Shown here: positions 1-64,000 of the stretch, piece by piece | Numbering within the stretch: position 1 is the first letter of the stretch | Layout: every line of letters starts with the position of its first letter | Program-made: the position numbers and the translations under genes | Notes under the pieces: generated by a model | The model's database searches: none | What the model was told of the DNA's origin: nothing | What the model saw: only the letters and a program-made list of their open reading frames with translations | Source: an uncultured Bifidobacteriaceae bacterium | GTDB taxonomy: Bacteria > Verrucomicrobiota > Verrucomicrobiia > Limisphaerales > UBA11358 | Length of the DNA: 64,000 bases | Direction: 5' to 3' | NCBI GenBank assembly: GCA_964655855.1 | Contig: CAZZPE010000007.1 | Location: 12,341 to 76,340 of the forward strand

Positions 1-813
1 CTCCGGCGCGTCGTCCCATACCACGGCTTGGCCTGCATAATTCGGATCCACGTGAGCCGGGCAGCGGCCCATCATGCTGAAACATCCGTTGTCGGCCTTC
101 GTAAGGTGATGCAATTGCGAGTCCAGCGACGCCGTGAAGGATATGTTTCCAGGATGATCGCTGGTCAGCCGCACAATGATGGCCTGCGCCGGGTAGGAGG
201 CGAACACTTCGCGGGTGTAGCGAACGCCATCGCACATGAACTGCACGCGAATGATGCCTTGTTCAAGATCCAGTTCGCGCCGATAGTCCGTCACTTCGCT
301 GCTCATCGGAAAATCCATCTTCAAATCGCCGAGCGGTTGATAGCTTTCATTATATTTACCGTTCATGTAGCGCTCGACCTAGTGCTGGGCCTCCTTGTCA
401 TTGCCCACAAGCAGCAACCGGCGGATTTCCGGCAACGCCTTCAGTCCGTCAGGGTTAAGGTTGTCGTAGGGTTCGCCGGACCAGAGTGTGTCTTCGTTGA
501 GGTCGAACCGCTCGCTTGCCACGCCGCCCCAAACCATCGCGCCGAGCCGGCCATTGCCGATGGGCAAAGCCTCCGTCCAGCGCGAGGCGGGCTGTAAATA
601 GTTCAGTGTCAACTTACCGGCTCTTGCCGGGACTGCCGGCGAATCCAAGCACGTGAACGGGCCGGCCATGGCCGGCAGGCGCGAAAAGACTAGTCCCAAG
701 GTCGTGGCTGCGGATGCCTTCAGAAAACCGCGCCGGCTCCAGCCGGGATTTCCGGAACCGTAGAAATCACATGGCCCGGATCCCGCTTTCTCTTTGTAAC
801 TGTCGCTATTCAT
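1..813 (-). pseudogene. GH95-family alpha-L-fucosidase, 5' part (runs off the window at 1), interrupted by an in-frame TAG at 379-381
   Basis: ORF 379..813 has a Tat-type signal (SRRGFLKASAATTLGL) and GH95 N-terminal motifs (LPIGNGRLGAMVWGG, EDTLWSGEPY). My translation of the same frame below the stop reads VERYMNGKYNESYQPLGDLKMDFPMSSEVTDYRRELDLEQGIIRVQ, so family-like sequence continues without a frameshift. Confidence 0.6.
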
Positions 814-822
814 GGCTTGAAA

Positions 823-3800
823 TCAATGGGTGTCAGTCGCACGCAACACTACCGGCCCAAGCAGTCCGGATGGCAACAGTGAATCGCCGGGATGATAGGG
901 ATTATTGGTGGTCCACGTCAGGCGTTTTTCCAGCGGCAATGCAGAATCGGCGATGAGGCGGTTGACCCACGTGTTGACAACCCGAACTTCCAGCGTGTTC
1001 CGGCCCGGCTTCAATGCGCCGGTGACATCGAGCGCGTAAGGTTCTTTCCAGACGATGCCGAGGTCCTGTCCGTTGATTTTGACCGAGGCGAGCACCTCAA
1101 CTTTGCCGAGGTCGAGCATGATTGTCTCTCCCGGACGTAACGCTGGCATTTCAAATTCCTTGGTGTAAGTCGCCGAACCGGAGTAATCACGCACGCCGGC
1201 ATCCGGAAAATCCGTCCAGGAAACCAAATTGGTGAAAGTGACCTGTGCTGGCGCGCCCCATCCCGGCGTGAAGCGAACGTTCCACGGTCCGGTCAATGCC
1301 AGAAGTGTTGGCATGTCCGAGATGAGATTGGTTGTTGCCAGGGGTTGCGGCGTTGTCAGATTTTGCGCCTCCCGAAACACCACAAAGGCGGAAGCGTTTG
1401 CCTCCATTGTGAGCGGCACTTCGGTTCGGCCATTGATTTCGCGCCAGTTGCTGATTCCAGTTATCATTCCGGTGTCGGCGTCCCACCGCTCCGGAACGCG
1501 TCCCGCCACGCGGAACGCGGCGGTGACTTTTATGGCGCGAGGCTGGTGATTTGCCATAAAATAAATGTCGCTGTCTGCCGTCCGGCGGTGCGCATACAAG
1601 ATGTTCGTGACGGAGCTGTCACCGGTGATCTCAAAGTCGCGCGGCATGCCGATGGCCGCGAGCGCCTGCGCGGGTGTCATGCCCCACAGCATTCGCCCAG
1701 TTCCCGTCCAATGCCCGCCCGATGCCGGCAACGGGCCGCTGCCCCATAATTCGTCAGCGATTCGTCGCACTTCCTCATCGCCCGCTGCGCCGTCAGTCAG
1801 GGACGGCGACCCTGTGGGTTTGATCGGGCCAAGCACGGTGGCCCCGGCATTGACGAGCGCGCGGAGTCGTTTGGCGGCGGCGAGCGTCATCTGATTTCCA
1901 TCCGCAAGAATCAGCAGCCGGTAACTCATGCCGTCGGGCAGGACGATGAGCCCGTTTTTTACGCTCGCGCGCTTGATGAGCACTTCATCGCCGCAAACGT
2001 CGTAATCGTAGCCGGCGGGCGGCGCGGGCCGCATCCGCCAGGTGGCAATTTTGAGCGGCGTGTCGCTGCCTAGGTCATACAGAATATCGGCGACGGCATG
2101 ACCCTGACGCATGAGATAGGAAGAGCGCGCGAGTGAAGTCCAGAAACCGGCGCCGTCTTCCCACCAAGTGTTGTGCCGCTGATAAGGAACAAAAAATCTG
2201 TCCTGTGTGACACCAGGCAAACGGTCGTCCCATGGTTGATGAATATAGGCGAGCACGACGAACCGGTTGATTCCCAATGCCAGTGCCGCATCGGCGAACG
2301 GCTTCATCATTCCCGGATGGGCATCCGCGCGGCTGCCGGTGAACGATTCAGCGGCGGCGACGGGCTTGCCGTAAACGTGCGCCGCACTCGCGGTTTCCTT
2401 GCAGTCCATCGTGCCGTTGGGCTGGCTCATCCAGAACTCGCCCATCGGAATATCCGTCCAGCCTTTCGCTTGAATATTGTCGCTTGGCAGGCAGGTGGCG
2501 ATGCCGGGAGCCTCGGCCATTTCGGTCATTCCCTCAGCGTGGCAAAGGTTTTGGAATGTGCCGTAGTATTCCTCGCTCATCAGGTCGGCGATGGTTCGGC
2601 GGACATCGAACAGGAATTTATCCGATTGCTCGCGGCTGCCGACCACCCGGCCCATCATCGCTGGAAGAAAATTGCGCATGGAATAGCCGCGGCGTTTCTC
2701 GAACTGCGCCTCGAAACCCGGCGTCCAGTTCTGCGAACCGTGCTCCGCGCTGTCAATGTTGATGCCCGCAAGCTTCGCGCCTGGCACGCGGCGGACTTCA
2801 CGCAGAATGACGCCGACATAGTTTGTGAATTGAACCCGCGTGGCTTCAGCACTTAACTTGTCGGATTCGAGACCCAGGTTCTCCGGCCGGCCATGTTTTG
2901 TTCTGGCGCCGGTCGGCGTGTGGCCCAGTCGCAAAATCGTCCAGCTCCCCGGCGGCGCGTTCCACGTCAGTTTTCCATCCGCGCCGAGTTGTTTGGTGAG
3001 GTCGAGGATATTTGCCGGATCAATCACTTCTTTGCCGGAATAATCGGGCGTGCGGTCGGGATAGGAGAAGTCAACTACGTTGCCCGATTTCTTTTCCCAT
3101 TGGTCAATGCGCGCCTCGCCGTGCAACTCGACGCCGCCGATGACCAGATCGTCGTCATTCGCCAGGTAATTGTGTCCCCAGCCGTGGAAATTAAGCCGGA
3201 AGTATCGCGCGGTCGTCGCCGGAAACGCAACCGTCTGTGGCGTCCAACTATCCTGCAAGTAACCGGTGGCGGGCAATTCGCAGACAGAACGCCACACCTG
3301 GCCGTCGACACTCGCTTCCAGGCGGCCGATGGGCGGATTGAGCCGCATGTTCTGTCCGTAGAAATCATCTCTCCAAAACGTCGGCACCTGCGTGGCAATC
3401 ACGAGCGCTTTCGAGTTGAACCGGACCGAGTAAGTGAGGCTGCGCGCGGTGCATGGCCGGTCGTAATCGAGCTGAACCAACACCGGCCCTCCGTCAGTTG
3501 TTGGGTGGATGCGCGCCTTGGTTCTGTCGTCGGTGCTGAAAAGTTGCTCGAAATCAATTCCTGGCGGATTGCTCGTGTAAACCGGTTTTGGCAACGCCTC
3601 CGCTCCGCCGCCGGCGGGCGTCGGATAAGCGAGCACCGCAACGTCGCGATAATAGTTCAATTTGGCGGGTGGCTGCGGCAAAGCAATGGAAATGGAATGT
3701 CCGCCTTCAACCACCGTTTCGCTTGCGACGAGCCGCTGCATTCCCAGCGCTGGAGTAATCCACGGTCCGCCCGCGACATAACCGTCGCTCACGTTGACCT

Positions 3801-4161
3801 CCAGCGTAAGTCCAAGACGGGCGCATTCGGCGGAGGCGAAACGCAAGCGCGCCAGCCATTCCGGCGAGAGACTTTTCAACGCATCGGGACGGTCGGTGAA
3901 AACCTGTTCATAAATCACCACGCCGCCGAATCCGACCCGCTTGAGCGATTCCAAATCCTGGGTGATGCCGTGATCGGTGGTGACGGATTCGCCCCAAAAC
4001 CACCATGCCGCCGGCTTCGAAGCGCTCGGCGGAGAAATAAAATTCTGTTCCAAATAATCAGGGGCGTTGGTCACGACGCCGGCAGAACTTTTGATGTCTG
4101 CCACCGCCAGAATTGTCAGGCAGACGGCCGTGGTCAGCCAGCGATACAAATGGTTTTTCAT
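823..4161 (-). CDS. Large secreted glycoside hydrolase, GH106-like (alpha-L-rhamnosidase-type)
   Basis: 1112 aa with a signal peptide (MKNHLYRWLTTAVCLTILAVA). N-terminal motif PAAWWFWGESVTTDHGITQDLESLKRVGFGGVVIYEQ. C-terminal sugar-binding-like block VKINGQDLGIVWKEPYALDVTGALKPGRNTLEVRVVNTWVNRL. The family assignment is from remembered motif patterns only. Confidence 0.55.
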   Translation of the reverse strand: MKNHLYRWLTTAVCLTILAVADIKSSAGVVTNAPDYLEQNFISPPSASKPAAWWFWGESVTTDHGITQDLESLKRVGFGGVVIYEQVFTDRPDALKSLSPEWLARLRFASAECARLGLTLEVNVSDGYVAGGPWITPALGMQRLVASETVVEGGHSISIALPQPPAKLNYYRDVAVLAYPTPAGGGAEALPKPVYTSNPPGIDFEQLFSTDDRTKARIHPTTDGGPVLVQLDYDRPCTARSLTYSVRFNSKALVIATQVPTFWRDDFYGQNMRLNPPIGRLEASVDGQVWRSVCELPATGYLQDSWTPQTVAFPATTARYFRLNFHGWGHNYLANDDDLVIGGVELHGEARIDQWEKKSGNVVDFSYPDRTPDYSGKEVIDPANILDLTKQLGADGKLTWNAPPGSWTILRLGHTPTGARTKHGRPENLGLESDKLSAEATRVQFTNYVGVILREVRRVPGAKLAGINIDSAEHGSQNWTPGFEAQFEKRRGYSMRNFLPAMMGRVVGSREQSDKFLFDVRRTIADLMSEEYYGTFQNLCHAEGMTEMAEAPGIATCLPSDNIQAKGWTDIPMGEFWMSQPNGTMDCKETASAAHVYGKPVAAAESFTGSRADAHPGMMKPFADAALALGINRFVVLAYIHQPWDDRLPGVTQDRFFVPYQRHNTWWEDGAGFWTSLARSSYLMRQGHAVADILYDLGSDTPLKIATWRMRPAPPAGYDYDVCGDEVLIKRASVKNGLIVLPDGMSYRLLILADGNQMTLAAAKRLRALVNAGATVLGPIKPTGSPSLTDGAAGDEEVRRIADELWGSGPLPASGGHWTGTGRMLWGMTPAQALAAIGMPRDFEITGDSSVTNILYAHRRTADSDIYFMANHQPRAIKVTAAFRVAGRVPERWDADTGMITGISNWREINGRTEVPLTMEANASAFVVFREAQNLTTPQPLATTNLISDMPTLLALTGPWNVRFTPGWGAPAQVTFTNLVSWTDFPDAGVRDYSGSATYTKEFEMPALRPGETIMLDLGKVEVLASVKINGQDLGIVWKEPYALDVTGALKPGRNTLEVRVVNTWVNRLIADSALPLEKRLTWTTNNPYHPGDSLLPSGLLGPVVLRATDTH

Positions 4162-4177
4162 GTGAGCGTGGTGAATT

Positions 4178-7100
4178 TTATGGAACCTGAATGAAGTAAA
4201 ATTGATTTGGTGTTCCGTTTGCGACGGAACTGGTCATTTGAAAGTTGCCCAGCAAATCAAAATGGTTCGTGGCTAGGCGCGCCCAATTTGACAACGACAG
4301 GGAGATATTGGTCGAGGTCAGGACAAAGTAGTTGCTCGTCGCCAGTCCACCAGCGCCGGTGAAGATAAAATTGGTCGAGACCATTGCGGTGGTGGAGATG
4401 ACCGGCTTGAATGCCAGCAAATTCACTTGCCCGGGAACATTCGTGGCGAGGAGGTATTTGAAACCGGGAGGCATCACACCCATCGCTAGGCTGCCGGAAA
4501 GCGTGCCGGTGTAGGTGAACAAGGTATTCGTCCTGGCCACCGGTCCGCCGATGTTGGTCGCATTCAACGTGCCGCCGAGGGCGAGATTGCCTTTCACCAC
4601 GATGCGGTCGTTGTTGGTGCCAAGACCGAAACTGGAAACGGATCCCGCAGCCAGCGTGAGATTGTTGCTGACGGTCAGCGTGCCAGCCGTCGCGTTGTTG
4701 GTGCCAGGCGAAATTGTGCCGCCCGCGAGGACGGAGACCGGGCCGTTGATGACGCCGACGCCCGCCAGCGTGCCGCCGGCGACGGTGACGGTGTTGGTGT
4801 AAAGCGAACCGTTGACCTGCAACGTCCCATTGCTGATGGTCGTGGCGCCACTATTGGTGCAGTTGCCATTTAGCGTGAGTGTGCCAGCGCCGGCTTTGAT
4901 GATGGCAGTGGCGCCGGATGAACCGTCTGAGATCTGCCCGTTGAATGTGGAATCAAAGCCGAGCGCACCGATGACATAGGTGGTTAGATTCGCATAACTG
5001 GAGGCGCCGGAGATTTTTGTCGAGGCACCTCCCGACAACGCACCGAGTTGAACGGTGATCCCGCCGTTGCGATTGTAAAGGTTGCCAGTGCTGTTGCCGA
5101 GGTCAAACCACGCGTTGGAGCCGCCCAGCGTGCCGTAAAACCGGCATGGCGCGCCATTGCCCGGCGCCCAAGCGATGGTTCCAGCAAACTCGCTCCAATC
5201 ACCGGCGGGCGTGAAAACGCCCGAACAGGTCGAGTTCAAATACAACGTGCCGCCGCCCGTCAGCGGCGCGGCCGGCGAGACATTGCCGGAGCCGCTGATC
5301 GTCCAGGTGTTGCTGCCGGAATTAACAATCGGATTCGTGAACGAAATGGTGTCTTCATTCAGCGTGCCGCCGCCGGTAAGTTGAATGCTGTTGTTGTCGG
5401 CAGAGTATTGGTTGTTGATTTGCAAAGTTCCACCGGCCACCGCCAAACCGCCGTTGAAAATATTTGTTCCGGACAAGGCAACGGTGCCAGGCCCGAGAAT
5501 CGTGATGCCATTGGTGCCGGAAATCGCTCCCGCCAAAGTCAGCGTGCCGGTGGAGAGGTTGCTGACGTCTAAATCGCTGTTCAAAATAACCGGCGTGGAA
5601 ATCGTGTCGCCCTTGCCGGCGGCCAATTCCACCAGCAACGCCTCGCCGGGCGTGTCGTCAAACGTCAGCGCGCCGCCATTGCCGGTGAGGTTGAACGCGC
5701 CGCCGGATGCGCCGAGGCTCAAATCCCCGACCGTGATGGACTGGTTCAGATTGATCGTCTGGCCGGCGGCGATGGGCGAATTGACAATCGCCGTCGCCTG
5801 CGTGGAATTGGGAAAGGCGGTGCCGTTGCTCCAATTGGTGTTCACATTCCAGCCTTGCGCGGAAGTCGTTATGGCGTTGATCCAATAAATCGGCGGCGGC
5901 CCGGAAAATGGAATAGCGCTGGCTTCCGGCGAATAAATACTGTTGCCTCCCGTGCTTACGGCATAAACGACATAGAAGTAATTCGTTCCGTTCCGCAGGC
6001 CCGTGTCGGTGTAAGTCGTGTTGGTCGTGGCGGCCACCACGAACGTTTCATAGCCGCTGTTTGTGCCGCGCAGAATGACGTAATTCGTGGCGCCGATGAC
6101 TGGACTCCACCGCAGTGAAATTTGCGCGTTGCCCGGATAAGCGTTCAGGCTGGCCGGCGCAGCCGGCGGCGTGCTGACGATGGTGGAATTGCCCGAAACT
6201 CCGCCGGCGTTCATCGCGATGACCGTGTAGGAAAAAAGCGTGTTGGAACTCAATCCGCCATCGGTGTAGTTCGTCGTGGTCATGCTCAACACATAATTGG
6301 TCGGAAACGAAAACGGCCCGGCGGGACTGTTGCTGGCGCGGTAGAGAATATAGCCAACCGCGCCGCTCACCGGCGACCAGGTGACAAAGACCGACTGGTT
6401 CGTGCTGGTGACGGTGGTTTTAATGGAAACATTTGCCGGCGGCGTGGCGGGCGGTGGCGGAACCGGTTTGGCCGTGACCGCCGCCGAAGCGCCGCTGGTG
6501 CCACCGGCGCTGGTGGCTGTCACGAAATAGCTGTAAGTGCAACCCAAGGTTCCCGAAGCATCGGTGTAAGTGGTGTTGGTGGTCGTGTTGCTCAAGGTGA
6601 TATAAAAAGGAACATAGCCAAGCAGATTGACCACGGTGCCGCGCTGAACGGTGTAGTAATTTGCTCCTGGCGAAGCGCTCCACGCCAGCGTCACGGCGTT
6701 GTTGGTGCTGGTGACGGTCAAGCCAGTCGGTGTGGCTGGAGTCGAGGTGGAAAACCCCGATGAAGGAGTCACGCCACCGCTGGCCGGTGAGTTGGTGCTG
6801 CTGCCAACAGGGTTTGCCGACTGCACTTTGTAGTAATAAGTGGTGTTATTCGCAGCGCTGTTGTCAACATAAGTGGCGTTCTGTGGGCCGCTGCCGCAAA
6901 CCGGACCAGTCACCCCGTTCGTAATGGAAACATAACCAGTGCCGGAAGTAGTTGATCGAAGGATGTTATAGCTCGTTGCGCCGGGCGTGACCGGCCAGCT
7001 TAAGAGAACAGCGTTGTTGCCGGCATAAGCGGCAATCCCGGCCGGCGTCGGCGGCACATAGCCGGTGAGTTCGAGCCGGATATAGTCATACATGAATTGG

Positions 7101-9127
7101 TTGAAAAAGCTGGCCCCGCCAGCTTGCCGCAAAGTGATGACAATTGTGTTGGTGCCCGCGACCAGAATATTGCCGGGGAAATTGATGCGCTCGTCGGTGG
7201 CCGGGCCGTGATTCCCTTCACGAACGCTCGTGTCATCGCCAACCGGCGGACCATAGCCGGTCGTGGGGAATGAACTCGGCGAAGCGGTCATCCCGGAAAC
7301 GTTCGCCAGATTCTGGCCGTTGACGGTGAGAATCACCGCATCCGCGTCGTTGGCCGCCAGCGCGATATACAGCGACGCCGTGGAATTGGCCGCCGGAGCC
7401 GACGCCAGATTTAATGTGATGGTCGAACTGGTTGAAACCGAATTGCCGGCGAAGCTCGGCACGGATGACTGAACGTAATTCCAATCGGTGCTCCAGCGGC
7501 TTTGTCCGACGACATAGTTCAAACCATTTGGAAAGTCGAACGGAAACTCGAAGAACTTATCCCACACAGGACTTGGCGCGGTCGGGCTGGGGCCAACATC
7601 GCCCACATTGTAATCGTCGCCGTGCCGGAACTTGTCCGACTTGCGGTTTGGATAACCGATTTCAAAAACCGTCGGCCCCACGCGCGATGGCGTCCAAGTC
7701 ACCGTTCCTAAATTATTCGTCGCGCCGCCCGTGACCGTCACCGCAAACGGTGTCGCCGACACATTGAATAAAATCGGCGGGCTGCCACCGGTTTGATTTT
7801 GCGACAGGAAAGTTCCCTCCGCGCCCGGGCCGAAGGCATACAAGGTGTAATTATTCGTGGCGACGACATTTGGAATCGTGAAGTTTCCACCGGCATCCGT
7901 CTTGACCCAGAAATGCAACGGCTTCGCCCATTCCTGGAAATCGTAGTTGTTGACCACGGTGACGGGCTGGCGGACCACGCCCACCCACAAGTTCGAGGCG
8001 GAAGCATTCGGATTGCCGCTGTCGTTGATGACAATTTTTCCGGTCACGGTGCCGCGTTGCGATGCCGATGCGTAAACCGGATTGCTGAACCAACTGTAAG
8101 GCCACGCGGAAACTTCCGCCGCCGCCTGCGCCTGTGCATCAGCGAAGAGCGCGCGGGAAGTCTGCACCGGATCGGTGAGGGAGTTCGTGACTTTGTTGAA
8201 ATAAATGAAATAAGGACCGGAAGCGCGCGACCAGACTTCGCCGCTGCCATAACTATTGTCCAAGGGGAACGAATGGCTGCCGCCAATCATGTTGACCATC
8301 GGCGCGTCGGTGAGATCCGCGTTCAACGGTCCGCCGGCATCATATTCGGAACTGGCCTTGACATGCCAGATGCCGATGTTTTGCCCGACCACGCCGGCGG
8401 AGGCATCGCTAACGCTACTCCAGCCCCAAACCCACAACGAAATCAAATCCGTGATGCCTTTGTATTTGTCGTCGTAGGTTCCCTGCCGGATGCCGGTAGT
8501 CACCAGGGAATTTTCCCCGGGGGAATAAAACGCGGGCGTGTGGCTTTCGCCGATGCCAATCTCCCAATCCCGCGCGGCGTCCACGCTCTCCCAGTTGAAG
8601 TAAGGCGCAAAGTAAATGTTGTCACGCATCTCGCCGGTGCCCACCGCGCCATCCTGTGCACGGTGGCTCCAGACGGGCGTCACATAAAATCCCGGCGAGC
8701 CGCGCAGCATCGAATAATGGATGTCCACCGTGCCGTTTGTGGCAGAATCGCTGAACAAGTCCACTTCGGCGTAACTGCCGCTGTTCGTCACCGGCGAGTA
8801 GGCGAAGCTGCCCGAACCGAAACCGCCAAACTCCCAATAAAATGTTCCTCCGTTTTTGCCGCCGGCGAGCACCTGGTTCGTCACCGCGACGCCGCTGTTG
8901 TTGTAGGTGTAGTAAATCTGGTTGATGTTCGCATTGGCCTTGGTGATGACGATGGAAATTACGCCGTTGGCCATCGTCACCGTGCCGTTGCCGTTGTCCG
9001 TCACGGTGACGTCCGGCCCTGTGCCGCTGCCGCCGCCAGGGATATTGGCGTGAGCCGGCGCGGTGAGAACCACGCCGCACCACCACATCAGCAAGATGAC
9101 AGTGAAGGAAAATGTCTTTTTCATCAT
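4178..9127 (-). CDS. Giant secreted rhamnogalacturonan lyase (PL4-like) with four FN3-like modules and autotransporter-associated beta-strand repeats
   Basis: The ORF extends to 9196; the likely start is MMKKTF at 9127/9124, giving signal peptide MMKKTFSFTVILLMWWCGVVLTAPAHA. The N-terminal ~600 aa are RhgB-like (VTVTDNGNGTVTMANGVISIVITK, GGTFYWEFGG, HYSMLRGSPGFYV). Four modules carry the pattern xLxWxxxxGAxxYxxxR. The C-terminal ~550 aa hold G/T/N-rich GGTLTLxG...GTLQVNG repeats. Confidence 0.7.
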   Translation of the reverse strand: MMKKTFSFTVILLMWWCGVVLTAPAHANIPGGGSGTGPDVTVTDNGNGTVTMANGVISIVITKANANINQIYYTYNNSGVAVTNQVLAGGKNGGTFYWEFGGFGSGSFAYSPVTNSGSYAEVDLFSDSATNGTVDIHYSMLRGSPGFYVTPVWSHRAQDGAVGTGEMRDNIYFAPYFNWESVDAARDWEIGIGESHTPAFYSPGENSLVTTGIRQGTYDDKYKGITDLISLWVWGWSSVSDASAGVVGQNIGIWHVKASSEYDAGGPLNADLTDAPMVNMIGGSHSFPLDNSYGSGEVWSRASGPYFIYFNKVTNSLTDPVQTSRALFADAQAQAAAEVSAWPYSWFSNPVYASASQRGTVTGKIVINDSGNPNASASNLWVGVVRQPVTVVNNYDFQEWAKPLHFWVKTDAGGNFTIPNVVATNNYTLYAFGPGAEGTFLSQNQTGGSPPILFNVSATPFAVTVTGGATNNLGTVTWTPSRVGPTVFEIGYPNRKSDKFRHGDDYNVGDVGPSPTAPSPVWDKFFEFPFDFPNGLNYVVGQSRWSTDWNYVQSSVPSFAGNSVSTSSTITLNLASAPAANSTASLYIALAANDADAVILTVNGQNLANVSGMTASPSSFPTTGYGPPVGDDTSVREGNHGPATDERINFPGNILVAGTNTIVITLRQAGGASFFNQFMYDYIRLELTGYVPPTPAGIAAYAGNNAVLLSWPVTPGATSYNILRSTTSGTGYVSITNGVTGPVCGSGPQNATYVDNSAANNTTYYYKVQSANPVGSSTNSPASGGVTPSSGFSTSTPATPTGLTVTSTNNAVTLAWSASPGANYYTVQRGTVVNLLGYVPFYITLSNTTTNTTYTDASGTLGCTYSYFVTATSAGGTSGASAAVTAKPVPPPPATPPANVSIKTTVTSTNQSVFVTWSPVSGAVGYILYRASNSPAGPFSFPTNYVLSMTTTNYTDGGLSSNTLFSYTVIAMNAGGVSGNSTIVSTPPAAPASLNAYPGNAQISLRWSPVIGATNYVILRGTNSGYETFVVAATTNTTYTDTGLRNGTNYFYVVYAVSTGGNSIYSPEASAIPFSGPPPIYWINAITTSAQGWNVNTNWSNGTAFPNSTQATAIVNSPIAAGQTINLNQSITVGDLSLGASGGAFNLTGNGGALTFDDTPGEALLVELAAGKGDTISTPVILNSDLDVSNLSTGTLTLAGAISGTNGITILGPGTVALSGTNIFNGGLAVAGGTLQINNQYSADNNSIQLTGGGTLNEDTISFTNPIVNSGSNTWTISGSGNVSPAAPLTGGGTLYLNSTCSGVFTPAGDWSEFAGTIAWAPGNGAPCRFYGTLGGSNAWFDLGNSTGNLYNRNGGITVQLGALSGGASTKISGASSYANLTTYVIGALGFDSTFNGQISDGSSGATAIIKAGAGTLTLNGNCTNSGATTISNGTLQVNGSLYTNTVTVAGGTLAGVGVINGPVSVLAGGTISPGTNNATAGTLTVSNNLTLAAGSVSSFGLGTNNDRIVVKGNLALGGTLNATNIGGPVARTNTLFTYTGTLSGSLAMGVMPPGFKYLLATNVPGQVNLLAFKPVISTTAMVSTNFIFTGAGGLATSNYFVLTSTNISLSLSNWARLATNHFDLLGNFQMTSSVANGTPNQFYFIQVP

Positions 9128-9215
9128 GAAATAGTGAAGCATGCTATTTTTTCCGGCCGTTTTGAATCTCGCAAATTCTGGTGACACGTCGTTCACCCAA
9201 AAGTAATGTCTGGGT

Positions 9216-11939
9216 TTATATCGCCAGTTTTACGCGCCTGGCTTTCCCGGAATAGCGAATCTCGAGATCCGCCTTTTCGCTCGGTTCGATTCCCACGCCG
9301 TGGCCTGGCTCGACCAGCACCACCCGAAACATGCGTTCGTTCAACATGCCCGGAAACCGCCCCTCCCGTTTGCCGAGGGTGATCGTTTTGGTTTTGTCGT
9401 TCCAAGTGAACAGAATGGTTGTGTATTCGCCTTTTTCGTAGTTGTCGTTCACTCCTTCGTCCTCATAGAGCGTGAACTTGCCGTTCGAGCCGGGATAAAT
9501 TCTCAATTCAATGGGGCTGGCCGGTTTCTGGCCGGTGTATTGTTCCTCCGGCCCGAGCGGAAGAATGGAACCAGCGCGAACATGCAGCGGAATTTGTCCG
9601 AGCGGCGCGGCGGCTTTCACCGTTTGTCCGCCCGCCATCTTTTCTCCCGTCCAGAAATCAATCCAGCCGCCGTCGTTCTTCGGCAGATACACAGGCCAAT
9701 TCGTCGCGCTGCCTTCCAACACCGGCGAAACCAGAAAGGCCGGCCCGAACATATATTCATACTTCTGGTCGAGGGCCGTTGCATCGCCGGGGAAATCCAT
9801 GACGAGCGGACGCATCAAGGTTGAGCCGTCAAACGTCACCCGCGCCGCCTGACTGTAAATGTAAGGCAACAACCGATAGCGCAAATCCAAGTAACGATGC
9901 GCCTGATCCTCCACGTTGGTGCCAAAGCGCCAGAACTCGGTGTCCGTCCGGTAGCCATGCACACGCTGAAGCGGACAGAACGTCGCATATTCAAACCAGC
10001 GGATAAAAAGCTCCTGATAGCCCGCGTCCGTGTATTGGCCGGACGGACGGAAAAATCCGCCACAGTCGGTCGTCCAATACGGCAACCCGGCAGCCATGTA
10101 ATCCAGGCCGGCGGGAATCTGGCGGCGCAGCGTTTCCCAGTCACTGCCGATGTCGCCCGACCAGGTCGCCGCCGCGTAACGCTGTTCACCGGAAAAGGCA
10201 CTGCGGGTCAGGATGAAAACGCGCTTGTCGGGTGCATCCCGACGCTGGCCCTCGTAAACTGTCTTTGTGACGAATAGCGGATAGATGTCGCGCACTTTTT
10301 CACCGGGTCCGAGAAATGTCCGGCGACCGGCCACATCGTCATTCTCGGGTTCCGTCGCATCCTGCCACCACGCATCAATGCCGAGCGAAAGCAACCCCTT
10401 GCTGAAGTTGCTCCAGTAAAGCGCGGCTGCGTCCGGATTGAAGAAATCCACCCATTGCGTGCCGGGGATGAAATAATTCCCGGCGACGAACTGTTTTCCG
10501 ACCTCGGAGTTCGTGCCGATTTTCGACCAGACCGAAACCATGAGCCGCGCGCCCACCCCATGAAGCTCACGCACCATCGCGGCGGGATCGGGATAAAACT
10601 TCTCGTCGAACCGCATCGCGTTCCAGCCATATCTGCCCCAGTATTGCCAATCCTGGACAATTAGATCCATCGGCAAACCGCGCCGGCGAAATTCGGCGGC
10701 GGTGTCGAGGATTTCCTGCTGCGATTTGAAACGTTCGCGGCAATGGATGTAACCGTAGGTCCATTCCGGCATCAACGGCGCCGGGCCGGTGAGTTTACGA
10801 TAGGCGCCAATCACCTCGTCCGCGTTGCCGGCGAAGACGACGTAATCAATGGCATCAGCCACAGGGGAGCGCAATACGGTTTCATCCTGTGCGGGGCGGA
10901 AGAAAATCACCGGCTGGTCATTGTTCTCGCCGCTGACTTTGACGGTGTGCTCGCCGGTCGCAAGGTCCATGTGCCAGCTGGTCGTCGGCGGCAGCCAGTG
11001 ATTGATGAAGTCAATCACGGGTTTCCCGTCCACTTCGACATACCAGCGTCGCGCCATCTTCTGGCCGATGTCCAGCATGAAGGCGTAACGGCCCGCCTGC
11101 GGCACGGAGAATCGTCCGGTGAATTCGCCCGGCTTGCGCGTCTCCTTTTTTGCGCCCTCGGTGGTGGTGACTTCAACCACTGTCGCCTTGCCCCCGGCTT
11201 CGCCGGCCGTCAGATTGATTTTCTCATCGGCGGGATTCAATTCCGTCAAACCGTAATTGTGCCAGAGCAATCCATAGCCTTTGCTCGACAGCAAAAAGGG
11301 GATTGAAATCTGGGAATTGACCTGCGTCAACCGGCGCGGCAGGTCGCGGATATCAAGCTGGCCGTCCTGAAACTGGCCGGAACCGAACAGGTGTTCGTCT
11401 GGAGGTGAAAGAAAGGCTTCCGTGACCGCCAATGTCGGCTCATCTTGAACGGACGACGGCTGGATCGAACGCGCGCCCGGTTTTTCCGCCAGGAGCAGTT
11501 TGCCGCTTGCATCCTGAAAGTTGAGCGCACCGGTGCTCCGATCCACGACCACTTTCATTTTGGCGGTGGAAACCGTGATTGAACCTCGTGATTCCTCAAG
11601 CTCGAACTTGGGAGCAGGAACTTTTTCAGTGAGCAAGAGACTCGGCGACTCCGGCGTCTCTCCATCACTGACGCGAATGCGAACGGCGTTGTCGGCGAGA
11701 GGACGGATGATCAGCCGATTTTTTTGAAGCGCGATTTCCACTTCGGTGTCGTGTCTGGCCACGATCTTTACGCCTGATTCCCCGGCGCCAGCGCTCAAGC
11801 AGATAAGCATTGCCCAAACGAAACCAACGGCAACGCAACAGGGAAATTGCAAAGGCAAGTGTGGTGTGAAATTCTTGCCGAGCATTGCCGGATCCGGCTT
11901 TGCCAAAGGCGTGTTGATCAAATTAAATGAGCGTTCCAT
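9216..11939 (-). CDS. GH31 alpha-xylosidase/alpha-glucosidase with a PA14-like insert
   Basis: 907 aa with GH31 motifs (DAWWQDATEPE, WSGDIGSDWETLRRQI, RVFILTRSAF). Signal-like segment CCVAVGFVWAMLICLSAGA. An alternative start (M19) lies at 11885. Confidence 0.8.
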   Translation of the reverse strand: MERSFNLINTPLAKPDPAMLGKNFTPHLPLQFPCCVAVGFVWAMLICLSAGAGESGVKIVARHDTEVEIALQKNRLIIRPLADNAVRIRVSDGETPESPSLLLTEKVPAPKFELEESRGSITVSTAKMKVVVDRSTGALNFQDASGKLLLAEKPGARSIQPSSVQDEPTLAVTEAFLSPPDEHLFGSGQFQDGQLDIRDLPRRLTQVNSQISIPFLLSSKGYGLLWHNYGLTELNPADEKINLTAGEAGGKATVVEVTTTEGAKKETRKPGEFTGRFSVPQAGRYAFMLDIGQKMARRWYVEVDGKPVIDFINHWLPPTTSWHMDLATGEHTVKVSGENNDQPVIFFRPAQDETVLRSPVADAIDYVVFAGNADEVIGAYRKLTGPAPLMPEWTYGYIHCRERFKSQQEILDTAAEFRRRGLPMDLIVQDWQYWGRYGWNAMRFDEKFYPDPAAMVRELHGVGARLMVSVWSKIGTNSEVGKQFVAGNYFIPGTQWVDFFNPDAAALYWSNFSKGLLSLGIDAWWQDATEPENDDVAGRRTFLGPGEKVRDIYPLFVTKTVYEGQRRDAPDKRVFILTRSAFSGEQRYAAATWSGDIGSDWETLRRQIPAGLDYMAAGLPYWTTDCGGFFRPSGQYTDAGYQELFIRWFEYATFCPLQRVHGYRTDTEFWRFGTNVEDQAHRYLDLRYRLLPYIYSQAARVTFDGSTLMRPLVMDFPGDATALDQKYEYMFGPAFLVSPVLEGSATNWPVYLPKNDGGWIDFWTGEKMAGGQTVKAAAPLGQIPLHVRAGSILPLGPEEQYTGQKPASPIELRIYPGSNGKFTLYEDEGVNDNYEKGEYTTILFTWNDKTKTITLGKREGRFPGMLNERMFRVVLVEPGHGVGIEPSEKADLEIRYSGKARRVKLAI

Positions 11940-11943
11940 TTTA

Positions 11944-12237
11944 TTACAAGTTCGATGAGTGCCGTTTCCCGTTGATGGTGCCGCAACCGGTCAACATGGC
12001 GCCGGATTCGATTTGCACCATGTTGCCGTGATCGGTGGTGACGGATTCGCCCCAAAACCACCATGCCGTCAGCTTGGATGCGCCCGGCGGCGCAATAAAA
12101 TTGCGTTCCAATGGATCGGTGGCATGGGTCACTATGTCGCCAAAAACGCAGGGAGCTGCTGTTATCAAGATGGCCATACATGCAGCGGAAGTCAGCCAAC
12201 TGCGCAACCGGCTACTCATGCCAATGGATAGTTTCAC
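11944..12237 (-). pseudogene. Truncated N-terminal remnant of a paralog of the GH106-like gene at 823..4161
   Basis: The 97-aa ORF reads ERNFIAPPGASKLTAWWFWGESVTTDHG, against EQNFISPPSASKPAAWWFWGESVTTDHG in the full gene. There is a 44-bp exact DNA identity (12025-12068 = 3967-4010), and homology stops abruptly at 12024/12025. ATGA overlap with the upstream gene stop. Confidence 0.7.
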
Positions 12238-14474
12238 AAATTACCTCCATTCTTGCTGGCCGAATTTGTCATGAAGCGGGCGCTGCCGGTGACGGGATCA
12301 ATTTCAATGGGCAGGCCCGGCTTCATTCCCGGCCGCTTGTGGCCGATGGCCGTCAACCAGGCATCTTTCCAAACGGTCTGGTCTTTCTGGTCCTGGTGTA
12401 GAATGTCTTCTCCATTCGGATAGCGGGACATCAATTCGTCAATGCTTCCGGCCGTCGCGGCGTCTTTTGCACCCTGGTAAAGCAGGATTTGTTGCGCCAT
12501 GAGCCAATGGCCCAAGTCGCCCGGATGGATGCCGTCACGGGTCAAAGCAAAAGTCACGTTTGTCTCGCGCTCGGCGGCCAGATATTGCTTCATTGGAAAA
12601 TGCAAGTCCGCCACGTCCCATCCGTTGGTGCGTTGGGCAATGAGCCAAGCGGAGTAACGGTCCAGCACCTCGGCGTAGCCCGGATGTCCGCCTTTGGCCT
12701 CGTCAAAAACCGGCGGGGTGACGTGAATGATCCTGACGCCGGATTTTTCAACTTGTGAGTGCAGCCATTCGATTCCGTCCTGAAACAGCTTGAACCGGGT
12801 TTCGTCGAACGGCTGATAAATTCCGTCGTTCATGCCGTAACAGGCAAAAACCAAATCAGGTTTGGTCTTGTCGAGCACACGCGCCAGCCGCTCATGCAAA
12901 TCGGGACGCGGAAATTTTCCACCCGCGTGCCCCGGCTCGGAAAGGCCCGAAACGGTTTCGCTCGGCAGCCCAACGTTGATGAATTCCATCTTGCGATCCG
13001 GAAACCGCGCATGTTCATACGCCGCGACATCTTCCACATATTGACCCGCATAAGTGATGCTGTCGCCGAGGAACACAACCCGCTTGATATTCGGTGCAAA
13101 TAAACTGGTTTCAATGGGCTTCGGCACTTTCATCGCAGGGATTTTCAGTGTGTCGCCATCAACTGTGAGGGCGATGACTGTGTCCACCGGCTTGCGATCA
13201 TTTTCGGGAACAGAAATTTCCAGCCCGGCATCCGATTGTTTCACGTCAGCCTTGCCACCGTCGAGCACGCGACTGCTCAAAACTTTCAATGGCAGTGGCG
13301 GGAATTTCAGCGTCGCGCCGGCCCACTTCAAAATATGAAGGTAAATCGTTCTGTCGCGTCGCGTCGAACCGCCATAATCGCCGGGCTTGAACGGCCCGCC
13401 GCGCGTGCCGTAAATGCTTTCGCCGTTCGTCGCCAGCCATTGCCCCATTGCGAGCAACGGTTTGGCTTGTTCATCCGGAATGACGCCCAAAGAATCCGGG
13501 CCGACATCGAGCAAAAGGTTGCCGTCGCCGGTCGCGCAATTGACCAGCGTCCGCAAAGCCTCTTCGACTGACTTCACTTTGCCATCGGGCCGATACGACC
13601 AGCCGCCATGCTTCACGGTGATGAGGGTGATGCAAGATTCCCAAGGCCGCGTGTCATTGTAGCTGCCAAGCTTTTGTTCGGGCGTGTCGAAATCACCACG
13701 CGATTCCGGCGGATTGTTGGTGGCGCGCAGCGCGGCAAGACGGTTGTTGATGACGATTTGCGGCTGAAGCGATTTGATGAGCGTCCACGTTTCGGGAATC
13801 CTCCAGAACGCCAACGGATCGCCGCGACCGTAGCTGTCGAACCACAAAACATCCACCCGCCCGTAGTTCGTCAGCAACTCGCTCAACTGGCCATTCATGT
13901 AGTCAACATACTTTTCGTTATCGCCAATGCCGTAATCCGGCTCGTGCCAATCTCGCGGCGAATAATAAATACCGAAACGCAACCCTTCAGCGTGACAAGC
14001 CTCGGCCAATTCCTTCACCACGTCGCGATGAAACGGCGTGTGCATGATGGAATAATCCGTGAGCTTCGTGTCCCACATGCAAAAGCCGCCGTGATGCTTC
14101 GCGGTGAAGACCAGATATTTCATCCCGGCTGCCTTTGCGAGCCGCACCCACGCCTTCGCGTCAAAGTTGGTCGGATTGAAATTTTTGTAAAGATTGTCAT
14201 AAACCGGATCCGCAACGTAACCAGCCGGATCGCTTCCATTGTCCAATGGTCGCGAGCCATTGCGCGACCAACTGATTTCTGTGCCGGCGACACTCGACAT
14301 GTCCCAGTGGATGAACATCCCGAACCGCGCTTCGCGCCACCAAGCCGTGCGGGCGTCGCGTTGCGCCGGCGTTTCGGGAAAGTCATTCGTGGCTGCAAGA
14401 CTTGAAAATGACACAAGCACAAACGCCGCAGCGATAATCACAGTCCGTGTCATGGAAAACTTTTTTTGGTTCAT
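12234..14474 (-). CDS. GH29 alpha-L-fucosidase fused to a C-terminal SGNH/GDSL hydrolase domain
   Basis: GH29 motifs: WWREARFGMFIHWD, KYLVFTAKHHGGFCMWDT, GRVDVLWFD. SGNH blocks in the C-terminal ~290 aa: VVFLGDSITYAG, FACYGMNDG, DGIHPGDLGH. A signal peptide is present. Confidence 0.8.
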   Translation of the reverse strand: MNQKKFSMTRTVIIAAAFVLVSFSSLAATNDFPETPAQRDARTAWWREARFGMFIHWDMSSVAGTEISWSRNGSRPLDNGSDPAGYVADPVYDNLYKNFNPTNFDAKAWVRLAKAAGMKYLVFTAKHHGGFCMWDTKLTDYSIMHTPFHRDVVKELAEACHAEGLRFGIYYSPRDWHEPDYGIGDNEKYVDYMNGQLSELLTNYGRVDVLWFDSYGRGDPLAFWRIPETWTLIKSLQPQIVINNRLAALRATNNPPESRGDFDTPEQKLGSYNDTRPWESCITLITVKHGGWSYRPDGKVKSVEEALRTLVNCATGDGNLLLDVGPDSLGVIPDEQAKPLLAMGQWLATNGESIYGTRGGPFKPGDYGGSTRRDRTIYLHILKWAGATLKFPPLPLKVLSSRVLDGGKADVKQSDAGLEISVPENDRKPVDTVIALTVDGDTLKIPAMKVPKPIETSLFAPNIKRVVFLGDSITYAGQYVEDVAAYEHARFPDRKMEFINVGLPSETVSGLSEPGHAGGKFPRPDLHERLARVLDKTKPDLVFACYGMNDGIYQPFDETRFKLFQDGIEWLHSQVEKSGVRIIHVTPPVFDEAKGGHPGYAEVLDRYSAWLIAQRTNGWDVADLHFPMKQYLAAERETNVTFALTRDGIHPGDLGHWLMAQQILLYQGAKDAATAGSIDELMSRYPNGEDILHQDQKDQTVWKDAWLTAIGHKRPGMKPGLPIEIDPVTGSARFMTNSASKNGGNL

Positions 14475-14508
14475 TTTGCGATAGAAGAAAGTTTTTTGCT
14501 TTTTAGTT

Positions 14509-15630
14509 TTATTTCAAATTGATTTTCATCACATAGCTCTCGGGTGTTTCGCCGCCGTTAAGATTAAATCCCGATGCGCCGTAAAAATACGCCGGCCTGC
14601 CATTGAGCATCAAAATGCCGGGACGCTCAAACTTGAAATCTCGCCCGTAAAGTTTGCGCACTTTGGACAAGTCCACATTCTTGGCGTAGTTCGTCGAATG
14701 CAGGAAGCCAATCTCAGCATCCGCCAGCGCGAAGTTGGTTGGCGTATCCGAACGCCACAAAAGACCGGCACCGGGAATGCCCGTGTGTGTGCCATAATTG
14801 TCGTCGGTCAGCAGGCAGATTTTTTTGTCCCAGATGAACGCGGTCGCGTCTTCAATCTTTGCCTTGTTTTCCGTGCACCAATGGTCACCGATGCGATAAG
14901 GTCCTTCCGGCTGGTCCGCCACGGCGTAGGCGTAGGCGTAGCTGAGAATCTGGCCGTTATGTTTTCCACCGTGAAAATAAATGTAATATTTTCCGCCATA
15001 AGCCAGAAATGTCGGGTTGGTGCATTGCCAATCGCCAAATGACCAGTGGTTCGTGTCGGACGACGGCATGAAGAGCGGATGGTCAGCCGTGAGATTTTTC
15101 CACGGCCCATCGGGTGAATCGGCGACGCACAGGCCGATGTAATTCGGCGTTATGCCCGCGGCTAAAAACGCACTCGGCCGGCGATCAAAAGAAATGTAGA
15201 GCAGCAAATATTTGTCCCCCACGCGTTCAATCGCCGGATTGTGAATGGTGTTGTTCCAGAGCGCGTCCGGCTGCGCGGAAACTGCGACGTCATGAAATTT
15301 GAACGGCCCCTCCGGTCTGTCACCGACATAATGGGCGATCTCGCAATGCGTCCGCCAGCCGTCCATTTTGTAAATCTTGGGCCAGCGCGAGCAGTAGAGA
15401 TGAATTTTGCCATCCGGCCCGGCAATCGGCGAGGTGCACCAGACATAATAATCCGGCTCGCTGACGGCGACCCCGACCCATTCCATGGATTTGGCCAGTT
15501 CGGAAACCCGGGTGACCGGCGGCGTTCGTTTTGAGTCGGGAGATGTTGTGAAAGTCTGCACATTCGTGGACGCAGCGATAACAGAAGCAGCCGTCAGGAC
15601 CAGCACGCAGAAAAGAGCTTCTGTTTTCAT
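14509..15630 (-). CDS. Secreted beta-propeller glycoside hydrolase (GH43-like, clan GH-F type)
   Basis: The ORF extends to 15672; the likely start is MKTEALFCVLVLTAASVIAAS at 15630. Blade-like motifs: NPAIERVGDKYLLLY, GGKYYIYFHGG, KICLLTDDNYG. The family call is tentative. Confidence 0.45.
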   Translation of the reverse strand: MKTEALFCVLVLTAASVIAASTNVQTFTTSPDSKRTPPVTRVSELAKSMEWVGVAVSEPDYYVWCTSPIAGPDGKIHLYCSRWPKIYKMDGWRTHCEIAHYVGDRPEGPFKFHDVAVSAQPDALWNNTIHNPAIERVGDKYLLLYISFDRRPSAFLAAGITPNYIGLCVADSPDGPWKNLTADHPLFMPSSDTNHWSFGDWQCTNPTFLAYGGKYYIYFHGGKHNGQILSYAYAYAVADQPEGPYRIGDHWCTENKAKIEDATAFIWDKKICLLTDDNYGTHTGIPGAGLLWRSDTPTNFALADAEIGFLHSTNYAKNVDLSKVRKLYGRDFKFERPGILMLNGRPAYFYGASGFNLNGGETPESYVMKINLK

Positions 15631-15706
15631 CGGTAAAGAAAAATACATCGGCGGCGAGATGCTGTCTTGCAATTATGTTCAGCGAAGGATATTGAACATT
15701 TTACCC

Positions 15707-16735
15707 ATGACGGTTGAACCCATCTATCGGGCTGGCCGGACGCAGTTGCGAATTGACACCTGCGCGCCGCAGTTTGCCGCCATGCGCGGCGGAAAAATCA
15801 AGCTGCACGCGCTGACCAGGGGGCATTACCCCGGCATTTTTCTCAAGCCCGCCGAACTGCCGGGCATCAACAGCATCGGCTTTTGGAACGGCACCAGCAC
15901 CCAGGATTGGGGGCTTGAACCGCACCGGAATGAAGGCATCGAAATCGTTTTTCTGGAAACCGGCGCGATGGCATTTTCCGTCGAGGCGAAGCCATTTCAA
16001 CTTCGTGCCGGCCATTTCACGGTGACCCGCCCGTGGCAGTTGCACCGGCTCGGCGCGCCGAACATCGGGCCGGGAAAACTCCACTGGCTCATCCTCGATG
16101 TCGGTGTGCGTCGCCCGAATCAGGATTGGCGCTGGCCGCGTTGGCTCACGCTGACCGCCGCCGACCGGGGCGAGCTGACACGAAAACTGCGGCAAAACGA
16201 GAATCCGGTCTGGGATTCCTCGCCCGAAATTGCCGCCGCCTTTCGCGGGTTGTCCGACGGCGTGCTGCGCTGGCGCGAGCCGCACATCGAATCGCGGATG
16301 CTCGTCCTGCTGAACCAGCTTCTCCTTGGCATTCTTACCGCCCTCACCGAACAGCAAAAGCAGCGCAACCCCGACCTCATTTCGCGCCAGCGCACGGTGG
16401 AATTATTTCTACGCGACCTCGCCGCGAACGCCGCCAGCAGCAGCCAGCCTTGGACGCTGCAAAAAATGGCGGCGCACTGCGGCATGGGCATCACCGTGTT
16501 TTCAAAATACTGCCGCGCACTTGTGAACAACGGCCCGGTCGAATACTTGAACCGCTGCCGGCTCAACCGCGCCGCGCAGCAGCTCGATGAAAATCCGGAA
16601 CTGCCGGTGACAGAAATCGGCTTGCAGAACGGCTTCAATTCCAGTCAATACTTCGCCACGGTGTTTCGCCGGCGTTTCAAGCAAACGCCCCGCGCTTACC
16701 GGGGAAACCGGAAGCGCCCGGCACAGGCCTTTTGA
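15707..16735 (+). CDS. AraC-family transcriptional regulator (cupin-like sensor plus HTH)
   Basis: ATG at 15707 (MTVEPIY), chosen because the longer ORF from 15485 overlaps the divergent GH gene. C-terminal AraC HTH motif: LQNGFNSSQYFATVFRRRFKQTPRAYR. Divergent from the CAZyme cluster. Confidence 0.8.
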   Translation: MTVEPIYRAGRTQLRIDTCAPQFAAMRGGKIKLHALTRGHYPGIFLKPAELPGINSIGFWNGTSTQDWGLEPHRNEGIEIVFLETGAMAFSVEAKPFQLRAGHFTVTRPWQLHRLGAPNIGPGKLHWLILDVGVRRPNQDWRWPRWLTLTAADRGELTRKLRQNENPVWDSSPEIAAAFRGLSDGVLRWREPHIESRMLVLLNQLLLGILTALTEQQKQRNPDLISRQRTVELFLRDLAANAASSSQPWTLQKMAAHCGMGITVFSKYCRALVNNGPVEYLNRCRLNRAAQQLDENPELPVTEIGLQNGFNSSQYFATVFRRRFKQTPRAYRGNRKRPAQAF

Positions 16736-16834
16736 GACGGCTTTCCCCAAAGCGCGTCCATTGGCGTCACCCGCTCAACATTCATTTATTTGTGAAATGT
16801 AAAGCCTGCGGAGCTTGTCCCATTTGGCCGGCAA

Positions 16835-16864
16835 CCCGCGGTTGAAACCGCGGGCTGTTTTCTT
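16835..16864 (+). terminator. Rho-independent terminator candidate after the AraC gene
   Basis: Stem cccgcgg / loop ttgaaa / ccgcggg, followed by ctgttttctt. Confidence 0.55.
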
Positions 16865-16934
16865 GCGCCTCGACGAGGCGGCGATTGTGCCAATGTCAAT
16901 TGAAACTGTTCCGCCGGCAGAAATTGCAATTTTA

Positions 16935-17744
16935 TCACGCCGCTTGCCGCCGGATTGCGCCATCCGCCTCCATTCTGGCGACGAGCGGGAAAACGTCGCG
17001 TTGCAGGCAGAACGCCACGTCGTCGCGCAGTTCTGGAATTGCCAGCAGCCGCCGTGCGTTCGTGGAAGTCTGAAACGCGCCCGCCACATCCGCCTTTGCC
17101 TGCGCCCACGCGCGCCGGGCGATTTCTGCTGAATCAGATGTTTTGGCAGGGACGGCGCGCTGCGCCGTCCGGTTATCGCAGCGCGATGACCCTGCCTCCA
17201 GCAATTCGCACAGCGCGCCCGCCGCCAGCGCGTCCTCCAGTGCCGCGTCTTCGTGCGTGCCGGCGCAGACGAGCAGCACCTCCGCCGGCTGAAGCTTTCT
17301 GATGAATTCCGCCGTCGCGCCGAGATTCAAAAAGGAACCGGCCAGAACCGTCTTTGCGCCCGCGCAGGCGCGCAAGGCGCGGGTGCCGTTCGTCGTGGTG
17401 GAAACAATCGTCCGGCCGCGCACCATTTCGGGCGTGCATTCGCGCGGCGAATTGCCGAGGTCAAAATCAATTCCGCCGGTCTGCGCGGCACGGATTTTCA
17501 CGCCGCCCCGCTCGCCACCGAGTAAAATGGTTTCTGCTTTCCGCTTTCCGCTTTCCGCTTTCTTGAAAGCCAGCGCCTCGGCGATTTCGCTGACCGGAAC
17601 GACGGCCGTCGCGCCGTTGTGGAGCGCGGTCACAATCGTGCTCGTGGCGCGCAGCACGTCGAACACGACGCAGCACGTTTCGCGCAAATCGCGCCGGGCG
17701 AGCGCGGGCAGTTCCGCCGGCGTCAGGATGGTTTCAATTTTCAT
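16935..17744 (-). CDS. comB: 2-phosphosulfolactate phosphatase family protein
   Basis: ComB motifs: CVVFDVLRATSTIVTALHNGA, LLGGERGG, FDLGNSPRE. Contains an in-frame heptamer repeat at 17531-17564. Confidence 0.75.
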   Translation of the reverse strand: MKIETILTPAELPALARRDLRETCCVVFDVLRATSTIVTALHNGATAVVPVSEIAEALAFKKAESGKRKAETILLGGERGGVKIRAAQTGGIDFDLGNSPRECTPEMVRGRTIVSTTTNGTRALRACAGAKTVLAGSFLNLGATAEFIRKLQPAEVLLVCAGTHEDAALEDALAAGALCELLEAGSSRCDNRTAQRAVPAKTSDSAEIARRAWAQAKADVAGAFQTSTNARRLLAIPELRDDVAFCLQRDVFPLVARMEADGAIRRQAA

Positions 17745-17761
17745 TGTTTCTCACGCAAAAG

Positions 17762-18649
17762 CTATTTCATTTTCGTCCTCATGTAATGGAAAAGATATTG
17801 CTGGGCGTAACCGGCGTGCGGCCCGAAGTGCGTGGCGGCAAATTGGCGGAGGCGTTTTTCCGTGGGGCGGCGGCGCGGAAAATAAAGCTGCCGCAGCGCG
17901 CGCCCAATCCACACATCCACCGGAAACGCGGCGTCGAAGCCGCAGGCGAACAGCAGCACGCAATCGGCGATTTTTCCGCCGACGCCGCGCAGTCGCATCA
18001 ATTCCGCGCGAGCTTCGGAACAATTCAGTTCGCGGATTTTTTCCAAATCCAGTCTGCCTTCGGCGACCTGCCGCGCGGCGGCGAGCAGGTGCGGCGCGCG
18101 AAAGCCCATTTTGCAGGCCCGCAGTTCGGCTTCGGTCGCGGCGGCGATTTTATCCGGTGGTGGAAATGCGAATTGTAGAGTTCGGCCTGTGGCCGAATCG
18201 GGTCGAGCCGCAGGCTCGACGCTACAACAATTGATTGGTTCCCCGAACCGCTCGCAAAGCAGGCCGATGATTTGCCGGATTTGGACGATTTGCTTGGTTG
18301 AGGACAAAATGAACGACGCGAGGCATTCCCACGGTTCCTGCCGCAGCAGGCGCAATCCGCGGCATGCGGCGACGGCGTTTCTCATCGGCTCGTCGTCGGG
18401 AAAAGTTTTGAGCACGGCGGGCATATCCGTTTCGGTCTGGAGAAAATCGCGGAGCCATTGCCAGTCGGCAACCGGCGCGGCGGTTTCGGCGCGGATGCCG
18501 CCGGGTGTCTGGGTGAGCCGGACAAAATGTTTTCCGACGATGCCTTCCCAGGAATCCCCATTTTGCCGCCAGCGGAAAACCTGGCCGGAGTCGAGCGTCG
18601 CGGCCAAATCGTAATCGCGGACGCGCAGGAGGATTTCCGTCGCGGCCAT
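17762..18649 (-). CDS. ogg: 8-oxoguanine DNA glycosylase / HhH-GPD family
   Basis: N-terminal LDSGQVFRW (OGG_N-like). HhH-GPD motif LRGVGGKIADCVLLFACGFDAAFPVDVWI. Confidence 0.75.
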   Translation of the reverse strand: MAATEILLRVRDYDLAATLDSGQVFRWRQNGDSWEGIVGKHFVRLTQTPGGIRAETAAPVADWQWLRDFLQTETDMPAVLKTFPDDEPMRNAVAACRGLRLLRQEPWECLASFILSSTKQIVQIRQIIGLLCERFGEPINCCSVEPAARPDSATGRTLQFAFPPPDKIAAATEAELRACKMGFRAPHLLAAARQVAEGRLDLEKIRELNCSEARAELMRLRGVGGKIADCVLLFACGFDAAFPVDVWIGRALRQLYFPRRRPTEKRLRQFAATHFGPHAGYAQQYLFHYMRTKMK

Positions 18650-20881
18650 TTATTTCAAGTTGTAGCACGCCCAAAGATGGACGCGGTGGAACACGCGGTC
18701 GCCGATTTTCACGTCCTGCTCGCCGAGGTCGGAGACGGAGGCAAATTCCTGCGCGATGCGCGGCGGCAGCAAGTCCGGCGCCGGCGCAATGCGGGCCACC
18801 GGCTCATGCGCCAGCCATTTCCAAACCCAGCCGCTTTCCAGTTTGTAAAGGCCGGCCTCGGAGACGAAAATGGCGCTCTGGCCCTGGCGCCGGGCGCGGT
18901 AGTTGTATTCCGACCAGAAATAAAACTGGTTCTCCGGCTCGTCCGAATCCGCGGAATAAACCAGCGGGCCGGATTTCAGCGCGTCGCGCGCCTGCGGAAT
19001 GTAAAATGAATACAGCCCGGTGATGCCGTAATGCCCGGCGATGATGAAGGCGGGCCGGCCTTCGGCGGCGAGTTTTTCGCGTGCATTTTCGACGAGCGTG
19101 GCGGCCACGTCCCACGCGCGCACGCGGCGCAGCGGGTCAATCTCACCGGGCAGCGGCTGTCCGGCAATTCGGGAGACGAGGTTGCTTTGATACATGATGG
19201 CGATGGCGAAAATGCCCAGCGCCACGCCGGCGGCGAAAAACGGCTTCGCGGCGCGGCGGCGCTCGTTCCAATAAACCACCATCAGGCAGAACATCGGCAG
19301 CACGGCGGGCGCAATCCAGTTCGGCAAAATGCGCGAGTGAAACGACCAGAGGAAATGGCCGATGAAAACCGGCGCGCCCATGCAGAAAAAATAGAGCCAA
19401 AGCGGGCGCTCGCGGCGGAATTTCCAGAAGCCGATCATCGCCCAGATTGCGCCGGCGAAGAAAACGGGATTGAGCAGCGCGAATTCCTGAAAGATGAAAT
19501 CCCAGAAGTAGCGCAGCGTCGGATGCCACTGGCCGTGGAGTCCGGCGTTGCCGGCGACGTGCGTGGCCGTGATCCAGCCGTGCCGCGAATTCCAGATGAC
19601 GACGGGCAGCGTGCAAATCAGGAAAACCGCCAGCGCGAGCCACGGGCCGGGCCTTCGCAACTGAATCCGCGCCGGCGGATGGAGCGCGAGGAAAATGCCG
19701 AAACAGACGATCAGGTAAAGCGCGTTGTATTTGCAAAGGAAGCCGAGTCCCATCGCCAGACCGACGATGAGCCAGTCGCGCGTTTTGCCGTCCGGCTGCA
19801 CCGCGCGCCAGCCCGCGACCAGCGCCCAGGTCCAGCAGAGGACCAGCGGCGGATCAATCGTCATCAAAATCGTGCCGATGCCGAGCAGCGGCGTGGCGGT
19901 GGCGGCGAGCAGCAGACAGAACGACGGGCGCGCGCCGATTTCGCGGGCCAGAAAACGGAGGAGCAGCAGGCTCGTGATGGCGGCGAACAGCGGCGAGAAA
20001 TAGCGGACGCCGAATTGCGTGTCGCCAAAAATCGAGGTGCCGGCGAACTGGATAAACGCGATGCCCGGCGGCTTGCTGTAATACGACAGCGCGGGATGCT
20101 TGGACCAAATCCACTGATACGCCTCGTCCTGGCTCAATTCGATGGCGCCGCTGGCGAGATAAATCCAGCGTCCGACAAGCATGGCGATGATTAAAATGGT
20201 GCCGAGGCGAAGCCACTCCAATTCGGAGTTGGGAGTCGGGAGTTGGGAGTTGGGGGATTCCGCATTCCGCACTCCGCGTTCCGCATTGACGAGCGATGGC
20301 AATTGCACGTGCCAGAGCGGGAACCATTTTTTTCCGATCCAGTTCCACGCGGCCTGCAATCCAATCACCCCCGCCGCCGCGTAGCCCGCGCCCAGAACCG
20401 CGCCGGCCAGAACGTCGCCCGGATAATGCACGCCGACATAGACGCGCGAGAAGGAGACGGCCAGCGCCATCGGCAGCATGAACCGCCAGCTTTTGGGATA
20501 AAACAGGAACGCGACCATCGTGGCGGAAAACCAGTTGGCGGCGTGCGCCGACGGCATGGAGCCGGAGGCGGTGCAGCCGAGACGCGCGATGGCATCCGTC
20601 AGCGCCATGCACGGCCGAGGCCGGGCGACGGCGTGTTTGATGATGTTGATGACGAGCGCGTTGCCGAGCAGGGAGACAAAGGCCATCGTCAGCGCGCACA
20701 GCCGGGCGCGGGTGCTGCAAAAAAGCGCCGCGACAAAACCGATGAAGACGGCGAGAACGAACCACCGCATTACATCGCCGCCACCGCTCAAAACCGGCAT
20801 GAGCCGGTCGAAGAGCGGGTTGCCCAATGACCGGTTCATGAAATGAAACAGACTTGTGTCGAGTGTTTGCAGCCAATGCAT
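18650..20881 (-). CDS. Fusion protein: N-terminal PAP2 phosphatase plus GT39/ArnT-like (GT-C) glycosyltransferase
   Basis: PAP2 motifs: KHAVARPRP, SMPSAHAANWF, SRVYVGVHYPGDVLAG. The rest is a polytopic PMT_2/ArnT-like region (DEAYQWIWSKHPALSYYSKPPG...). The linker is encoded by a heptamer repeat element at 20219-20286. Confidence 0.7.
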   Translation of the reverse strand: MHWLQTLDTSLFHFMNRSLGNPLFDRLMPVLSGGGDVMRWFVLAVFIGFVAALFCSTRARLCALTMAFVSLLGNALVINIIKHAVARPRPCMALTDAIARLGCTASGSMPSAHAANWFSATMVAFLFYPKSWRFMLPMALAVSFSRVYVGVHYPGDVLAGAVLGAGYAAAGVIGLQAAWNWIGKKWFPLWHVQLPSLVNAERGVRNAESPNSQLPTPNSELEWLRLGTILIIAMLVGRWIYLASGAIELSQDEAYQWIWSKHPALSYYSKPPGIAFIQFAGTSIFGDTQFGVRYFSPLFAAITSLLLLRFLAREIGARPSFCLLLAATATPLLGIGTILMTIDPPLVLCWTWALVAGWRAVQPDGKTRDWLIVGLAMGLGFLCKYNALYLIVCFGIFLALHPPARIQLRRPGPWLALAVFLICTLPVVIWNSRHGWITATHVAGNAGLHGQWHPTLRYFWDFIFQEFALLNPVFFAGAIWAMIGFWKFRRERPLWLYFFCMGAPVFIGHFLWSFHSRILPNWIAPAVLPMFCLMVVYWNERRRAAKPFFAAGVALGIFAIAIMYQSNLVSRIAGQPLPGEIDPLRRVRAWDVAATLVENAREKLAAEGRPAFIIAGHYGITGLYSFYIPQARDALKSGPLVYSADSDEPENQFYFWSEYNYRARRQGQSAIFVSEAGLYKLESGWVWKWLAHEPVARIAPAPDLLPPRIAQEFASVSDLGEQDVKIGDRVFHRVHLWACYNLK

Positions 20882-20941
20882 CGCCGCCAGTGTAGCGGGA
20901 AACGCGAGGTTGAAAACTCAATTGCGCCGGGGACGCCGCGG

Positions 20942-21703
20942 TCAGCGCGCCGGGGCGGACGGCGGGAAATTGATCTGCTCCTTCACTTCGTAGCGGAACA
21001 TGCGTTTCTGCATCCAGCGCACAGCGAAGAGATCGTGGACGGTGATGAACAGCCGGTTCAGCACGCCGTAGTGGCTCCGGCCCTTGAAGCGCGCGTGATG
21101 GCTGATCGGAATTTCCGTGACGACAAATCCCTCGATCCGGAAGAGCGTCGGGAGAAAACGGTGCATGCCCTTGAAAAATTTCAGCCGCGCCGCGCATTCG
21201 CGCCGGAAAATCCGGTAGCCGCAGGCGGAGTCGCTGACGGTTTCGCGGGTGAAACGGTTGCGGGTCCCGTTGGCGATTTTGGACGAAAGCCGGCGGAGGA
21301 GCGAATCGCCCTGCGCGCGGGCCTGGACGCGCGAACCGCACACGCAGTCGCATTTGCCGGACTGGATGGCCTCCAGAAATCGCGGCAGCTCGCGCGGATG
21401 ATTTTGCAGGTCGGCGTCCAGCGTGGCGATGAAACGGCCCCTGGCGGATTGGACGCCGGCCCACAGCGCCGCCGACTGGCCGCAATTCCGGTCCAGCCGC
21501 ACCGCGCGGATTTTGGGATCGGCGGCGCCAAGCGTCTGGAGGATTTTCCACGAGCCGTCGGTGCTGCAATCGTCCGCGATGACGATTTCGTGGGTGACGT
21601 TGAGCGGTGCCATCGCCTCGCGGATGGCGGTCACGAGCGGAACCAAATTCCCCTGCTCGTTGAAGCAGGGGATCACGATGCTCAAAACGGGTGGTTCAAT
21701 CAT
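20942..21703 (-). CDS. GT2 polyprenol-phosphate glycosyltransferase (ArnC/DPM1-like)
   Basis: LSIVIPCFNEQGNL, ADDCSTDGS and LDADLQNHP motifs; C-terminal membrane-associated tail. Confidence 0.8.
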   Translation of the reverse strand: MIEPPVLSIVIPCFNEQGNLVPLVTAIREAMAPLNVTHEIVIADDCSTDGSWKILQTLGAADPKIRAVRLDRNCGQSAALWAGVQSARGRFIATLDADLQNHPRELPRFLEAIQSGKCDCVCGSRVQARAQGDSLLRRLSSKIANGTRNRFTRETVSDSACGYRIFRRECAARLKFFKGMHRFLPTLFRIEGFVVTEIPISHHARFKGRSHYGVLNRLFITVHDLFAVRWMQKRMFRYEVKEQINFPPSAPAR

Positions 21704-21808
21704 GCGGTTCCGGCTTCAATGTATCATGGGGAAGCGCACGGGGAAGTCTTTTTGCCGTATGCGGCCGGCATCGCCAGAGGTCAATGAAGAATGCAGGATT
21801 GGGAAAAA

Positions 21809-22639
21809 TCATTCCGGCCTGGTGGCGTGCGCCTGCAGCCAGAGCAGGTCCGGGTCGTCCGGTGCGACGGAGATGAACTTGTAATTTTCGGTGGCGACGC
21901 CTGACTGCTGTGGGAATTGGGTGTCCGGGCTTAACCACCGGTGCAGTTCCGCATGACCGTCGGCAAAAGTGACCGGCCCGCCGCCTCCGTGATAATTTGC
22001 CGCAATCTCCACCATTGTCGCATTGACCATGGTGACGCCGAAAAAACCGTCGTCCACGCTGTCGTCGCGTTCATCAATGAAAACAAAAGCGTCGCTGGCG
22101 GACAGCTTGCCAAGGTCGGTTGTCTTTCGGATAAATTGAAACGCCGTGTCGAGCGGGCGGTTCGTGTAGCCCATCCAGCCGTTCATGGCCACCGTGCGCG
22201 CCAGCGGAAAAAGGCCATTGCCTTCCTTGACCATGACGCGGCTGGCCGGGCAATGAAAAATCGCGGCGGATTTGACATACTCTCCCAGCGACGACCATTG
22301 CGGGTTCAGGAAAAGGTCGGTGTTGGTGTTGTCCGGATTGTCGGCCATGGTGGCGTCTTCCCAGCCCGTCGTCCAGTTCAGCGAGCAGCGCGCCATGCCG
22401 TTGGAACCGGCCTCCTGCCACCAGTTGTTGCCCGGAATGAAATCATCGTGGTCGTTCACATACATCTGCCACGCAAGCTGCAACTGTGTCAGGTTTCCAA
22501 GACACTGGATTGTCTTCGCGCGTGATTGGGCCTTGGAAAGAACCGGCAGCAGCAGCGCCGCCAGGATGGCGATGATGGCGATGACGACCAGCAGTTCGAG
22601 GAGAGTGAAACCCGCTTGAAATCGTTTTCTCGTTTTCAT
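21809..22639 (-). CDS. Prepilin-type N-terminal cleavage/methylation domain protein (DUF1559-like, H-X9-DG)
   Basis: N-terminus [24 protein letters not shown]-terminal [13 protein letters not shown] fits H-X9-DG. Confidence 0.8.
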
Positions 22640-22654
22640 GCGGGCCGGACGCGC

Positions 22655-23185
22655 TCAATAAACCACAACGGAGCGCACCGGCAGGCCCTTTAATTTTTCG
22701 CGGCCGTTCAGGAATTTCAACTCGATGAGAAAGGTGACCTCCAAAATCTGCGCGCCGAGTTTCTTCATCAGTTCCACCGCGGCGGCGGAGGTGCCGCCGG
22801 TGGCGAGCAGATCGTCAATCAGCAGCACGCGGGCGCCGGGCTTGAGCGCGTCAGTGTGCATCGCGACGGTGGCGTGGCCGTATTCCAGCGCGTAATCCTG
22901 CTCGATGGTTTTGTAAGGCAGCTTGCCCTTTTTGCGGACGGGCACGAAGCCGGCGTGCAGCTTGGTGGCGGCGGCGGCGGCGAAAATAAACCCGCGCGCG
23001 TCAATGCCCACAACCGCGTCCACCATGCCGGGCTTGAAATTTTCCGTGAGCAGCTCTATCGAGCCGGCAAACAGCCGCGCGCCGGCCAGCACGGGCGTGA
23101 TGTCCTTGAACTGGATTCCGGGTTTCGGGAAATCCGGGACGTTGCGGATGGCGTGTTCAATTTCAGCGGCGGTGACGGGGGGCAT
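22655..23185 (-). CDS. apt: Adenine phosphoribosyltransferase
   Basis: 176 aa. FKDITPVL motif, PRPP-binding loop [13 protein letters not shown]. Confidence 0.9.
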
Positions 23186-23269
23186 AGAATCAATATTGGT
23201 TTCTGGACGTGGTTGCGAAATGGGGCCGGGAAATGACTAATGACGAAGCGCTAATGCCTAAAGAATGAT

Positions 23270-23385
23270 GAAATCCGAATGACGAATGGCGGGAAATGCC
23301 AGACATCCGGCATTCGTCATTCGTCATTGGGGTTTCTTTAGTCATTCGGATTTAGTCATTCGACATTCCGCGTTCCGGTGCATGG
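23270..23385. repeat. Heptamer-repeat / inverted-repeat element between rpoD and apt
   Basis: gaatgac gaatggc ... cattcgt cattcgt cattggg form an inverted repeat, with an inner hairpin aatgcc/ggcatt. This is followed by tagtcattcggat ttagtcattcgac attccgc gttccgg. Confidence 0.6.
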
Positions 23386-23387
23386 TT

Positions 23388-24368
23388 TCATTCTTCCTTC
23401 TTTTTGGAGGCTTCGAGTTTTTCAATCATCTTCCGCAGCTTGTGCAGGGCGAGATTCTGGATTTGCCGGACGCGTTCGCGCGTGACGCCGAATTTCACGC
23501 CGACTTCCTCCAGGGTTTTTTCCGCGCCGCCATCGAGGCCGAAGCGGAAGCGGAGAATCATCGCTTCGCGCGGGTCGAGGTGCTTGACCATGTCCTGCAA
23601 CATGTCGGTGACGGTTTTGTCCTCCAGGTTGTCGTAGGGCGAGGTGGCGTTTTCATCCTCAACCACGTCGGAAAAATTGTTCGAGTCGTCGTCGCCGATG
23701 GGCGCGTCGAGCGACGCGGGGCGGACGGCGGCCAGGCGCATCTGGCGGACGCGGGCGGCGGTCATGCTGAGTTCGTCGGCCAGCTCCTCGTCGGTCGCCT
23801 CGCGGCCCAGCTCCTCCTGCAATTTCATCCCGACCCGGCGCATCTTGGAAATCTTGTCCACCAGATGCACCGGCAGGCGGATGGTTTTGGACTGGTTGGC
23901 CAGCGCGCGTTTGATGGATTGTTTGATCCACCACGAGCCGTAGGTGGAAAGCTTGCCGCCCTTTTTCGGGTCAAACCGCTCGACGGCCTTCATCAACCCG
24001 ATGTTGCCTTCGCTGATCAAATCCAGCAGCGGCAGGCCGATGCCCTCGTAATCGCGCGCGATTTTCACGACGAGCCGGAGATTGGCCTTGATCATCTGCT
24101 CGCGCGCCTTCTTGTCGCCCCGTTTGATTCGCGCGGCCAGGACAATTTCCTCCTGCGGCGTGAGCAGCTTCACCTGGCCGATTTCGCGCAGGTAAAGCTT
24201 GATGGCCGTGTCGCCGTCGTAACGCTCGGGTTCCCGCGGGATGAATGTCGTGGTGTCGCCCTCGGCGGGCCTGGCTGCGGCGGGCGGCAACGGTTCCGGG
24301 GCCGGAGCGGAGGGTTTTCCGCGCCGTTGAACTTTGACCGCTTTGGATTTTCGCGTCTTCACCGCCAT
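23388..24368 (-). CDS. rpoD: RNA polymerase sigma-70 factor (RpoD/SigA-like)
   Basis: Region 2: DLISEGNIGLMKAVERFDPKKGGKLSTYGSWWIKQSI. Region 4: TLEEVGVKFGVTRERVRQIQNLAL. Confidence 0.85.
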   Translation of the reverse strand: MAVKTRKSKAVKVQRRGKPSAPAPEPLPPAAARPAEGDTTTFIPREPERYDGDTAIKLYLREIGQVKLLTPQEEIVLAARIKRGDKKAREQMIKANLRLVVKIARDYEGIGLPLLDLISEGNIGLMKAVERFDPKKGGKLSTYGSWWIKQSIKRALANQSKTIRLPVHLVDKISKMRRVGMKLQEELGREATDEELADELSMTAARVRQMRLAAVRPASLDAPIGDDDSNNFSDVVEDENATSPYDNLEDKTVTDMLQDMVKHLDPREAMILRFRFGLDGGAEKTLEEVGVKFGVTRERVRQIQNLALHKLRKMIEKLEASKKKEE

Positions 24369-24435
24369 AACCGGCGGAAACTAAAGCGTGAAAAATGCGC
24401 GCCCGCAAGAAAATTAAGAATGCATCAATGCAGCG

Positions 24436-24468
24436 GTCACAGAACCGCACCGTGACATCATAAGCCAT
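24436..24468 (-). pseudogene. ~30-bp remnant of a four-helix-bundle (23S rRNA IVS protein family) gene
   Basis: 24436-24463 matches 26877-26904 at 27 of 28 positions (gtcRcagaaccgcaccgtgacatcataa). It encodes YDVTVRFCDR, as in the intact gene 26322..26981. Confidence 0.5.
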
Positions 24469-25361
24469 CAGGTTTCATTTTCTGCAAGTTCTTCGTTCGT
24501 TCCGCTTGGCCGCATTCCCAGGATTTCCTGCGCCGCCGCCTCATCCTCGGCCGGGACATAAATGCGCCGGAGTCCTTCGGCCTTCAAGCCCTCTTCCGGA
24601 TCCGGCTGGGCGCCATCAAATGACACCCCGATGTCTGCGGCGAGCAGGCGCTCAACCCAGTGTTGGGCTTCCGCCGCCGGGAATTCGCCCAGGCAGCAGG
24701 GCGGCGGTGGTTCCACATCCGCCAGTTCCTTGGCCGTCAGGCGCGACTTGTCGAACAACTCCGTGACCGGCCCGCCACCGGGATGGGCATCGGGTTTGTC
24801 CGTGGCGAATGCCGCACACCAATAACCGGCTCCCCCCGACGATGTGAACGTTTTTCCGTTGGGCAGCCGGATGGGTTGCCTCTGGATGATCCAGGTGCCT
24901 TGCACCCGGTTGGCATCGAGAAACCGGCCTTGATACAAAATCGGCGGGCCGGGCAATTCCTGCTGCAAATCCATTCCCTGATCCACCAAGGATTCCCGCA
25001 ACGTCTTGCGGCTGCCATCCTCCTCAATGACGTAGCCCACCGGCATCTGTTTGGTCAGTTCAAAATTGGGGAAGGCAAAATATCCGCCCACCGTGCCCAC
25101 GCCCGGCATTCCAGCCGGCGCATCCTCTGTGACCGATCCCGCAAAATGCGACGTCCACCCTTGTTTTAATTCCAGCGTGAAGGTGACCGGACCGAAACCG
25201 GGACGATTCCCGCGCGGGCCATAACCGTAACAGCCGCGCCAGACGCCGGTAACTTTCTTGCGCGTGGCCATTGGCCCGCCCAACGACTGGCCGTCCACCG
25301 GACAGATCGTCACGTCATTTGGAAATTGTTTGCCGCAATATGGACAACGGTTCATAGGCAC
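24468..25361 (-). CDS. Hypothetical protein with an N-terminal zinc ribbon
   Basis: CPYCGKQFPNDVTICPVDG at the N-terminus. No other recognisable motif. Codon usage is coding-like. Confidence 0.5.
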   Translation of the reverse strand: MPMNRCPYCGKQFPNDVTICPVDGQSLGGPMATRKKVTGVWRGCYGYGPRGNRPGFGPVTFTLELKQGWTSHFAGSVTEDAPAGMPGVGTVGGYFAFPNFELTKQMPVGYVIEEDGSRKTLRESLVDQGMDLQQELPGPPILYQGRFLDANRVQGTWIIQRQPIRLPNGKTFTSSGGAGYWCAAFATDKPDAHPGGGPVTELFDKSRLTAKELADVEPPPPCCLGEFPAAEAQHWVERLLAADIGVSFDGAQPDPEEGLKAEGLRRIYVPAEDEAAAQEILGMRPSGTNEELAENET

Positions 25362-25382
25362 AAATGTTTTCCGATATTAACC

Positions 25383-26303
25383 TCAGCCTTCAGCCTTTGC
25401 TTCCCGCTCCGCCACCAGCATGTCGCCCTGATACTCCACACGGAATCCGTGCTCTGCCAGATGCAGACAACGGTCCAGGTCAATGATGGCCCGGCAGATG
25501 TCGCTGTCGGTGGAATTTCTGGCCACCGTCAGGATTTCGTCCGCGCTGCTCAGGCGCCGGCCGGCGGCACTTCGGGGATAGGCGCCGGGCGCATATTTGG
25601 GCGAGAAATAAAAGCCGGCATACTTGGGCGTCTTCCGCACCCGGTCGTAGATGCGGTTCTTGAACCGGAAGAAGCGGTTCACCGCGTTGGGCCGCGCCGC
25701 CACGGTTACATTCCCGCCGATGTTCTCGTGGCAACAGGTGCGGCACATCACCCGTCGGGCACCCGAGACGATGGCGTAATCCAGCGCGCCGTCCGACACG
25801 GCCCCGCACGCGCCGAAGAACACCACCGCCGTTGGCTGAACCTTAAGTTGCGGGTCGAAAATGTTGTCCGGCACGAAGCTGAAATTCCCGGGCAGTCTGC
25901 CCAGTCTCATGGCCCGGTAACTTTGAAAATAGCGCGGGTCAATGTCCGTGGCGATGACTTTGGCGCGCGGCAATCGTGCGGCCAGGTGGCAAGCATGGCG
26001 TCCGAACACGCAGGCGGGATTGACGATGGTCGTCTCACCGCCAGAACCCGCCAGCAACCGGACGATGATGTCCTTCAGGTGCGCATCACGGTGCTTGCGG
26101 TAGAATTCCCCCCGGAACGAGGTATAGGGAAATAGATGGCTGGGAAAACCGGGAAAGCGTTGGTTCCATCGCGCGGACAGCGGGCCGGCGTGACGTTGCA
26201 TTCCGTTTTCCTCGGCGGACCGCGCCACGATGTTCCCATGCCGGAACTCGTCAAGGAGTCCGGCCAACGCTTCCAAGGCCAATTCAGACTGAACAGGTGT
26301 CAT
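25383..26303 (-). CDS. Hypothetical protein, weakly Rossmann/methyltransferase-like
   Basis: TIVNPACVFGRHACHLAARLPRAKVIATDID loosely resembles SAM-MTase motifs I/II. The assignment is weak. Confidence 0.35.
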   Translation of the reverse strand: MTPVQSELALEALAGLLDEFRHGNIVARSAEENGMQRHAGPLSARWNQRFPGFPSHLFPYTSFRGEFYRKHRDAHLKDIIVRLLAGSGGETTIVNPACVFGRHACHLAARLPRAKVIATDIDPRYFQSYRAMRLGRLPGNFSFVPDNIFDPQLKVQPTAVVFFGACGAVSDGALDYAIVSGARRVMCRTCCHENIGGNVTVAARPNAVNRFFRFKNRIYDRVRKTPKYAGFYFSPKYAPGAYPRSAAGRRLSSADEILTVARNSTDSDICRAIIDLDRCLHLAEHGFRVEYQGDMLVAEREAKAEG

Positions 26304-26321
26304 GCGACATTTGAAAACTTT

Positions 26322-26981
26322 TCAACTTTCGATGACCGCCGTGCCTGCTCGCCGCTGGCAGCGTTTCCGGTAGAGCCGTTCCGTGAAACCGCCTTCTTTT
26401 TCAAAGGCAGCCGCCTGCGCCGCCACCTGACGGCTCAACAAACTGCTGGCCACCATGATGAGCGCCAGGGCGCCGTTGGCCGCTATCTCTGGATAGGTGG
26501 GCTGTGTGGACACTGTGGACTGGATGGACTTTTGTTTTTCGCCTCGTCCACCCTGGCCGGTCCGTCCACTCCGTCCATTTTGTCCATGCACCGCCTCCAC
26601 CCAGGCCGCCACGTCATCTGCTGTGGCGGGACGCCGTGCTATCAGATCAGCCCGGCGCGCGTCCTCGCGCGGCCACTGCGGCAGCCCGCGTTGCCGCAGA
26701 AAATCTTCATAATCCAGACGCAGCTCCTCCAGGCTGGCGCGGGCCACGTTCGTGAGCTTGAGTTCCATTTTCTTGGACGTGCCGCTGGCCTGGCTGCCCT
26801 CGGCAATGTTCTGCACGCCCGACCGCGCCGCCTGCACCATCTGGTCGTGGGTGCGGCTGCGCGGAGAAATGTAACGGTCGCAGAACCGCACCGTGACATC
26901 ATAAACCAATTGTGCCACCTGAAAGCTTTTCAACTTCCGATAACCGCCGTGCAGGGGAATCAATTTTTCTGTGTCATTCAT
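26322..26981 (-). CDS. Four-helix-bundle protein (23S rRNA intervening-sequence protein family), long form with suffix domain
   Basis: YRKLKSFQVAQLVYDVTVRFCDRY, QMVQAARSGVQNIAEG and LEELRLDYEDFLRQRGL motifs. The internal linker (about 26500-26590) is built from short tandem repeats (tgtggacac tgtggactg; gtccac/gtccat units). Confidence 0.7.
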   Translation of the reverse strand: MNDTEKLIPLHGGYRKLKSFQVAQLVYDVTVRFCDRYISPRSRTHDQMVQAARSGVQNIAEGSQASGTSKKMELKLTNVARASLEELRLDYEDFLRQRGLPQWPREDARRADLIARRPATADDVAAWVEAVHGQNGRSGRTGQGGRGEKQKSIQSTVSTQPTYPEIAANGALALIMVASSLLSRQVAAQAAAFEKEGGFTERLYRKRCQRRAGTAVIES

Positions 26982-27041
26982 CTATCAGCGCGAAAATGCA
27001 TCCGGCAGAAAGTAGAAGTGGTTGTCACATGCCAAAAGCTT

Positions 27042-29444
27042 CTATTTTCCTGCAATGAGCCGCCGAAAATGAGCTTCTGTCTTCGGTCGCATCGCAATGA
27101 TGTCGTTCTCCAGTTTTTCGATTTTCAAATACTGTGCATCAACCACTTTTTGTCCATCTTCGGTCGGTTTGCTATCTATCAGAGTTTGCACCCGGTCGCA
27201 CGTTCTTACGTATTGATCGCAGGTGTTCACAATGACTCGAACATCATTTTCAATATCTTGTGGCAAATAGATTTTGTTAAGTTCAAAAGTCTGCCAGAAT
27301 TGGTTCACATCAGTTTGAAAGATCTGTTGCCTAGCCCGCAGTTTCTCCATGTTCTTGTCCTCGATAAGAAGGGCGCAATCTTGGTATGAGCCTATAATTT
27401 TAAGGTAGCATGGCCAGATTGCTGATGCCGCCGTCGCCGCTCTTTCCAAATATTTGGCCGACACTCCAGTGCTTGGGTTCGGCCTTAAATGGTCAACCCT
27501 TTTGCATTTAGGACAGGTCACGCTAATTGCTGTTGCCTGTGTCAGAAAAATAAATCCGCAGTGAGAGCACTTGTGTCCCATCTTGCCGTCAAATACTGGC
27601 GCAATGGAAGCAGTTAAAAAATCCCATGCAGAATCGGGAAGCAACAAGAATTCAAATTCCACTTTTTTTCCCGACGTCAATTCAATATAGCCCTTGCCAT
27701 AGCGCTCACTCTCCTTTTCATGGACTTCAAAATTTGGCTTAAATCTCAAAACTTGCTGCCACTCGTGCATGTCCTCGTCGGCTTCGATATTTACTACGGC
27801 TTGCTTTTGGCCAATATTTAACTCTGATGAAACAGGCACAATTCCGCTCCCTTTTATCAGCTCATCTGGCTTGAGCGCCACTGCTACTCGGCGAATTCTC
27901 ACTACCTTGCTTCCAAAATTTACCGCTTTGATGGTAAGAAGCCCCTGCCTTGTATTGGTATTTTCCAATGCCAAACTTGCCGTAACTTCCAATTTGCTGC
28001 CATGATTTGTGCGTTCTGTTCCGCGTCTCGGATTGAGGGTTTGCTTTTTGAATTTCCGTTCTTCGTAGATTAGAAACCTGTTTAACCTTGAAAGTTGCTG
28101 ATTACCCAATTCGTTCAATGAAGTGATTGCGTGCGGCAATTTCAATTTCTTTGAAGCAAAGGCATAAAGGTCAGAATCGGCGAATCCCAGCGATTTTGAC
28201 CTTGGCCAAATTCCTTTTAGTTGTGCAGTTCGGAATTTTTCGGGGTCAGCGTTCCGTAGTCTTGAATTCTTGCTGGCACGCCATTGGCGAAGATAACTAA
28301 TACCCGCCTCCGCCTTCTCTCGGGGAAGTTCTTTATAGGTTGTGAGGCCAAATTCCGCATTAAAGTCTCCCCAAACCCTTGCGTATGCCTTGCCCGTGTT
28401 GCCGCCAGAGACAGTAAGGCGCTCGACAATTTCGTCAACAATTTGCCTTAACTGCCTGGCTGTTTCAGGAGCAATGTGCTGTGGCCCGGGCGAGAACACG
28501 ACCCGCCGTGATGCAGTAGATTTTGTCCCGATCACGATGTCACCTGAACCGGAATGCACAATCTGAACATGGCTTGAATGCTCATTAAGCGCAGGCACCG
28601 TTTTTAGCGGAGTGCCTGTTTCTACACGTTGCAAGGCGGCTTGCTCGGCAGCAGCTTTCCACTGACATAGAAGGGGCGCTGTATATCGCGCCTCGTCGTT
28701 GTCGATAAGCTTTGCGCAGTTTTGGCAGAGCCAGATGCCATTTTGGATTGAAGAGCGATCTACTTGAGACATGCTCGCGTCGTAGCGCGGTCCGCCATGT
28801 GCCGCAGCAGCGATATGTGCCGCGACCCCGACATTGATTGCCTTTCTCGGATTTGTGTGGGGTCCGGTCGTGGGGCATTTGCACGACGGATTTGAACATA
28901 GGAATCCGACGCGCTTTGCCAAGATGTCTTTAACTTTTTGCTGGAAGTCATCTCGCGTATCTCTATCTAGAACGATCTCCTTCTTTGTGGCCGCCTGCCA
29001 ACCCGGTATCCCTGGAGAGTCCAACCGTAGCGTATTTCCGCTTCGGCAAGCTTCCAAGAGCTTTGCATACTCCTGCTCGTTGTTCGGAAGGCGCCAGTTG
29101 ATGTAAAGGAATTGTGCCAGGGAGCCTTTGATTGGAGCGTCGTCAAGCCGCAACGGAATGAAACGGCGGTCCTTATTCAGCGGGTCACGAAACCTGAACG
29201 TGCCCAATTCCAATTGTGCCCAATCAGACCCAAACGCATTTTCCGACATGCAAAGCACCAACACACGCGATCGTTCTAGCGCTTCCTCAATCTTCGCTGG
29301 GATGCTATCCCCAGGTTTGATTTGCTCCTCGTCCAGCCACACGCGCACGCCGTCCTTCTTCAAACGCGCGGCCAGTTCGCGCACCACTGGCTTATCCTTC
29401 GTGCTGTGACTCAAGAAAACATCGAATTGGTATTCGTCTGGCAT
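27042..29444 (-). CDS. TIR domain - HNH nuclease - large uncharacterised C-terminal region (800 aa)
   Basis: aa 6-118 is TIR (FDVFLSHSTKDK, VLVLCMSENAFGSDWAQLELG). aa 183-250 is an HNH/His-Me finger (CSNPSCKC, VAAHIAAAAHGGPRYD, NGIWLCQNCAKLIDND). aa 626-647 is a C4 zinc ribbon (CSHC...CPKC). The DNA is visibly AT-richer than its flanks. Confidence 0.8.
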   Translation of the reverse strand: MPDEYQFDVFLSHSTKDKPVVRELAARLKKDGVRVWLDEEQIKPGDSIPAKIEEALERSRVLVLCMSENAFGSDWAQLELGTFRFRDPLNKDRRFIPLRLDDAPIKGSLAQFLYINWRLPNNEQEYAKLLEACRSGNTLRLDSPGIPGWQAATKKEIVLDRDTRDDFQQKVKDILAKRVGFLCSNPSCKCPTTGPHTNPRKAINVGVAAHIAAAAHGGPRYDASMSQVDRSSIQNGIWLCQNCAKLIDNDEARYTAPLLCQWKAAAEQAALQRVETGTPLKTVPALNEHSSHVQIVHSGSGDIVIGTKSTASRRVVFSPGPQHIAPETARQLRQIVDEIVERLTVSGGNTGKAYARVWGDFNAEFGLTTYKELPREKAEAGISYLRQWRASKNSRLRNADPEKFRTAQLKGIWPRSKSLGFADSDLYAFASKKLKLPHAITSLNELGNQQLSRLNRFLIYEERKFKKQTLNPRRGTERTNHGSKLEVTASLALENTNTRQGLLTIKAVNFGSKVVRIRRVAVALKPDELIKGSGIVPVSSELNIGQKQAVVNIEADEDMHEWQQVLRFKPNFEVHEKESERYGKGYIELTSGKKVEFEFLLLPDSAWDFLTASIAPVFDGKMGHKCSHCGFIFLTQATAISVTCPKCKRVDHLRPNPSTGVSAKYLERAATAASAIWPCYLKIIGSYQDCALLIEDKNMEKLRARQQIFQTDVNQFWQTFELNKIYLPQDIENDVRVIVNTCDQYVRTCDRVQTLIDSKPTEDGQKVVDAQYLKIEKLENDIIAMRPKTEAHFRRLIAGK
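28695..28898 (-). other. HNH nuclease-coding segment of 27042..29444
   Basis: aa 183-250: Cys pairs CxxxxCxC and CxxC bracket AHI...GG...N. Confidence 0.7.
29091..29429 (-). other. TIR domain-coding segment of 27042..29444
   Basis: aa 6-118, including the candidate catalytic Glu79 in SDWAQLE. Confidence 0.75.
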
Positions 29445-29456
29445 TGATTTGTTCTG

Positions 29457-30434
29457 CTAGGACGCCTTTTTCAAAAACACATTGTCGCGGTGGAATGCGA
29501 GAAATTCCCGTTGCGGTTCGGCAAAGCTGCCGACGTTGACGACGCGATCCGTGATGATGCCCATTTTGTTCATGGATTCTTCGTGAGCCACCGGTGAGAT
29601 AAGCAATTCGCCGCCGTTTTCAAAGGAAATAAAGCCGCGGTCAAACAGGTGGTCTATGGTCGGCGTCAGCAGCAGGCCGTTGCCCGCAAACAGCCGCTCG
29701 CGGTTGTCTGATTCCCGCCACGGTTTGATATGGCTGGCAATCAAATGTTCGGGCCGGTCCACCCGCGTGACGCGACAGAAATGTTCGATGCGCGCGACAT
29801 TTTGACGGAACAAGCCCTGTCCGCGCCGGGCTTTGATGAGCGCCTGCTTTTCGGTGTCGGGCAACTGGCGGTCGGCGGAAATCTGCTCACACTCGTGCTC
29901 TTCCCATTCCACGATGCCGCGCAATTCCGGCAGCGGCGTCTCCGCCGTTTCGGAAATCTGGACGCCCTGAATGATTCCCAGCAATTCCGGCGAGGCGAGT
30001 TGCGCGACGACCAGCGCCATTGGCCGCTGGATTTGCGCGAGATAGACGCCTTGGTTGCCGTAGCCATTGGCGCGAATGGGCGAATAGCGTTCGGGCAACG
30101 TTGGCGCGATGGCGTGCATGTGTTGCGTAGGCAGAATCGGCTCGGTGAATTTCTGGAAATCAATATCTACCCTCCAGCCAACTTCGTTCCATGCCTGTCC
30201 GATGTGACCGAATTCATCCGGTCGCGGCGAGGTGTAACAATGCGTGCGAGCCATGCCGAAGCCTTGAACCGCGCCATCGGCAAAGGAATAAACAATGTCG
30301 CCGGGCGCGACTTCGCGCATAGTTTCGTAAAACGGATTGGTTTGGTCGTTGCGCTTGCGCTTGGGCGACCAAATGTATTTTCCGAAGAACTCATGTCGGA
30401 AGGTCTGACTGTGATTGACCCACCAGAAGTTCAT
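29457..30434 (-). CDS. Putative modification-dependent (type IV-like) restriction endonuclease: N-terminal PUA/EVE-like reader domain plus C-terminal HNH_2 nuclease
   Basis: The likely start is MNFWWVNHSQ at 30434 (the ORF extends to 30464). The C-terminus RRGQGLFRQNVARIEHFCRVTRV...LIASHIKPW...NGLLLTPTIDHLFDRGFISF matches the HNH_2 pattern. N-domain: IWSPK...PGDIVYSF..GAVQGFGMA. It lies 12 bp upstream of the TIR gene. Confidence 0.7.
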   Translation of the reverse strand: MNFWWVNHSQTFRHEFFGKYIWSPKRKRNDQTNPFYETMREVAPGDIVYSFADGAVQGFGMARTHCYTSPRPDEFGHIGQAWNEVGWRVDIDFQKFTEPILPTQHMHAIAPTLPERYSPIRANGYGNQGVYLAQIQRPMALVVAQLASPELLGIIQGVQISETAETPLPELRGIVEWEEHECEQISADRQLPDTEKQALIKARRGQGLFRQNVARIEHFCRVTRVDRPEHLIASHIKPWRESDNRERLFAGNGLLLTPTIDHLFDRGFISFENGGELLISPVAHEESMNKMGIITDRVVNVGSFAEPQREFLAFHRDNVFLKKAS

Positions 30435-30649
30435 TTCATTTGTGGTCCCCTGACATCCGCACAACTGCCGATGGAGCCTTTGCCAAGGTCAAACGCCCGG
30501 ACGGTTTCAGTTGCCGCCGGTTCCGCTTTTTCCTTCGGGATGTTGTCTTGCATATCCAGGTTCCTGGATTTTGAGGCCGTCAAGAGGACCGGCCCGCCTG
30601 TTTGATTGTCCGGCGATGCTACGCCTGTGTCCCCGGTCCGGCAATGGCT

Positions 30650-30727
30650 TTTTTGTGGCAGAGGGCATCCGTGGGCGAGGGGAGTTGCGGGATGTCGGAG
30701 CCGAACTCACGTCGGCTGCCACGAAAT
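30650..30727. repeat. Solo copy of the head of the 99-bp repeat unit
   Basis: ttgtggcagagggcatccgtgggcgaggggagttgcgggatgtcggagccgaactcacgtcggctgccacgaaat is near-identical to 30886-30957. Confidence 0.8.
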
Positions 30728-30739
30728 GAGGTCACTGCA

Positions 30740-30850
30740 AAACCCCTGTAGCGGCGCTCTGTGAGCGCTGAAAGGAAGTAAATTTTCGAGAAAATCACGG
30801 CGGTCACAGACCGCCGCTACAAGAACCGCCGCTACAAGAACAGGGCGGGT
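30740..30850. repeat. REP-like inverted repeat plus a 15-bp tandem duplication
   Basis: ctgtagcggcgctctgtga (~30747-30765) pairs with tcacagaccgccgctacaa (~30796-30814) as an imperfect inverted repeat. It is followed by ccgccgctacaagaa x2. Confidence 0.6.
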
Positions 30851-30911
30851 TTTGGAGAGGTCTCATTTTGTGTTCTTTGGCTTATTTGTGGCAGAGGGCA
30901 TCCATGAGCGA

Positions 30912-31306
30912 GGGGGGTTGCTGGATGTCGGAGCCGAACTCACGTCGGCTGCCACGAAATCATCAAAACCCGCCATTTTCAAGGTTCGGGCGCATTTCAG
31001 GCCGGGAAACGGGAGTTGCGGGATGTCGGAGCCGAACTCACGTCGGCTGCTACGAAATCATCAAAACCCGCCATTTTCGAGGTTTGGGGCGCATTTCAGG
31101 CCGGGAAATGGGAGTTGCTGGATGTCGGAGCCGAACTCACGTCGGCTGCCACGAAATCATCAAAACCCGCCATTTTCAAGGTTTGGGGCGCATTTCAGGC
31201 CGGGAAACGGGAGTTGCGGCTGTCGGAGCCGAACTCACGTCGGCTGCCACGAAATCATCAAAAACCCGCCATTTTCGAGGTTTGGGCGCATTTCAGGCCG
31301 GGAAAC
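30912..31306. repeat. Tandem array, 4 copies of a ~99-bp unit
   Basis: The core gatgtcggagccgaactcacgtcggctgc starts at 30924, 31022 and 31121; a 5'-variant copy (ctgtcggagcc...) sits at ~31219. Units are near-identical throughout, with no unique spacers. Each unit has a small hairpin (agccga...tcggct). Confidence 0.85.
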
Positions 31307-31309
31307 GGC

Positions 31310-31605
31310 ATTTCATCAATTTGGATTGCGTCCAAACAATGTCGGTTTGTCCTTTCACCCATTCGTTCTGCCTTTCCGGCGGGGCGTTTGACTCCTTCAT
31401 CAAATCGTCGTGTCCCGGCATCAAGTCGTTGTGCCTCCAACGGGCATCGCTTTGATTTTCCGTCAATTCGTTCAACCTTGGAACAACATCGTCTTGTCCC
31501 TGCATCAAATCGTTTTGCCTCTGAACAATATCGGTTTGTCCTTTCATCAAATCGTTTTGCCTTGAAACAATATCGTTTTGCCCCAACGCAAGACCGGATT
31601 GCCTG
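31310..31605. repeat. Array of ~13 degenerate 21-bp repeats (alternating 42-bp pattern) upstream of FN3 gene A
   Basis: Plus-strand units are of the type aacaatatcggtttgtccttt / catcaaatcgttttgcctctg. All six frames are open across it. Confidence 0.85.
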
Positions 31606-31687
31606 GCGGGGCGCCGCCGCCGGCCATGGACCGCCGCCACAAGCCCGGCCCGTGAGATTAGAAGCTTGAAAATAAATGAAAAAAACG

Positions 31688-31717
31688 TTGACAGGTTTCA
31701 TGGTGTTTGCCATTAAT
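31688..31717 (+). promoter_or_regulatory. Sigma-70-like promoter candidate for FN3 gene A
   Basis: TTGACA at 31688-31693, a 17-18 nt spacer, then cattaat. A 5'-UTR hairpin gccggac/gtccggc and a purine-rich RBS region lie before the ATG at 31792. Confidence 0.4.
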
Positions 31718-31791
31718 CCCCCTGCACGCATGATTAGCCGGACACCTCCGTCCGGCCGGTTATTTTCTGAAGGGGAAAGAAGCAATGGTGA

Positions 31792-32412
31792 ATGAAAAAG
31801 AAAGTAATCCGTGTCGCACTGTCATTTGCGACCTTCTCTGATAATGACGCAAACAGCCTCGCGATCCTGGTGATTGTGTGCCTCAAAAACAACCTGCTGT
31901 ATCCCAACCTTCCCGTGGCCATCGCTGCAATGACGCTGTTGCAGACGAAGTTTCAGGACGCCATCACCGCGGCGGCGCAGGGTGGAAAGCTGCTGACAGC
32001 CGCAAAAAACGAGGCGCGGGAAGCCTTGATATCCGCCCTGCGCCAGACGGCGGGGTATGTCCAAAGCCTGGCCCCGACGCTGACCGTCTCGCAGGTGTTG
32101 TCGTCGGGCTTTGACGTGGCCAATGCCAGCTCCACCCCGTCGCCGCTGGATCAGCCGGTGTTCTCGCTGGACAATTCCATGACCACCCAACTGGGGGTGG
32201 GCCTGTCGGTGGTGCCGAATGCCAAGGCGTATCAGATGCAATTCTCCACCGGCACGGGCGCATGGCTGGAGGCGGGCATTTTTCCGAACACGAAGGGCAT
32301 CGTCCTGACGAATCTCACTCCGGGCACCATCTATAATGTGCGCATCCGCGCGGTGGGCGGCTCCACGCAATACAGCCCCTGGAGCGCCACCGTGTCCAAA
32401 ATGGCCACCTGA
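31792..32412 (+). CDS. Hypothetical protein with a C-terminal fibronectin type III domain (paralog A)
   Basis: 206 aa. FN3 motif LTNLTPGTIYNVRIRAVGGSTQYSPWS. Clearly homologous over its full length to 47180..47842 (LSSGF/LSSGY, TGTGAW, GGST blocks). Confidence 0.7.
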   Translation: MKKKVIRVALSFATFSDNDANSLAILVIVCLKNNLLYPNLPVAIAAMTLLQTKFQDAITAAAQGGKLLTAAKNEAREALISALRQTAGYVQSLAPTLTVSQVLSSGFDVANASSTPSPLDQPVFSLDNSMTTQLGVGLSVVPNAKAYQMQFSTGTGAWLEAGIFPNTKGIVLTNLTPGTIYNVRIRAVGGSTQYSPWSATVSKMAT

Positions 32413-32626
32413 CTTGCATCGGCCGGTCCTTGCGGGGATGACCACCCATTTGGCAGGGGCATCGCGCTGCGATGATCCTGGTGGCATCCCGCAAGGGAAG
32501 CCGTCCCACATTCTGCGGGCTGGTAGGGATCAGGGACGCAGACCGGGCGACGGCAAAAGGTCGGAGCGTGCATTCCTTCGGAAAAACCCGACCACCCGCC
32601 GCCCGGAACAATTTTAACACAACCCG

Positions 32627-32662
32627 CGCCGGAATGAAAAATCGTTCCGGCGATTTTATTTT
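32627..32662 (+). terminator. Rho-independent terminator candidate
   Basis: Stem cgccggaa ... ttccggcg, followed by attttattttc. Confidence 0.6.
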
Positions 32663-32703
32663 CGCCCGCAGGGCTGCATTGCCGCGCCCCGCCTGAAAAT
32701 CAA

Positions 32704-33405
32704 CTATCTCCGGCTGTCGCGCGCGAGGGTGAGATAATAAAGCAGCGTCAGGATGCTGCTGACCAGCGCGGCGACGTAGGTAAGCGCGGCGGCGTTCAGA
32801 ACCTTGCTGACGCCCGCGCGTTCGTGTTCGTGGACAAGGCCGAGCCGGAATAATTGCTCCTTCGCGCGGCGGCTGGCGTCGTATTCCACCGGCAGCGTGA
32901 CCAGTTGAAACAGGGTGATGACGGAAAATGTCGCAATAATGATCCACAGCGCCACTCCCAATATGTTCATGAACATCCCCACGAACAAAATTCCCATGTA
33001 AGCCATGCTGGCGAATTGCGTCACCGGCGCAAGGGCCATCCGGACATTGAACAATCCGTAGGCCGCCTGATGCTGGAGCGCGTGGCCGGATTCATGCGCC
33101 GCCACGCCGACGGCGGCGACCGACTGCCCGTGAAAATTTTCGGACGACAGGAACAGCGCGCGCTTCATCGGGTCGTAGTGGTCGCTCAAATGGCCGGAAA
33201 TTTCCTCCACCGGCACGTTCACAAGCCCGGCGTGGTCCAGAATTTCGCGCGCCGCCTCCGCGCCCGTCATGCCGGAGTCCACCGCCACCTTGCTGTATTT
33301 GCCGAAGGCGCGCCACAGCTTGACCTGCGCCCAGATGCCGAGCAGCAAGCCGGGAATCAAAAACAAAAAATACAAACCAATCGAATGAAACGAATTGTAA
33401 ATCAT
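32704..33405 (-). CDS. Membrane zinc metallopeptidase (YugP / Zn_peptidase_2-like)
   Basis: Likely start MIYNSFHS at 33405. HESGHALQH zinc motif; SDHYDPMKRALFLS. Confidence 0.75.
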   Translation of the reverse strand: MIYNSFHSIGLYFLFLIPGLLLGIWAQVKLWRAFGKYSKVAVDSGMTGAEAAREILDHAGLVNVPVEEISGHLSDHYDPMKRALFLSSENFHGQSVAAVGVAAHESGHALQHQAAYGLFNVRMALAPVTQFASMAYMGILFVGMFMNILGVALWIIIATFSVITLFQLVTLPVEYDASRRAKEQLFRLGLVHEHERAGVSKVLNAAALTYVAALVSSILTLLYYLTLARDSRR

Positions 33406-33534
33406 AAAATCAAAACAATGGACAGCGCGTTCGCCGTTTTTACTCAACGGAACGCGCCGTCCTTGCCGGAGTAGAGCATAAATCGGGTTGCTGCGCAAGA
33501 TTTGGCCGAAATGTCGAAATCAGATGCAGGAAGC

Positions 33535-33860
33535 TTTTACCGCAGATTTCGCAGATGGCGCAGATTTCTTTTCTGCGCAAATTGGCGCAGGCGGTGCTGG
33601 TTTTGGTTTATTGAGTAGCAGCGGACGTGAGTCCGCTCATTATTCCGGCGGGGGAGAAGTTTGAGCCGACTCACGTCGGCTGCTACACATTCCGAATGGG
33701 AAGTTTTATCCGCAGATTTCGCGGAAGACGCAGATTTCTTTTCGGCGTAAATCGGCGCAGGCGGTGCTGGTCTGGTTTATTGAGTAGCAGCGGACGTGAG
33801 TCCGCTCATTATTCAAACCGGAGAAGATGGAGCGAACTGACGTTCGCTGCCACGATGGAA
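33535..33860. repeat. Two ~110-bp direct repeats (period ~170 bp) with embedded REP-like hairpins
   Basis: ccgcagatttcgc.ga.g.cgcagatttcttttc.gcg.aaat.ggcgcaggcggtgctggt...ttattgagtagcagcggacgtgagtccgctcattattc occurs at ~33535-33645 and ~33704-33815. Hairpins gagccgactcacgtcggctgc and ggagcgaactgacgttcgctgcc are also present. Confidence 0.8.
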
Positions 33861-33945
33861 CGTGTCGGCGCTGTGCGCCGATTCGTTCGAACCACAGGCT
33901 CGACACTACACCTTTCGGCTGCGCGACAACGCAGCCCTGCCATTA

Positions 33946-35070
33946 TCAGATCTCCAGCACTTTCTCAAACCGCGTCAGGTTGCGCGCGCCGTTGCCGGTG
34001 ACGAGCGCGACATCCTCCAGCCGCACGCCGCCGATTTCGGGATAGTAAAGCCCCGGCTCGACGGTCACGACGTGGCCGGGCCGCAGCCGGCCCGCCGAGG
34101 TCGCGCCCAGCCGCGGCGCCTCGTGGACTTCCAGGCCGAGTCCGTGGCCGGTGCCGTGAAAAAAGCCCTCCATCCGCCCGTCGTGCCGTCCGGTTTTGTA
34201 GCCCTGCCGGACAAAAAATTCCTGCACGGCCTTGTGAACCTCCGCCGTCGGCACGTTGGCGCGAATTTTCTCAAAGCCGATTTTTTGCCCGTGCCAGACG
34301 GTGTCGTAAAGTTTCCTCACCGCCTCGCCCGCGTGTCCGCGCACGACGGTGCGGGTGATGTCGCCAAAGTAGCCGGTTTTTTGCGAGCGCGGAAAGATGT
34401 CAATGACGACCGGCTCGTTGGCGCGCAGCGGGCCGTGGCCGCGCTCGTGCGGATCGCAGGCCTGCCGGCCGCCGGCGACGATGGTGTTCGCCGCCAGGCC
34501 GTGCGCCTGCAGGATCGCGCAGTCAATCACCGAGCGCAGTTTTTCCGACGTGAGCGTGAGGCCGTGGTAAATGAGCCGGCGGTTGCGGCCGATTTTGGAG
34601 CGGCGCAGGACTTCCATGCCCTCGGCCATGCCGACCTCGGCCATCGTCAGCGCGGCGGAGATTTTCCGGACCTCGTCGGCGGACTTGATTTCGCGCTTCG
34701 GGAAAACGGCGGCGCGCGGCTTGAGCTTGACGCCGAGTTTTTTCAATTCCTTCGCCAGACCCAGCGGGAAATTGTCCGGCACCACGGCGCGGCGGATTTT
34801 CTGCTCGCGCAAAATCTGCCGGATGACGCGCGCGAAGCCGGGCGATTTGACGCCGTCGCGCCGGAGTTTTTGCTGGCAGGCGCTCAACGACACGGCGTGG
34901 CAGTGCGGCGCATTGGCGCGGGCGCGGTCAATCTCCAGGTCGCTCATCACGAGCAGCGGGCGCCCGCCGAAGTTGAGGTAGATGAACGGGTCGGGCACGA
35001 ACAGGCCGGTGGCGTAAAGCATGTTCGCGTCACGCTCGCTGTCGGCGACGATGAGCAGGGTTTCTGACAT
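33946..35070 (-). CDS. Xaa-Pro aminopeptidase (M24B family)
   Basis: M24 metal-binding motifs: VVIDIFPRSQKTGYFGDITRT, HGTGHGLGLEVHE, VVTVEPGLY. Confidence 0.85.
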   Translation of the reverse strand: MSETLLIVADSERDANMLYATGLFVPDPFIYLNFGGRPLLVMSDLEIDRARANAPHCHAVSLSACQQKLRRDGVKSPGFARVIRQILREQKIRRAVVPDNFPLGLAKELKKLGVKLKPRAAVFPKREIKSADEVRKISAALTMAEVGMAEGMEVLRRSKIGRNRRLIYHGLTLTSEKLRSVIDCAILQAHGLAANTIVAGGRQACDPHERGHGPLRANEPVVIDIFPRSQKTGYFGDITRTVVRGHAGEAVRKLYDTVWHGQKIGFEKIRANVPTAEVHKAVQEFFVRQGYKTGRHDGRMEGFFHGTGHGLGLEVHEAPRLGATSAGRLRPGHVVTVEPGLYYPEIGGVRLEDVALVTGNGARNLTRFEKVLEI

Positions 35071-35152
35071 TTTTGAATCCGCGAATTGCGCGAATTTCCA
35101 CGAATTAACTGTTAATTTTCATCCGCGTCAATTCGCGAAATTCGCGGATGAA
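35071..35152. repeat. REP-like inverted repeat element
   Basis: atccgcgaattgcgcgaatttc ... caattcgcgaaattcgcggatg. Confidence 0.6.
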
Positions 35153-35154
35153 GT

Positions 35155-35778
35155 TCAAGTTCCAAACAGCCGGTCGCCCGCGTCACCCAGGCCGGGCAGG
35201 ATATAGCCTTTTTCGTTCAACTGCCGGTCCAAGGCGGCGGTGAAAATCGGCACGCGCGGATAATTCTGCCGAACGCGGCGGATGCCTTCCGGCGCGGCAA
35301 CCAGATTCACCAGGCGGATGTGTTTGGCGCCCTGTTCGACCAGCAAATCCAGCGCGGCGACCGCGCTGCCGCCGGTCGCCAGCATCGGGTCAATCAAAAC
35401 CACCTCAAACCGGCCCAGGTTTTTCGGAAAGCTTTTGTGGTAAAACATCGCGCGCAGGGTGGTTTCCTCGCGCTTGAGGCCGATGAAGCCGACGCGCGCG
35501 TGCGGGATGAGCTGCAAAATGGAATCCAGCATTCCCAGTCCGGCGCGGAGGACGGGCACAAGGACGACTTCGCGTTCCAGGCGGAATCCGCGCGCGGATT
35601 CGAGCGGCGTCCGGACGGAGATTTTTTTCACGCCGAAGGAGCGCGTCGCCTCGTAAATCATCAGCGCCGCGATTTCGCCGAGCAGGCGGCGGAACTCCTG
35701 CGGCTGCGTCCGCCGGTCGCGCAACCGGGCGAGGTTGTGTTGCACCAGGGGATGCGCGATGACCGTGACGCCGTTCAT
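35155..35778 (-). CDS. upp: Uracil phosphoribosyltransferase
   Basis: VLIDPMLATGGS PRPP loop; C-terminal GYILPGLGDAGDRLFGT. Confidence 0.9.
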   Translation of the reverse strand: MNGVTVIAHPLVQHNLARLRDRRTQPQEFRRLLGEIAALMIYEATRSFGVKKISVRTPLESARGFRLEREVVLVPVLRAGLGMLDSILQLIPHARVGFIGLKREETTLRAMFYHKSFPKNLGRFEVVLIDPMLATGGSAVAALDLLVEQGAKHIRLVNLVAAPEGIRRVRQNYPRVPIFTAALDRQLNEKGYILPGLGDAGDRLFGT

Positions 35779-35783
35779 TTAAT

Positions 35784-36947
35784 TCAAGGCGCCTGCCAGA
35801 GAAAATAGAGCGCGCCGGCCTGCAATTTGGGGATGTCCATGCCGAGGTCGAGCTTGATGTCGTGCGACTTGCTGCTCTGGCCGAGCATCGAAAGAAAATT
35901 GGAAAGGTCGTAGCGCTCGCGGTATTCGATCAAATTGGCCTTGTGGCCGCTGTTGGCAATTTTCTCGGCGCGGTCCACGGCGGCGTCGAAATCGCCCAGC
36001 TCGTCCACCAGGCCGAGCTGCAATGCCTTCGCGCCTGAAACCACCCGCCCATCCGCAAATTTCATCCAGTCGGGCGCGAGCGCGCGGCCCTCGTTTTTGT
36101 TTTTTTCATGCGCGGCGCCGCGGCCTTCGGCGACGATGTTGGTGAATTGTCCGTAAGTTTCCATGATAAGATCCTGCACCAGTTGATGTTCGTCGGCGGG
36201 AATCTCGTTCGTCTCGCGCATCCCGCTCAACATATCCTTGTGGATGCCGCTTTTATAGACATCCGGCGCGACGCCGATCTTGTCCATGAGGCCGCGATAA
36301 TTCAGCCCTTCCATGATGACGCCGATGCTGGCGGTGAGGGTCAGATCGTCCGCGACAATCCAGCGGCTCGGCGCGGAAATGTAATAACCGCCGCTCGCCG
36401 CCAGGCTGCCCATCGAGCAGATCACCGGTTTTCCATCAGGCCCGGCCTGAAATTTCGCGAACAATTTGTTGATTTGATCCGACGCCATGACTTCGCCGCC
36501 AGGCGAATCCACTTTCAGGATGACGGCTTTGACGCGGGCGTCGTCCTTCGCGCGGTCCAGTTGCGCCTTGATCACGTCCACCATGCTGTTGCCCGCCGGG
36601 TCGGCCTCATGGCTGGTGATGATGCCGTCCACCTCGATGACGGCGATTTTGGCGCGCGCGTCATTGTCTTCCAGCACGCATTCCTCCAGCTTCGGGCCGA
36701 TGTCGCGCGCGGAGCCGGTTTTGAAGCCGCGATTGAGGCCGCCGCCAATGGCGTGCGAAATGGCCTGCGCAAAATTTCCCAGCAGGCTGAAACCCAGCAG
36801 CACGAGCAGGATGATGGCAAAAACCATCCAGCCCCGGCTCCGGCGCGGCTTGGTCGGCGGCGGCGGCGCGATGACCGGTGGCGGTGTGACTGAAGGCGGC
36901 GGTGAAGACGGCGGCACTGCCTCCTGCGAAAAGGGCGTTGTTTCCAT
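35784..36947 (-). CDS. sppA: Signal peptide peptidase SppA (S49, 36K type)
   Basis: N-terminal TM segment, then VKAVILKVDSPGG and GSLAASGGYYISAP motifs. Confidence 0.85.
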   Translation of the reverse strand: METTPFSQEAVPPSSPPPSVTPPPVIAPPPPTKPRRSRGWMVFAIILLVLLGFSLLGNFAQAISHAIGGGLNRGFKTGSARDIGPKLEECVLEDNDARAKIAVIEVDGIITSHEADPAGNSMVDVIKAQLDRAKDDARVKAVILKVDSPGGEVMASDQINKLFAKFQAGPDGKPVICSMGSLAASGGYYISAPSRWIVADDLTLTASIGVIMEGLNYRGLMDKIGVAPDVYKSGIHKDMLSGMRETNEIPADEHQLVQDLIMETYGQFTNIVAEGRGAAHEKNKNEGRALAPDWMKFADGRVVSGAKALQLGLVDELGDFDAAVDRAEKIANSGHKANLIEYRERYDLSNFLSMLGQSSKSHDIKLDLGMDIPKLQAGALYFLWQAP

Positions 36948-37154
36948 AGCGCCTGCAAACTACCGCAAAGCCGGTGGGCGGGCAAGTTGGTTCGGAAACA
37001 AAACCCTGCCGCTCCGGGGCGTGGCATCCGAACGCGGCGCGGGAAGACGGCTCGAGCAAGGTCGGAGGGGTGTTCCATTCCGCGCAACTTTTCCCCTCCG
37101 CCGGAGTTTGTAACAATGAACCTTGAAATCAACATTTTCCAATCGGAGGGAATC

Positions 37155-37709
37155 ATGCGAAAAATTTGCGTCGTTTTAATTGCCATCGTCTGCTCGCTGG
37201 CCTCGGCCGGTCGCGCGCAGGACACCAACGCGCTCAAGACCGAGATCGGGATTTTTGAGTCGCAAACCGGGGTGGTCATCATCAAGGGCTTCGGCCAGGT
37301 CGGCTCGGTTTCCACCGGCGGCGCCGTCATTTCCGTGCGCTGCAAGGAGTCCACGAGCCTGGCCACCGGCCGCAAGGATTATGGCATCTCCGTCGAAATC
37401 GAGGCGAACCAGTGGCAGGGGCGGGCCATCGTGGATTATGACGAACTGGATGCGTTGCTCAACGGCATGGACAGCCTTGGCAAAATGACCTACGGCGTGA
37501 CGGCGCTGCCGGGGTTTGATGCGGCCTTCACCACGAAGTCCGGTTTGCAATTCATCGCCTACGGCAACAAGCAGCAGGGCGGCATCCGGACTTTCCTGCA
37601 ATACGACGACGGCCCCCGGGTTTCCCTCGCGTCCGACCAGTGGGTCCAACTGGTGAATCTCATCGGGCAGGCGCGGGCGACGCTGGATTCGTTAAGAGCG
37701 TCCAAGTGA
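37155..37709 (+). CDS. Hypothetical secreted protein
   Basis: ATG at 37155 preceded by ggaggg. Signal peptide MRKICVVLIAIVCSLASAGRA. No family recognised. Confidence 0.55.
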   Translation: MRKICVVLIAIVCSLASAGRAQDTNALKTEIGIFESQTGVVIIKGFGQVGSVSTGGAVISVRCKESTSLATGRKDYGISVEIEANQWQGRAIVDYDELDALLNGMDSLGKMTYGVTALPGFDAAFTTKSGLQFIAYGNKQQGGIRTFLQYDDGPRVSLASDQWVQLVNLIGQARATLDSLRASK

Positions 37710-39302
37710 CTTTTGCAGCACCGTGTCGCGCTGCGCCCAGGCGGGGTTCGCGGACGGGTAATCCAGATTGTAGTTCAGCCCGCGGCTTTCGGGCCGCTGC
37801 AACGCGCAGTGGATGATCAGCTCCGCCACGGTGGCGATATTGCGCAGCTCCAGCAAATCGCCCGTTACGGTGAAATTCCAGTAATACTCGCGAATTTCCT
37901 CCTGTAGATTGGCGATGCGCTTCTGGGCGCGCGCCAGCCGCTTGTTCGTCCGCACGATGCCGACGTAATCCCACATCAGCCGCCGGATTTCGTCCCAGTT
38001 GTGCGTGACGACGACGAGTTCGTCCGCGTTGGTCGCATTGCCCGACTGCCAGAGCGGGATTTTCAAATCCACCTTTTCCGGCGGGGCTGAAATGATTTTC
38101 TCCGCCGCACGGTGCGCGCAAACCAGCGCCTCCAGCAGCGAATTGCTCGCCAGCCGGTTCGCGCCGTGCAGGCCGGTGCAGGCCACCTCGCCGACGGCAA
38201 ACAGCCCCGCGATGTCCGTCTCGCCGTCCACGTTCGTCACCACGCCGCCGCACTGGAAATGCGCCGACGGCACCACCGGAATCGGCTCCTTGGTGATGTC
38301 AATGCCGTAGCGCAGGCACGTCTGGTAAATGTTCGGAAACCGTTCGATGAGAAATTTCGCGGGCTTGTGCGTGATGTCCAGCCACACGTGCTCCGCGCCG
38401 CTTTTTTTCATCTCCCGGTCAATCGCGCGGGCGACGATGTCGCGCGGCGCCAGCGATTTCATCGGATGAACCGCGTCCATGAATTCCTCGTCGGCGAGCG
38501 TTTTCAGCACGCCGCCCTCGCCGCGCACCGCCTCGCTGATGAGAAACGATTTCGCCCGGGGATGATACAGGCACGTCGGATGAAACTGCACGAACTCCAT
38601 GTTCGCAATCGCCGCGCCCGCGCGATACGCCATCGCCACGCCGTCGCCGGTCGCGATGTCCGGGTTCGTCGTGTAAAGGTAGACCTTGCCGCAGCCGCCC
38701 GTGGCCAGCAGCGTCACCGGCGCGGCGAAGGTCCAGACGCGGCCCGATTTTTTGTCGAAAACGTAGGCACCGAGGCAGCGGTTGCCGTCGTCCAAGCCGA
38801 CTTTCCGGCTTGTGATCAGATCAATCGCGATGTGATTCTCAAAAATCTGGATGTTCGGCTGTTTCGAAATCGCGTTGAGCAGCGCGCGCTCCACTTCGCG
38901 CCCGGTCATGTCCTTCGCGTGCAAAATGCGCCGCATCGAGTGGCCGCCTTCGCGCCCGAGATCCAGTTCCTTTCCGCCGTCCTCGCTGGGCGCATCGCGC
39001 TCGGAAAACTGCATTCCCAGCTCGATCAATTCCTGAATCCGCGCCGGGCCTTCCTCGACGATGGTGCGGACGACGCTTTCCTTGCAAAGCCCCGCGCCCG
39101 CCGTGAGCGTGTCGCGCACGTGCAGCTCGAACGAATCCTCCTTGCTCGTCACCGACGCGATGCCGCCCTGCGCATAATTCGTGTTCGACTCCGCGCGGTC
39201 CTTTTTTGTGACGATGGCCACGCGCCCGTGCGGCGCGACCTTCAGCGCGAATGACAGCCCCGCGATGCCGCTGCCGAGAACGAGATAGTCGAATTGTTTC
39301 AT
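37692..39302 (-). CDS. nadB: L-aspartate oxidase
   Basis: FAD motif DYLVLGSGIAGL; RHAEGG-like HSMRRILHA; GLHGANRLASNSLLE. The ORF extends to 39323, but a start at 39302 (MKQFDYL) avoids overlap with panC. Confidence 0.9.
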   Translation of the reverse strand: MKQFDYLVLGSGIAGLSFALKVAPHGRVAIVTKKDRAESNTNYAQGGIASVTSKEDSFELHVRDTLTAGAGLCKESVVRTIVEEGPARIQELIELGMQFSERDAPSEDGGKELDLGREGGHSMRRILHAKDMTGREVERALLNAISKQPNIQIFENHIAIDLITSRKVGLDDGNRCLGAYVFDKKSGRVWTFAAPVTLLATGGCGKVYLYTTNPDIATGDGVAMAYRAGAAIANMEFVQFHPTCLYHPRAKSFLISEAVRGEGGVLKTLADEEFMDAVHPMKSLAPRDIVARAIDREMKKSGAEHVWLDITHKPAKFLIERFPNIYQTCLRYGIDITKEPIPVVPSAHFQCGGVVTNVDGETDIAGLFAVGEVACTGLHGANRLASNSLLEALVCAHRAAEKIISAPPEKVDLKIPLWQSGNATNADELVVVTHNWDEIRRLMWDYVGIVRTNKRLARAQKRIANLQEEIREYYWNFTVTGDLLELRNIATVAELIIHCALQRPESRGLNYNLDYPSANPAWAQRDTVLQKSLGRS

Positions 39303-39303
39303 T

Positions 39304-40209
39304 TCAAAGCCTTGCGTTGTCAATCAACCGCGTTTTGCCGACGAACACCGCCAGCGCCATGTGGGTGCCGCGTTTTACCCGGGCGACCGGAGTCAGCGTT
39401 TCGGGATCGAAAAATTCCACGTAGTCCAGCCGGGCCTGCGGAGATGCGGTGAAAAATTCCTTCAGGTCGGCCTTCAGGCGCGCGGCGGAAACGGGTTTTT
39501 TTGCCACCGCTGCCTTCACCGCCTGCAATGCGTGAAACAAAATCACCGCCTGCGCCCGCTGTTCCGCGTCGAGAAATTTGTTCCGCGAACTCATCGCCAG
39601 CCCGTCCGGTTCCCGCAGCGTCGGCGCGACGATGATTTTCACCGGGAAATTCAAGTCGGCGACCATGCGCCGGATGATGGCCGCCTGCTGGAAATCTTTC
39701 TGGCCGAACACCGCCACGTCCGGCAGCACGAGGTTGAACAGCTTGGCCACCACCGTCGTCACGCCGCGAAAATGCACGGGCCGTGCCGCGCCTTCCATGG
39801 TTCGCGACAGTTTTTCCTCGACGACGTAAGTGCTGAAGTTTTGGAGTGCGCCGACATGTCGGCGCTTTGAAAGCGGTGACATGTCACCGCAATCCAAAGT
39901 CGAATACATTTCCCCGTCGTTTGGTGTGAACACCGCGTCCACGCCGGCTTCGCGGCACAATTTCAAATCGCGTTTCAGGTCGCGAGGATATTTGGCAAGG
40001 TCTTCCGTCGGCGCGAACTGCGTCGGGTTGACATAAATGCTGACGACAACCTTGCCGTTTTTGCCGGCGCGCCGGCGCGCCTCGCGCACGAGGCTCAAAT
40101 GGCCGGCGTGCAAATAGCCCATTGTCGGCACAAAACCGACGCGAAGGCCACGGCGCTTCAGTGACATCGCAAATTGCTGCATGGCGGCCGCGCTTGAAAT
40201 GACTCGCAT
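39304..40209 (-). CDS. panC: Pantoate--beta-alanine ligase
   Basis: VPTMGYLHAGHLSL, RPVHFRGVTTVVAKLFN and FGQKDFQQ motifs. Carries an in-frame palindromic insert at about 39839-39899. Confidence 0.9.
   Translation of the reverse strand: MRVISSAAAMQQFAMSLKRRGLRVGFVPTMGYLHAGHLSLVREARRRAGKNGKVVVSIYVNPTQFAPTEDLAKYPRDLKRDLKLCREAGVDAVFTPNDGEMYSTLDCGDMSPLSKRRHVGALQNFSTYVVEEKLSRTMEGAARPVHFRGVTTVVAKLFNLVLPDVAVFGQKDFQQAAIIRRMVADLNFPVKIIVAPTLREPDGLAMSSRNKFLDAEQRAQAVILFHALQAVKAAVAKKPVSAARLKADLKEFFTASPQARLDYVEFFDPETLTPVARVKRGTHMALAVFVGKTRLIDNARL
39839..39899. repeat. Double 18-bp perfect palindrome (REP-like) inside panC
   Basis: gcgccgacatgtcggcgc (39848-39865) and gcggtgacatgtcaccgc (39873-39890), flanked by tttgga / tccaaa. 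Confidence 0.85.
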
Positions 40210-40244
40210 GGAGCCATGCTAGCCGGAATCCGCCGCGATTTCAC

Positions 40245-40282
40245 GAAAGAAAAAGCCGCGCCGGAAAGCAACGGCGCGGCTT
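40245..40282 (-). terminator. Rho-independent terminator candidate after the glutaredoxin-like gene
   Basis: On the minus strand: agccgcgcc gttgctttcc ggcgcggct, followed by ttttctttcg. Confidence 0.65.
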
Positions 40283-40304
40283 CTGTCCCCACCTCAAATT
40301 CAGT

Positions 40305-40631
40305 TCAAGTCTCGACGAACAAATGCGTATGCTTGCCGCACGACTGGTTGGTCGGCGCTTCGGGCACGCGGTCGTTCGGCTGAACGATGCCGTTCGCCAG
40401 CATCCAAGCCTCCACTTCCTCGCCGCTGACGTCGGGAAGCATCTGGCCGTTGATTTCGACGCACGGGCTTAACGGCTGGCCGGTCTTCAGGATCATTTCC
40501 TGCCGCTGCGCGGGATCGTTGATGACATCGCGGTCCTCGAACGGCAGATCGTATTTCCGCAGCACGGCGCGGACGCCGTTGCTCCAGCCGCAGGTCGGTT
40601 TCAAGTAGGCGATGATTTTCGGTTTTTCCAT
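40305..40631 (-). CDS. Glutaredoxin-like thioredoxin-fold protein
   Basis: Start MEKPKIIAYLKPTCGWSNGV at 40631. The longer ORF to 40937 overlaps tgt and is rejected. Confidence 0.65.
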   Translation of the reverse strand: MEKPKIIAYLKPTCGWSNGVRAVLRKYDLPFEDRDVINDPAQRQEMILKTGQPLSPCVEINGQMLPDVSGEEVEAWMLANGIVQPNDRVPEAPTNQSCGKHTHLFVET

Positions 40632-40699
40632 ATGTTTGCAAATATTGTCTTTGCGATGGCAATAAACTGCCATAACACGGGGCGGATGCAAGCGGAATT

Positions 40700-41842
40700 T
40701 TAACGCTCCGTTTTCTGCCGGCGCTGGGCGAGGACTTTTTGCGACGGCGTGTAGTTGGCGATGAACTTGCGGTGAAATTCCGAGAAGGTTCCGCCGGCAA
40801 TCGCCGCGCGCACTTCGGTCATGATTTTCAGGAACAAATGCGAGTTGTGGACGCTCACCATGCGCAGGCCGAGAATTTCGTTCGCCCGCACCAGATGCCG
40901 GAGATACGCGCGCGTGAAATGGCGGCATGCAAAACATTCGCAGCCTTCCTCGATCGGCCCGAAATCCGTTTTGTAGGCGGTGCCCTTGAGCGCGAACGCG
41001 CCGGTGTGCGTGACCGCCGTGCCGGTGCGCGCGATGCGCGTCGGCAGCACGCAGTCGAACATGTCCACGCCGCGCGCAATCAACTCGACCATCTGCGCCG
41101 GCGTGCCGAGTCCCATCGCGTAGCGCGCCTTGTTCGCCGGCAGATGCGGCTCGGTGATTTCGATGGCCTTCATCATCTCTGGTTCCGGCTCGCCGACGCT
41201 CACGCCGCCGATGGCGTAGCCGTCAAAATCCATCGCGACGAGCGCCCTGGCGCATTCCTCGCGCAGTTCGGCGTTGGAACCGCCCTGGACGATGCCGAAA
41301 ACTTTTTGTCCGTCGGCGCGGGGCTGTTCGCGGCATTCGCCCGCCCAGCGGATGGTGCGTTCGACGGCGAGGCGCTGCTCCCTGGCCGGCGCGTCGTGAG
41401 GCGGGCATTCGTCAAAAACCATCGCGATGTCCGAGCCGAGAACGCGCTGGATTTCCATCGCCTCCTTCGGGCCGAGAAACAAAAGCGAGCCGTCGAGGTG
41501 CGAGCGGAATTCGACGCCGTGCGGCTTGATTTTCCGGATTTTCGCCAGGCTGAAAACCTGGAAGCCGCCGCTGTCGGTGAGGATCGGCTTTTCCCAGTTC
41601 ATGAATTTGTGCAGGCCGCCGGCGGCGGAAATAATTTCAAGTCCGGGTCGCAGGTTGAGATGGTAGGTGTTGCCGAGGATGATTTGCGTGCCCATCTCGC
41701 GAAGCTCGCGCGGGTCGAGCGCCTTGACGCTGGCCTGCGTGCCGACGGGCATGAACACCGGCGTCTCGACGACGCCGTGCGCGGTGGTCAATTTTCCGAG
41801 GCGCGCTTTGGTTTGCGGATCGGTTTTGAGCAGTTCAAACAT
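40700..41842 (-). CDS. tgt: Queuine tRNA-ribosyltransferase (tRNA-guanine transglycosylase)
   Basis: ILGNTYHL, LTDSGGFQV, FGIVQGG and zinc site CxCxxC...H (CECFACRHFTRAYLRH). Confidence 0.92.
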   Translation of the reverse strand: MFELLKTDPQTKARLGKLTTAHGVVETPVFMPVGTQASVKALDPRELREMGTQIILGNTYHLNLRPGLEIISAAGGLHKFMNWEKPILTDSGGFQVFSLAKIRKIKPHGVEFRSHLDGSLLFLGPKEAMEIQRVLGSDIAMVFDECPPHDAPAREQRLAVERTIRWAGECREQPRADGQKVFGIVQGGSNAELREECARALVAMDFDGYAIGGVSVGEPEPEMMKAIEITEPHLPANKARYAMGLGTPAQMVELIARGVDMFDCVLPTRIARTGTAVTHTGAFALKGTAYKTDFGPIEEGCECFACRHFTRAYLRHLVRANEILGLRMVSVHNSHLFLKIMTEVRAAIAGGTFSEFHRKFIANYTPSQKVLAQRRQKTER

Positions 41843-41907
41843 TCTGCAAAGGGTTGATCAAAATGGCCCGGTTGAACATGAAATTTTCAAGTGAGGCTGC
41901 GCCCCGT

Positions 41908-42573
41908 TCACGGACTGCCCGTCAAACAGGGCAAAAGCCGGGCTTCAAACAAAAGTGTCCACCACCAGACCAGCAGCACGCCGCCGCGCAGATAGAATGA
42001 AACCGCCAGAAATCCCATGACGATCCGGCCGGCCAGGAGCGCCGCCAGCGGCAGCGACGGAATTGGCGTCGGGAGCGACCGGATTTTCATTGCCAGAAGG
42101 CAGACCCCGAACAGGACGGTCAGGCTGATGGCCGCCCGACGATTTTTGAACAGTCGCATGAGCCAGGCAAACGGGGCGAAGAGCAGAAACAACTGATTGA
42201 AAGCCAGTGCAAACAGCACCTGGGCAAACCACCGTTTGAGGTTGGTCGGATATTCCTCCGGCAATTTCAACCGGAGCGACGGATCCAGCCACAGGTGAAA
42301 CACTACTGCCGCGCCGATTCCAATCAAAGTTGCCGCGAGGAATAATTTTGGTTCCGGCTTGAGAACAAAGACCGGATGATGGGTGTATGGCTCGTGCCAC
42401 GCAAAGACAAAACTCCAGAGGACGATGCCGCAAAGAAAAATCGCACCCTCCAGATACCAGATTGGAGCGGACCGGCCGGTCCAGAGCGAAATGCGCGGAT
42501 AACAAGCCAGCGCCGAGGCCAGGGCGGCAATGGCCGCCAGATTCAACACCTTGGGTTGGAGGAGATGGCGCAC
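41908..42573 (-). CDS. Hypothetical polytopic membrane protein
   Basis: About 6 hydrophobic segments. No catalytic motif recognised. Confidence 0.5.
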   Translation of the reverse strand: MRHLLQPKVLNLAAIAALASALACYPRISLWTGRSAPIWYLEGAIFLCGIVLWSFVFAWHEPYTHHPVFVLKPEPKLFLAATLIGIGAAVVFHLWLDPSLRLKLPEEYPTNLKRWFAQVLFALAFNQLFLLFAPFAWLMRLFKNRRAAISLTVLFGVCLLAMKIRSLPTPIPSLPLAALLAGRIVMGFLAVSFYLRGGVLLVWWWTLLFEARLLPCLTGSP

Positions 42574-42602
42574 GTTTTGCCGACCGGCACAGCAGGACGA
42601 TT

Positions 42603-43124
42603 CTATGGATGAAGCTCGACAAACGAAACATCCACCAGCAGGTCGGCGGCGATTTTTTCCAGATCCCTTTTCAGCGCGGCGAGGTCGCAGCTTTCGGGCA
42701 GTTGCAGGCGCGCGCCGGCCTTGAACAGGGTTTCGCCGGACATCGGCGCGCTTGACACCTCGCTGGAAAACTCCTCGACGTTCACGCCCGCCCGCGCGAG
42801 CGCGCTGGTGATTTCGCGGACGATGCCCGGCCGGTCGCTGCCGACGATTTCCAGCCTCGTCTGGCGGCCCGGCGTTGACGGAGCCGGTTTGGGGTCGGGC
42901 TGGACGACGACGTTCAGCCCCGGAATTTTTTGAAGCGCGGCCAGCAGCGGCGCTTTTTCCGCCGCCGGAATTTCAATCCGCAAAATTCCGGCAAATTCGC
43001 CGCCGAGCCGGCACATGCGGCTTTCGAGCCAGTTGCCGCCGTGGCCGGCCACGGCGCGCGCGACGGATTCGACCAGCCCGGTGCGGTCCGGGCCGATGAG
43101 GGTGATCACCAGTGGGATTTGCAT
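42603..43124 (-). CDS. ACT-domain protein (glycine cleavage system regulator GcvR-like)
   Basis: Two ACT-like halves: VITLIGPDRTGLVESVARAV and LEIVGSDRPGIVREITSAL. The likely start is MQIPLV at 43124. Confidence 0.6.
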   Translation of the reverse strand: MQIPLVITLIGPDRTGLVESVARAVAGHGGNWLESRMCRLGGEFAGILRIEIPAAEKAPLLAALQKIPGLNVVVQPDPKPAPSTPGRQTRLEIVGSDRPGIVREITSALARAGVNVEEFSSEVSSAPMSGETLFKAGARLQLPESCDLAALKRDLEKIAADLLVDVSFVELHP

Positions 43125-43304
43125 GGGGGCTTGGTAGCGGTTTCCGGCCCGGCTGGCAAGCGATTCCACCATTGGCAAACATCAGTTGCGGTGAATTTGA
43201 CGATTCGTGAGGCTGAAATCGTTCGTAATTCCGGCTTTAATTGCATTTTTTGCTTTTCAGATCCGCTTATCTGTGCTAAAGTGGCAGACAACGAAAGGCT
43301 GATT

Positions 43305-43889
43305 ATGATGCTTGAATACGCGCTGGAAAAATTTCCGTTTTCCGCCAGGTTGCGGGACGGCACGGCGGTCATTGTGCGTCCGCTGGCCAAACGGGACGCC
43401 GGTCGCCTGCACAAATTCTTCCTCGCCGTGCCCGAGGAGGAGCGGTTGTTCATCAAGCAGCCGATTTTTGAGGGCGCACTTTTCAAGCAGTGGTGCCAGC
43501 ATCCCGATTTCGAGCACAATCTGCCGCTGATCATGCTGCATGGCGACCGGATCATCGGCGAGGCGACGCTGCACCAGCGGCTCGGCGGCTGGAAGCGGCA
43601 CATCGGATTGATCACCGTGCTGACGCATCCGAACTACCGCGGGCGCGACGTGGCCAGGATGCTGGTGGAGGAGCAGGTTGAAATTGCGCGGAACATGGGG
43701 TTGCGCCGGCTCGAGGCCGAGCTGAACGGCGAACGCAAGGTCGCCATCCGCGCGCTGGAGCAAATCGGGTTCGAGCACCTGATGAAACTGGAGGAGTATG
43801 TGCTCGACATGAAGGCCGTCATGCACGACTACGTCCTCATGGGCATGGATTTGCGGACGAGCGAGGAATACGCGGGCGTCGGCGGCTAA
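43305..43889 (+). CDS. GNAT-family N-acetyltransferase
   Basis: Start MMLEYALEKF at 43305. VLTHPNYRGRDVARMLVEEQV acetyl-CoA-binding-like motif. Confidence 0.65.
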   Translation: MMLEYALEKFPFSARLRDGTAVIVRPLAKRDAGRLHKFFLAVPEEERLFIKQPIFEGALFKQWCQHPDFEHNLPLIMLHGDRIIGEATLHQRLGGWKRHIGLITVLTHPNYRGRDVARMLVEEQVEIARNMGLRRLEAELNGERKVAIRALEQIGFEHLMKLEEYVLDMKAVMHDYVLMGMDLRTSEEYAGVGG

Positions 43890-43892
43890 AGC

Positions 43893-44297
43893 TCAGGCCT
43901 GGCTGGTGATCTTGCGCCAGTCCACCTTGTGCATGCTTGCATAAATGGCGAAGGCTTTTTCGTTTTGAATCAGCACCGCGCGCACGACGCTCGAGTCGTC
44001 GGCGCGGCCCAAATCCAGAATGCTTTCGGGGATGAACCCCATTTTTTTGTGCGCGTAAAGCAGCGCGAACACCGCCTGTGCGACGGTGACGTAGGGCAAA
44101 TCCTTGTAGCTGCCTTCCACCGCGTCCTCCACCGCGTCGGCGAGAAATCCGAGCTGGTTCACGAGGTGCGGAAATTTCGGCGCGTTGATCTGGGTGAACG
44201 CGAGCTTCCACTGGGGCAGCTGGCGCAGGATTTTTTCGGCGATGGCGGGTGTGACGCTGGCCGCACCGCTGTTGACGAATTTTGCGATTTCGGGCAT
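43893..44297 (-). CDS. Hypothetical protein (DUF1232/YkvA-like motif)
   Basis: FIPESILDLGRADDSSVV resembles the DUF1232 signature. Weak call. Confidence 0.4.
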   Translation of the reverse strand: MPEIAKFVNSGAASVTPAIAEKILRQLPQWKLAFTQINAPKFPHLVNQLGFLADAVEDAVEGSYKDLPYVTVAQAVFALLYAHKKMGFIPESILDLGRADDSSVVRAVLIQNEKAFAIYASMHKVDWRKITSQA

Positions 44298-44394
44298 GGC
44301 GACCGCAATCTATGAAAAACCCCGCGCCTGTCAAAGCGAAATCGCCATGACAAATCGCGTTTTCATCCGTCCGGCTTCCTGCTAGAAATGGGGC

Positions 44395-45276
44395 GTGCAA
44401 GATTTAATCGCCAAGGCCGGGACGCTGCTGGAAGCCCTGCCGTATATCCAGAAATTCAGCGGTGCGACCTTCGTCGTCAAATACGGCGGCAGCTTCATGG
44501 ACTCGCCCGACGAAACCGTCCGCACCGGCGTCGCGCGCGACGTCGTGTTTCTCGAAGCCGTCGAGATCAATCCCGTCGTCGTCCACGGCGGCGGCAAGGC
44601 CATCACCCGCGCCATGGAAAAGGCCGGATTGAAGGCGAATTTCATCCAGGGCCAGCGCGTCACCGACGAGTCCACGGTGGAAATCGTGGACAAAGTTTTG
44701 ACCGGCGAGATCAATCCGGAAATCGTCAGAACCATCAATGCGCTCGGCGGCCAGGCCGTGGGCTTCGCCGGGCGGGACATTTTCAAGTGCCGCAAGCTCT
44801 GGCTGGACGACCGGGAAAATCCCGGCAAAAAAATTGACATCGGCTACGTCGGCGAAGTCATCGAGGTCAACGTCGCGCCGCTCAAGGAATCCATGTGGTG
44901 CGGCTTCACGCCGGTCATCAGCCCGACCGCGCGCGGCGAGGACGGCAAAATTTACAACTGCAACGCCGACGTGGCCGCCGCAATGTGTGCCATCGCGCTC
45001 AACGCCAAACGGCTCGTGTTCATGTCCGACGTGCCCGGCTTGATGCGCGACCCGAAAGCCCCGGACACGCTCATCGCGCATCTGAAAACCGGCGAGGTTC
45101 CCGGACTGAAATCCGCCGGCATCGTGGACAAGGGCATGATTCCCAAGGTGGACAGCGCCGTCGCCGCCATCAAATCCGGCGTGGAAAAGGTTTCCTTCGT
45201 GGACGGCCGGGTGCCGCACGCCGTGATGCTCGAAATCTTCACCGACAAGGGCGTCGGCACGGAAATCGTGTTGTAA
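44395..45276 (+). CDS. argB: Acetylglutamate kinase
   Basis: FVVKYGGS, VVVHGGG and NADVAAAMCAIAL motifs. Confidence 0.92.
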   Translation: MQDLIAKAGTLLEALPYIQKFSGATFVVKYGGSFMDSPDETVRTGVARDVVFLEAVEINPVVVHGGGKAITRAMEKAGLKANFIQGQRVTDESTVEIVDKVLTGEINPEIVRTINALGGQAVGFAGRDIFKCRKLWLDDRENPGKKIDIGYVGEVIEVNVAPLKESMWCGFTPVISPTARGEDGKIYNCNADVAAAMCAIALNAKRLVFMSDVPGLMRDPKAPDTLIAHLKTGEVPGLKSAGIVDKGMIPKVDSAVAAIKSGVEKVSFVDGRVPHAVMLEIFTDKGVGTEIVL

Positions 45277-45277
45277 T

Positions 45278-45693
45278 TTCCGATTGGCGATTGCGGATTG
45301 CGGATTTGTATGAACCCGGGCGAATTAAAACAGCGGACGAAAGATTTTGGCAAGCGCGTCATCAAGATGATTGAAGCCTTGCCCAAAAACACCACGACGA
45401 CCGTCATTGGCCGCCAATTGCTGCGAAGCGCGACTTCGGTTGGTGCGAATTACCGGGCGGTTTGCCGCGCCAAGTCGCGTGCCGATTTCGTTGCGAAGCC
45501 CGGAATCGTTGAGGAAGAATGCGACGAATCACTTTACTGGATTGAAATGCTGGTCGAAACAAATCAAATAAAGCCGGCGTTGGTTTCAAATTTGGCAAAA
45601 GAGGGCGAGGAAATACTTGCCATTGTCGTCACATCCGCTAAAACCGCACGAATGAAAAACAATCCGCAATCCGCAATCGCCAATCCGAAATGA
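45278..45693 (+). mobile_element. Inverted-repeat-flanked four-helix-bundle gene cassette inserted between argB and argD
   Basis: Left arm 45278-45306 (ttccgattggcgattgcggattgcggatt) and right arm 45660-45688 are inverted repeats sharing a 25-bp perfect core. The whole cassette fills the argB-argD spacer. Confidence 0.45.
45310..45693 (+). CDS. Four-helix-bundle protein (23S rRNA intervening-sequence protein family), short form
   Basis: IGRQLLRSATSVGANYRAVCRAKSRADF and ECDESLYWIEML motifs. The C-terminal tail NNPQSAIANPK is encoded by the right heptamer repeat. Its TGA overlaps the argD ATG (ATGA at 45690-45693). Confidence 0.75.
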   Translation: MNPGELKQRTKDFGKRVIKMIEALPKNTTTTVIGRQLLRSATSVGANYRAVCRAKSRADFVAKPGIVEEECDESLYWIEMLVETNQIKPALVSNLAKEGEEILAIVVTSAKTARMKNNPQSAIANPK

Positions 45694-46979
45694 AAAACAT
45701 TGTTTCAACGCCGCCGCCGATTGTGCGGAATGACTACGAATCCATCCGCGAGCTCTTCGCGAAAAATGTCGTGCCGAGCTACGGCCGCTTTGAACTCGTG
45801 TTGAGTCACGGCGCGGGCAGCTACGTTTTTGACGTCGCCGGCAAACGCTATCTCGATCTCGGTGGCGGCATCGCCGTAAACTGTCTCGGTCACGCGCATC
45901 CGGCCATCACCGGGGCGCTCGTCGAACAGTCCAAGAAACTCATCCACGTCTCGAACCTGTATTTCACCGAGCCGCAGGGCCGGCTGGCCGCCGAAATCGT
46001 CAAACGCACTGGCGCGGGCAAGGTCTTTTTTTGCAACAGCGGCGCGGAGGCGAACGAGGGGCTTTTCAAGCTGGCTCGGAAATTTGGCCACGACGAAGGC
46101 CGGTTTGAAATCCTGACGGCGACAAATTCCTTTCATGGCCGGACGATGGCCGGCATCGCCGCCACTGGTCAGGACAAGGTGAAAAAAGGGTTTGAGCCGG
46201 CGACACCGGGTTTCCGGCACATTCCTTTCAACGATCTGGCGGCGGCGCGGGCGGCGATTTCGCCGGCGACCGTGGCCATTTTGATCGAAGGCGTGCAGGG
46301 CGAAGGCGGCGTCACGCCCGCCACGCCGGAGTATTTGCTCGGACTGCGGCGGTTGTGCGACGAGAAAAAACTGCTGCTGCTCATGGACGAAGTGCAGTGC
46401 GGCTATTTCCGGACGGGAAAATTCCAGAGCTTCCAGCGGATTCTCGAAACTGCCAATCCGCAATCCGAATTCCTGCCCGACGGCGTTTCCATGGCCAAGT
46501 CGCTCGGCGGCGGATTTCCCATTGGTGCGTTCTGGGTGCGCGCGCCGTATGCGGATTTGTTGGGCGCCGGCACGCACGGCACGACCTACGGCGGCACGCC
46601 GCTGGCCTGCGCCGTCGCGCTGAAAATCTTTGAAGTCGTCGAGCGCGAGCGGCTGGATGAAAACGCCCGCAAGCTCGGCGAGTGGCTGAAAAGGGAATTG
46701 GAGCGGCTCGCAAAAGATTGTCCCGGCGTCGTCAAAAACGCGCGCGGCCTCGGCTTCATGCTCGGACTTGAACTGGTGGAAAAGGAAAAAATTCCGGCGT
46801 TTGCCCCCGGCGACAAACCGGCGTCCATTCAAATGACCCACCGGCTGCAACAGGCCGGCGTGCTGGTGATTCCCGCCGGCGCGCAGGTGATCCGCCTGCT
46901 GCCGCCGCTGAATTTGAAGCCGCAGGAAGCCGGCGAAGGCATTGCCAAGATCGAGGAAATCGTCAAATCGCTCGCCTGA
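45690..46979 (+). CDS. argD: Acetylornithine aminotransferase
   Basis: Class III aminotransferase motifs: FCNSGAEANE, LLLMDEVQCG, SMAKSLGGGFPIGA. Contains an aatccgc-type repeat at 46451-46473. Confidence 0.9.
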   Translation: MKNIVSTPPPIVRNDYESIRELFAKNVVPSYGRFELVLSHGAGSYVFDVAGKRYLDLGGGIAVNCLGHAHPAITGALVEQSKKLIHVSNLYFTEPQGRLAAEIVKRTGAGKVFFCNSGAEANEGLFKLARKFGHDEGRFEILTATNSFHGRTMAGIAATGQDKVKKGFEPATPGFRHIPFNDLAAARAAISPATVAILIEGVQGEGGVTPATPEYLLGLRRLCDEKKLLLLMDEVQCGYFRTGKFQSFQRILETANPQSEFLPDGVSMAKSLGGGFPIGAFWVRAPYADLLGAGTHGTTYGGTPLACAVALKIFEVVERERLDENARKLGEWLKRELERLAKDCPGVVKNARGLGFMLGLELVEKEKIPAFAPGDKPASIQMTHRLQQAGVLVIPAGAQVIRLLPPLNLKPQEAGEGIAKIEEIVKSLA

Positions 46980-47081
46980 ACCAAAAGCTGGGGGCGTTTA
47001 AGCGGTGGGCACAGATTAACACGTTCTTTTTTTTATTCCGATTTTGGAATAGAACTCCTTGTGTTTGGTTCCCTGCAACAA

Positions 47082-47114
47082 AAAAAGGCCGGGACGGTTT
47101 CCCGTTCCGGCCTC
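47082..47114 (-). terminator. Rho-independent terminator after FN3 gene B
   Basis: On the minus strand: ggccggaacgg gaaa ccgtcccggcc, followed by ttttttt. Confidence 0.75.
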
Positions 47115-47179
47115 ATTTGCCGAATCCCATTTGAGCTTTCAGAATTTCAGCATTTGCCATGGTGGCCGTCCGCAAGGAC

Positions 47180-47842
47180 TCAGTCCACAATTTTGGAGCC
47201 GGGCATGGACCAGTCGCTTTGGCCGGTGCTGCCGCCCAGCGCGCGCGCCCGCACCTGATACACCGTGCCGGTGGTCAGGCCCGCCAGCGTGATGGTGCGC
47301 GCCTGCGTGGAAAACATGGCCGTTGTCCATGCGCCGGTGCCGGTGCAAGTCTGCACCTCGTAACCCACCGCGTTGGTGATCGGCGTCAGATGCACATCCA
47401 GTTGCGTGGAGATGTCGTTGTCTATGCCCGTGATGGACGGCGCGTCCAGCGGCGACTGCGCGCGGTTGGTGCTGGCCGCCTGGTAGCCGGAGGAGAGCAG
47501 CATTGGCAAATTTGTGCGTGCCACCGTTTGGACGTAAAAACCATTGGCGTCCAGGCCTTCAAACGCAACCGCCAGCGCGGCGTTTTTCTCCGCCGTCTGC
47601 GGGGTTCCGGCATCCACGGCGGCTGCGATGGCCGCCTGCAGGGAATTCATGCGCGTGGTCATGTCCACGGGCAATGTCGGATCGGGCGGCACCGGCGGCG
47701 CCAGCGGCACCGGCGGTTTGGGGAACGCCGCGTTGCCCGTCATGCATTTGATGATCCAGGCCATGATTGACACCACCATGGACGCCGGCATTTTTTTGTA
47801 GCCCAGGCTGACGCGGTTGTTTTTTGTGTTTGATGTGTTCAT
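47180..47842 (-). CDS. Hypothetical protein with a C-terminal fibronectin type III domain (paralog B)
   Basis: 220 aa. LAGLTTGTVYQVRARALGGSTGQSDWS. Homologous to 31792..32412. Confidence 0.7.
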   Translation of the reverse strand: MNTSNTKNNRVSLGYKKMPASMVVSIMAWIIKCMTGNAAFPKPPVPLAPPVPPDPTLPVDMTTRMNSLQAAIAAAVDAGTPQTAEKNAALAVAFEGLDANGFYVQTVARTNLPMLLSSGYQAASTNRAQSPLDAPSITGIDNDISTQLDVHLTPITNAVGYEVQTCTGTGAWTTAMFSTQARTITLAGLTTGTVYQVRARALGGSTGQSDWSMPGSKIVD

Positions 47843-48224
47843 TTTCCTTCAACTTTCGTTTGTGGTTGTGAGGCCCGGCAATGCCGGCGTGGTCTGGCAG
47901 CGGCGGCTTGAACCGTCGTTGTTTTCCAGCCATTGATCAGCGCGCATGCATCAGGCAACGCTGCGACCGTTTTGCCAGGGTCTCCTGTTCAATGTCACCA
48001 GGCCGTCTGGAGGAAACCATCCGGCTTCGCGCCGGCCCAGGGTGACACCACATCGTAAAGCAAACCGAATGCCAAGTTCTAATCCAGATTATTTATCAAT
48101 AGGTGTAATTCTTTATCTAAAACACAAAACGCGCATAACTTATTTATTGCCAACCACTTGCCGGTGCAAATTGTTTTGGGGCGCGGGATCGGGGTTGTTC
48201 CTGTCTACGGGAAAAAACCGGCTC

Positions 48225-48525
48225 TGGGACGGTAATATGTGCCTCTGATACGGGAATATCCGCCTCTGATATTACCGTCTTTGAGGCAGTTCTTGCCGTC
48301 TTGGACACGGATATTACCGTCCCGGCCAACGAGATTATCGCCTCCGTCTGTGATATTCCCGTCTCAATCATCGGGATTCCCGTCTCGGACTCCGATATTG
48401 CCGTCTCGGTCAACGAGATTATCATCTTCGTCTCTGATATTACCGTCCCGGTTATTGAGATTTCCGTCTTTGCCTTGGGAATTCCCGTCTCGGTCATCGA
48501 GATTCGCCTCTCAATGTCACAATTT
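48225..48525. repeat. Array of ~12-13 21-bp repeats upstream of FN3 gene B
   Basis: Plus-strand units: gatattaccgtcccggccaac / gagattatcgcctccgtctgt ... The conserved core is GAnATTnCCGTC, which is GACGGnAATnTC in the gene orientation. Confidence 0.85.
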
Positions 48526-48769
48526 CCATTTTTATGGAAAAAGCGGGCAAAAAGGGCGCCCCGCAGCCAAAATCGGCGCGAACGCAGTGCCGACCGGAAA
48601 TGCGAAACACATGAAACACGCGGGCGCTTTGACCGCTGATTGCGCGGATTTCTGTTTTCCGGTTTGTCATTCTTGTGTGCCTTTTTGTGGCGATTAAGTC
48701 TGGCCACCCGGTTTGCCTGTTGTGTATGGCCGGTCTTTCAATCCGCCTCTTGAACAACCCCACTTCCGC

Positions 48770-49546
48770 CTAAAAATTCAAGTTAAGGAACTTTCGGCGC
48801 GCTTCATTGCGGTTCTCCGCGCCAAGTTTTTTATAAATGCTGTGAAGATGGACATGCACGGTGTTCGGCGAAATTTTAAGCAGGCAGGCTATGTCCTTGT
48901 CACAGCGGTTGGAGCAGACCTGGAGCATGACTTGCTGTTCCCGCGCGGTTAAACCCCACGAGAACACGTTTTCGCCAAGCGTATGCAGCCATTGGACGAT
49001 CGTTTTCTCCGAGTGCGCGCATAGCGCTGGAAAGCCCTCCAACGCCTTTTTGACCGCCGAAATGGTGTCCGAAGGCGAACTGGGCTTGACCACGTAACCC
49101 GACGCGCCGGCTATCATGGAGGAAATGAAACTGTCGGTGTCCGTTCGCGCCGAGAACATCACCACCGGCAAGTCAGGCAGCAATGCCTTGATTTTTTTGG
49201 TGCATTCAATCCCCGTCATTTCGGGCATGGTAATATCCATCAAAACGGCGCGGGGCGGGACTTGTTTGATGCAGTCAATGGCCAGATTGCCGTCCAGATA
49301 ACTGTCCAGCGTCCAATCGGCGGCCAGCACCTTGAAAGTCTGGCGCATGGCGGCATGAATGCTCGGATCATCATCCACCAGCGCGATGTGAATTGCCTGG
49401 CCGGAGGGCGCAGACTGGCGCTGGCCCGCAAGTTTCGCGGCAACCGCCGCTGGCGTTGATGGCCTTGCCAGGGATTTTGCCGGAACCAGTGCAGACGATG
49501 GCCTGCCTGATTTCGTCGCAGCGTCAAATGTTACGCGCGATCCCAT
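48770..49546 (-). CDS. Response regulator, REC plus LuxR/FixJ-type HTH
   Basis: Likely start MGSRVTF at 49546. REC: IALVDDDPSIH, VLMDITMPEMTG. HTH: LTAREQQVMLQV...IACLLKISPNTVHVHLHSIYKKLG. No histidine kinase lies adjacent. Confidence 0.8.
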   Translation of the reverse strand: MGSRVTFDAATKSGRPSSALVPAKSLARPSTPAAVAAKLAGQRQSAPSGQAIHIALVDDDPSIHAAMRQTFKVLAADWTLDSYLDGNLAIDCIKQVPPRAVLMDITMPEMTGIECTKKIKALLPDLPVVMFSARTDTDSFISSMIAGASGYVVKPSSPSDTISAVKKALEGFPALCAHSEKTIVQWLHTLGENVFSWGLTAREQQVMLQVCSNRCDKDIACLLKISPNTVHVHLHSIYKKLGAENRNEARRKFLNLNF

Positions 49547-49783
49547 GACTTCAGAGGTTTTCCATTGGTGAATCCGGATAAATTCAATTTGACAAAAGCA
49601 TGTTCCATGCCCTGCCGATCCAATCGTTTGATAAATCCAAGACCATTGGGGCGGCAAGAGCAAGGGGAAAACGGGCTGTTTTCCCGCTAAAATGGTCTAA
49701 ACTATGTCTAACCCTTTTATTGTTCAAAAAACGTTTGCTTATTCAAAGGCGCTTATGATTTACTGGCATCAATCGGCAAGGCC

Positions 49784-51148
49784 ATGTGGCGGGACCGATG
49801 GGAGTGGCATCTGACGGATATGCACGGAGCAATTGGAATTTGTCAAGACGCGCGGAAGCACAAGGAGCGAGAGGATGGATTTTGCCCACGATGGATCGCG
49901 CTGGTGCCGAAATCTAACCAACATTCGTCCACGGTTAGTTGCCGAGTCCGCGCTCAATTAATTTCTTCGCTTAGGCTCATATTCATTGTTCAACTTCTCT
50001 TCTGTTCAACCTATCTTTTTGCCGCGGATGCTGTAAGCCTGAGCGGATATTTCACTGTTCTTACACAGGATGGACTTCATAAGCCTTTACCTCAACTATG
50101 CAGCAGCAATGAGTTTCAGGTTTTGGTTTGCCGTGATGGTCGCTGGGCCATTAATGTGCGTTCATTGGCAAAGGAAGACGATATCTCTTATTTAACATTT
50201 GACGGTAAGGATACGTATTCTGTTCATTACCAGAATTCAATTATGGGAATGACAAATGGTCAGCCTGACATTATTGCGACCGAGCCATTTACAAATCATA
50301 TCAATCGCGCGTCGATAAGCGCAGGCGGTTATCCATTTAACGTTTCAGACCCACAAGGCAGGGCACAAGTATTATGGCTTGCGTTTGATGCGGGCTCGTA
50401 TCTTCATGACCATCCACAGAAATCAATGCCTCTCCCATGGGCATATGTAAGATGGAACTTGGCCGCCTATGGATTCCGAATGGAGTATGAGTTAAGTGAG
50501 AATGCGCCCAACGCTATTCGAAGCTTGAAATTTATCAGGTCAACGGCGCTCGACCTGCCTGATAATGAGGAATTTGATCGTCCCGAACTTGACAATATCA
50601 ACAGGTCTGTATTCGAGAAGACGCTTGAACAACGCAAGAAGGAGTTGCCGGATGGTTTTGTAGAAGGGATTTTTCGGGGTTCCGAAAGCACGAACTATCA
50701 CAGCATGGAACTTCCTCTTGCATTTGCTTTCAAAGTTTTTAACCCGCATTATAAAAAGGATGATTTTTCTCGGAAATACGAAGGAATTGTTACTAATGTA
50801 GCGGAGGCAGATTCATTAAACTTCTCCCTTCCTCCAATCCAATCTGAACTTCGTGTTAAGGACGAACGCAGGAGATATAAAAGTGCCGCTAAGATAGAAA
50901 CTGAAGTGGATTATCGCTTAAAGCCGGCAGAGAATTGGCTATCGAAGGATGCGTTAGCTTCGCAACAGTTTGAAGCTGTTATACATGACCCGGTATCGGA
51001 CAGGAAACGATACCTTGGCAAACTGGACAAAGAGTTAATTGTAAAGATTGCCCTTCTAATTTCCACAGTTTTACCCATTATAATATTTATCATTATCCGC
51101 TTCAAACCCAAATTACCTCCATCAAAAAAATGGTATACAATACAATAG
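49784..51148 (+). CDS. Hypothetical membrane-anchored protein (no recognised family)
   Basis: Internal signal/anchor LISSLRLIFIVQLLFCSTYLFAADA and a C-terminal TM segment IALLISTVLPIIIFIIIRF. AT-rich codon usage. The start is uncertain (49784 or 49820). Confidence 0.5.
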   Translation: MWRDRWEWHLTDMHGAIGICQDARKHKEREDGFCPRWIALVPKSNQHSSTVSCRVRAQLISSLRLIFIVQLLFCSTYLFAADAVSLSGYFTVLTQDGLHKPLPQLCSSNEFQVLVCRDGRWAINVRSLAKEDDISYLTFDGKDTYSVHYQNSIMGMTNGQPDIIATEPFTNHINRASISAGGYPFNVSDPQGRAQVLWLAFDAGSYLHDHPQKSMPLPWAYVRWNLAAYGFRMEYELSENAPNAIRSLKFIRSTALDLPDNEEFDRPELDNINRSVFEKTLEQRKKELPDGFVEGIFRGSESTNYHSMELPLAFAFKVFNPHYKKDDFSRKYEGIVTNVAEADSLNFSLPPIQSELRVKDERRRYKSAAKIETEVDYRLKPAENWLSKDALASQQFEAVIHDPVSDRKRYLGKLDKELIVKIALLISTVLPIIIFIIIRFKPKLPPSKKWYTIQ

Positions 51149-51217
51149 CGTTAGAATAAGAATTTGAATGGAAGCAACAAAACAAACAAAACAAACAACA
51201 CAACAACAAAAAAGTAT

Positions 51218-51538
51218 ATGAAATTAAAAATGAAATGCGTAAAGACAGCGATTACCATTATGTGCGTTATTGCCGTGTCAGCGCCGTTGGCGCGGGCATT
51301 TACATATTACGATTGCCTTGCGGACTCGAGCACCGGCAGTCGTCCCTGCAAGCAGCCCACAGAAGGCAACCCCGATTGTTCTGGAAAAGCATGCGATTGG
51401 ATAAATGAATTCGACGATTGCCAAACCGTTAAGTTCGTATCGGTGTGCCTTTCGTGTGATACTGATATTACGACTGTAGTCATCGGGACGTGTCAAAAGG
51501 GTGGAGATGGTAGCTGTTATTGCTGGCCTGTAATGTAA
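51218..51538 (+). CDS. Small secreted cysteine-rich protein (10 Cys in an ~85-aa mature part)
   Basis: Start MKLKMKCVKTAITIMCVIAVSAPLARA (signal peptide). Mature sequence FTYYDC...C...C...C...C...C..C...C...CYCWPVM. Preceded by an A/C-rich leader. Confidence 0.55.
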   Translation: MKLKMKCVKTAITIMCVIAVSAPLARAFTYYDCLADSSTGSRPCKQPTEGNPDCSGKACDWINEFDDCQTVKFVSVCLSCDTDITTVVIGTCQKGGDGSCYCWPVM

Positions 51539-51714
51539 CTGTATTTGCAGCCAATAATTTCATGGTTGCTATCATAACGCTATTCTGCCGACAGGGCGGA
51601 TTAATAAGTTATTAAGGCCAACCTCGCTGTTATGCTGTCGTGAATCATAACAGCGAGAGTTGGTCTGTATTAAATTATTTCCAGGCAACACCCCAAAAGT
51701 TTTCGAGGGTGATT

Positions 51715-52200
51715 ATGAGGAAAATTATGCAATCAACACCTGTTCAATTTTTCCTGCGGTCAGCAGGTATATTGCTGTTGATTACAGCGTTCGCAAAGTT
51801 GGGAAGTAGTTTTGGCAGCGCTAAATACTTGGAGAGTTTAGATCCTTTGCTGTCAATTTCATTTCGACACCTTTTTAGGATTGTCGGAATGGTCGAGTTG
51901 GGCGTTGCGTTCATATGTTTTTTTGGAAAGCCGACAAGCATGAGAGCCTCTTTTGTGGCGTGGCTGGCTACAGCCTTTGCTCTGTATCGCTTTGGATTGT
52001 GGTGGATTGATTATCACAAACCATGTAGTTGTTTGGGAAATCTAACAGACGCTATCCATCTATCACCAGAAGCTGCAGACGCAGTTATGAAAATAATTTT
52101 GGCGTATCTGCTCATCGGCAGCTATGTAACCCTCTTCTGGCGCTGGCGGCAGCGCAGGCAATTGGCATCTGGCATTTCGGAGGTGGGAGCTAGTAGTTAG
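51715..52200 (+). CDS. MauE/DoxX-like redox-associated membrane protein (copy 1)
   Basis: Four hydrophobic segments and a HKPCSCLGN motif (MauE-like CxC). Paralog of 55502..56110. The family call is from a remembered pattern. Confidence 0.5.
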   Translation: MRKIMQSTPVQFFLRSAGILLLITAFAKLGSSFGSAKYLESLDPLLSISFRHLFRIVGMVELGVAFICFFGKPTSMRASFVAWLATAFALYRFGLWWIDYHKPCSCLGNLTDAIHLSPEAADAVMKIILAYLLIGSYVTLFWRWRQRRQLASGISEVGASS

Positions 52201-53724
52201 ATGCCGGTCTTTTGTGCTATGAATTGGCGTGGCGGCATCATTCAAATTGGCGGCCAGCGCGAGTCGGCTCTTGTTTCAATGAACTTATATTTGAGTCGGC
52301 TCAAGACGGGCGTGTTACGAACTGGAAGGTTTTTTCAGCTAATACAAGTTGCGTTGCCATTGGCAATCGTTGTCGTTTGTTTGTTTGGATATATGTTGGA
52401 TCGCTATTGTGGCATTTTTCGCGATTTGGAATCGGTGTTGCCATCGGTTCAATGGATGCTGTTGGTTTGCCTCGCTGCCTGGTGCGGCACGTTTCTTTTT
52501 CTGACGTTCAACCTGAATGATCTGTTACTGATTGCACTGCTTGTCATCGCGGTGGCCGCGTTTTTCATCGGCTATGCAGTATCTCAACCGGCGATGGATG
52601 CCATCATTCTTTTGGCGGGCGTGACGTTGGGAAAGGGGGTGCGCTTCGCTCTGATGGAAGATGGAAGATGGAAGATAAAAGATGGGGCGGAGAAAGAAGT
52701 CAGAAGTCAAAAGTCAGCAGTCAGATTATTTCTAATTGGGTTGGTTGCTTTGCTGGCGTTTGCGTCATGGTGGCATTTGGATGTGGCGCAACACTTTTAT
52801 CCCGCCGGTGTGCGCTGGACCGGGCTTTGGGATAATCCAAATATTTACGGAATGTTGATGGGAGCGGGGGTGATGCTCGCAATAGGGTTGATTGCAGCAA
52901 AGCAAAAAGCAGAAAGCGGAAAGCTGAAACTATTGCGCTCTTTGCGCTCTTTTGTGGCTATCAAATCCGCAATCCGCAATCCGCAATCCGCAATTCTCTT
53001 CATTGCGGTTTTGATGATGGGGGTGGGATTGTTGTTCAGTTACAGCCGGGGTGCATGGGTGGGGACGGCGGTTGGTTTGCTTTATCTGGCAAAGGTGCAT
53101 GGCAGGTTCAAATGGCGGTCTCTGAAAGTATTTCTGCTTTCTGCTTTCTGTTTTTTGGTTTTGATCTTTGGCGTTTGCTTTTTCTGGAATTCCACATCGG
53201 ACACAGGCCCGTGGTATCTCAAGCGCATGGATTTAAGCCGCGCATCGGCGCAACACCGGGTGTCCGCTTGGCGCGGCGCGGTTCAAATGATGCGGGATCA
53301 TCCGTTTGGCGTCGGCTGGAACAAGGCGGTTGAAACTTACGACAAGAATTATTCGCCGCCAGAAGACGGCGCGGCAGCGATTACCACGAATGATTATTTG
53401 ATGCTGGGAACGCAATTAGGGTTTCCGGGGTTGGTTTGTTTCGTCACTTACGTTGCGCTGTGCTTTCGCAAGTGCGGAGCGCTGAGTGCGGAGTGCGGAA
53501 TTAAAGAACTCCGAACTCCGAACTCCGAATTCCGAATTAAGACGGCTTGTCGCGCCGGTGCTTTAACCATGCTGGTGGCGTTTTGGTTTGATGGAGGATT
53601 GTTCAAGCTGGCAACGGCAGCGGTGTTCTGGATTTTGCTGGAATTGGGAACGGAAATTCAAAAACAGCCCGCCTTCACCTTGTTTCGGCGCGGTTGCGCC
53701 GAAGCTACAACGACAGCGGAATAG
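52201..53724 (+). CDS. O-antigen ligase / Wzy_C family polytopic membrane protein
   Basis: FSYSRGAWVGTAVGLLYL and HRVSAWRGAVQMMRDHPFGVGWN motifs. Its loops are encoded by tandem heptamer repeats. The start is uncertain. Confidence 0.7.
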   Translation: MPVFCAMNWRGGIIQIGGQRESALVSMNLYLSRLKTGVLRTGRFFQLIQVALPLAIVVVCLFGYMLDRYCGIFRDLESVLPSVQWMLLVCLAAWCGTFLFLTFNLNDLLLIALLVIAVAAFFIGYAVSQPAMDAIILLAGVTLGKGVRFALMEDGRWKIKDGAEKEVRSQKSAVRLFLIGLVALLAFASWWHLDVAQHFYPAGVRWTGLWDNPNIYGMLMGAGVMLAIGLIAAKQKAESGKLKLLRSLRSFVAIKSAIRNPQSAILFIAVLMMGVGLLFSYSRGAWVGTAVGLLYLAKVHGRFKWRSLKVFLLSAFCFLVLIFGVCFFWNSTSDTGPWYLKRMDLSRASAQHRVSAWRGAVQMMRDHPFGVGWNKAVETYDKNYSPPEDGAAAITTNDYLMLGTQLGFPGLVCFVTYVALCFRKCGALSAECGIKELRTPNSEFRIKTACRAGALTMLVAFWFDGGLFKLATAAVFWILLELGTEIQKQPAFTLFRRGCAEATTTAE

Positions 53725-53731
53725 CGGAGAA

Positions 53732-55489
53732 ATGAACATGAACACTGGACAAAAAATAGATCGTTACCTTCGGCTCTTTCCGGGCATTTGGATTGTTCTC
53801 AGTGTCATGGTTTTCCTGACGGCGCGCATCGTATGGTGCCGACCTCATTCGCCACACCATATCCAACAACTGGCAAAAGACTTCTCGTCAATTGATGCGT
53901 TTCGGGATCCTCCGGTTGTCAATCACGCCGGAACTTTGATTGGAATGGTTCACAATACCCCGCAGGGAATGGGCGTCTTTATTGCAAACATTCCAGCCAA
54001 AACGGAACAAACAATATGCGAGGCAAAAGAAGCGGATGTAGTTGGCGATCCCCATGTGTTCGGATGGTCGTCCGATGACAGCACTTTTGCTTATCGGTGG
54101 AACATTAACTTGCATTTTGTGAACACCAATGCAGTGGAATGTCCCGGTGCAATACCAACCCCTTATCTCAAGTCGTTCACATGGTTGTCGCCGGACAGTT
54201 GTGCCTACATTGACAGCAGCACAAACGCTGACAGTGATACACAGTTAGCAATTGCCAAACAGATTAATGGAAGATGGCAGGAAACCGCCTCGTGGCCGCT
54301 GACGGCAACCAATGGAACGCCGCGCTCGCTGCTCGCAATGGGGTCTAATGCGGTTGTCTGGTATGCAGGCAATTCAATCTGGCGAATGGACCTTTCAACG
54401 GGTGAAATCAAGCCCTTGTATTCAACTCCACCCAAATGCGCAATCAGCAGCCTTTCCTACTCGAAGGACACCGGACAATTCCTGTTTATTGAGACCACAA
54501 ATCGCGCCCGCACGGTCTCACTGTTCGCCTTTTCAAACGGCTCAAAGGTTTTGAAAAGAACCGGCAAAACACTTATAAGCGATGCCCAATGGATCAACAA
54601 AGGGAAAGGATACGCGTATTTGATTCCCGCCGGGGATAATGCATCACTGTTCATTCAGGCCGGGGATGGCCAAGTGAAAAGAACGTTTTTTTCCGATGGC
54701 CAAATCGCTGGAATATTTTGCGACGGGGAAAGTCCGAACGTGTATGCTCTCGCGTCCTATACAAATGAGGCGCCAAGCATTTGGCTATGCAATACGGCAT
54801 CCGGAGATGCCCAGTGCTTGCTTTCTCCGTGGGGCTTTGCGGCTTTCCCAGTTTGTTTTCAACCGGCATTGGTTGATTACGCTCCAATGCCTGACAAACA
54901 CGAGGAAAGATTCGTTCTGATTCCTCCCGCGAATTTTTCGCGTCATAAGAAATATCCGCTGGTCATCGGTATGCAAGGATATGATTGGATGAATGTTGCC
55001 CACGCAACCTATTCACAAGCAATTGCAAATCGTGGCGCTTTCGTGGCTTTGACCGGTTATCATTTTACGCGAGAGACGCCCGAAGCCCTGATAGCTTATA
55101 CCAACAATGTCCTGGCAGTCTATAATCAACTGGCGAAAAATCCAAATGTGGACACCAACCGGGTCTATCTTTTTGCGTTCAGTTTAAGCACCATCGTTGT
55201 TAACCATTTGATTGACGACTACCCGCGCCGATGGCGTGGTGTCATGCTATTTGGCCCAACGGCCGGCCTGCCGACACCAAAAGCGGGACGGTTCCCTCCC
55301 ATATTGGTAACCGCTGGCTCGGATGAAGAGTGGTTATGGAAACAATTCCCGGCTTATCAGGAAAAACTGGCACAGGCCGGAATCTCCATGGAATGGTTCG
55401 TTCATTCCGATGAGGGTCATATAGAGCGGTCTCAAAACACCATGTATCAGCGGACATTGTTGATGGGGAAAATGATTTTTGGCGATTGA
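53732..55489 (+). CDS. Membrane-anchored beta-propeller plus alpha/beta-hydrolase (S9 prolyl-oligopeptidase-like) protein
   Basis: ATG at 53732 after ggaga. N-terminal anchor GIWIVLSVMVFLTARIVW. C-terminus YPLVIGMQGY, LFAFSLST (nucleophile-elbow-like, not canonical GxSxG), GSDEEW, SDEGHI. Confidence 0.55.
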   Translation: MNMNTGQKIDRYLRLFPGIWIVLSVMVFLTARIVWCRPHSPHHIQQLAKDFSSIDAFRDPPVVNHAGTLIGMVHNTPQGMGVFIANIPAKTEQTICEAKEADVVGDPHVFGWSSDDSTFAYRWNINLHFVNTNAVECPGAIPTPYLKSFTWLSPDSCAYIDSSTNADSDTQLAIAKQINGRWQETASWPLTATNGTPRSLLAMGSNAVVWYAGNSIWRMDLSTGEIKPLYSTPPKCAISSLSYSKDTGQFLFIETTNRARTVSLFAFSNGSKVLKRTGKTLISDAQWINKGKGYAYLIPAGDNASLFIQAGDGQVKRTFFSDGQIAGIFCDGESPNVYALASYTNEAPSIWLCNTASGDAQCLLSPWGFAAFPVCFQPALVDYAPMPDKHEERFVLIPPANFSRHKKYPLVIGMQGYDWMNVAHATYSQAIANRGAFVALTGYHFTRETPEALIAYTNNVLAVYNQLAKNPNVDTNRVYLFAFSLSTIVVNHLIDDYPRRWRGVMLFGPTAGLPTPKAGRFPPILVTAGSDEEWLWKQFPAYQEKLAQAGISMEWFVHSDEGHIERSQNTMYQRTLLMGKMIFGD

Positions 55490-55501
55490 CACACCTCTAA
55501 C

Positions 55502-56110
55502 ATGACAACTACCCCCATTGCCATTCCGAAGGTCAAGGCCATAAACGGCGCGGCGCTATTCAGCATGTCGCGCGCCAGCTTGTTCGTGCTTTTAGCCGGG
55601 ACAATTCTCACATTTACCGGGATGGGTGCAATTTCCGGCGGTCTAGCCAAAGATCAACTGCTGGATTTGGCTGACCCTATTTTTAGCCTTTCGTTTCGAG
55701 GCCTGATGCTGGCTTTCGGAACAGCAGAAATGCTTGCCGCCTTTCTTTGCCTGTTCACGGACATGAGAACATTGAGTTTGGGGCTTGTCGCCTGGCTATC
55801 CGGCAATTTTATGGTTTATCGAATTGGATTGTGGAGCATGGGCTGGCACCATTCTTGTGGCTTCCTGATTGATCCGCTCGGGCTTTCATTGACAACCACC
55901 GATATCATCTTCAGTGTGTCTTCGACTTTTCTGCTTGTCGGCAGCGTTGCCACGCTTTGGCATGAGCGCCGGACGCTTCAAGCGGTAACATTTCTCAAAA
56001 TATCCTGCATTTCATGCGGCGGACACATTGAATTTCCCACCGCAGCCGTCGGGCAAAAAATCCAATGCCCGCACTGCGCAAAAAACATCACGCTGTTGAG
56101 TCCGGCTTGA
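55502..56110 (+). CDS. MauE/DoxX-like membrane protein (copy 2) with a C-terminal zinc ribbon
   Basis: Homologous to 51715..52200 (ADPIFSLSFRGL, YRIGLW, HHSCGFL), plus CISCGGHIEF...CPHCAKN. Confidence 0.5.
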   Translation: MTTTPIAIPKVKAINGAALFSMSRASLFVLLAGTILTFTGMGAISGGLAKDQLLDLADPIFSLSFRGLMLAFGTAEMLAAFLCLFTDMRTLSLGLVAWLSGNFMVYRIGLWSMGWHHSCGFLIDPLGLSLTTTDIIFSVSSTFLLVGSVATLWHERRTLQAVTFLKISCISCGGHIEFPTAAVGQKIQCPHCAKNITLLSPA

Positions 56111-56205
56111 AACATCCCTGCCTTAATTTCGGGGGCCGTGAATTTTTTGTGGCGCGAAGACAGTAAATCGTGAATCGTAAGCCCCGTGCCGATTTATGAA
56201 ATAAC

Positions 56206-56829
56206 ATGACGCCCGCCGCCCACAGGCATCTGGCCAAAAGCGACCCGGTGATGCGGCGGCTCATCCGCGAGCACGGGCCATGCGACCTTGTGCCGGAGAA
56301 GCGCCGTCCGCCATTCCAGTCGCTTGTGCTGGCCGTGGCGCACCAGCAGCTCAATGGCACGGCGGCAAACACGATTCTGACCCGGTTCAAAAAACTTTTC
56401 CCCGGCCGGAAATTCCCGCACCCGGAGGATTTGGCGAAGGTGACGGACGCGCAAATCCGCGCGTGCGGGTTTTCGTTCGCCAAGATCAAATCCATCCGCG
56501 ACATCGCGGAAAAAACGCTGTCCGGCGTTGTGCCGTCGTCACGGCGGATTGTAAAATTGAGCGATGACGAAATTGTCGCGCGGCTGACGGAGGTTTGCGG
56601 CGTGGGGCGCTGGACGGTGGAGATGCTGCTGATTTTCCAGCTTGGCCGGCCTGATGTTTTGCCGGCGGGCGATTTCGGCGTGCGCACCGGTTTTCGCATC
56701 GCCTACAAAAAACGCGGGCTGCCGGATCCGAAGGAGCTGCTCGCGTTCGGCGAAAAATGGAGGCCGCACCGGACGACCGCCGCGTGGTTTCTCTGGTGCG
56801 CGGCGGACGCGGCGAAGGAAAAGAAGTGA
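56206..56829 (+). CDS. DNA-3-methyladenine glycosylase II (AlkA-like, HhH-GPD)
   Basis: LTEVCGVGRWTVEMLLIFQLGRPDVLPAGDFGVR. Confidence 0.8.
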   Translation: MTPAAHRHLAKSDPVMRRLIREHGPCDLVPEKRRPPFQSLVLAVAHQQLNGTAANTILTRFKKLFPGRKFPHPEDLAKVTDAQIRACGFSFAKIKSIRDIAEKTLSGVVPSSRRIVKLSDDEIVARLTEVCGVGRWTVEMLLIFQLGRPDVLPAGDFGVRTGFRIAYKKRGLPDPKELLAFGEKWRPHRTTAAWFLWCAADAAKEKK

Positions 56830-56892
56830 CTCCGGGGCGCATTTTGGCTACAAAATTCCCTTTGGGCGAAAATTCCCAGAAGCTTTTGGCTT

Positions 56893-57789
56893 ATGAAACA
56901 TTTGTTGTCGTTGGAAAAATTGCCGGTTGCGGACTTTGAAACAATCCTGCGTGACACCGCCGTTTTCAAACGCGAACGCGGCCACCACAAAAAGCAGCCG
57001 CTGGCCGGGCAAACATGGGCGCTGATGTTTTCCAAGCAGTCCACGCGCACGCGGCTGTCGTTCGAGGTCGGCATCCGCGAACTGGGCGGGCAGCCGATGT
57101 TTTTGAGCGCGGCGGACATCCAGTTGGGCCGCGGCGAGCCGATCAAGGACACGGCACGCGTCATGGGCCGGATGGTTCACGGCGCCGTCATCCGCACGTT
57201 CGCGCAGCGCGATGTGGAGCAGTTTGCCGAATTTTCAAAAATCCCGACCATCAACGCGTTGACCGATGACGAGCATCCGTGCCAGATTCTCGCGGACGTT
57301 TTCACGTTTCGGGAACAGCGCGGCTCGATCAAAGGCAAAACCGTCGCGTTCATCGGCGATGGCGCGTGCAATGTGGCGAACTCGTGGATCTGGGCGGCGG
57401 GGAAACTCGGCTTTGAACTGCGCATCGCGTCGCCGAAAAAATTCCAGCCGTCGCCGGAATTGCTGAAGCGCGCCGGTGAAAATGTTTCCGTCACGTCAGA
57501 CATCCAGGCTGCCGCGCGCGGCGCGGATTTGCTCTACACCGACGTGTGGATTTCGATGGGCAAGGAGGCCGAGGCGAAGGAGCGCGTCCAGATTTTGACC
57601 GGTTACCAGATCAACGCCGCGCTCGTGAAGCTGGCCAAACCTGATGCGCTGGTGATGCACTGCCTGCCGGCGTATCGCGGCAAGGAGATTGACGAGGAAA
57701 CTTTGGAAGCCCATGCCGGCACGATTTTCGAGGAGGCGGAAAACCGGCTCCATGTGCAGAAGGCGATCATGAACTGGGCGGTGTCCTGA
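56893..57789 (+). CDS. argF: Ornithine carbamoyltransferase
   Basis: SKQSTRTRLSFE, HPCQILAD and HCLPAYRG motifs. Confidence 0.92.
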   Translation: MKHLLSLEKLPVADFETILRDTAVFKRERGHHKKQPLAGQTWALMFSKQSTRTRLSFEVGIRELGGQPMFLSAADIQLGRGEPIKDTARVMGRMVHGAVIRTFAQRDVEQFAEFSKIPTINALTDDEHPCQILADVFTFREQRGSIKGKTVAFIGDGACNVANSWIWAAGKLGFELRIASPKKFQPSPELLKRAGENVSVTSDIQAAARGADLLYTDVWISMGKEAEAKERVQILTGYQINAALVKLAKPDALVMHCLPAYRGKEIDEETLEAHAGTIFEEAENRLHVQKAIMNWAVS

Positions 57790-57824
57790 ATTGCCACAAA
57801 GGCAAGGGCACGCAGAGGAAAACT

Positions 57825-58655
57825 TCAGGACTCTGTGTCTCTGTGGCCAAACCCAGCCGCATACATCCGCAGATATTTCAGCGCGACCTTAAAATCCTTC
57901 GGCAGCGGCGCGGAAATGACCAGCATTTCGCCGGTGACGGGATGCGGCAGGCTGAATTTCTCCGCGTGCAGCGCGGCGCGCGAAATTAGCGGGCGCTCCT
58001 CGCGGCCGGGCTTGAGCCGGTAGTCGCGTTTCAGACGCGAGAGCCAGAGCGGCTTGCCGCCGTAAAGCCCGTCGCCGGCAATTGGAAATCCCGCGTGGCG
58101 CAGATGGACGCGAATCTGGTGCGTGCGTTCGATGAACGGCAGGCAGCGCAGCAGCGTCCAGCCGGAAAACCGTTCCACCACTTCAAATTGAGTCTTCGAT
58201 TTCTTGCCGTCCGTCGGGTCCACGCACATCAGGCCGGTTTTCAGCGGATGCGGCGAGAGCCTGGCGTCCACCTCGAATTTTTCCTCTTGCGGACTGCCGT
58301 GCGCGAGGACGGTGTATTTTTTGAGCGGTTTGCCGGAGCCGAACAAATCCGCGAGCGCGACAAGCGCCGGTTTGTTTTTTGCCAGCAGCATCACGCCGCT
58401 GGCTTCAAAGTCGGGCCGGTGCGCGTTGCTCAAATAAACCAGATTGCGTTCGCGCGCCCACGGCTTGCCGTCGGCGATGCCGGCGTGCAGCAGCGCCATG
58501 AGGCTGGGCCGCTGCGGGTCGTTGCGGTCGGGTGAGGTCAGCAGGCCGGCAGGCTTGTCGAGCGCGAGCAGGTGCTCGTCCTCGAAAAGGACGGGGATTT
58601 CCCAGAACTCGCGGGTGGCGGGCGAGGACAGCTTGATGGCTCCGGCGGTTTTCAA
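57825..58655 (-). CDS. RluA-family RNA pseudouridine synthase
   Basis: HRPDFEASGVMLLAK and RTHQIRVHL motifs. Confidence 0.8.
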   Translation of the reverse strand: MKTAGAIKLSSPATREFWEIPVLFEDEHLLALDKPAGLLTSPDRNDPQRPSLMALLHAGIADGKPWARERNLVYLSNAHRPDFEASGVMLLAKNKPALVALADLFGSGKPLKKYTVLAHGSPQEEKFEVDARLSPHPLKTGLMCVDPTDGKKSKTQFEVVERFSGWTLLRCLPFIERTHQIRVHLRHAGFPIAGDGLYGGKPLWLSRLKRDYRLKPGREERPLISRAALHAEKFSLPHPVTGEMLVISAPLPKDFKVALKYLRMYAAGFGHRDTES

Positions 58656-58707
58656 TCGTCGTCAGTTTGTTGGTCGCAATCGCCGCCGGATTGATTGCGA
58701 CCGGGAT

Positions 58708-60363
58708 TTATTTTGTGCCGGTGGCGGCTTGCTGTTTGTAAACCGGCGTGTTGCGCAGCTCGCGGCCGGCCTCGGTCTGGACCCACTCGTTGAACGCTTC
58801 GTTTTCCCGCGCGCGCCGCAGGCTGGCGGTAAATTGGGGCAGGTCGGTGCTCACGGCGGCCTGATTCACGGGCGTTCGGGACTGGACATAGACGATGAAG
58901 CCGCCGTCCTCGGTTTCCATGAAAGGGCTGGCGTGGCCGGCCGGGATGCTCGCAACAAGCCGCAGAAACTGGCTCAATTCGACGTGGTCGCCGAGTTCCG
59001 GCAAATCGCGGGTTGCCAGGGAAAACGCCGGCAGCGATTCCGGTTGGAGGCCGGCGGCGATGCAGGCCGCCGCGAAATTGTGTCCGGACATCAGTTGGCC
59101 GGCCAGTGCGGGGGCGAAATTTGTCCCGGCGCGCTGCGCAATCACCGTCGCCTGCATCGTCCGGTAATCCTGCATCACGCGGTCCCGAATCTGGTCAAGC
59201 GGGGGAATTTCGCTGGGCAGTTGCTTGTTGAGCGCAATCACAAAATCAGAGGAGGCGCCGTGGATCGGGCCGGCAAGCGGATCGTCGGGTGTCAGCGCGA
59301 AGGCGGATTTGATGAGCACTTGCAGCGCGGGGGAAGAATCCGGCCCGTAGGCGCTTGAGAACGGCGGCGTGAGCTGCACGGTCAGTCCCTTTTGCTTTGC
59401 GACCGTGGCGAGGTTGTCCGACTGCGCCGGGGTCACGTTGAAAACCGCGGTGGCAAATTCATTCGCCTGCGCCCGTGCGTCGGCCAGCGCGCGCTTGTGG
59501 ATTTCGGCATCCCGAAATTTGGATTTGGCGGCCTCGGGCGTCTTGGCGTCGGGGAAATAATCCGGGCCAAAATATTTGTAATCCGCGTCCACCATCGCGT
59601 TGAGGTTCGACTTGGCCAGTTCCGATTCGGCCTGCGCCAGATAATTCGTGAGGTTGAATTCGACGTAATTGATCCGCACGCGGTCGGGCAGGCGGTAGTA
59701 AGCCATGTTGTTCGAGTAGAATTGCGAGATGACGGCGGGCGTGATCGCGACCTGCGAGACGAAATTCGACGCCGGGAAGAAAACGATTTGCGCGGACACT
59801 TCCTGATGCTCCCGCTGGTAGGCGGCGGCGGCTTCCTGCGGCGTGACGAGGCTGCCGGTCAGTCCCATCGTCTGGATCAATTGCTGGATGACAACGTCAT
59901 CACGGGCAAAACGTTCAAAATCCTCGGCGGTCAGCCCCTTTGGCTGCAACACCTTGCTGACAAAGGTGTCAATCGGGATGGACTGGCCGTTGCGTCCGAG
60001 CGAACGGAGCATTTCGTCCGCCGCCGCCGCCGCCGCCTCGTCGCTGACGGAAACGCCCAAGGCGGCCGCCTTTTTTGTGAGCATCAGGCGGAGATAAATC
60101 TGTTCATCCATGTCCTGGTTCTTGACGGTGCTGTCCGGCCATTCGTTGTTGTGGAACCAGTAAAACAGGTAGAACTCATTGCGGGCGCTGGCGTAATCCT
60201 GCGCCGTGACTTTCTGGCCGTAAAGCGTGCCATAGCCGCCGCCGCCCCCCACGCCGCCATTGCGCGACACCGGGGCGATGTTCCACCCGATAAATGAAAT
60301 AATTGTGAGAGCGGCAATGACCCACCAGAGCCACTTCGAATGTCGGCGAATTGTCCCAATCAT
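58708..60363 (-). CDS. PpiD/SurA-like periplasmic chaperone / peptidyl-prolyl isomerase
   Basis: Likely start MIGTIRRHSKWLWWVIAALTIISFIGW (N-terminal anchor) at 60363. SurA_N-like region follows. Typical PpiD size. Confidence 0.6.
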   Translation of the reverse strand: MIGTIRRHSKWLWWVIAALTIISFIGWNIAPVSRNGGVGGGGGYGTLYGQKVTAQDYASARNEFYLFYWFHNNEWPDSTVKNQDMDEQIYLRLMLTKKAAALGVSVSDEAAAAAADEMLRSLGRNGQSIPIDTFVSKVLQPKGLTAEDFERFARDDVVIQQLIQTMGLTGSLVTPQEAAAAYQREHQEVSAQIVFFPASNFVSQVAITPAVISQFYSNNMAYYRLPDRVRINYVEFNLTNYLAQAESELAKSNLNAMVDADYKYFGPDYFPDAKTPEAAKSKFRDAEIHKRALADARAQANEFATAVFNVTPAQSDNLATVAKQKGLTVQLTPPFSSAYGPDSSPALQVLIKSAFALTPDDPLAGPIHGASSDFVIALNKQLPSEIPPLDQIRDRVMQDYRTMQATVIAQRAGTNFAPALAGQLMSGHNFAAACIAAGLQPESLPAFSLATRDLPELGDHVELSQFLRLVASIPAGHASPFMETEDGGFIVYVQSRTPVNQAAVSTDLPQFTASLRRARENEAFNEWVQTEAGRELRNTPVYKQQAATGTK

Positions 60364-60491
60364 AGTAAAAAAATGGAACGCCAAGAGTAACCAGCCGGCG
60401 GGAACAAGGCAAATGGAATTTCAGGTTCAGAGTTCCGCGTTCAAGGTTCACCGTTGAACCGCAAAAACTTTGAACCTTGAGCCTTGAACCG

Positions 60492-61478
60492 TCATTTCAG
60501 CCACTTTGCCACGTCCGCCGCCGCGTAGGTGATCAAAATGTCCGCGCCCGCGCGCCGCATCGCCAGCAAGCTTTCCAGCGTCACCGCGCGCTCGTCAATC
60601 CAGCCCCGCGCCGCCGCCGCCTTGATCATCGCGTGCTCGCCGCTCACCGCGTAGGCCGCCGTCGGATAACCAAACTCCGTTTTCACGCGATGAATCAAAT
60701 CCAGATACGCCAGCGCTGGCTTGACCATCACGATGTCCGCGCCTTCCTGGATGTCGAGGGCGACTTCGCGCAATGCCTCGTTCGCGTTCGCCGCGTCCAT
60801 CTGGTAACTGCGCCGGTCGCCGAACTTCGGCGCGGATTCGGCGGCCTCGCGGAACGGCCCGTAAAACGCCGACGCAAACTTCGCCGCGTAACTCATGATC
60901 GGCGTGTCAATGAAACCGCCCTTGTCCAGCGCTGCGCGGATCGCCGCCACCCGGCCGTCCATCATGTCGCTCGGCGCAATGATGTCCGCGCCCGCCTCGG
61001 CATGGCTCGCCGCCGTTTGCGCGAGCAGCTTCAACGATGGGTCGTTCAAAATTTTCCCGCTGTGAACAATTCCGCAATGGCCGTGCTCCATGTATTCGCA
61101 CAGGCACACGTCGGTGACGACCAGCAGCGACGGCAGTTCCTTTTTCAACAAGCGCACCGTCTGCTGGACAATGCCGTTCCTGACACAGGCACCGGAGGCC
61201 TTCGCGTCCTTGGTGTCCGGAATGCCAAAGAGCAGGACGGCGGGAACGCCGAGCGCATGGGCGCGCGCGGCCTCGCGCAGGACTTCATCCGGCGAAAGCT
61301 GGAAGACACCGGGCATGGCGTCAATTTCGCGGCGCAATTTTTTGCCGGCGCGGGCGAACAGCGGCAGGACGAGCTGCTCCACGCTCAAGCGCGTTTCGCA
61401 GACGAGCCGCCGCAACGCGGGCGACTGACGCAGCCGGCGCGGGCGGGACACGGGAAATCCGGGCAAATTCATGGACAC
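60492..61478 (-). CDS. hemB: Porphobilinogen synthase (delta-aminolevulinate dehydratase)
   Basis: RPRRLR, DVCLCEYMEHGHCG, PSDMMDGRV, VKPALAYLD and YAVSGEHAM motifs. Confidence 0.92.
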   Translation of the reverse strand: MSMNLPGFPVSRPRRLRQSPALRRLVCETRLSVEQLVLPLFARAGKKLRREIDAMPGVFQLSPDEVLREAARAHALGVPAVLLFGIPDTKDAKASGACVRNGIVQQTVRLLKKELPSLLVVTDVCLCEYMEHGHCGIVHSGKILNDPSLKLLAQTAASHAEAGADIIAPSDMMDGRVAAIRAALDKGGFIDTPIMSYAAKFASAFYGPFREAAESAPKFGDRRSYQMDAANANEALREVALDIQEGADIVMVKPALAYLDLIHRVKTEFGYPTAAYAVSGEHAMIKAAAARGWIDERAVTLESLLAMRRAGADILITYAAADVAKWLK

Positions 61479-61560
61479 AGTCTAGGTTTTGGCAGGCGCG
61501 GGCAAAAGCGGAAAGTGCGAACGGATTTCCAGCCACAGATGCACACGGATGAAACACGGA

Positions 61561-62214
61561 TTACGGAATTGCGAGGCGGTTGATGGCGAGACCGGTGTTT
61601 TGGACTACTTGTTGCAAACGTTGAAGGCTGACCATTTCCACGCTGCCATCGACAAGACCAATGTTGCCACATTCTCCATGAAACGAATCTGCCCAAGTAA
61701 TGGGAACGTTCGGCGAAAGTTCCAACAGACCGGATTCGACATGAACACCACCGCTTGTAAAGTTGTCATCTCCGGAGAGAAACATTTGCGAATGGCCTTT
61801 TTCAGCATCCATGCCGACGAAGTAACTGATGTTTTTGGCGGAAAACCGAGTTTTGAAATCTGTGGCGGCAACCCGGTCTGTGTCCGCCGGACAATGCAAA
61901 ACCTTCGGGTTGTAAAGTTCGTTGCTCATCACAAGAAAAGTGGCCAAGGCATTGCTCCCATTGTTCAATTCCAATGTGCCTCCATCTGTCACCGAAACTT
62001 GCATCGGAAATCTTCCGTTGTGGTCGCCAGCCCAAATAGAATAAGCCAGACCAACTTCCTTAAGATTCCTCATGCACCTGGTTCTCATTGTTGGGCCCGG
62101 GCCGGAAGTAGCCGGTAAGAGCAATGCCGCCAGAATAAACAGCACGGCAATAACCACCAGCACCTCCACCAGCGTGAGCGCGGCGGTCTTCTGACGGGAA
62201 GCGCGCAGGTTCAT
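61561..62214 (-). CDS. Prepilin-type N-terminal cleavage/methylation domain protein (H-X9-DG)
   Basis: [35 protein letters not shown] fits H-X9-DG. Confidence 0.75.
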   Translation of the reverse strand: MNLRASRQKTAALTLVEVLVVIAVLFILAALLLPATSGPGPTMRTRCMRNLKEVGLAYSIWAGDHNGRFPMQVSVTDGGTLELNNGSNALATFLVMSNELYNPKVLHCPADTDRVAATDFKTRFSAKNISYFVGMDAEKGHSQMFLSGDDNFTSGGVHVESGLLELSPNVPITWADSFHGECGNIGLVDGSVEMVSLQRLQQVVQNTGLAINRLAIP

Positions 62215-62268
62215 ATTTCCGACTCTGCTCCCGGCCCGAAATTTTGTCCAGCCAAAGTTGGACGGGAT

Positions 62269-63570
62269 TCAGATGACGGTGCCGTGCGGGATGACGGCGT
62301 TTTTGGGGATGATGACGATGCCGTCGCGGATGTAATAAAGCGCGTGGTCCACCGATTCGGGCTTGCCGGCGGGCGAGATGGTCACGTTGTTCCCGATGCG
62401 CGCATTTTTGTCAATGATGGCGGTCTCGATCCTGCAGTTCATGCCGATGCCGATGCGCGGCTGGTTGTCGCGCTCGTGCTGCACCACCGATTCCTGCGAT
62501 TCGTAATAGTCGTTGCCGAGGAGGACGACGCGGTTCAATTGCGTGCCGGCTTCGACGATGGTGCGCAGGCCGACGATGGTGTGGGTGATGCGGGCGTTGT
62601 TGATGATGCAGCCGTCGGAGATGACGGCGTGGTCAATCTGTGCGCCGTTGATTTTGGAGCCGGGCAGGAAGCGCGGCCGGCTGAAGATGGGCGAGTTCAT
62701 GTCGAAGAAGTTGAACCGCGGCAGCTCGGAGACGAGGTCGAGGTTCGCCTCGAAAAAGGAGCGGATGGTGCCGATGTCCTCCCAGTAGCCCTGGAAGACG
62801 TAGGAGAAAACGCGGCGCGCGGGGATGGCCTGGGGGATGATGTGCTTGCCGAAATCGGACAGGGTGTTGTCGAGCAGTTCGCAGATGAGCTTGCGGTTGA
62901 AGACGTAGATGCCCATGGAGGCGAGAAATGATTCGCCGGGCGGGATTTCCAGTTTCGTTTGCAGGTCGGGTTGCAGCTTCAGGGAATCCAGCGCGGCGTC
63001 ACCGGGCTTTTCGACAAAGCGCGTGATGCGGTAGTCCTCGGCGATTTGCATGATGCCGAGCGACTGCGCCGCGTGCCGCCCGACGGGAATGGTCGCGACG
63101 GTGATGTCCGCGCCGGTTTCGGTGTGCTGTGCGATGAGCGGGCGGAAATCCATCCGATACAACTGGTCGCCGCTCAGAATCACGAGGTGGTCGAAGTCGT
63201 GGCTCAAGAAGTGGACGAGGTTCTTGCGGACGGCGTCGGCGGTGCCTTCATACCAGGAGTTGTTGGTGAGGGTCTGCTGCGCGGCGAGGATTTCCACGAA
63301 GCCGGTGGTGAACTGGTCGAATTTATACGTCCTCGAAATATGGCTGTGAAGCGAGGCGGAGTTGAACTGCGTCAGGATATAGACGCGCCGGAAGCGGGAA
63401 TTGATGCAGTTGGAAATGGGGATGTCCACCAGCCGGTATTTGCCGGCGAGAGGCACGGCGGGCTTGGCGCGGTCCTTGGTGAGCGGGAAGAGCCGCTTGC
63501 CCTGTCCGCCGCCCATGATGACGCACAGGACCCGGCTGGTGTTGAGTGATTGGCGTCCGGTTTGTGGCAT
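62269..63570 (-). CDS. glgC: Glucose-1-phosphate adenylyltransferase
   Basis: Likely start MPQTGRQ at 63570. VIMGGGQGKRLFPLT, PAVPLAGKYRLVDIPISN and the left-handed beta-helix C-terminus. Confidence 0.9.
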   Translation of the reverse strand: MPQTGRQSLNTSRVLCVIMGGGQGKRLFPLTKDRAKPAVPLAGKYRLVDIPISNCINSRFRRVYILTQFNSASLHSHISRTYKFDQFTTGFVEILAAQQTLTNNSWYEGTADAVRKNLVHFLSHDFDHLVILSGDQLYRMDFRPLIAQHTETGADITVATIPVGRHAAQSLGIMQIAEDYRITRFVEKPGDAALDSLKLQPDLQTKLEIPPGESFLASMGIYVFNRKLICELLDNTLSDFGKHIIPQAIPARRVFSYVFQGYWEDIGTIRSFFEANLDLVSELPRFNFFDMNSPIFSRPRFLPGSKINGAQIDHAVISDGCIINNARITHTIVGLRTIVEAGTQLNRVVLLGNDYYESQESVVQHERDNQPRIGIGMNCRIETAIIDKNARIGNNVTISPAGKPESVDHALYYIRDGIVIIPKNAVIPHGTVI

Positions 63571-63708
63571 AAAATATTCGGTTGAAGTTTTTCTGGAAGA
63601 TAACGCCGGAACCGTCCTTTCGGCAAGCAACGGATTTGTGAATTGACCTATTTCAAAAATTCAGGGACGCTGCCAGCGAAACCCGCAACAAACATCAAAT
63701 CAACAAAA

Positions 63709-64000
63709 CTATGAAAAAACGACTCACCAACGTCAACCCGCTCAAACTTGGAATTACGCTTGGAGTTATTTACGGCGTCATGGCGCTCATCATTATGGTT
63801 CCTATTTTTCTCATCGTGACATTGGTCGGCGCCGCCGGTGCGAAAACGGGCAATCAGGCGCTTCCCGCCATTTTCTCCGGCGTCTTCGTTATTTTTCTGC
63901 CGGTCATTTACGCCGTGCTGGGATTTATTGGCGGAGTGATTGCCGCCTTCATTTACAACCTGGTTGCCAAATGGACCGGCGGAGTTGAGTTCACCACGGA
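63709..64000 (+). CDS. Hypothetical membrane protein, 5' partial (runs off the window)
   Basis: My translation from the ATG at 63709 reads MKKRLTNVNPLKLGITLGVIYGVMALIIMVPIFLIVTLVGAAG..., open to the window end. Not in the supplied track because no stop is reached. Confidence 0.5.

Follow-up and report, generated by a model that had tools for sequence, protein, structure and literature searches.

Heptamer arrays inside two membrane protein genes probably belong to a dispersed hairpin family of the Limisphaerales

Introduction

Why should the same arrangement of 7-nucleotide (nt) repeats lie inside two different membrane protein genes? In the window, by which we mean the whole 64,000-nt stretch of DNA that was analyzed, two adjacent blocks of tandem heptamers lie within an open reading frame (ORF) on the minus strand (18650..20881; 743 aa) and another on the plus strand (52201..53724; 507 aa). 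A preliminary description of the sequence held that the two copies share orientation and reading frame within two GT-C-type genes. It proposed either a repeat element whose insertion is tolerated in only one frame or a peptide recruited as a linker or loop. The reading that we favor, with a probability of roughly 0.7, is that the segment is one copy of a heptamer-array hairpin family found across the Limisphaerales, tolerated as a loop or linker and specific neither to a frame nor to glycosyltransferases.

Results

Anatomy of the two copies

Both ORFs are present as described and the repeats read as quoted, although the limits of copy 1 were drawn 1 to 2 nt too wide: copy 1 occupies 20220-20284 and copy 2 occupies 53471-53538. 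In gene sense, the 5′ arm of copy 1 (20257..20284, minus strand) consists of four units of the types GCGGAAC, GCGGAGT, and GCGGAAT (on the plus strand, ATTCCGC ATTCCGC ACTCCGC GTTCCGC) and encodes NAERGVRNAE. Its 3′ arm (20220..20254, minus strand) has five units of the types AACTCCC, AACTCCG, and GACTCCC (on the plus strand, AATTCGG AGTTGGG AGTCGGG AGTTGGG AGTTGGG) and encodes ...PNSQLPTPNSELE. Copy 2 lies on the plus strand; its 5′ arm (53471..53499) reads AGTGCGG AGCGCTG AGTGCGG AGTGCGG, and its 3′ arm (53506..53538) comprises three AACTCCG units, AATTCCG, and AATTAAG.

The common architecture is closer than had been claimed. In gene sense, each copy has four units, an 8-nt spacer, and five units, with a consensus layout of 4× GCGGART, spacer, 5× AACTCCS, and a colinear alignment without gaps gives 54 identities in 71 positions. 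We defined an array as a head-to-tail 7-nt unit present in at least three copies; TRF found 4.1 to 4.4 tandem copies per arm at both loci. With at most one mismatch, GGAGTTSGGAGTT occurs six times, always within the two elements, where shuffled sequences lead one to expect 0.13 occurrences. The heptamer pattern is not due to chance. A feature absent from the preliminary description is that the two blocks of the element are near reverse complements of each other (TCGGAGT versus GCGGAGT).

Reading frame and orientation

The copies do have the same orientation relative to their host genes; they do not have the same reading frame. In the best colinear alignment, their codon phases are one base apart; to bring the frames together, one copy must be shifted by a full 7-nt unit, which reduces identity to 43/71. 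The encoded peptides are indeed similar, but that similarity is automatic. Because 7 is coprime to 3, an array of period 7 encodes the same cyclic 7-residue repeat in all three frames, and so the peptides of the two copies look alike.

The metagenome census points the same way. Twenty of the composite copies among the matches listed are internal to genes; 15 are in sense orientation, with 6, 4, and 5 in the three codon phases, and 5 are antisense. Same-frame insertion is thus rejected on both the colinear alignment of the window pair and a census that spans all phases and both orientations. The proposal that the element is tolerated in only one frame is not supported, since both results are of the kind that the preliminary description itself had named as a refutation.

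Orientation was filtered by hydrophilicity. Among linker arrays, the sense reading was more hydrophilic than the antisense reading in 47 of 52 (mean KD, −1.42 versus +0.23), and among arrays of other genes, the sense reading was the more hydrophilic in 18 of 28. The sole hydrophobic reading, FLLSAFC (at 53131), lies within a transmembrane (TM) helix. We also looked for a polarity of the intergenic copies relative to transcription and found none.

Potential for hairpin formation

The arms of copy 2 form a clear ladder hairpin (z scores of −4.2 on the minus strand and −2.6 on the plus strand). Copy 1, with weakly complementary arms, folds no better than shuffled sequences (z scores of −1.4 and −1.2). 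The arms are complementary at 6 of 7 positions in copy 2 and in intergenic pairs, and the palindromic structure is degenerate in copy 1. The composite folded with z scores of about −3 to −4 whichever strand was considered. Adjacent array pairs averaged 6.1/7 complementary positions in intergenic DNA versus 4.1/7 inside genes, which is the level expected by chance. We rejected the hairpin as a conserved feature of the linker that holds copy 1: the arms of most orthologs are not complementary, and the window copy itself folds as shuffles do. An Rfam search at gathering thresholds found no known RNA family, and no rRNA, in the whole 64,000-nt window.

Host 1: the PAP2-GT39 linker

The gene that carries copy 1 encodes a fusion of two domains, a PAP2 phosphatase (aa 66-172) and a PMT_2/GT39 GT-C glycosyltransferase (aa 269-430). 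Between them, at about aa 199-221, the element forms the interdomain linker, which is probably cytoplasmic. Our search found no record of the exact protein encoded in the window, and we compared its orthologs.

Of 47 orthologs, 43 have a linker with a period of 7, and these range down to about 49% identity, but the units differ. Units at this linker form a network of single-base steps (AATGCGG, AATGCAG, AATCCAG, and AGTGCGG; AACTCCG, AAATCCG, and AAATCGG). Between relatives at least 90% identical, however, the repeat can be replaced wholesale by an unrelated heptamer-coded peptide, and whole cassettes have been exchanged between genomes with flanks about 90 to 95% identical in DNA. We therefore reject the view that change came solely from gradual in-place drift. 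Cluster members that are 98% identical have equal copy numbers; more distant members of the clusters show whole-cassette replacement, with no gains or losses of single units. No clean empty site was seen among the orthologs at the PAP2-GT39 linker. The linkers of distant orthologs are about as long but ordinary, with no repeats; the arrays in the linker could, therefore, have arisen in place.

The suggestion of a recruited linker or loop peptide is half borne out. The element is a linker or loop in both hosts; "recruited" overstates the role of the peptide, because relatives at least 90% identical exchange it for unrelated heptamer-coded peptides.

Host 2: four array sites in a Wzy_C/O-antigen-ligase gene

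The first host thus has the expected GT-C domain; the second belongs instead to the Wzy_C/O-antigen-ligase family of membrane proteins (domain at aa 268-415), so that "two GT-C-type genes" is a loose description. This plus-strand gene has four heptamer-array sites. Site 1 (52653..52725), which is hypervariable among homologs, consists of (GATGGAA)4.7 and (AGAAGTC)4.4, encodes EDGRWKIKDGAEKEVRSQKSAV, and falls in the TM4-TM5 connection. Site 2 (52894..52994) consists of (GCAGAAA)5, a 34-nt spacer, and (AATCCGC)4.4; it encodes KQKAESGKLK...SAIRNPQSAI in the TM6-TM7 connection. Site 3 (53131..53154), (TTTCTGC)3.4, repeats the site-2 unit in reverse complement, lies inside a TM helix, and is confined to a subset of homologs. 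Site 4 is copy 2 itself, in the TM10-TM11 connection; relatives at only 60 to 69% identity retain a near-identical site-4 peptide. Three TM connections on the same side of the membrane hold arrays, and the stretches of lowest model confidence are among them. These placements use only the helix boundaries of an AlphaFold model of low confidence (pLDDT, 55.6; pTM, 0.30), and the model was not used for a fold search.

Abundance and dispersal

Within the window, enrichment was confined to period 7, for which we counted eight runs versus zero to two for the other periods from 4 to 12. The window together with 80 orthologous loci, 1.43 Mb in all, contained 171 arrays of period 7 with at least three copies, compared with 62 of period 3, 47 of period 6, 18 of period 8, and 34 of period 9. 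The copy number of period-7 arrays is modal at about 4.5 units; the distributions for other periods decay from 2. Many of the intragenic arrays are 100% periodic.

Two further arrays in the window illustrate the two settings. One, (GCGGAAA)4.6 at 17531..17562 (minus strand), is in-frame in a 2-phosphosulfolactate phosphatase gene (16937-17750), where it encodes KKAESGKRKAE at aa 63-74; a close relative, L082, has the GCGGAAA unit at the same site. The other is a solo hairpin at 60427..60492, with (GTTCAAG)-type and (CTTGAAC)-type arms, in the intergenic space between two tandem minus-strand genes.

A metagenome scan found the composite in at least 118 contigs, and the idea of a nucleotide repeat element with dispersed copies is supported. 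Of 71 distinct copies among the matches listed, 40 were intergenic, 20 were inside ORFs, and 11 were ambiguous, as scored by our own codon-likelihood caller, which was trained on these loci and whose "intergenic" and "edge" calls in other lineages may err. The ORF-based classification biases the stop-codon content of the intergenic arrays. Intergenic elements often follow a stop codon closely or separate genes in tandem. Pfam searches identified eight different host families for the internal copies among the matches listed. The hosts are unrelated and include a HATPase_c histidine kinase, MoCF_biosynth, HypF, two P-type ATPases, a RadA-like ATPase, BipA, and UvrA. With in-frame copies in such varied genes and more than half of the listed copies in intergenic DNA, there is no support for the view that the element is tied especially to loops of membrane glycosyltransferases. 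In the RadA-like protein, a block of 26 residues interrupts the LDRVLG-GGLVPGS motif, which we take to be normally contiguous.

No transposase or reverse transcriptase gene was found adjoining the arrays, and no insertion mechanism was found. An association with RAYT and REP sequences was considered and rejected: the repeats on either side of the single nearby Y1_Tnp gene, in L082, are REP palindromes of the CCCAGCCATAAATGGCTGGG type and not heptamer arrays.

Discussion

How the element may persist in genes

The family has a simple design: two adjacent arrays of about four to five heptamers each, the second approximately the reverse complement of the first, with a total length of about 60 to 80 nt. 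In the Limisphaerales, the elements are abundant; most copies are intergenic with well-paired arms, and a minority lie within ORFs. Intragenic arrays are necessarily free of stop codons in the frame that is read. Because the array encodes the same repeat in all frames, an insertion or expansion that totals a multiple of 3 would add only a short peptide of low complexity. The element could thus survive inside many unrelated genes: 7 is not divisible by 3, and the same harmless peptide results in every frame. Selection would then act on the site (interdomain linkers, cytoplasmic loops, and surface loops) and on the orientation (the A-rich strand, which gives polar residues), but not on the frame. 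The peptide would be a tolerated flexible spacer instead of a conserved motif, subject to rapid turnover of cassettes between relatives, and is presumably near-neutral. The copies probably owe their spread to insertion or ectopic conversion instead of having arisen in place.

Other explanations

If the arrays were plain slippage microsatellites, polymerase slippage with an intrinsic preference for 7 nt would act in place on unconstrained sequence; nothing would move, and similar copies would be convergent. Heptanucleotide simple sequence repeats (SSRs) are reported to be the most over-represented class of long SSRs in many bacteria, and slippage has been proposed as the explanation (PMC4692102, PMC4679880). 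Slippage alone could account for periodicity and for units that differ by single-base steps, such as those of the host 1 linker, and the many perfectly periodic intragenic arrays imply ongoing homogenization. We nevertheless consider this account unlikely. The copy number has a mode and is not a decaying distribution, and convergence would have to produce the same layout, with 54 of 71 positions identical, in two unrelated genes and the composite in unrelated contexts on at least 118 contigs. Also against slippage in place are the exchange of whole cassettes between genomes with flanks about 93% identical, the complementary arm pairs of intergenic DNA, the inverted brackets around PF05635 genes described below, and a block that splits the RadA motif.

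In a phase-variation (contingency) switch, gain or loss of one unit would toggle the O-antigen ligase or, in host 1, the GT39 domain downstream. A change of one 7-nt unit does shift the frame, the substrates of both hosts are envelope glycans, whose genes are a classic phase-variable class, and the heptamers of the Coxiella intervening sequence (IVS) differ in copy number among strains (PMC4990558). Such a switch is very improbable here, however: of about 90 members examined (90%-identity clusters), none was truncated or frameshifted at the arrays. Short members of the clusters, which were candidates for phase-variant alleles, proved to be contig-end fragments; the contig of P0246, for example, starts within the repeat. 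In addition, the arrays are short (four to five units) with a fixed modal size, most of the copies listed are intergenic, and switching would be harmful in housekeeping hosts such as UvrA, the RadA-like protein, BipA, HypF, and the P-type ATPases. We give somewhat more weight, though still little, to a function, under selection, of the peptide or of the RNA where the two domains meet, for example, linker length or charge, a translation pause, or an RNase III site that uncouples PAP2 from GT39. A period-7 linker at the same site in nearly all orthologs, the strong bias toward the hydrophilic orientation, and the retention of the site-4 peptide in distant relatives of host 2 would fit selection, and the stem of the rRNA IVS, which is built in the same way, is cut by RNase III (PMC4990558). 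Against this, the peptide sequence is not conserved, close relatives have unrelated repeats in its place, and distant orthologs do with ordinary linkers; arm complementarity within genes is at the level of chance, as is the folding of the host 1 copy, and identical DNA occurs in intergenic and antisense positions.

Relation to known repeats

The element resembles the RPEs of Rickettsia, dispersed palindromic repeats that lie in-frame in many unrelated, often housekeeping, genes and have other copies in intergenic DNA (PMC10969869). Both are short, both contribute a short peptide where the protein tolerates one, and our element shows three attributes of an RPE-like or MITE-like repeat: many dispersed copies alike in sequence and layout, in-frame residence in unrelated genes, and palindromic structure. 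RPEs, however, are about 150 bp of conserved, non-tandem sequence with a conserved peptide per family, whereas the element of these Verrucomicrobiota is 60 to 80 nt, consists of two heptamer arrays whose unit varies by locus and species, gives the same peptide in all frames, and occurs in both orientations.

Tandem 7-nt units that are over-represented, mainly in intergenic DNA, are known as STRR in cyanobacteria and as GGGAATC in Xanthomonas, GGGGAYT in Nostoc, and TAACTGA in Beggiatoaceae. They sometimes form inverted pairs, and at the same intergenic sites, they vary in length and sequence between close relatives (PMC4692102, PMC4679880); our arrays, too, are variable at conserved positions. 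Descriptions of those SSRs concern intergenic arrays that vary in length, and intragenic repeats were noted to favor units that are multiples of three; the present family differs in its mode of about 4.5 units, its two-arm hairpin, its frequent in-frame residence in ORFs, and its bracketing of PF05635 genes. Our literature search for heptanucleotide repeats in Verrucomicrobia found nothing, and a tree-of-life survey of short tandem repeats mentions neither heptamers nor Verrucomicrobia. REP/BIME sequences and REPINs are likewise numerous, short, imperfect palindromes that lie mainly in transcribed DNA between genes, close to gene ends, but they are not tandem and rarely lie in-frame within genes, and the present arrays show no association with RAYT.

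A 7-nt repeat is in effect neutral to the reading frame, since it encodes one peptide in three frames, and for that reason, the element could settle in essential genes and supply disordered linkers and loops. Heptamer arrays would thus be a route to variation in protein length distinct from repeats of codon units. They would also explain the hypervariable low-complexity segments across Limisphaerales proteomes and the breaks in metagenome assemblies at those segments.

Heptamer arrays that bracket PF05635 genes

Between argB-like and argD-like genes of the window is a PF05635 gene (45310..45693, plus strand), which encodes a 23S rRNA-IVS protein/four-helix-bundle protein similar to Avd. A GGATTGC-type array precedes it (45283..45306, plus strand), and (CAATCCG)4.6 (45660..45690, plus strand), a near-exact reverse complement of the first array, supplies about the last 12 codons of the gene, whose stop overlaps the ATG of the argD-like gene. 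Inverted arms of period 7 bracket PF05635 homologs at 6 of 6 loci in 2.1 Mb, at 8 of 8 further loci, and at 5 of 8 cross-phylum plasmid loci, and array-coded C-terminal tails occur in 117 of 120 homologs.

The design recalls the IVS of 23S rRNA in Coxiella and Leptospira, in which a PF05635 ORF is looped out by a terminal-inverted-repeat stem of about 28 to 32 bp. In Coxiella, the S23p IVS has a 28-bp inverted-repeat stem, is cleaved by RNase III, and has 5′ tandem heptamers (PMC4990558). The window cassette (45283-45693) and 13 other loci likewise have a PF05635 ORF within terminal inverted repeats. They differ in lying between protein-coding genes, whereas IVSs lie within 23S rRNA helices, and the two flagged copies differ further in having no ORF, a spacer of 2 to 8 nt, and a position inside coding sequence. 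By analogy with the IVS, the intergenic and bracketing stems may act at the RNA level through RNase III-type processing.

A tentative extension, which we consider rather unlikely, is that the solo hairpins are gene-less derivatives of a PF05635 cassette held in an inverted-heptamer stem and are kin to the IVS. What connects solo hairpins with cassettes is a shared architecture and shared unit families. The PF05635 protein might then recognize, process, or propagate heptamer-array stems, and STRR-type heptamers might largely be its footprints. If so, and with the same reserve, the cassette would colonize operon spacers, and its miniatures would colonize coding sequences, in Verrucomicrobiota, Cyanobacteriota, and Chloroflexota. 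PF05635, an orphan family with a great many proteins, is related to Avd, the accessory protein of DGRs. Its bracketing by arrays in several phyla is perhaps the more valuable lead, as it ties together three subjects that are poorly understood: the excess of heptamer SSRs, the rRNA IVS, and an Avd-related family.

The PF05635 cassettes sit between the protein genes of operons, at argB/argD, at DUF58/BatA, and upstream of dprA. Source labels also name Acidobacteriota and Phycisphaerae MAGs.

Two homologous copies in different frames

A preliminary description of this region reported one heptamer element lying in the same frame and orientation in two genes for GT-C-type membrane proteins. On re-reading, the quoted sequences proved correct (positions 20220 to 20284, copy 1, and 53471 to 53538, copy 2), and both host open reading frames (ORFs) exist as given (host 1, 18650 to 20881, minus strand; host 2, 52201 to 53724, plus strand). 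In the gene sense, copy 1 consists of the units AATGCGG, AACGCGG, AGTGCGG, and AATGCGG, the spacer AATCCCCC, and the units AACTCCC, AACTCCC, GACTCCC, AACTCCG, and AATTGGA; copy 2 consists of AGTGCGG, AGCGCTG, AGTGCGG, and AGTGCGG, the spacer AATTAAAG, and AACTCCG, AACTCCG, AACTCCG, AATTCCG, and AATTAAG. The pattern GGAGTTSGGAGTT, with ≤1 mismatch, matched six times in the window, always within these copies (0.13 matches expected from shuffles). The layouts are identical and align without gaps at 54 of 71 positions, which confirms the two-block likeness and the equal orientation relative to the hosts; with this sequence identity, the two are homologous copies of one element. Not mentioned previously is that each block is nearly the reverse complement of the other (TCGGAGT versus GCGGAGT). 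As single strands the copies fold into a ladder of short stems. Copy 2 folds clearly better than shuffles (z of −2.6 and −4.2 for the two strands); copy 1 shows no clear excess over them (z of −1.4 and −1.2).

The claim of a shared frame failed. The best colinear alignment puts the codon phases one base apart, and different frames on alignment were what the preliminary description had named as counting against its proposal. The phases agree only after a shift of one copy by one full 7-nt unit, and identity is then 43/71. The likeness of the encoded peptides follows from the unit length: since 7 and 3 have no common factor, all three frames of a heptamer array read as the same cyclic seven-residue repeat (SAECGVR for AGTGCGG and NSELRTP for AACTCCG), and both of these units are free of stops on both strands.

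A dispersed, mainly intergenic element

Copies 1 and 2 are members of a large family. By the names that homologs carry, the window belongs to Verrucomicrobiota, order Limisphaerales. Within it, period 7 alone was enriched (8 runs versus 0 to 2 for others). The window and 80 orthologous loci drawn from species-representative MAGs (1.43 Mb in all) held 171 period-7 arrays of ≥3 copies, compared with 62, 47, 18, and 34 for periods 3, 6, 8, and 9, respectively. Period-7 arrays most often have about 4.5 units (∼31 nt), in contrast to the other periods, whose copy numbers fall off from 2. By a codon-likelihood gene caller built on the same sequences, 99 of the 171 arrays are in genes (60 of them in the host 1 linker) and 51 between genes, with 21 ambiguous. 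Adjacent arms are nearly perfectly complementary between genes (6.1/7) and about as complementary as chance inside them (4.1/7). The intergenic arrays lie between tandem (35), convergent (8), or divergent (4) genes; a solo hairpin of the same class as copies 1 and 2, (GTTCAAG)n ... (CTTGAAC)n at 60427 to 60492, separates two tandem minus-strand genes.

A metagenome scan with the pattern GCGGANTGCGGANT-N(1-31)-CCSAACTCCSAACT found the composite element in at least 118 contigs. Among the matches listed, 71 copies remained without duplicates: 40 intergenic, 20 clearly in ORFs, and 11 ambiguous. The intergenic copies are often 7 to 90 nt past a stop codon, and no polarity relative to neighboring genes was found among them. 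The preliminary description had proposed a census of frame and orientation, which did not bear out its claim: the 20 internal copies listed were 15 sense (codon phases 6/4/5) and 5 antisense. Nor was its special association with membrane glycosyltransferases upheld, since by Pfam the internal hosts belong to unrelated families, and most are soluble proteins with housekeeping roles: a histidine kinase (element within HATPase_c), a MoCF_biosynth protein, HypF (two copies), two P-type ATPases, a RadA-like ATPase (element within the LDRVLG/GGLVPGS motif), BipA/TypA, and UvrA (two copies). In the window, an in-frame (GCGGAAA)4.6 array at 17531 to 17562 (gene 16937 to 17750, minus strand) encodes KKAESGKRKAE, residues 63 to 74 of 2-phosphosulfolactate phosphatase. 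The close syntenic relative L082 has the GCGGAAA unit at the same phosphatase site (13490 to 13521), though its host 1 linker cassette differs from the window's.

The evidence best supports a dispersed hairpin element, built of heptamer arrays and residing mainly in transcribed intergenic DNA. Inside ORFs, arrays would be tolerated because they are frame-neutral and stop-free, and would serve as flexible spacers. We give lower weight to pure slippage, to phase variation, and to a selected peptide or RNA signal as explanations. The cluster members examined included no frameshifted or truncated allele.

Site and orientation in the host proteins

Site and orientation are both filtered by selection, the copies lying in linkers and loops. 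Host 1 is a PAP2 phosphatase (residues 66 to 172) fused to a PMT_2/GT39 GT-C glycosyltransferase (residues 269 to 430), and copy 1 (residues ∼199 to 221) is the linker between them. In characterized relatives, the motifs of PAP2 are periplasmic, as is the first loop beyond the next TM helix, which contains DE; on this basis we infer a cytoplasmic linker. Host 2, which belongs to the Wzy_C/O-antigen-ligase family, has four array sites. Its AlphaFold model, a low-confidence one (pLDDT, 55.6), has 12 TM-length helices; in it three array-coded segments form the TM4-5, TM6-7, and TM10-11 connections, which share the side of the N terminus and are opposite the large TM9-10 loop, so these loops are probably cytoplasmic. 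Many host 2 homologs (P0125, P0128, P0131, P0140, and others; 700 to 850 residues) carry a fused N-terminal prepilin-type cleavage/methylation domain (PF07963).

Of 52 arrays in the host 1 linker, 47 encode a more hydrophilic peptide in sense than in antisense (mean Kyte-Doolittle values, −1.42 versus +0.23); 18 of 28 arrays in other genes do so. Host 2 supplies an internal control: GCAGAAA at 52894 encodes AESRKQK in a loop, and its complement, TTTCTGC, at 53131 encodes FLLSAFC within a TM helix.

Across >100 host 1 orthologs the linker is hypervariable yet appears heptamer coded (AECGVRS, NSELRTP, SEIGNRK, ESRIQNP, STLNPQP, SRITHHA, and KSKVQSP). Period 7 dominates the linker DNA in 43 of 47 cases, with units that differ, often by one base. 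Within clusters of ≥90% identity, an unrelated heptamer pair replaces the entire linker, and apparent recombinants are present. Between the window and L082, the flanks are ∼90 to 95% identical right to the cassette boundaries, where (GCGGAAN)4-CCCCC-(AACTCCC)4 becomes (GTTCAAA)4-spacer-(AAATCGG)5. Three loop sites in host 2 homologs are likewise kept in place while their sequence changes. Contig Ga0494738_015827 (L081) starts inside the linker (positions 1 to 64), and the gene caller therefore returned only the GT39 part as a protein; such repeats evidently interrupt assemblies, which will give rise to artifactual split genes.

PF05635 genes between inverted arrays

[quoted passage not shown] Inverted period-7 arms of 18 to 32 nt occur at 14 of 14 Verrucomicrobiota-type PF05635 loci (6/6 homologs in 2.1 Mb and 8/8 further); with the plasmid loci described below included, the arms range over ∼18 to 34 nt. 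Bracketed genes are found, besides that in the window, at the compared loci L103, L121, L122, L123, L145, L201-L206, L210, L211-L213, L215, and L217. The 3′ array encodes the last ∼12 codons of the gene, and such C-terminal tails (e.g., NPQSAIANPK) are present in 117 of 120 database homologs. The locus varies by lineage, but the gene is always co-oriented between tandem genes, and in 4 of 5 contexts examined the stop codon overlaps with the start of the following gene. Of 8 PF05635 loci from several phyla in a collection of annotated plasmids, 5 (Planktothrix, Gloeocapsa, two Nostoc, and Chlorohelix) have significant inverted period-7 arms.

On plasmids NZ_LR882964.1, NC_019759.1, NZ_CP128402.1, and NZ_CP112878.1 (L211-L213 and L218; Cyanobacteria and Chloroflexota), the gene is wedged in defense-type operons. 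The contexts include DrmD-[4HB]-MmeI and DUF1156-[4HB]-Swt1 HEPN, the latter common to two phyla; one plasmid gene is directly upstream of cas1.

In the Coxiella 23S rRNA IVS, an inverted-repeat stem of 28 bp, which RNase III cuts, encloses an ORF of the PF05635 family, and the 5′ region has tandem heptamers of strain-variable copy number (PMC4990558). The DGR accessory protein Avd is a relative of PF05635 (PMC10053308). We found no description of the heptamer bracket outside rRNA in the literature, which our search covered incompletely. The closest known kinds to the element are such S23p-bearing IVS stems, the heptanucleotide SSRs of the STRR, Xanthomonas, and Beggiatoa type, and the Rickettsia palindromic elements, which likewise insert palindromes in frame into many genes (PMC10969869); the element is distinct from each in defined ways.

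Other features of the region

Positions 50001 to 56000 have a GC content of 43 to 50%, versus about 58 to 62% in the rest of the window, and encode, besides the O-antigen-ligase-like host 2, a MauE-like membrane protein and a small Cys-rich, secreted-looking ORF (51164 to 51538); the stretch is possibly an island for envelope glycans, either acquired horizontally or variable. At 48206 to 48504, in DNA of lower GC without a confident gene call, lie 9 degenerate copies of a 21-nt repeat, in which 42- and 84-nt periods are nested and every translation inspected has stops. The gene caller also places no gene in four tandem copies of a 99-nt unit (30913 to 31308; 94% matches) or in the 21/42/84-nt periodic repeats that follow (31404 to 31584). 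In L082, positions 780 to 1500 contain a 150-residue Y1_Tnp gene (IS200/IS605-type, RAYT-like) with REP-like palindromes CCCAGCCATAAATGGCTGGG and GTCCCTGACGGGAC on either side, a separate repeat family of the same lineage.

Follow-up and report, generated by a model that had tools for sequence, protein, structure and literature searches.

Several defense systems offer points of comparison with the protein described here. In characterized systems both TIR effectors and HNH effectors of the Cap5 type are activated by induced oligomerization, and the effectors of CBASS and Pycsar have TIR, HNH or transmembrane (TM) heads fused to a common C-terminal domain. Cap5 of CBASS is an HNH-SAVED protein, and in TIR-SAVED and TIR-STING a TIR head is likewise followed by a C-terminal control domain. 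In Thoeris the TIR protein ThsB itself responds to a phage protein, and has ThsA as its partner. SpbK of ICEBs1 is a TIR protein that also responds itself to a phage protein (PMC8880864). ThsB, SpbK and the PADLOC candidate PDC-S66 are bacterial TIR defense proteins of the single-gene or sensor type, which the protein analyzed below resembles as a stand-alone gene in defense islands. A further comparison is with phage regulators, namely the CI-like repressor of the Casadabanvirus Gregale (a Mu-like Pseudomonas phage, OR683403) and anti-repressors in which Bro-N or ORF6N precedes ORF6C. These resemble part of the protein studied here in both sequence and structure.

The window, a stretch of 64,000 nucleotides, contains at 27042-29444 an open reading frame for an 800-aa TIR-HNH protein, present as it had been described. 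This gene and all the features given below with coordinates lie on the minus strand. An independent Logan contig (SRR6182865) spans 26924-29606 with 99.96% identity and a single substitution, Q334R, and the gene is therefore not an assembly chimera. The family's constant N-terminal head is the TIR domain (aa 1-134, 29043..29444), which is 65-90% identical across all related architectures. It matches Pfam TIR_2 over aa 9-130 (1.5e-28, 100 bits), and is also matched by the PDC-S66 and ThsB-type TIR models of PADLOC, with which it shares a similar TIR_2 domain. The motif W75-x3-E79 is present as W75-A-Q-L-E79, where we take E79 to be the catalytic glutamate of bacterial TIR NADases. With this conserved glutamate the domain has the character of a TIR NADase defense protein, and is a predicted enzyme.

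The HNH domain (aa ~166-277, 28614..28949) is of the subtype found in Cap5 and CBASS effectors (PADLOC CBASS models, 1e-14 to 1e-16). The best match is PDC-M68A (1.4e-24, aa 166-277), followed by the CBASS 'Effector Endonuclease' (6.8e-16) and SAVED_HNH (2.7e-14) models; together the PADLOC HNH models cover aa 163-277, and there is a weak match to Pfam HNH_2. In the motif CQNCAKLID the last metal-binding histidine of the usual CxxCH is replaced by alanine, and nuclease activity is uncertain for this reason. The HNH domain is only 58-59% identical to those of the homologues P0002 and P0003, compared with 87-90% for the TIR domain and for the β-sandwich module D discussed below, so the gene is a mosaic.

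The likeness to CBASS is restricted to the head. The SAVED_HNH model matches the HNH part (aa 165-269) and SAVED_TIR the TIR part (aa 8-81) only. Unlike CBASS effectors, the window protein has neither a SAVED nor a STING domain, there is no CD-NTase nearby, and TIR and HNH are combined in a single polypeptide. The structures modeled for the C-terminal modules are likewise unlike any SAVED structure by Foldseek against the PDB. On both the SAVED and the CD-NTase counts it falls outside Cap5-like CBASS, and no CD-NTase was found among the window neighbors or in the related loci examined. Nor does it belong to Thoeris. The window lacks a ThsA-like gene, the SIR2 gene beside the homologue P0020 is PDC-S65 and not ThsA, and the C-terminal modules of ThsB and SpbK are unrelated to those of the window protein.

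The original prediction treated aa 251-800 as one uncharacterized region and as the candidate phage-sensing module. Residues 278-800 do lie beyond the known enzymes, but aa 251-277 still form the last part of the HNH domain as delimited by the PADLOC models. Within aa 278-800 no known enzymatic domain was found with Pfam, NCBIfam, PADLOC, PHROGs, PDB profiles or Foldseek against the PDB. The region was modeled by AlphaFold2 with pLDDT ~80 outside the linkers, and dN/dS is low throughout at 0.08-0.25, indicating purifying selection. The C-terminal modules are folded and constrained, which contradicts the poor conservation or disorder that had been named as a possible refutation. Their dN/dS gives no sign of the diversifying selection that is common in sensors. 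The inter-domain geometry has no predicted solution (pTM 0.45-0.48). A comparison of related architectures shows that the region is not a single block but four linker-joined modules, separately shuffled behind a near-constant TIR head.

The HNH domain is followed by a linker (aa 278-322, 28479..28613) with the glycine-rich motif VHSGSGDIV.G.K...F.PGPQHI. Its columns are nearly invariant (alignment A3), it is modeled with pLDDT <56, and its PG..HI end is included in the alignment with the phage repressor. Beyond it lies module C, made up of two lobes of three helices. Lobe 1 (aa 323-397, 28254..28478) is an ORF6C-like domain with helices at pLDDT 87-92. It includes the helical stretch KAYARVWGDF...YLRQW that had been noticed earlier, found where it was placed (aa 352-388, 28281-28391). 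That stretch had been assigned to no nameable family, yet lobe 1 exceeds the cut-off of Pfam ORF6C (PF10552), scoring 30.6 bits against 22 (E 3.6e-7, aa 351-395), in a match that spans just the last 45 positions of the profile (67-111 of 114). The homologues P0007, P0012 and P0025 likewise exceed this threshold. Lobe 1 is also matched by anti-repressor PHROGs, and phrog_17822 spans aa 287-456. Lobe 2 (aa 398-470, 28035..28253; pLDDT 85-96) always accompanies lobe 1. By BLASTP, aa 319-464 are similar to residues 127-266 of the Gregale CI-like repressor (28% identity, E 9e-12), a repressor of the HTH_3 type in which the matching part is C-terminal and does not bind DNA. A 181-aa phage ORF6C protein gives an alignment of 179 columns with module C, and the matches in BFVD are to ORF6C, Bro-N and 'repressor domain' proteins. 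As these alignments show, both lobes are homologous to phage ORF6C and Bro-N proteins as well as to the C-terminal part of the Gregale repressor.

The phage relatives of module C carry a DNA-binding domain, either HTH_3 or Bro-N. Module C has no ORF6N, Bro-N, KilA-N or HTH on its N-terminal side, and instead stands behind TIR and HNH in a cellular gene. No close relatives of it were found in IMG/VR, and PDB sequence profiles returned His-tag artefacts only. We know of no determination of the function of ORF6C itself, and a literature search on ORF6C, PDC-M68/PDC-S66 and the C-terminal domain of D3112-type repressors gave nothing.

Module D (aa 485-606, 27627..27992) is a predicted nine-strand Ig-like β-sandwich, with strands reaching pLDDT 94 in the AlphaFold2 model. 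The β-rich stretch LLTIKAVNF...VEFEFLL reported previously falls within it, in its expected place (aa 502-601, 27642-27941). Foldseek against the PDB recovered generic sandwiches only, with TM ≤0.52. These were ApaG (1xvs, E 2.9e-4), PapD-like proteins, the FnIII domain of GH3 enzymes and Spo0M. PDB sequence profiles gave nothing, no Pfam family covers the module in any of its 86 members, and a search of 1.84 billion representatives yielded just 81 matching clusters. It has no similarity to SAVED, CARF, STING or cNMP-binding domains by PADLOC or by Foldseek against the PDB. With dN/dS of 0.08 it is strongly constrained. Module D is a new, non-enzymatic sandwich.

A C4 zinc ribbon (aa 621-653, 27486..27584) comes next, with C626, C629, C644 and C647 located at 27504-27569 exactly as predicted. 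Matches to rubredoxin-like and zinc-ribbon entries of Pfam and the PDB are weak, and AlphaFold2 models two β-hairpins. Both knuckles, CSHC and CPKC, are kept in every homologue that has the segment, and with its two CxxC pairs the segment is a ribbon of the rubredoxin-like type. CxxC...CxxC is found in 23 of the 86 D-containing proteins, always C-terminal to module D. The helical tail that was claimed beyond the ribbon (aa 663-800, 27045..27458) is modeled as a five-helix bundle (helices within aa 663-797, pLDDT 83-94). It has no matches in Pfam or the PDB. About eight relatives share it, the farthest (P0034) at 49-52% identity, and dN/dS is 0.17-0.25. The terminal HFRRLIAG does not vary even in relatives as distant as 49% identity, and the deletion variant P0023 retains it. 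The combination of module D, ribbon and tail was not found in GenBank phages, IMG/VR or GTDB representative genomes.

The modules recur in several arrangements. Complete proteins include TIR followed by C (~337 aa), TIR followed by D (309-349 aa), TIR with D, zinc ribbon and tail (493 aa), and proteins of the form TIR-X-HNH-D-Zn-tail (807-828 aa). Between architectures the modules are 65-90% identical, and C and D take the same place after TIR; the window protein alone has both. Six of the 86 D-containing proteins have TIR and seven an McrA-like HNH, while most of the remainder have a conserved hydrophobic helix (WGAVTGT) at the N-terminus. In 26 small proteins of this last kind there are 81 lysine or arginine residues after the helix and 29 before it. 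This excess puts module D of the membrane-helix proteins on the cytoplasmic side. Most D proteins have the membrane helix in place of a zinc ribbon. The same control domain is thus spread over TIR, HNH and TM heads, as it is in CBASS effectors. Such an exchange of cassettes fits a role in regulation, recognition or activation without proving it. Modules that served purely for oligomerization would be expected to give the same pattern, and to that extent the phage-sensing role first proposed for the C-terminal region is accommodated without being singled out.

Upstream of the TIR gene, ending 12 nt before it, is a gene for a 335-aa HNH_2 nuclease (29457..30464; Pfam HNH_2 1.6e-11, PADLOC HNH 2.1e-24). 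This is probably either an operon partner or an island neighbor. An 88%-identical copy lies directly upstream of the TIR-X-HNH-D-Zn-tail gene at L020, and a different HNH_2 (34% identical) takes the same position at L001-4, L016 and L019. It is absent at L018 and L009. The linkage occurs in three lineages, but the TIR-D-Zn-tail gene of L018 and the TIR-C gene of L009 are solitary, and therefore there is no obligatory partner. We reject an obligatory two-gene system, and regard the upstream HNH_2 as a frequent neighbor only. The other neighbors in the window encode a four-helix-bundle protein, a methyltransferase-like protein, a zinc-ribbon protein and a sigma factor. An Rfam scan of 24-32 kb found nothing.

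Our preferred reading, held tentatively and with slightly less than even confidence, is that the C-terminal region contains trigger-binding or oligomerization switches through which the TIR NADase and the HNH nuclease are controlled, in an abortive-infection protein of the Verrucomicrobiota that is encoded by a single gene. We infer the sensor role of this region. The N-terminus would provide two killing modules, a TIR NADase and an HNH DNase of the Cap5 type, and behind them two recognition or assembly cassettes would be placed in series, namely C (aa ~290-470) and D-Zn-tail (aa 485-800). The resting protein would be monomeric or auto-inhibited. On infection a phage component might bind cassette C, cassette D-Zn-tail or both, and a candidate ligand for cassette C would be a phage regulator bearing the same ORF6C domain. 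Binding would lead to oligomerization, assembling a composite TIR active site and activating the HNH, with NAD+ depletion and DNA cutting as the outcome. Ligand binding, oligomerization and the activity of both effectors are presumed steps. The matches of the HNH domain to CBASS Cap5-type models, at 1e-14 to 1e-24, count in favor of this reading; no co-evolution signal was found that ties any module to a phage trigger.

A bolder version extends to the whole family. The Verrucomicrobiota would have a recombining family of immune receptors with a constant TIR head and swapped cassettes, in which ORF6C is a phage-derived integrated bait that co-assembles with the ORF6C regulators of phage lysis-lysogeny to bring about NAD+ depletion, and D is an undescribed cytoplasmic Ig-like sensor shared with HNH and membrane-helix effectors. 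Taken as a whole we think this unlikely. It has a parallel, in concept and not by homology, in the integrated-decoy NLRs of plants, where an immune protein bears a regulatory domain of the pathogen or its target as a possible bait, the place taken here by ORF6C. In contrast to those proteins the window protein has no NB-ARC/STAND ATPase, and the bait role is hypothetical.

Switches of this kind must be weighed against the possibility that C, D-Zn and the tail are constitutive scaffolds for oligomerization or localization, with sensing left to the TIR domain, the upstream HNH_2 or a change in the NAD or nucleotide pool. The folds, an Ig-like sandwich and helical bundles, are generic, have weak structural matches and are equally suited to constitutive oligomerization, and ORF6C occupies the usual place of the oligomerization domain of a repressor. 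The uniform purifying selection and the tight linkage of HNH_2 in three lineages point the same way. Yet an active TIR or HNH held as a constitutive oligomer would be toxic, and the occurrence of unrelated C or D behind the same TIR is easier to account for if the cassettes differ in specificity than if they are just different glues. Genes for TIR with C, and for TIR with D-Zn-tail, moreover occur alone without HNH_2. We consider the scaffold explanation rather unlikely, if the most serious of the alternatives. Zinc ribbons often bind nucleic acids, and ORF6C is found in transcription regulators, so the ORF6C module and the ribbon might bind DNA or RNA and guide the HNH and TIR to foreign nucleic acid, as in a restriction-like enzyme. 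D-Zn is fused to McrA-like HNH beside restriction-modification genes, and the gene upstream of the window protein is a type IV-like HNH_2. But in phage regulators DNA binding falls to a distinct domain at the N-terminus (HTH_3, Bro-N or ORF6N) and not to ORF6C, most D proteins have a membrane helix and no ribbon, and Foldseek recovered no DNA-binding fold for C or D. A guiding function of this type seems improbable.

By analogy with SAVED, STING and cNMP-binding domains, D-Zn could be a receptor for a second messenger, with TIR, HNH and membrane heads as its effectors. The architecture does mirror that of CBASS and Pycsar effectors, and the HNH belongs to the Cap5 subtype. Yet no relative has a conserved signal generator beside it, whether a cyclase, a CD-NTase or another type, several relatives are solitary, and no such gene accompanies the window gene; module D, moreover, is unlike the known receptor domains. 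With no synthase conserved in any context examined we have rejected this candidate, and judge it very improbable. The least probable proposal, to which we give hardly any credence, makes the helical tail a third enzyme, a degenerate HEPN-type RNase. The tail is all-helical, is ~140 aa long and contains an Rx5H string (R786-x5-H792), and its HFRRLIAG end is the invariant segment noted above. However, R786 is glutamine in P0028, and the motif closes the last long helix where a helix start would be expected. Neither HEPN nor any other family was matched by Pfam, NCBIfam, PADLOC or PDB profiles, and there was no helical PDB match among those from Foldseek. This candidate too was rejected, since the arginine varies and neither profiles nor structures support it.

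If the switch reading is correct, an undescribed family of cytoplasmic Ig-like domains joins the control domains of TIR, HNH and membrane effectors, and ORF6C, a domain otherwise confined to the repressors and anti-repressors of phages, gains a testable role in homotypic interaction. The proteins would also provide a natural case of cassettes being exchanged among single-gene immune proteins, and possibly of a bait domain derived from the phage's own regulators.

The family is rare and occurs only in uncultured Verrucomicrobiota, and no phage is known for it. Many of the small TM-D proteins have neighborhoods without obvious defense character. Other relatives are located in defense or mobile-element contexts. 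These include a C5 methyltransferase, HNH_2, NERD and Vsr at L001, a SIR2 protein (PDC-S65) and bSEFIR at L015, an MmeI-type methyltransferase and a PLD-helicase at L027, and a serine recombinase and RadC at L006.

The 800 aa TIR-HNH protein is encoded by an ORF on the minus strand (27042..29444). An independent Logan contig (SRR6182865) spans 26924-29606 and differs by one substitution only, Q334R (99.96% identity), which rules out a chimeric assembly of the gene. The protein begins with a TIR domain (aa 9-130; TIR_2, 1.5e-28), followed by an HNH domain (aa 163-277) that matches the PADLOC HNH models PDC-M68A (1.4e-24), CBASS effector endonuclease (6.8e-16) and SAVED_HNH (2.7e-14). The original prediction treated aa 251-800 as an uncharacterised candidate phage-sensing module. 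The region is real, but the PADLOC match places its start within the HNH domain.

We prepared two AlphaFold2 models, of aa 281-472 and aa 470-800. Mean pLDDT is ~80 in both and low solely in the linkers, while the pTM of 0.45-0.48 leaves the orientation between domains undefined. The linker (aa 278-322) is unmodelled, with pLDDT <56. It is followed by module C, comprising six helices in two lobes (aa 323-470), module D, a nine-strand beta-sandwich (aa 485-606), a two-hairpin C4 zinc ribbon (aa 621-653) and a tail of five long helices (aa 663-797). The helical and beta-rich stretches noted originally lie at aa 352-388 and aa 502-601, and the four cysteines (C626, C629, C644 and C647) occupy exactly nt 27504-27569, with the helical tail after them. 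A glycine-rich motif in the linker, VHSGSGDIV.G.K...F.PGPQHI (aa 290-322, 28479-28577), is near-invariant in module C homologues yet modelled as disordered; a look-alike stands ahead of module D in two homologues, P0017 and P0026.

It had been stated that no part of the region maps to a nameable family. This does not hold for module C, which passes Pfam ORF6C with 30.6 bits over aa 351-395 (cut-off 22). In PHROGs it matches phrog_17822 at 2e-14 (aa 287-456 of the full protein) together with several anti-repressor families. A tblastn search of GenBank phages gave one match, a CI-like repressor encoded by Gregale, a Mu-like Pseudomonas phage; residues 127-266 of this repressor align with aa 319-464 at 28% identity (E 9e-12). 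The Gregale repressor has HTH_3 at its N-terminus, and its C-terminal part likewise passes ORF6C. Foldseek against BFVD found a 181-aa phage 'ORF6C domain-containing protein' (179 columns aligned, E 2e-7); the next matches, to Bro-N, 'repressor domain' and 'regulatory' proteins, cover the first lobe at 1.8-5 A. Taken together, these matches identify module C as a named, phage-derived domain, the module that lysis-lysogeny regulators of phages carry at the C-terminus and that does not bind DNA. Foldseek against the PDB gave no significant match and the PDB sequence profile only His-tag artefacts; there is no solved structure for a domain of this type, the literature search gave no published function, and IMG/VR held no close relatives. 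The original observation was real, but mis-bounded and in part mis-described.

Module D resembles only generic Ig-like sandwiches in Foldseek (ApaG, PapD-like, FnIII of GH3 enzymes and Spo0M), with a best E-value of 2.9e-4 and TM <=0.52. A profile of D plus the zinc ribbon matched just 81 proteins among 1.84 billion cluster representatives, 66 of them at <1e-10, and in the 86 proteins that contain D no Pfam family covers this segment. This makes D a rare domain family not described before; it was not found in IMG/VR. Of the 86 proteins, 23 have the zinc ribbon after D, with both CxxC knuckles retained. Relatives of the tail are limited to about eight proteins, and it has no match in the PDB or Pfam. 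An Rx5H string prompted a HEPN reading of the tail, which was rejected as the arginine is not conserved. P0023 (8001-8930 of the related locus L005) is a natural deletion variant, in which D runs straight into the final 18 tail residues (INAMRPKIETHFRRLIAGD), so that the invariant C-terminus survives and the zinc ribbon and the greater part of the bundle are gone.

D occurs mostly in small proteins of 160-260 aa that have a conserved hydrophobic helix at the N-terminus (WGAVTGT...RQW..DR.KLKV). In 26 of them K/R residues number 81 after the helix and 29 before it, which by the positive-inside rule puts D in the cytoplasm. The small-residue motif WGAVTGT, then RQW..DR.KLKV, is common to P0051, P0069, P0077 and about 25 others of 160-190 aa (e.g. 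L010 5001-5513); P0051 alone occurs on at least 80 contigs. The neighbourhoods of these genes are uninformative.

BLASTP of the full protein against its matches shows every module recurring at 65-90% identity in differing architectures. Module C homologues are most commonly TIR-C (~337 aa), and also occur as TIR-C-extra (445-476 aa), HNH-C (P0007 and P0024) and C-Nudix-like (P0025, the Nudix being read from sequence, with no Nudix match in the Pfam search). D is found as TIR-D (309-313 aa), TIR-D-Zn (349 aa), TIR-D-Zn-tail (493 aa, L018), TIR-X-HNH-D-Zn-tail (807-828 aa), McrA-like HNH-D-Zn (~280-300 aa) and behind other N-termini as D-Zn(-tail) (P0017, P0026 and P0034). C and D occur together in the window protein only. 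The gene is mosaic: identity to P0002 and P0003 reaches 87-90% in TIR and in D, and just 58-59% in HNH. Tandem TIR genes and 5' fragments of TIR, likely substrates for recombination, are present at several related loci. Extra or truncated TIR copies lie beside intact TIR-cassette genes at L005 (6750-7052 and 9013-9108), L022 (2171-2266 and 2925-3302) and L014 (6595-6924); L005 also has three ORF6N genes and a Y1 transposase nearby.

Nei-Gojobori dN/dS against P0002, P0003 and P0023 is 0.08-0.14 for TIR, 0.08-0.12 for D, 0.21-0.22 for the zinc ribbon and 0.17-0.25 for the tail. These values indicate that all modules are functional, and at this coarse level there is no diversifying selection in any measured module. 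The family is known from metagenomes alone, its few named records being Verrucomicrobiota MAGs; a search of GTDB representative genomes gave one locus only. At L020 an HNH_2 gene 88% identical to that of the window lies directly upstream of a TIR-X-HNH-D-Zn-tail gene. An unrelated HNH_2 fills the same slot at L001-4, L016 and L019. At the P0002/P0003 loci, too, the slot is taken by an HNH_2 other than that of the window, accompanied by a C5 methyltransferase, NERD, Vsr and HicA. Other neighbours are a SIR2 protein (PDC-S65) and bSEFIR (L015), an MmeI-type methyltransferase, PLD-helicase and ArdC (L027), and a serine recombinase and RadC (L006); L009 (TIR-C) and L018 are solitary genes amid metabolic genes.

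The protein is a TIR-effector defence protein, a known kind, with novel control modules. In the most economical model it would act in abortive infection as a single chain: at rest both effectors, the TIR NADase and the Cap5-type HNH, would be held off, and binding of a trigger by the C-terminal cassettes would lead to assembly and switch them on. Both effector subtypes are activated by oligomerisation in characterised systems, which favours this model, as do the constant head with alternative cassettes behind it and the sharing of D by TIR, HNH and membrane-helix heads. The modules are conserved and the cassettes have no catalytic fold, which also argues for it. In rival readings the C-terminal modules might instead be a constitutive scaffold, serve in nucleic-acid targeting or form a second-messenger receptor, or the tail might be an enzyme. 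The window and the related loci examined have no conserved partner gene, no cyclase and no ThsA. The sensing role originally proposed for the C-terminal region withstood the checks set to refute it, since no known enzymatic domain turned up and the region is folded and conserved; with further support from comparison among relatives, it stands as a candidate role. ORF6C is carried by phage repressors (HTH_3-ORF6C) and anti-repressors (Bro-N/ORF6N-ORF6C) alike, which suggests a homotypic interaction surface; by pure inference, a host TIR-ORF6C could then be bait for phage regulators. Of the whole, this idea and the new Ig-like domain most merit further study; the immediate value of the finding is limited, as the family is rare and neither a host nor a phage is in culture.

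G+C is 52-55% across 26-32 kb of the window and 58-62% around it, with housekeeping flanks (sigma-70 factor, OGG, peptidases and UPRTase). The HNH_2 gene (29457-30464, minus strand, 335 aa) ends 12 nt upstream of the TIR-HNH gene. Its product has a PADLOC HNH match (2e-24), a weak likeness to PT-DNA-dependent restriction enzymes and an N-terminal domain of ~190 aa without family assignment; this nuclease could work together with the TIR-HNH protein or just be its neighbour in the island. Between this gene and an fn3-like ORF, a 38-nt core, GGATGTCGGAGCCGAACTCACGTCGGCTGCCACGAAAT, has five plus-strand copies in 30634-31359, none being expected by chance, the last four within 99-bp tandem units. 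A CRISPR array was ruled out since the units resemble each other, and an Rfam search gave no match. A degenerate 21/42/84-bp tandem repeat of CATCAAATCGTTTTGCC-like units follows directly (31396-31605). A 41-nt direct repeat (24427-24467 and 26868-26908, 90% identity) is the 5' end of a four-helix-bundle gene (26322-26981; 23S rRNA IVP family with a TIGR04258 suffix domain), duplicated beside the sigma-70 gene; a 297-aa zinc-ribbon ORF and a methyltransferase-like ORF lie between the copies.

Follow-up and report, generated by a model that had tools for sequence, protein, structure and literature searches.

A REP-like palindromic repeat carried in frame by panC of a Verrucomicrobiota genome, at a site where unrelated hairpin cassettes replace one another

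In the 64-kb stretch of DNA that was analyzed (the window), the pantoate-beta-alanine ligase gene panC contains a 59-nt palindromic element inside its coding sequence. The features of this locus, in window coordinates, were as follows.

39304 to 40209, minus strand: panC (pantoate-beta-alanine ligase), intact open reading frame of 301 aa, host of the 59-nt element
39840 to 39898: complete element of 59 nt, in which two REP-like units form a dimer joined tail to tail and an outer inverted repeat is present, encoding LDCGDMSPLSKRRHVGALQ
39840 to 39847: outer head arm TTTGGAGT, identical to the family consensus TTTGGAGT
39848 to 39865: core of unit 1, perfect 18-nt palindrome GCGCCGACATGTCGGCGC, read in the window as gcgccgacatgtcggcgc
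39866 to 39872: 7-nt spacer TTTGAAA between the units, where the long hairpin has its apical loop region
39873 to 39890: core of unit 2, perfect 18-nt palindrome GCGGTGACATGTCACCGC, read in the window as gcggtgacatgtcaccgc
39891 to 39898: outer head arm AATCCAAA, family consensus ACTCCAAA, with one mismatch to the other arm

The ORF at 39304-40209 matched the T. maritima PanC structure 2ejc over residues 1-299 with E=3e-77 (phmmer to PDB). The Pfam family PF02569 was detected in 120/120 of the closest homologs of the window PanC, which shared 74-100% identity and came from Verrucomicrobiota/Limisphaerales MAGs. The motif columns H34/G36/H37 (HxGH) and S207-N210 (SSRN) were invariant in the PanC alignment (A1), and the full-length family match together with intact catalytic motifs placed the protein in PF02569. 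Some other features of the gene and its surroundings were observed. A terminator-like hairpin with a 13-bp stem and a T-run lies on the minus strand at 40251-40284, immediately upstream of panC, as it does in L211/L212; it was the sole strong terminator-like hairpin found by the terminator/promoter scan and is probably the ordinary terminator of the upstream glutaredoxin gene. Within panC, a perfect 16-nt palindrome GGCGCGCCGGCGCGCC occupies window positions 40066-40081 (codons ..RRRAGK..), where the window PanC is 3 aa longer than that of T. maritima; it may be a chance product of GC-rich sequence. Nucleotide differences from the panC genes of L207 and L208, which agree with each other there, were clustered at ~39500-39550 (PanC residues ~221-236), which may represent a tract of recombination independent of the element.

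The original prediction had described two perfect palindromes of 18 nt with a common core and a TTTGGA/TCCAAA bracket, lying in frame in panC. Reading of the sequence and a pattern search confirmed this description: both palindromes have GACATGTC in common, tttgga and tccaaa stand at 39840-45 and 39893-98, and the 301-aa ORF passes through the element with the translation ...EMYSTLDCGDMSPLSKRRHVGALQNFSTYV... across the region. The encoded LDCGDMSPLSKRRHVGALQ corresponds to PanC residues 105-123, and the gap against 2ejc to 104-122. As a whole, 39840-39898 was scored by the repeat finder as an inverted repeat with 29-nt arms and 83% complementarity. The expectation of two strong mRNA hairpins held for the strength of folding but not for the shape of the best fold, since the minimum-energy structure of the mRNA strand was one extended 59-nt hairpin (-34.8 kcal/mol, z=-6.2) in which the palindromes pair together; the single long hairpin and the two-hairpin fold are both possible. 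The DNA strand gave an agreeing result (z=-6.4). Two perfect 18-nt palindromes with this z-score of -6.2 represent the short GC-rich stem-loop of a REP/BIME-like unit, and the tail-to-tail dimer of the window copy represents the inverted-dimer arrangement of such units.

When up to 2 mismatches were allowed, the palindrome pattern matched twice in 64 kb, both times in the element, while 0.12 matches were expected by chance and 2/100 shuffles reached two matches. Scans of the window with the pattern at up to 2 mismatches, with the GACATGTC core, for perfect hairpins and for the peptide motif in six frames revealed no other copy and returned only an unrelated element in comB, so that panC holds the one copy of this family in the window. 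A peptide-motif match, RRHVGA at 34246, looked like chance and was discarded.

The element is located between the EMYP and FSTYV blocks of PanC. Compared to 2ejc the loop contained 19 additional residues, and compared to solved PanC structures generally 18-19, exactly at the element; the excess was 17 aa over E. coli PanC and 15 aa over the closest insert-free relatives (286 aa), whose loop reads PGKAEGRYSTYV. The spacer predicted to be ~17 aa longer than in E. coli is thus 15-19 aa longer across these alignments. A loop of equal length and similar sequence in palindrome-free relatives would have spoken against an insertion, and the loop of these relatives proved to be 15 aa shorter. Such short-loop homologs, with EMYPGKAEGRYSTYV and 286 aa, accounted for 11/120 of the closest homologs. 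In this way, panC presents an in-frame repeat in an intact conserved gene that is absent from orthologs, as in RPE-like elements. The alleles with an insert are without the native GKAEGR codons; a simple insertion into an empty site was therefore rejected, and the events at the PanC site are replacements.

A scan of ~186,000 species genomes for GCGSYGACATGTCRSCGC returned at least 120 loci. Among the matches listed, 60 had the same GGAGT/ACTCC bracket and yielded the unit consensus TTTGGAGTGCGGCGACATGTCGCCGCTTT, in which the head TTTGGAGT immediately precedes the stem GCGGCGAC; a second inverted unit followed 41 of the 61 family units listed, making them dimers, and the spacer consensus across the family was TTTsAAA. 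The label Verrucomicrobiota was attached to 46/60 of the bracketed loci among the matches listed, with several loci per MAG (at least 4 in PSRM01 and at least 3 in CBINNW, for example), and covered Udaeobacter, Chthoniobacteraceae, Limisphaerales, Akkermansia, Opitutus and SPRUCE peat MAGs. Outside panC, the stem subtype to which the window copy belongs (GGTGAC plus GCCGAC) was found in L095, L107, L113, L139, L146, L160 and L177, and the MAG of L086 (SPRUCE 686), in which panC bears the same insert type as the window, has a further copy elsewhere (L199). No panC locus was among the matches listed and the scan consequently gives no estimate of copies per genome; as the window has a single copy, high copy number holds for the family and not for this genome. 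Copies of the family were found between genes as well as within many genes, and in-frame copies with Pfam domains on both sides were found in PdxJ, RibD, an amidohydrolase, an ABC exporter and a glycogen debranching enzyme. The genome search thus revealed a dispersed family with some copies in frame in real genes, and the proposal of a REP-like element inserted in frame was supported by the ortholog alignment, by this family and by its other in-frame copies.

The family copies had no GTAG at the stem end, and CGTC was present only in some central-core variants. The 61 copies among the matches listed had no conserved or duplicated flanking bases and hence no target-site duplication, and no Y1/HUH transposase (RAYT) appeared in the Pfam annotation of neighbouring genes. 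The remaining 60 loci among the matches listed were 18-mers without the bracket, within coding sequence from other phyla, and look like chance. Since about half of the listed scan matches were isolated GCGCCGACATGTCGGCGC-type sequences without the flanking motif, single 18-mers can arise by chance, and the pair in panC might likewise be an accident of GC-rich coding sequence or an artefact of assembly. The two adjacent copies, however, carry the head motifs of the family, only 0.12 pattern matches were expected in the window, and assemblies produced independently (JGI, ENA and NCBI) carry the same element at this codon. Pattern expectation, family motifs and independent assemblies together refuted this explanation, which we consider to have virtually no probability.

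Copies with the GGAGT/ACTCC bracket were also observed in L088, L090, L108, L176, L179, L189, L195, L196 and L204, and in L201, where the copy was missed by the head/tail filter. The MAGs of these loci were labelled Haliangium, Zixiibacteriota, Gallionellaceae, betaproteobacterium, Baltobacteraceae, Bifidobacteriaceae and Aminicenantes; these copies represent either mis-binned Verrucomicrobial contigs or a spread of the family across phyla. In L038, a GTAG-19-like long hairpin (GTGVPPV..TGGTPVPL) at 16204-16461 joins the truncated duplicate N-terminus of an ABC ATPase to the full-length gene, a possible case of repeat-associated partial duplication.

The PanC site of the homologs was occupied by at least 8 unrelated insert types or by none. 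The types were distinguished by their encoded peptides.

Type A: CGDMSPLSKRRHVGALQ, the type of the window
Type B: SSRCDDRTAQRAVP
Type C: WGEATDEP..ARGDARPT
Type D: GTGVSPV..TGETPVPL
Type E: SRRCESADDPRFDKRGY
Type F: WGESLSSP..GSTESRPT
Type G: low-complexity, e.g. RKSEIGNRKS
Further types: in L010 and L028

Most of the PanC-site inserts examined formed strong single or double hairpins at the DNA level, from -25 to -56 kcal/mol; type G was the one type that formed no strong hairpin (~-6.5 kcal/mol), and a few other inserts folded more weakly, at -14 to -22 kcal/mol. Types B and D were also dispersed elsewhere, and type D corresponds to the GTAG-19 REP peptides GTGVPPV/TGGTPVP of Opitutus terrae. 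Type A copies, apparently intergenic, were nested in the loop of the type C hairpin in L095 (~3070-3210) and L105 (~5190-5300), which suggests that hairpin loops are preferred targets.

Insert type differed in 201/264 pairs of homologs that were at least 92% identical outside the site, including pairs with identities of 99.1% (none vs E), 98.2% (D vs none) and 96.6% (A vs D), and the types were interleaved on an NJ tree built without the site. At the nucleotide level, the window panC was 92.3% identical to that of L207 (type B), 91.9% to that of L208 (empty) and 86.4% to the nearest type A gene. Vertical descent from a single ancient insertion was rejected as the whole story, since type B or no insert is what the nearest relatives have. 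L211 and L212 were ~98% identical in nucleotides over the gene and its flanks, with the segment from GAAATGTATCC to GTCGTCGAGG wholly replaced (31 nt vs 70 nt). SNPs were only mildly enriched near the cassette in a manual count on the L211/L212 alignment, which is at most suggestive of an import of cassettes by recombination; a low-power comparison lent import no support, as no excess linkage of the flanks with insert type was detected, nearest neighbours sharing the insert type at 0.43 when defined by 20-aa flanks and at 0.48 when defined by distal sequence. The PanC site thus behaves as a replaceable cassette and not as a one-off target. The insertion event originally proposed stands in the comparison with orthologs, but not as a simple, single event, for the site holds different palindromic elements in close relatives.

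The same behaviour was found at a second gene of the window.

16935 to 17744, minus strand: comB-like gene (2-phosphosulfolactate phosphatase), 269 aa, host of a type B element
17142 to 17197, minus strand: double-hairpin element of type B, unrelated to the panC element, in frame in comB, encoding GSSRCDNRTAQRAVP

By blastn, the 17142-17197 element shared 92-98% identity with the inserts that L009/L026/L051 carry in panC, and the Pfam domain PF04029 spans its site in ComB. The ComB loop was of type B in 78 of 120 homologs, an RGDARPT remnant in 12, APLTPSLSPLGRGEGVRRTGEG in 10, type A in 8 and RWGETTGEP.. in 6, with nothing or a very short loop in 2. Outside the site, the window ComB shared 97.8% identity with a protein that carries another cassette. 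The comB site behaves like the panC site, and cassette swapping is in this sense general. These two were the only REP-like elements in the 64-kb window and both are intragenic, with no intergenic copy of any of these repeat families in the window; the surviving copies in this genome may be those locked inside genes.

Conservation of the element was compared with that of its host gene. In six type A panC genes, the mean identity was 95.2% in the element (93.7% at third positions) vs 76.5% in the rest of the gene (60.8%), and the element was the most conserved 19-codon window of panC at third positions. Between the window and L086, 51/51 core nucleotides were identical while the genes were 73% identical, and the differences resumed at the element edges. 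Such over-conservation fits recent spread, gene conversion or a constraint on DNA/RNA, and does not fit protein selection. Together with the presence of an insert in ~90% of close homologs, the conservation of third positions could alternatively reflect selection for structure. The hairpin in panC mRNA or DNA would then be selected itself, for mRNA stability, translational pausing between subdomains or as a protein-binding site, each lineage having recruited whatever palindromic repeat was available, and the peptide would be incidental. Consistent with this are the 109/120 closest homologs that carry some insert, of at least 7 unrelated and mostly hairpin-forming types, the third positions of type A far above synonymous sites (93.7% vs 60.8%), and the strong fold (z=-6.2). 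However, hairpin-free alleles occur in many distant relatives and also in genomes with a PanC that shares 97-99% identity with insert-bearing proteins, so the hairpin is dispensable, and the unrelated comB shows the same swapping. The elements are moreover ordinary dispersed repeats, with intergenic copies as well as copies in many genes, palindrome-disrupting point changes in L081 and L085 were uncompensated, no terminator or promoter signal overlapped the element in the terminator/promoter scan, and no Rfam family reached the gathering score anywhere in the 64-kb window. We therefore judge selection of the hairpin unlikely, and prefer a repeat that is tolerated by its host gene.

The insert is situated in the N-terminal catalytic domain of PanC, and its peptide CGDMSPLSKRRHVGALQ is nearly invariant in 49 homologs, as might be expected if the loop were adaptive, providing a new interaction or a regulation of PanC and being kept by amino-acid selection. 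An AlphaFold model of PanC (38-sequence alignment) had a mean pLDDT of 79.6 and values of <50 over residues 104-135, and placed the insert after strand 92-94 and helix 98-101, between the conserved blocks. The low pLDDT also spans the native residues 124-135, so that the model positions the loop only imprecisely and does not establish its exposure at the surface. The low-confidence prediction at the insert argues against an adaptive loop, and so does the alternation of unrelated peptides, or no peptide, in near-identical enzymes. The synonymous positions are conserved too, which protein selection leaves unexplained, and the same peptides occur in unrelated proteins as translations of the repeats. 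An adaptive role of the loop is accordingly highly improbable, and the tolerated repeat remains the preferred reading.

Classical REPs are extragenic and GTAG-tagged, and are paired with RAYT transposases (REPtrons). The window family resembles the REP/BIME elements of E. coli and Pseudomonas in its hairpin unit of 20-40 nt, its inverted dimers, its dispersal and its nesting or insertion at other hairpins, but differs from classical REPs in that the copy in the window is intragenic and without the GTAG tag. With MITEs (Correia, ERIC, Nezha) it has in common that it is non-autonomous, bears terminal inverted repeats (TTTGGAGT/ACTCCAAA) and sometimes forms in-frame fusions. Typical MITEs are 70-300 bp; at 59 nt the element is shorter, there is no target-site duplication in the consensus flanks, and it was not classed as a MITE.

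Closer parallels are found among intragenic repeats. In Opitutus terrae, ~70 in-frame REPs of the GTAG-17/18/19 families have been described (Di Nocera, De Gregorio and Rocco 2013, BMC Genomics 14:522, PMC3733652), which are short GC-rich hairpins, often dimers encoding 20-30 residues, in housekeeping genes. The element in panC is similar in phylum, in its GC-rich hairpin dimer and in its in-frame position in a housekeeping gene, and the GTAG-19 peptides in that listing correspond to the PanC-site type D (GTGVSPV...TGETPVPL) (PMC3733652). Unlike those families, the window family has a GGAGT head and a GACATGTC core and no GTAG/CGTC tag, which leaves it outside the GTAG-/CGTC-tagged superfamily, and it is absent from that listing (PMC3733652). 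Nor is panC among the O. terrae genes listed; the sole entry for a pantothenate synthetase concerns Citrobacter koseri, where a REP occupies residues 1-10 at the annotated N-terminus (PMC3733652). Because it has no GTAG/CGTC tag, and neither the family nor panC is listed there, the window family is set apart from the published O. terrae REPs. Different REPs at about the same site were reported for Xanthomonas recB, while the paper does not describe near-identical orthologs in which many families are systematically swapped at one codon site (PMC3733652).

The Rickettsia RPEs (Ogata et al. 2000) are palindromic selfish DNA in frame in essential genes, and the segment that they encode was judged compatible with the protein fold (PMC10969869, PMC3733652). 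Like these, the window element is palindromic, lies in frame in an essential gene and is translated as an extra segment. It differs in length and host, being 59 nt in a free-living soil/peat Verrucomicrobiota, whereas the RPE-1 type is ~100-150 bp in an obligate intracellular alphaproteobacterium (PMC10969869, PMC3733652), and also in that one PanC site is occupied by many families. In-frame palindromic repeats are thus known, and what is new here relative to those listings is this untagged family and panC as its host. Unusually, many families turn over fast at one site.

Taken together, we consider it probable (about 0.78) that the panC element is a dispersed Verrucomicrobiota REP-like selfish repeat, tolerated in frame in a loop of PanC at a site under frequent cassette exchange. 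The element would originate as selfish DNA without coding function, consisting of two GGAGT-headed hairpin units in inverted orientation, and would have come to occupy a loop of PanC that is apparently tolerant, in frame and without stops. Because its reading frame has no stops, ~19 extra residues are translated and PanC stays intact; the encoded peptide would be a passenger without a function of its own. Cassettes may be exchanged by homologous recombination through the conserved codons that flank the site, and/or a REP-type (RAYT-like) transposase may re-insert them under the direction of the hairpin. That the element is nearly identical in diverged panC genes would reflect recent spread, gene conversion or a constraint on the hairpin DNA, and not a constraint on the protein.

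A further-reaching and rather doubtful possibility is that certain loops of housekeeping genes, such as those of PanC and ComB, are dedicated landing or exchange sites where unrelated REP-type hairpins interchange on the timescale of strain divergence. If this were true, random insertion with a filter for tolerance would be insufficient and an active, structure-directed process would be implied. In one candidate process, a RAYT-like enzyme would target hairpins for insertion or replacement; in another, palindromes would induce breaks, and ectopic or foreign sequences would serve as templates for the repair. To our knowledge, REP mobility is hard to observe directly and the movement of REP-type elements is still poorly documented, and such sites would serve as a natural assay for it.

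One codon position in the essential PanC, and another in ComB, hold many alternative inserts across hundreds of metagenomic relatives. As the states differ between genes that are 97-99% identical, they provide a dated series of events in which inserts were gained, lost or replaced. This series could reveal what such elements target, whether they move by transposition or recombination and what they cost, and could also serve as a strain-level marker. In practical terms, CGDMSPLSKRRHVGALQ, SSRCDDRTAQRAVP, ARGDARPT and others are translated repeats and not protein motifs.

Follow-up and report, generated by a model that had tools for sequence, protein, structure and literature searches.

The closest known counterparts of the locus analysed here are the intervening sequences (IVSs) found in the rRNA of Leptospira, Coxiella burnetii and others, in which an S23p (PF05635) ORF is enclosed by terminal inverted repeats forming a stem of about 28 bp that is cut by RNase III, the whole element being tolerated inside a transcribed host RNA. 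To our knowledge, only one member of this family (PF05635/TIGR02436) is understood, namely the Avd protein of diversity-generating retroelements. The 23S IVS of Coxiella encodes an S23p ORF, with heptameric repeats in tandem ahead of its start (PMC4990558); this ORF is reported to be decaying and not expressed, and ORF-less versions of IVSs also exist (PMC4990558; CPR rRNA insertions). PF05635 has been characterised as Avd-like (PMC10053308), and Avd itself forms a basic barrel of five subunits and binds to an RNA stem-loop (bioRxiv 10.1101/2023.10.23.563531).

Repeat families offer a second set of comparisons. In REP/REPIN-RAYT systems a gene is framed by a short repeat in inverted copies, hairpin doublets of this repeat are scattered through the genome, and these systems are long-lived and vertically inherited. 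RAYT is a HUH tyrosine transposase, and REPs are single palindromic units. Hairpin repeats such as the Rickettsia RPE and operon-embedded ERIC/MITE sequences are tolerated in transcription units, even in coding sequences; they have no ORF and are not heptamer arrays. Tandem heptamer repeats are known from cyanobacteria as STRR, while the TAACTGA heptamers of Beggiatoaceae and cyanobacteria are tandem, mostly intergenic, often just upstream of starts and shared by distant phyla (PMC4679880). Literature searches on the repeat sequences, and on four-helix-bundle proteins with heptamer or inverted repeats, turned up the architecture we describe below in the rRNA IVS papers only.

The window (the whole stretch of 64,000 nt that was analysed) contains an arginine biosynthesis operon in which a gene for a four-helix-bundle (4HB) protein lies between argB and argD, flanked by two inverted arrays of heptamers. 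The features of the locus are as follows.

44395–45276, + strand: argB, acetylglutamate kinase (AA_kinase, PF00696, E 4e-39)
45271–45306, + strand: left arm of the inverted repeat, a G/T-rich heptamer array (period 7 by TRF) with final units TTTCCGA, TTGGCGA, TTGCGGA, TTGCGGA and a closing TT
45310–45693, + strand: 4HB protein gene, 127 aa (PF05635 and TIGR02436, both above cutoffs)
45661–45696, + strand: right arm of the inverted repeat, an A/C-rich heptamer array with units AATCCGC, AATCCGC, AATCGCC, AATCCGA and a closing AAT
45690–45693, + strand: ATGA, the argD start codon overlapping the 4HB stop codon (read from the sequence)
45690–46979, + strand: argD, acetylornithine aminotransferase (Aminotran_3, PF00202, E 1e-99)

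The 4HB gene occupies the interval from the argB stop to the argD start exactly. The TAA of argB (45274–45276) sits at the outer base of the left arm, which terminates 3 nt ahead of the 4HB ATG; the right arm encodes residues 116–127 of the protein and spans the final 11 codons (NNPQSAIANPK), the TGA and the ATG of argD, whose start abuts the outer end of this arm. Since argD begins at 45690, the ATGA is common to argD and the 4HB ORF, and the same overlap is found in four relatives (L001, L003, L006 and L007). An inverted-repeat search gave arms of 36 nt each, 92% complementary and 354 nt apart. Their 25-nt core, GATTGGCGATTGCGGATTGCGGATT (45282–45306), is the perfect complement of 45661–45685, and a 21-nt core has exactly two occurrences, one in each arm, where shuffles predict 0.01. 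The preliminary description of this DNA had reported inverted heptamer repeats with a 25-bp perfect core, an argB stop at 45276, a gene start at 45310, 11 codons within the right arm and a TGA overlapping the argD ATG, and all of this holds; only its right arm was one nucleotide off, lying at 45661–45689 rather than 45660–45688.

A long-range stem between the arms is present in both the MFE and the centroid folds of 45255–45715 (z = −5.0). An extension of this stem into the argB and argD coding sequences is apparent here, but we left it uncounted because it looks unconserved in the flanks of L003 or L001. A promoter and terminator scan around the cassette gave no signal above shuffle expectation. 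Rfam at gathering thresholds returned no RNA family, hence no rRNA, across the 64-kb window, and the host site is the argB-argD spacer rather than a 23S or 16S rRNA helix.

The 127-aa protein scores above the cutoffs of both family models, with 55.9 bits for PF05635 (cutoff 33.8) and 78 bits for TIGR02436 (cutoff 24), and a profile search matched PDB 2RLD at E 6e-27. An AF2 monomer model (pLDDT 91) places helices at residues 3–22, 28–51, 57–83 and 89–115, so that the predicted bundle comprises residues 3–115 while residues 116–127 are predicted to be disordered. With this model Foldseek found 2RLD (TM 0.80/0.90), 2GSC and the Avd structures 4DWL and 8UB7 (TM 0.72/0.83); Avd was absent from the hits of the profile search against PDB sequences at E up to 1. 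The modelled four-helix fold and membership of the S23p/23S-rRNA-IVS/Avd-like family are thereby confirmed. The four-helix family was the sole match in Pfam and NCBIfam, with no HUH Y1 transposase, and PADLOC assigned the cassette protein to 0 defence-system families. The family is very large, with at least 7,999 relatives scored at E ≤ 0.001 in a protein search. The 2RLD crystal structure contains five chains, and a family member from X. campestris is cited as pentameric in PMC4990558.

We then compared 147 usable related loci from about ten phyla (77 genome and 70 metagenome loci, among the matches listed). The full package, a G/T-rich array of consensus KCG-GAT-T upstream and its reverse complement at or just past the ORF end, is present in 128 of them (63/77 genome, 65/70 metagenome). 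Arms from the same locus match each other with values of 41.8 (genome) and 44.8 (metagenome), against 24.5 and 32.5 for arms from mismatched loci and 19 in direct orientation. Polarity is fixed, with the G/T-rich arm upstream in 75 of 77 genome and 65 of 65 metagenome loci, and variant units are mirrored between arms (967 identical positions, compared with 868 ± 10 when unit order is permuted).

Cassettes are co-oriented with their neighbours and wedged between the codons where one neighbour stops and the next starts: no more than 6 nt separate the arm from the upstream stop in 33/45 and 40/63 loci, the downstream start falls at −3 to +6 of the arm in 26/49 and 33/49 loci (mode −1), and of 26 ATGA junctions 21 open an ORF of at least 100 codons. 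Insertion sites lie upstream of argD, dprA, dxr, gatB, dinB, an alcohol dehydrogenase gene and others in many phyla, between which protein identity is 50–66%. Culturable carriers include Gloeocapsa sp. PCC 7428 (plasmid pGLO7428.03, 12242–12610), Roseimaritima sediminicola JC651 (L042) and Nostoc linckia z4 (L080). The suggestion that gene and inverted arms form a discrete unit of operon spacers is thus borne out at many unrelated junctions in many phyla, as is the suggestion that coupling is kept, the cassette preserving the juxtaposition of stop and start. In an Acidobacteriota group the left arm is preceded by a tRNA-Sec gene instead of an ORF, which means that bringing stop and start together can at most be part of the explanation; tRNA-Sec beside these cassettes was also the sole Rfam match on 20 related loci, with no rRNA context. 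In the flanks of related loci, arrays occur at a density of about 2 per 10 kb, and at least 10 left-right hairpins there lack a gene.

These comparisons give good support to the view that the locus represents a type of cassette that is widespread and apparently undescribed, an S23p/Avd-like gene between inverted heptamer arrays of about 32 nt. They equally support a match to the architecture of an ORF-containing 23S rRNA IVS, but in a protein-coding operon. As in the IVSs, an S23p-type ORF is enclosed by terminal inverted repeats and heptamers lie upstream of the ORF, ORF-less versions occur and a transcribed host RNA tolerates the insertion. The differences are that the cassette arms, at 36 nt, consist almost wholly of heptamer arrays, that part of the right arm is coding sequence and the start codon of the next gene lies within it, that the stem is here a predicted one, and that purifying selection on the cassette ORF is strong whereas its Coxiella counterpart is reported to be decaying. 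The likeness to Avd lies in the four-helix fold; unlike Avd, the cassette gene has argB and argD (elsewhere dprA, dxr, gatB and other genes) as neighbours and lacks a reverse transcriptase, a template repeat and a variable repeat next to it.

Our main reading, to which we give a probability of roughly one half, is that the cassette belongs to the IVS type of element and is insulated within the transcript by its stem. In the argB-4HB-argD transcript the arms would pair into a stem of some 31–36 bp that loops out the entire ORF, and the stem base would set the stop of argB next to the start of argD. By likeness to rRNA IVSs the stem may be an RNase III substrate, in which case the element could be excised or structurally bypassed and the function of the host RNA spared. 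Ribosomes translating the 4HB ORF would pass through the right arm, which has no stop in the reading direction of the ORF, and end at the UGA overlapping the argD AUG, an overlap that would provide termination-reinitiation coupling. By analogy with the pentameric toroids of the family and with the RNA-stem-binding Avd, the 4HB protein probably binds the RNA of its own arm or stem.

The genomes that carry the cassette at the same site speak to its age. ArgB is 77–85% and the 4HB protein 67–89% identical in these genomes, and the 4HB gene shows dN/dS of 0.02–0.14, indicating strong purifying selection. The 33 arm nucleotides of the right arm are identical at 30–33 positions among orthologues, while synonymous sites elsewhere are saturated, and the left arm of L003 differs by 1 nt although its 4HB protein is only 67% identical. 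Persistence at argB-argD through long vertical inheritance is therefore well supported, as judged from these alignments, and we see no sign of recent mobility there, the site being the same across deeply diverged relatives. One way in which an insertion had been expected to fail, namely an ancient resident gene at the same site in relatives but with no repeats, turns out to be half right: the relatives hold the gene, and they have kept the repeats.

Among the argD-site orthologues of nine genomes the arms form a 31-pair helix with 95% of cells paired, compared with 14–47% when the partner is slid by 1–3 columns. Of the 31 pairs, 21 are invariant, and a covariation analysis of the nine genomes yielded one compensatory change, not above shuffles; complementarity is thus maintained mainly through the sequence conservation of each arm. 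Arm mismatches showed no RNA-type wobble bias (G.U-type against A.C-type, 48 vs 49 and then 44 vs 44), and transversions dominate. Neither the wobble nor the covariation test confirms the RNA pairing mechanism, which we infer, and the conservation of arm sequence would fit protein recognition or DNA-level processes equally well.

A DNA-level mobile element is one alternative. In that case the arms would serve as terminal inverted repeats that are read in DNA, whether as a duplex or as hairpins of a single strand. Movement or copying of the cassette and the ORF-less hairpins would fall to an enzyme acting in trans or depend on the 4HB protein, much as in RAYT/REPIN systems. The symmetric mismatch spectra and the conserved, non-covarying arms agree with this, as do the gene-less hairpins, the many insertion sites across phyla with their diverged proteins, and paralogues that have heptamer units of their own. 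It also agrees with an empty site, which had been proposed as something to look for: six cassette-free ArgD relatives were found, and in L090 a true argB-argD junction consists of argB, a plain 121-nt spacer and argD. The other five have a different gene order (four with no argB upstream, and L091 with a hydrolase gene between argB and argD). On a rough neighbour-joining ArgD tree the cassette carriers are not monophyletic. Terminal inverted repeats and presence/absence among relatives are what a transposable element or MITE would show, and a gene within short inverted repeats recalls REP/RAYT.

Several observations speak against it. The cassette has no transposase, recombinase or HUH motif, its only ORF being the 4HB gene, whose product is a 115-residue helical bundle; the window has neither multiple identical copies nor a near-identical second one; and every site is stably inherited over deep divergence. 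No convincing target-site duplication is seen, the cassette flanks reading T(A/G)A ... TGA, that is, the neighbours' stop and the ATGA start, and the empty junction of L090 is too diverged to align and so to fix boundaries. Among 2.9 million viral contigs there were only 5 relatives. From REP/RAYT the cassettes differ further in that their arms are heptamer arrays and that several cassettes with different units occur per lineage. We regard the DNA-level alternative as possible but rather doubtful. The preliminary view of a small mobile or selfish insertion is only partly supported, by the many sites, the empty L090 junction and the ORF-less hairpins, whereas recent movement and a selfish reading find no support; strong purifying selection together with arms conserved at the nucleotide level does not fit "selfish junk".

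The heptamers themselves bear on a further alternative. Of 63 dominant units from across the phyla, 62 have GA at positions 4–5 and 59 have T at position 7, and the median arm of 32 nt corresponds to about 4.6 units. This invariant GA core would be superfluous for mere pairing, and it is tempting to think of a TRAP-like array, in which a pentameric 4HB protein occupies one arm through its tandem NNN-GAN-N heptamers, about five units for five subunits, and in which binding competes with stem formation and autoregulates the 4HB gene and the gene downstream. The five chains or toroids of solved members (2RLD; the X. campestris pentamer) and arms conserved beyond the needs of pairing are in line with this, as are stand-alone arrays of 4.1–5.0 units in the window. 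Against it, the argument is one from numerology, Avd binds a short stem-loop and not a repeat array, and ORF-less arrays far outnumber 4HB genes in the window. Such an array would be compatible with the IVS-type reading, but we consider it unlikely.

Other family members and heptamer arrays of the window are listed here.

26322–26981, − strand: second family member, 4HB plus suffix (weak TIGR02436 match and TIGR04258 suffix domain)
24440–24463: exact 24-nt copy of part of the 26322–26981 gene (sequence match)
52964–52994, + strand: stand-alone array of the right-arm unit AATCCGC, 4.4 copies, in frame within a membrane-protein ORF
46452–46472, + strand: 21-nt heptamer-like patch gccAATCCGCAATCCGAAttc inside argD, coding for TANPQSE (sequence comparison)

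Two further family members had been proposed in the window. The gene at 26322–26981 does belong to the family, through its weak TIGR02436 match, while the other is the 24-nt copy of part of it. The expectation that other copies would also have heptamer inverted flanks fails for the 26322–26981 gene, which has none, so the repeats accompany the 127-aa subfamily and some paralogues and not the entire family. Further paralogues bear heptamer units of their own, GAATGAC and AAGAGTT. A phmmer search of all six-frame ORFs of the window found no second copy of the 127-aa subfamily.

The general abundance of period-7 arrays in the window had escaped the preliminary description. There are 14 of them, against 0–6 for periods 5, 6, 8, 9 and 10; several fall in coding sequence (in frame at 17528–17562, 20220–20284 and 52653–53538), as hairpin repeats of the RPE/ERIC/MITE kind may do, and several are unrelated to any 4HB gene. 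The patch inside argD takes the place of a 7-aa variable loop with no change in length. STRR and TAACTGA heptamers are direct repeats with no linked gene, whereas the cassette arrays are inverted pairs around one gene family and share the NNN-GAN-N core. A neutral origin, with two arrays of a heptamer-microsatellite-rich genome flanking an ordinary resident gene by chance, could draw on these many arrays but is highly improbable, being already contradicted by near base-for-base conservation of both arms at saturated divergence, by the recurrence of inverted arms in one set polarity at 128 of 147 independent loci and by the mirrored order of variant units.

If the IVS-type reading is extended, 4HB genes and heptamer arrays could together represent one unrecognised class of element spanning phyla, with an autonomous form that has the 4HB gene between inverted arrays and with many ORF-less derivatives, hairpins or arrays, the pentamer serving as the cognate factor that binds the heptamer repeats and the rRNA IVSs being the special case that was seen first. 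We put this forward only tentatively. Hidden in their stems, such elements would be structurally "invisible" and could therefore colonise any transcribed RNA, from rRNA helices to operon junctions, and also coding sequences, because the repeats are open in every frame. Should this be true, many of the unexplained heptamer repeats, array-encoded peptide inserts and gene fusions of bacteria would be footprints of the element. The cassette architecture itself offers a way to account for some of the excess of heptamer repeats seen in many bacterial genomes and for odd inserts in annotated proteins such as NPQSAIRNPQ, and it flags a systematic annotation issue, with ORF starts and ends located within arrays. 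The fixed cis-architecture, inverted NNN-GAN-N arrays of about 32 nt with set polarity, placed flush with neighbouring stop and start codons, makes the role of the rRNA IVS proteins, a question since the 1990s, experimentally approachable.

The spacer between argB and argD holds a compact cassette, in which a four-helix-bundle (4HB) ORF of the PF05635/TIGR02436 (S23p) family is flanked by a left and a right arm built of inverted heptamer arrays. Coordinates, domain matches and repeats all bear out the argB-4HB-argD layout of the preliminary description, including its ATGA junction; its right-arm coordinates were off by one base.

Features of the window
45274-45276, + strand: TAA stop of argB (PF00696)
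45310..45693, + strand: 4HB ORF, 127 aa (PF05635, 55.9 bits, cutoff 33.8; TIGR02436, 78 bits, cutoff 24)
45690, + strand: start of argD (PF00202), its ATGA common to the 4HB stop and the argD start
45271-45306 and 45661-45696: inverted-repeat arms, 36 nt, 92% complementary, 354 nt apart (inverted-repeat search)
26322..26981, - strand: second four-helix gene (TIGR02436 plus TIGR04258 suffix domain)
24440-24463: 24-nt exact copy of the 5' part of the 26322..26981 gene, 2 kb away
17528-17562: in-frame array in a ComB-like gene (16935..17744, - strand)
20220-20284: in-frame array, a left-type plus right-type hairpin, in the linker of a PAP2+GT39-like 743-aa ORF (18650..20881, - strand)
52653-53538: seven in-frame arrays in a 507-aa membrane ORF (52201..53724, + strand)

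Within the arms, the 25-nt core at 45282-45306 is the perfect complement of 45661-45685, and a 21-nt core is confined to the two arms (0.01 expected). The two further family traces that had been proposed are both real, one by domain match and the other as an exact copy. We found no heptamer inverted repeats around the 26322..26981 gene, so the expectation that other four-helix copies carry such flanks fails there. An 800-aa TIR-domain ORF (27042..29444, - strand) adjoins this gene.

Scanning one genome per species yielded at least 577 relatives, of which 80 loci were kept, and a metagenome scan gave an independent set of 80 more. We aligned [start-200..start+10] to the reverse complement of [stop-100..stop+100] and took a score of at least 30 as a clear inverted pair.

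Arms and their placement (genome set; metagenome set)
Clear inverted pair: 63/77; 65/70
Mean within-locus arm score: 41.8; 44.8
Mean score, arms of different loci: 24.5; 32.5
Mean score, direct orientation: 19; 19
Same-strand upstream stop near left arm: 45/63; 63/65
Upstream stop within 6 nt of left arm: 33/45; 40/63
Same-strand downstream start near right arm: 49/63; 49/65
Downstream start within -3..+6 nt of right arm (mode -1): 26/49; 33/49

The genome loci span Verrucomicrobiota, Acidobacteriota, Planctomycetota, Chloroflexota, Cyanobacteriota, Bacteroidota, Nitrospirota, delta-proteobacteria and others, with cross-phylum 4HB identities of 50-66%. Arms have a median length of 32 nt (IQR 26-37), and the arm that is G/T-rich on the coding strand lies upstream in 75/77 genome and 65/65 metagenome loci. 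In the dominant unit (consensus KCGGATT), positions 4-5 read GA in 62/63 loci, and position 7 is T in 59/63. Variant units are mirrored by position between arms (967 identical vs 868 +/- 10 with permuted unit order). More distant paralogues encoded in the flanks are likewise bracketed, but by different units, GAATGAC and AAGAGTT among them. The cultured cyanobacterium Gloeocapsa sp. PCC 7428 carries TTTTAGA / TCTAAAA arms on its finished plasmid pGLO7428.03 (locus L177, 12242-12610). That cassette has a DUF1156 gene on one side and a Swt1-family HEPN gene on the other, in what looks like a defence-type operon. In a Deferribacteres MAG (L041, 2492-4180), one complete cassette precedes a tandem series of at least three copies of the 3' half of the 4HB gene plus right arm; this region includes an N-run and could be an assembly artefact.

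The loci form orthologous site groups, each kept within a lineage: upstream of argD in Verrucomicrobiae, of dprA and directly 3' of the tRNA-Sec gene in Acidobacteriota, of dxr in Verrucomicrobiota, of gatB in Chthoniobacterales, of an alcohol dehydrogenase gene in Phycisphaerae and of dinB in Nitrospirota. In every group the left arm begins 0-4 nt past the upstream stop codon or tRNA end, and the right arm's outer end touches or runs into the start codon of the next gene (..CCGAAAT/G, ..CGTAAAT/G, ..CCAAAT/G). The gatB group is the minimal, spacer-free form (arm, ATG..ORF..TAA, arm, ATG). The tRNA-cassette-dprA order is kept in several Acidobacteriota genomes; in L005 (2844-2935) and the other Acidobacteriota loci, 4 nt separate the end of tRNA-Sec from the left arm. 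ATGA ends 26/81 4HB ORFs, and in 21 of these 26 the ATG begins an ORF of 100 codons or more. Where the right-arm unit contains TAA (TAAATCG, TAAAATC) the 4HB ORF terminates at the first unit; where it does not (AATCCGC), the ORF runs through the arm and gains a tail such as NPQSAIANPK. At four loci (L017, L034, L039, L053) the N-termini of the downstream proteins are array-encoded, e.g. MNEQSAIRNPQSAID.. and ..ALRIPNSAF.., which reflects either start annotation inside the arms or real array-derived extensions.

The cassette at the argD site is old by sequence comparison and is not a decaying insertion. About 70 database relatives are exactly 127 aa long, their identity falling smoothly from 100% to ~65%, and all keep the tail NNPQSAIANPK. 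The order argB-4HB-argD-argF is found in L003 (4HB 67% identical); in L007 (83%) the cassette lies 57 nt downstream of argB and is followed by argD; and in L001 and L006 an additional 187-197-aa gene (2289-2931 and 1873-2466, respectively) separates argB from the cassette. The 4HB-argD ATGA junction is unchanged in all four genomes, whose ArgB and ArgD are 77-85% and 73-89% identical to those of the window. Compared with L003, the window's 4HB body shows saturation at synonymous sites (pS 0.72); dN/dS is 0.11 (0.02-0.14 across all finite pairs), all 33/33 arm-encoded nucleotides are identical and the non-coding left arm differs by one base. Saturation, low dN/dS and near-identical arms together show purifying selection on the protein and on the nucleotide sequence of each arm.

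The cassette is nonetheless dispensable and variable among argD relatives. It is absent from six more of them, whose ArgD is 74-77% identical to that of L003. Four of them have no argB upstream of argD, and in L091 a hydrolase gene separates the two; L090 has argJ..argB, a plain 121-nt spacer without arrays, then argD, and thus supplies the empty site sought in relatives. Carriers are not monophyletic on a rough neighbour-joining tree of ArgD identity, which implies several losses or lateral replacement. Because argD genes without the cassette also open with (A/G)TGAAAGA, the ATGA is native to argD and was not brought by the element. The earlier idea of a small mobile or selfish insertion is partly supported: it fits as a class of element, but given the old site and purifying selection, a recent or junk insertion does not.

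An AF2 model of the 127-aa protein is a four-helix bundle (pLDDT 91) with the arm-encoded tail predicted disordered (residues 121-127, pLDDT <50). The model is structurally closest to 2RLD (S23 ribosomal protein family, TM 0.80/0.90; E 6e-27 in a profile search of PDB sequences), 2GSC, and Avd, the accessory variability determinant of diversity-generating retroelements (4DWL, 8UB7; TM ~0.72/0.83). PADLOC gave no defence-system match for the protein, and 2.9 million viral contigs held only 5 4HB relatives. PF05635 is Avd-like (PMC10053308), and the pentameric Avd binds an RNA stem-loop beside the template repeat (bioRxiv 10.1101/2023.10.23.563531). In Coxiella, the 23S intervening sequence (IVS) spans 428 nt and carries an S23p ORF (PMC4990558); the same paper cites a homopentameric toroid for X. 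campestris S23p and an old hypothesis in which the IVS is mobile and its ORF serves to move it. Among CPR rRNA insertions there are 23S_rRNA_IVP ORFs as well as ORF-less forms.

A stem-capable architecture is conserved with fixed polarity and precise stop/start placement, and both protein and arms are under selection. An rRNA IVS proper was rejected as the class of the argB-argD cassette on location, the defining test. By architecture, the cassette would nevertheless work in an rRNA-IVS-like mode. Left and right arms would pair in the transcript: the arm stem appears in both MFE and centroid computed folds (z = -5.0), and across nine orthologues the helix is 95% paired vs 14-47% in slid registers. 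Such a stem could insulate the insertion through RNase III processing and/or juxtaposition of upstream stop and downstream start, while 4HB translation would pass through the right arm and terminate on the next gene's AUG. Arm mismatches in both locus sets show no G.U preference (92 G.U-type vs 93 A.C-type, with 225 transversions). In the argD-site group 21/31 pairs are invariant, with a sole compensatory change in L097, and the invariant GA core argues that something reads the sequence itself. The missing G.U preference, scant covariation and GA core leave room for a REP/RAYT-like model acting on DNA, which we consider rather unlikely, and for protein recognition by TRAP-like wrapping of ~5 heptamers on a pentamer, an unlikely reading.

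Arrays also occur apart from cassettes. TRF and a lag scan found 14 period-7 arrays in the window vs 0-6 for periods 5, 6, 8, 9 and 10; most are 4.1-5.0 units long and nearly all fit NNN-GA(T/A/G)-N on one strand, units being judged by eye. Since 7 and 3 have no common factor, an array encodes one 7-residue peptide repeat in every frame, and GCGGATT-type units lack stop codons on both strands. The in-frame arrays in three coding sequences may be array-mediated peptide inserts or gene fusions. Within argD, a 21-nt heptamer-like patch (46452-46472, AATCCGCAATCCGAA) codes TANPQSE where other ArgDs have a variable 7-aa loop (NVSGGEK/GVPGGET), length unchanged, and looks like conversion from the nearby arm. 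The window also has large tandem repeats (30913-31308, 31404-31584, 48206-48504) with 99/197-nt units x4/x2 and 21/42/84-nt units, the latter overlapping long ORFs on both strands.

Outside the focal cassettes, the flanks (331 kb) contain a further 65 period-7 arrays (~2 per 10 kb) vs 0-8 for periods 5 and 8-11, and at least 10 pair as left-right hairpins with loops of 20-100 nt. Gene-less hairpins abut a start codon in L084, L039 and L001. In L001 an ATTTACG/CGTAAAT hairpin, between argB and the extra gene, overlaps that gene's ATG with its outer end; a second mini-hairpin follows the gene. Our literature search found no description of such genes in mRNA operons being bracketed by mirrored heptamer arrays. 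The cassette pattern is general and apparently undescribed, and it opens the function of a large orphan family to testing.
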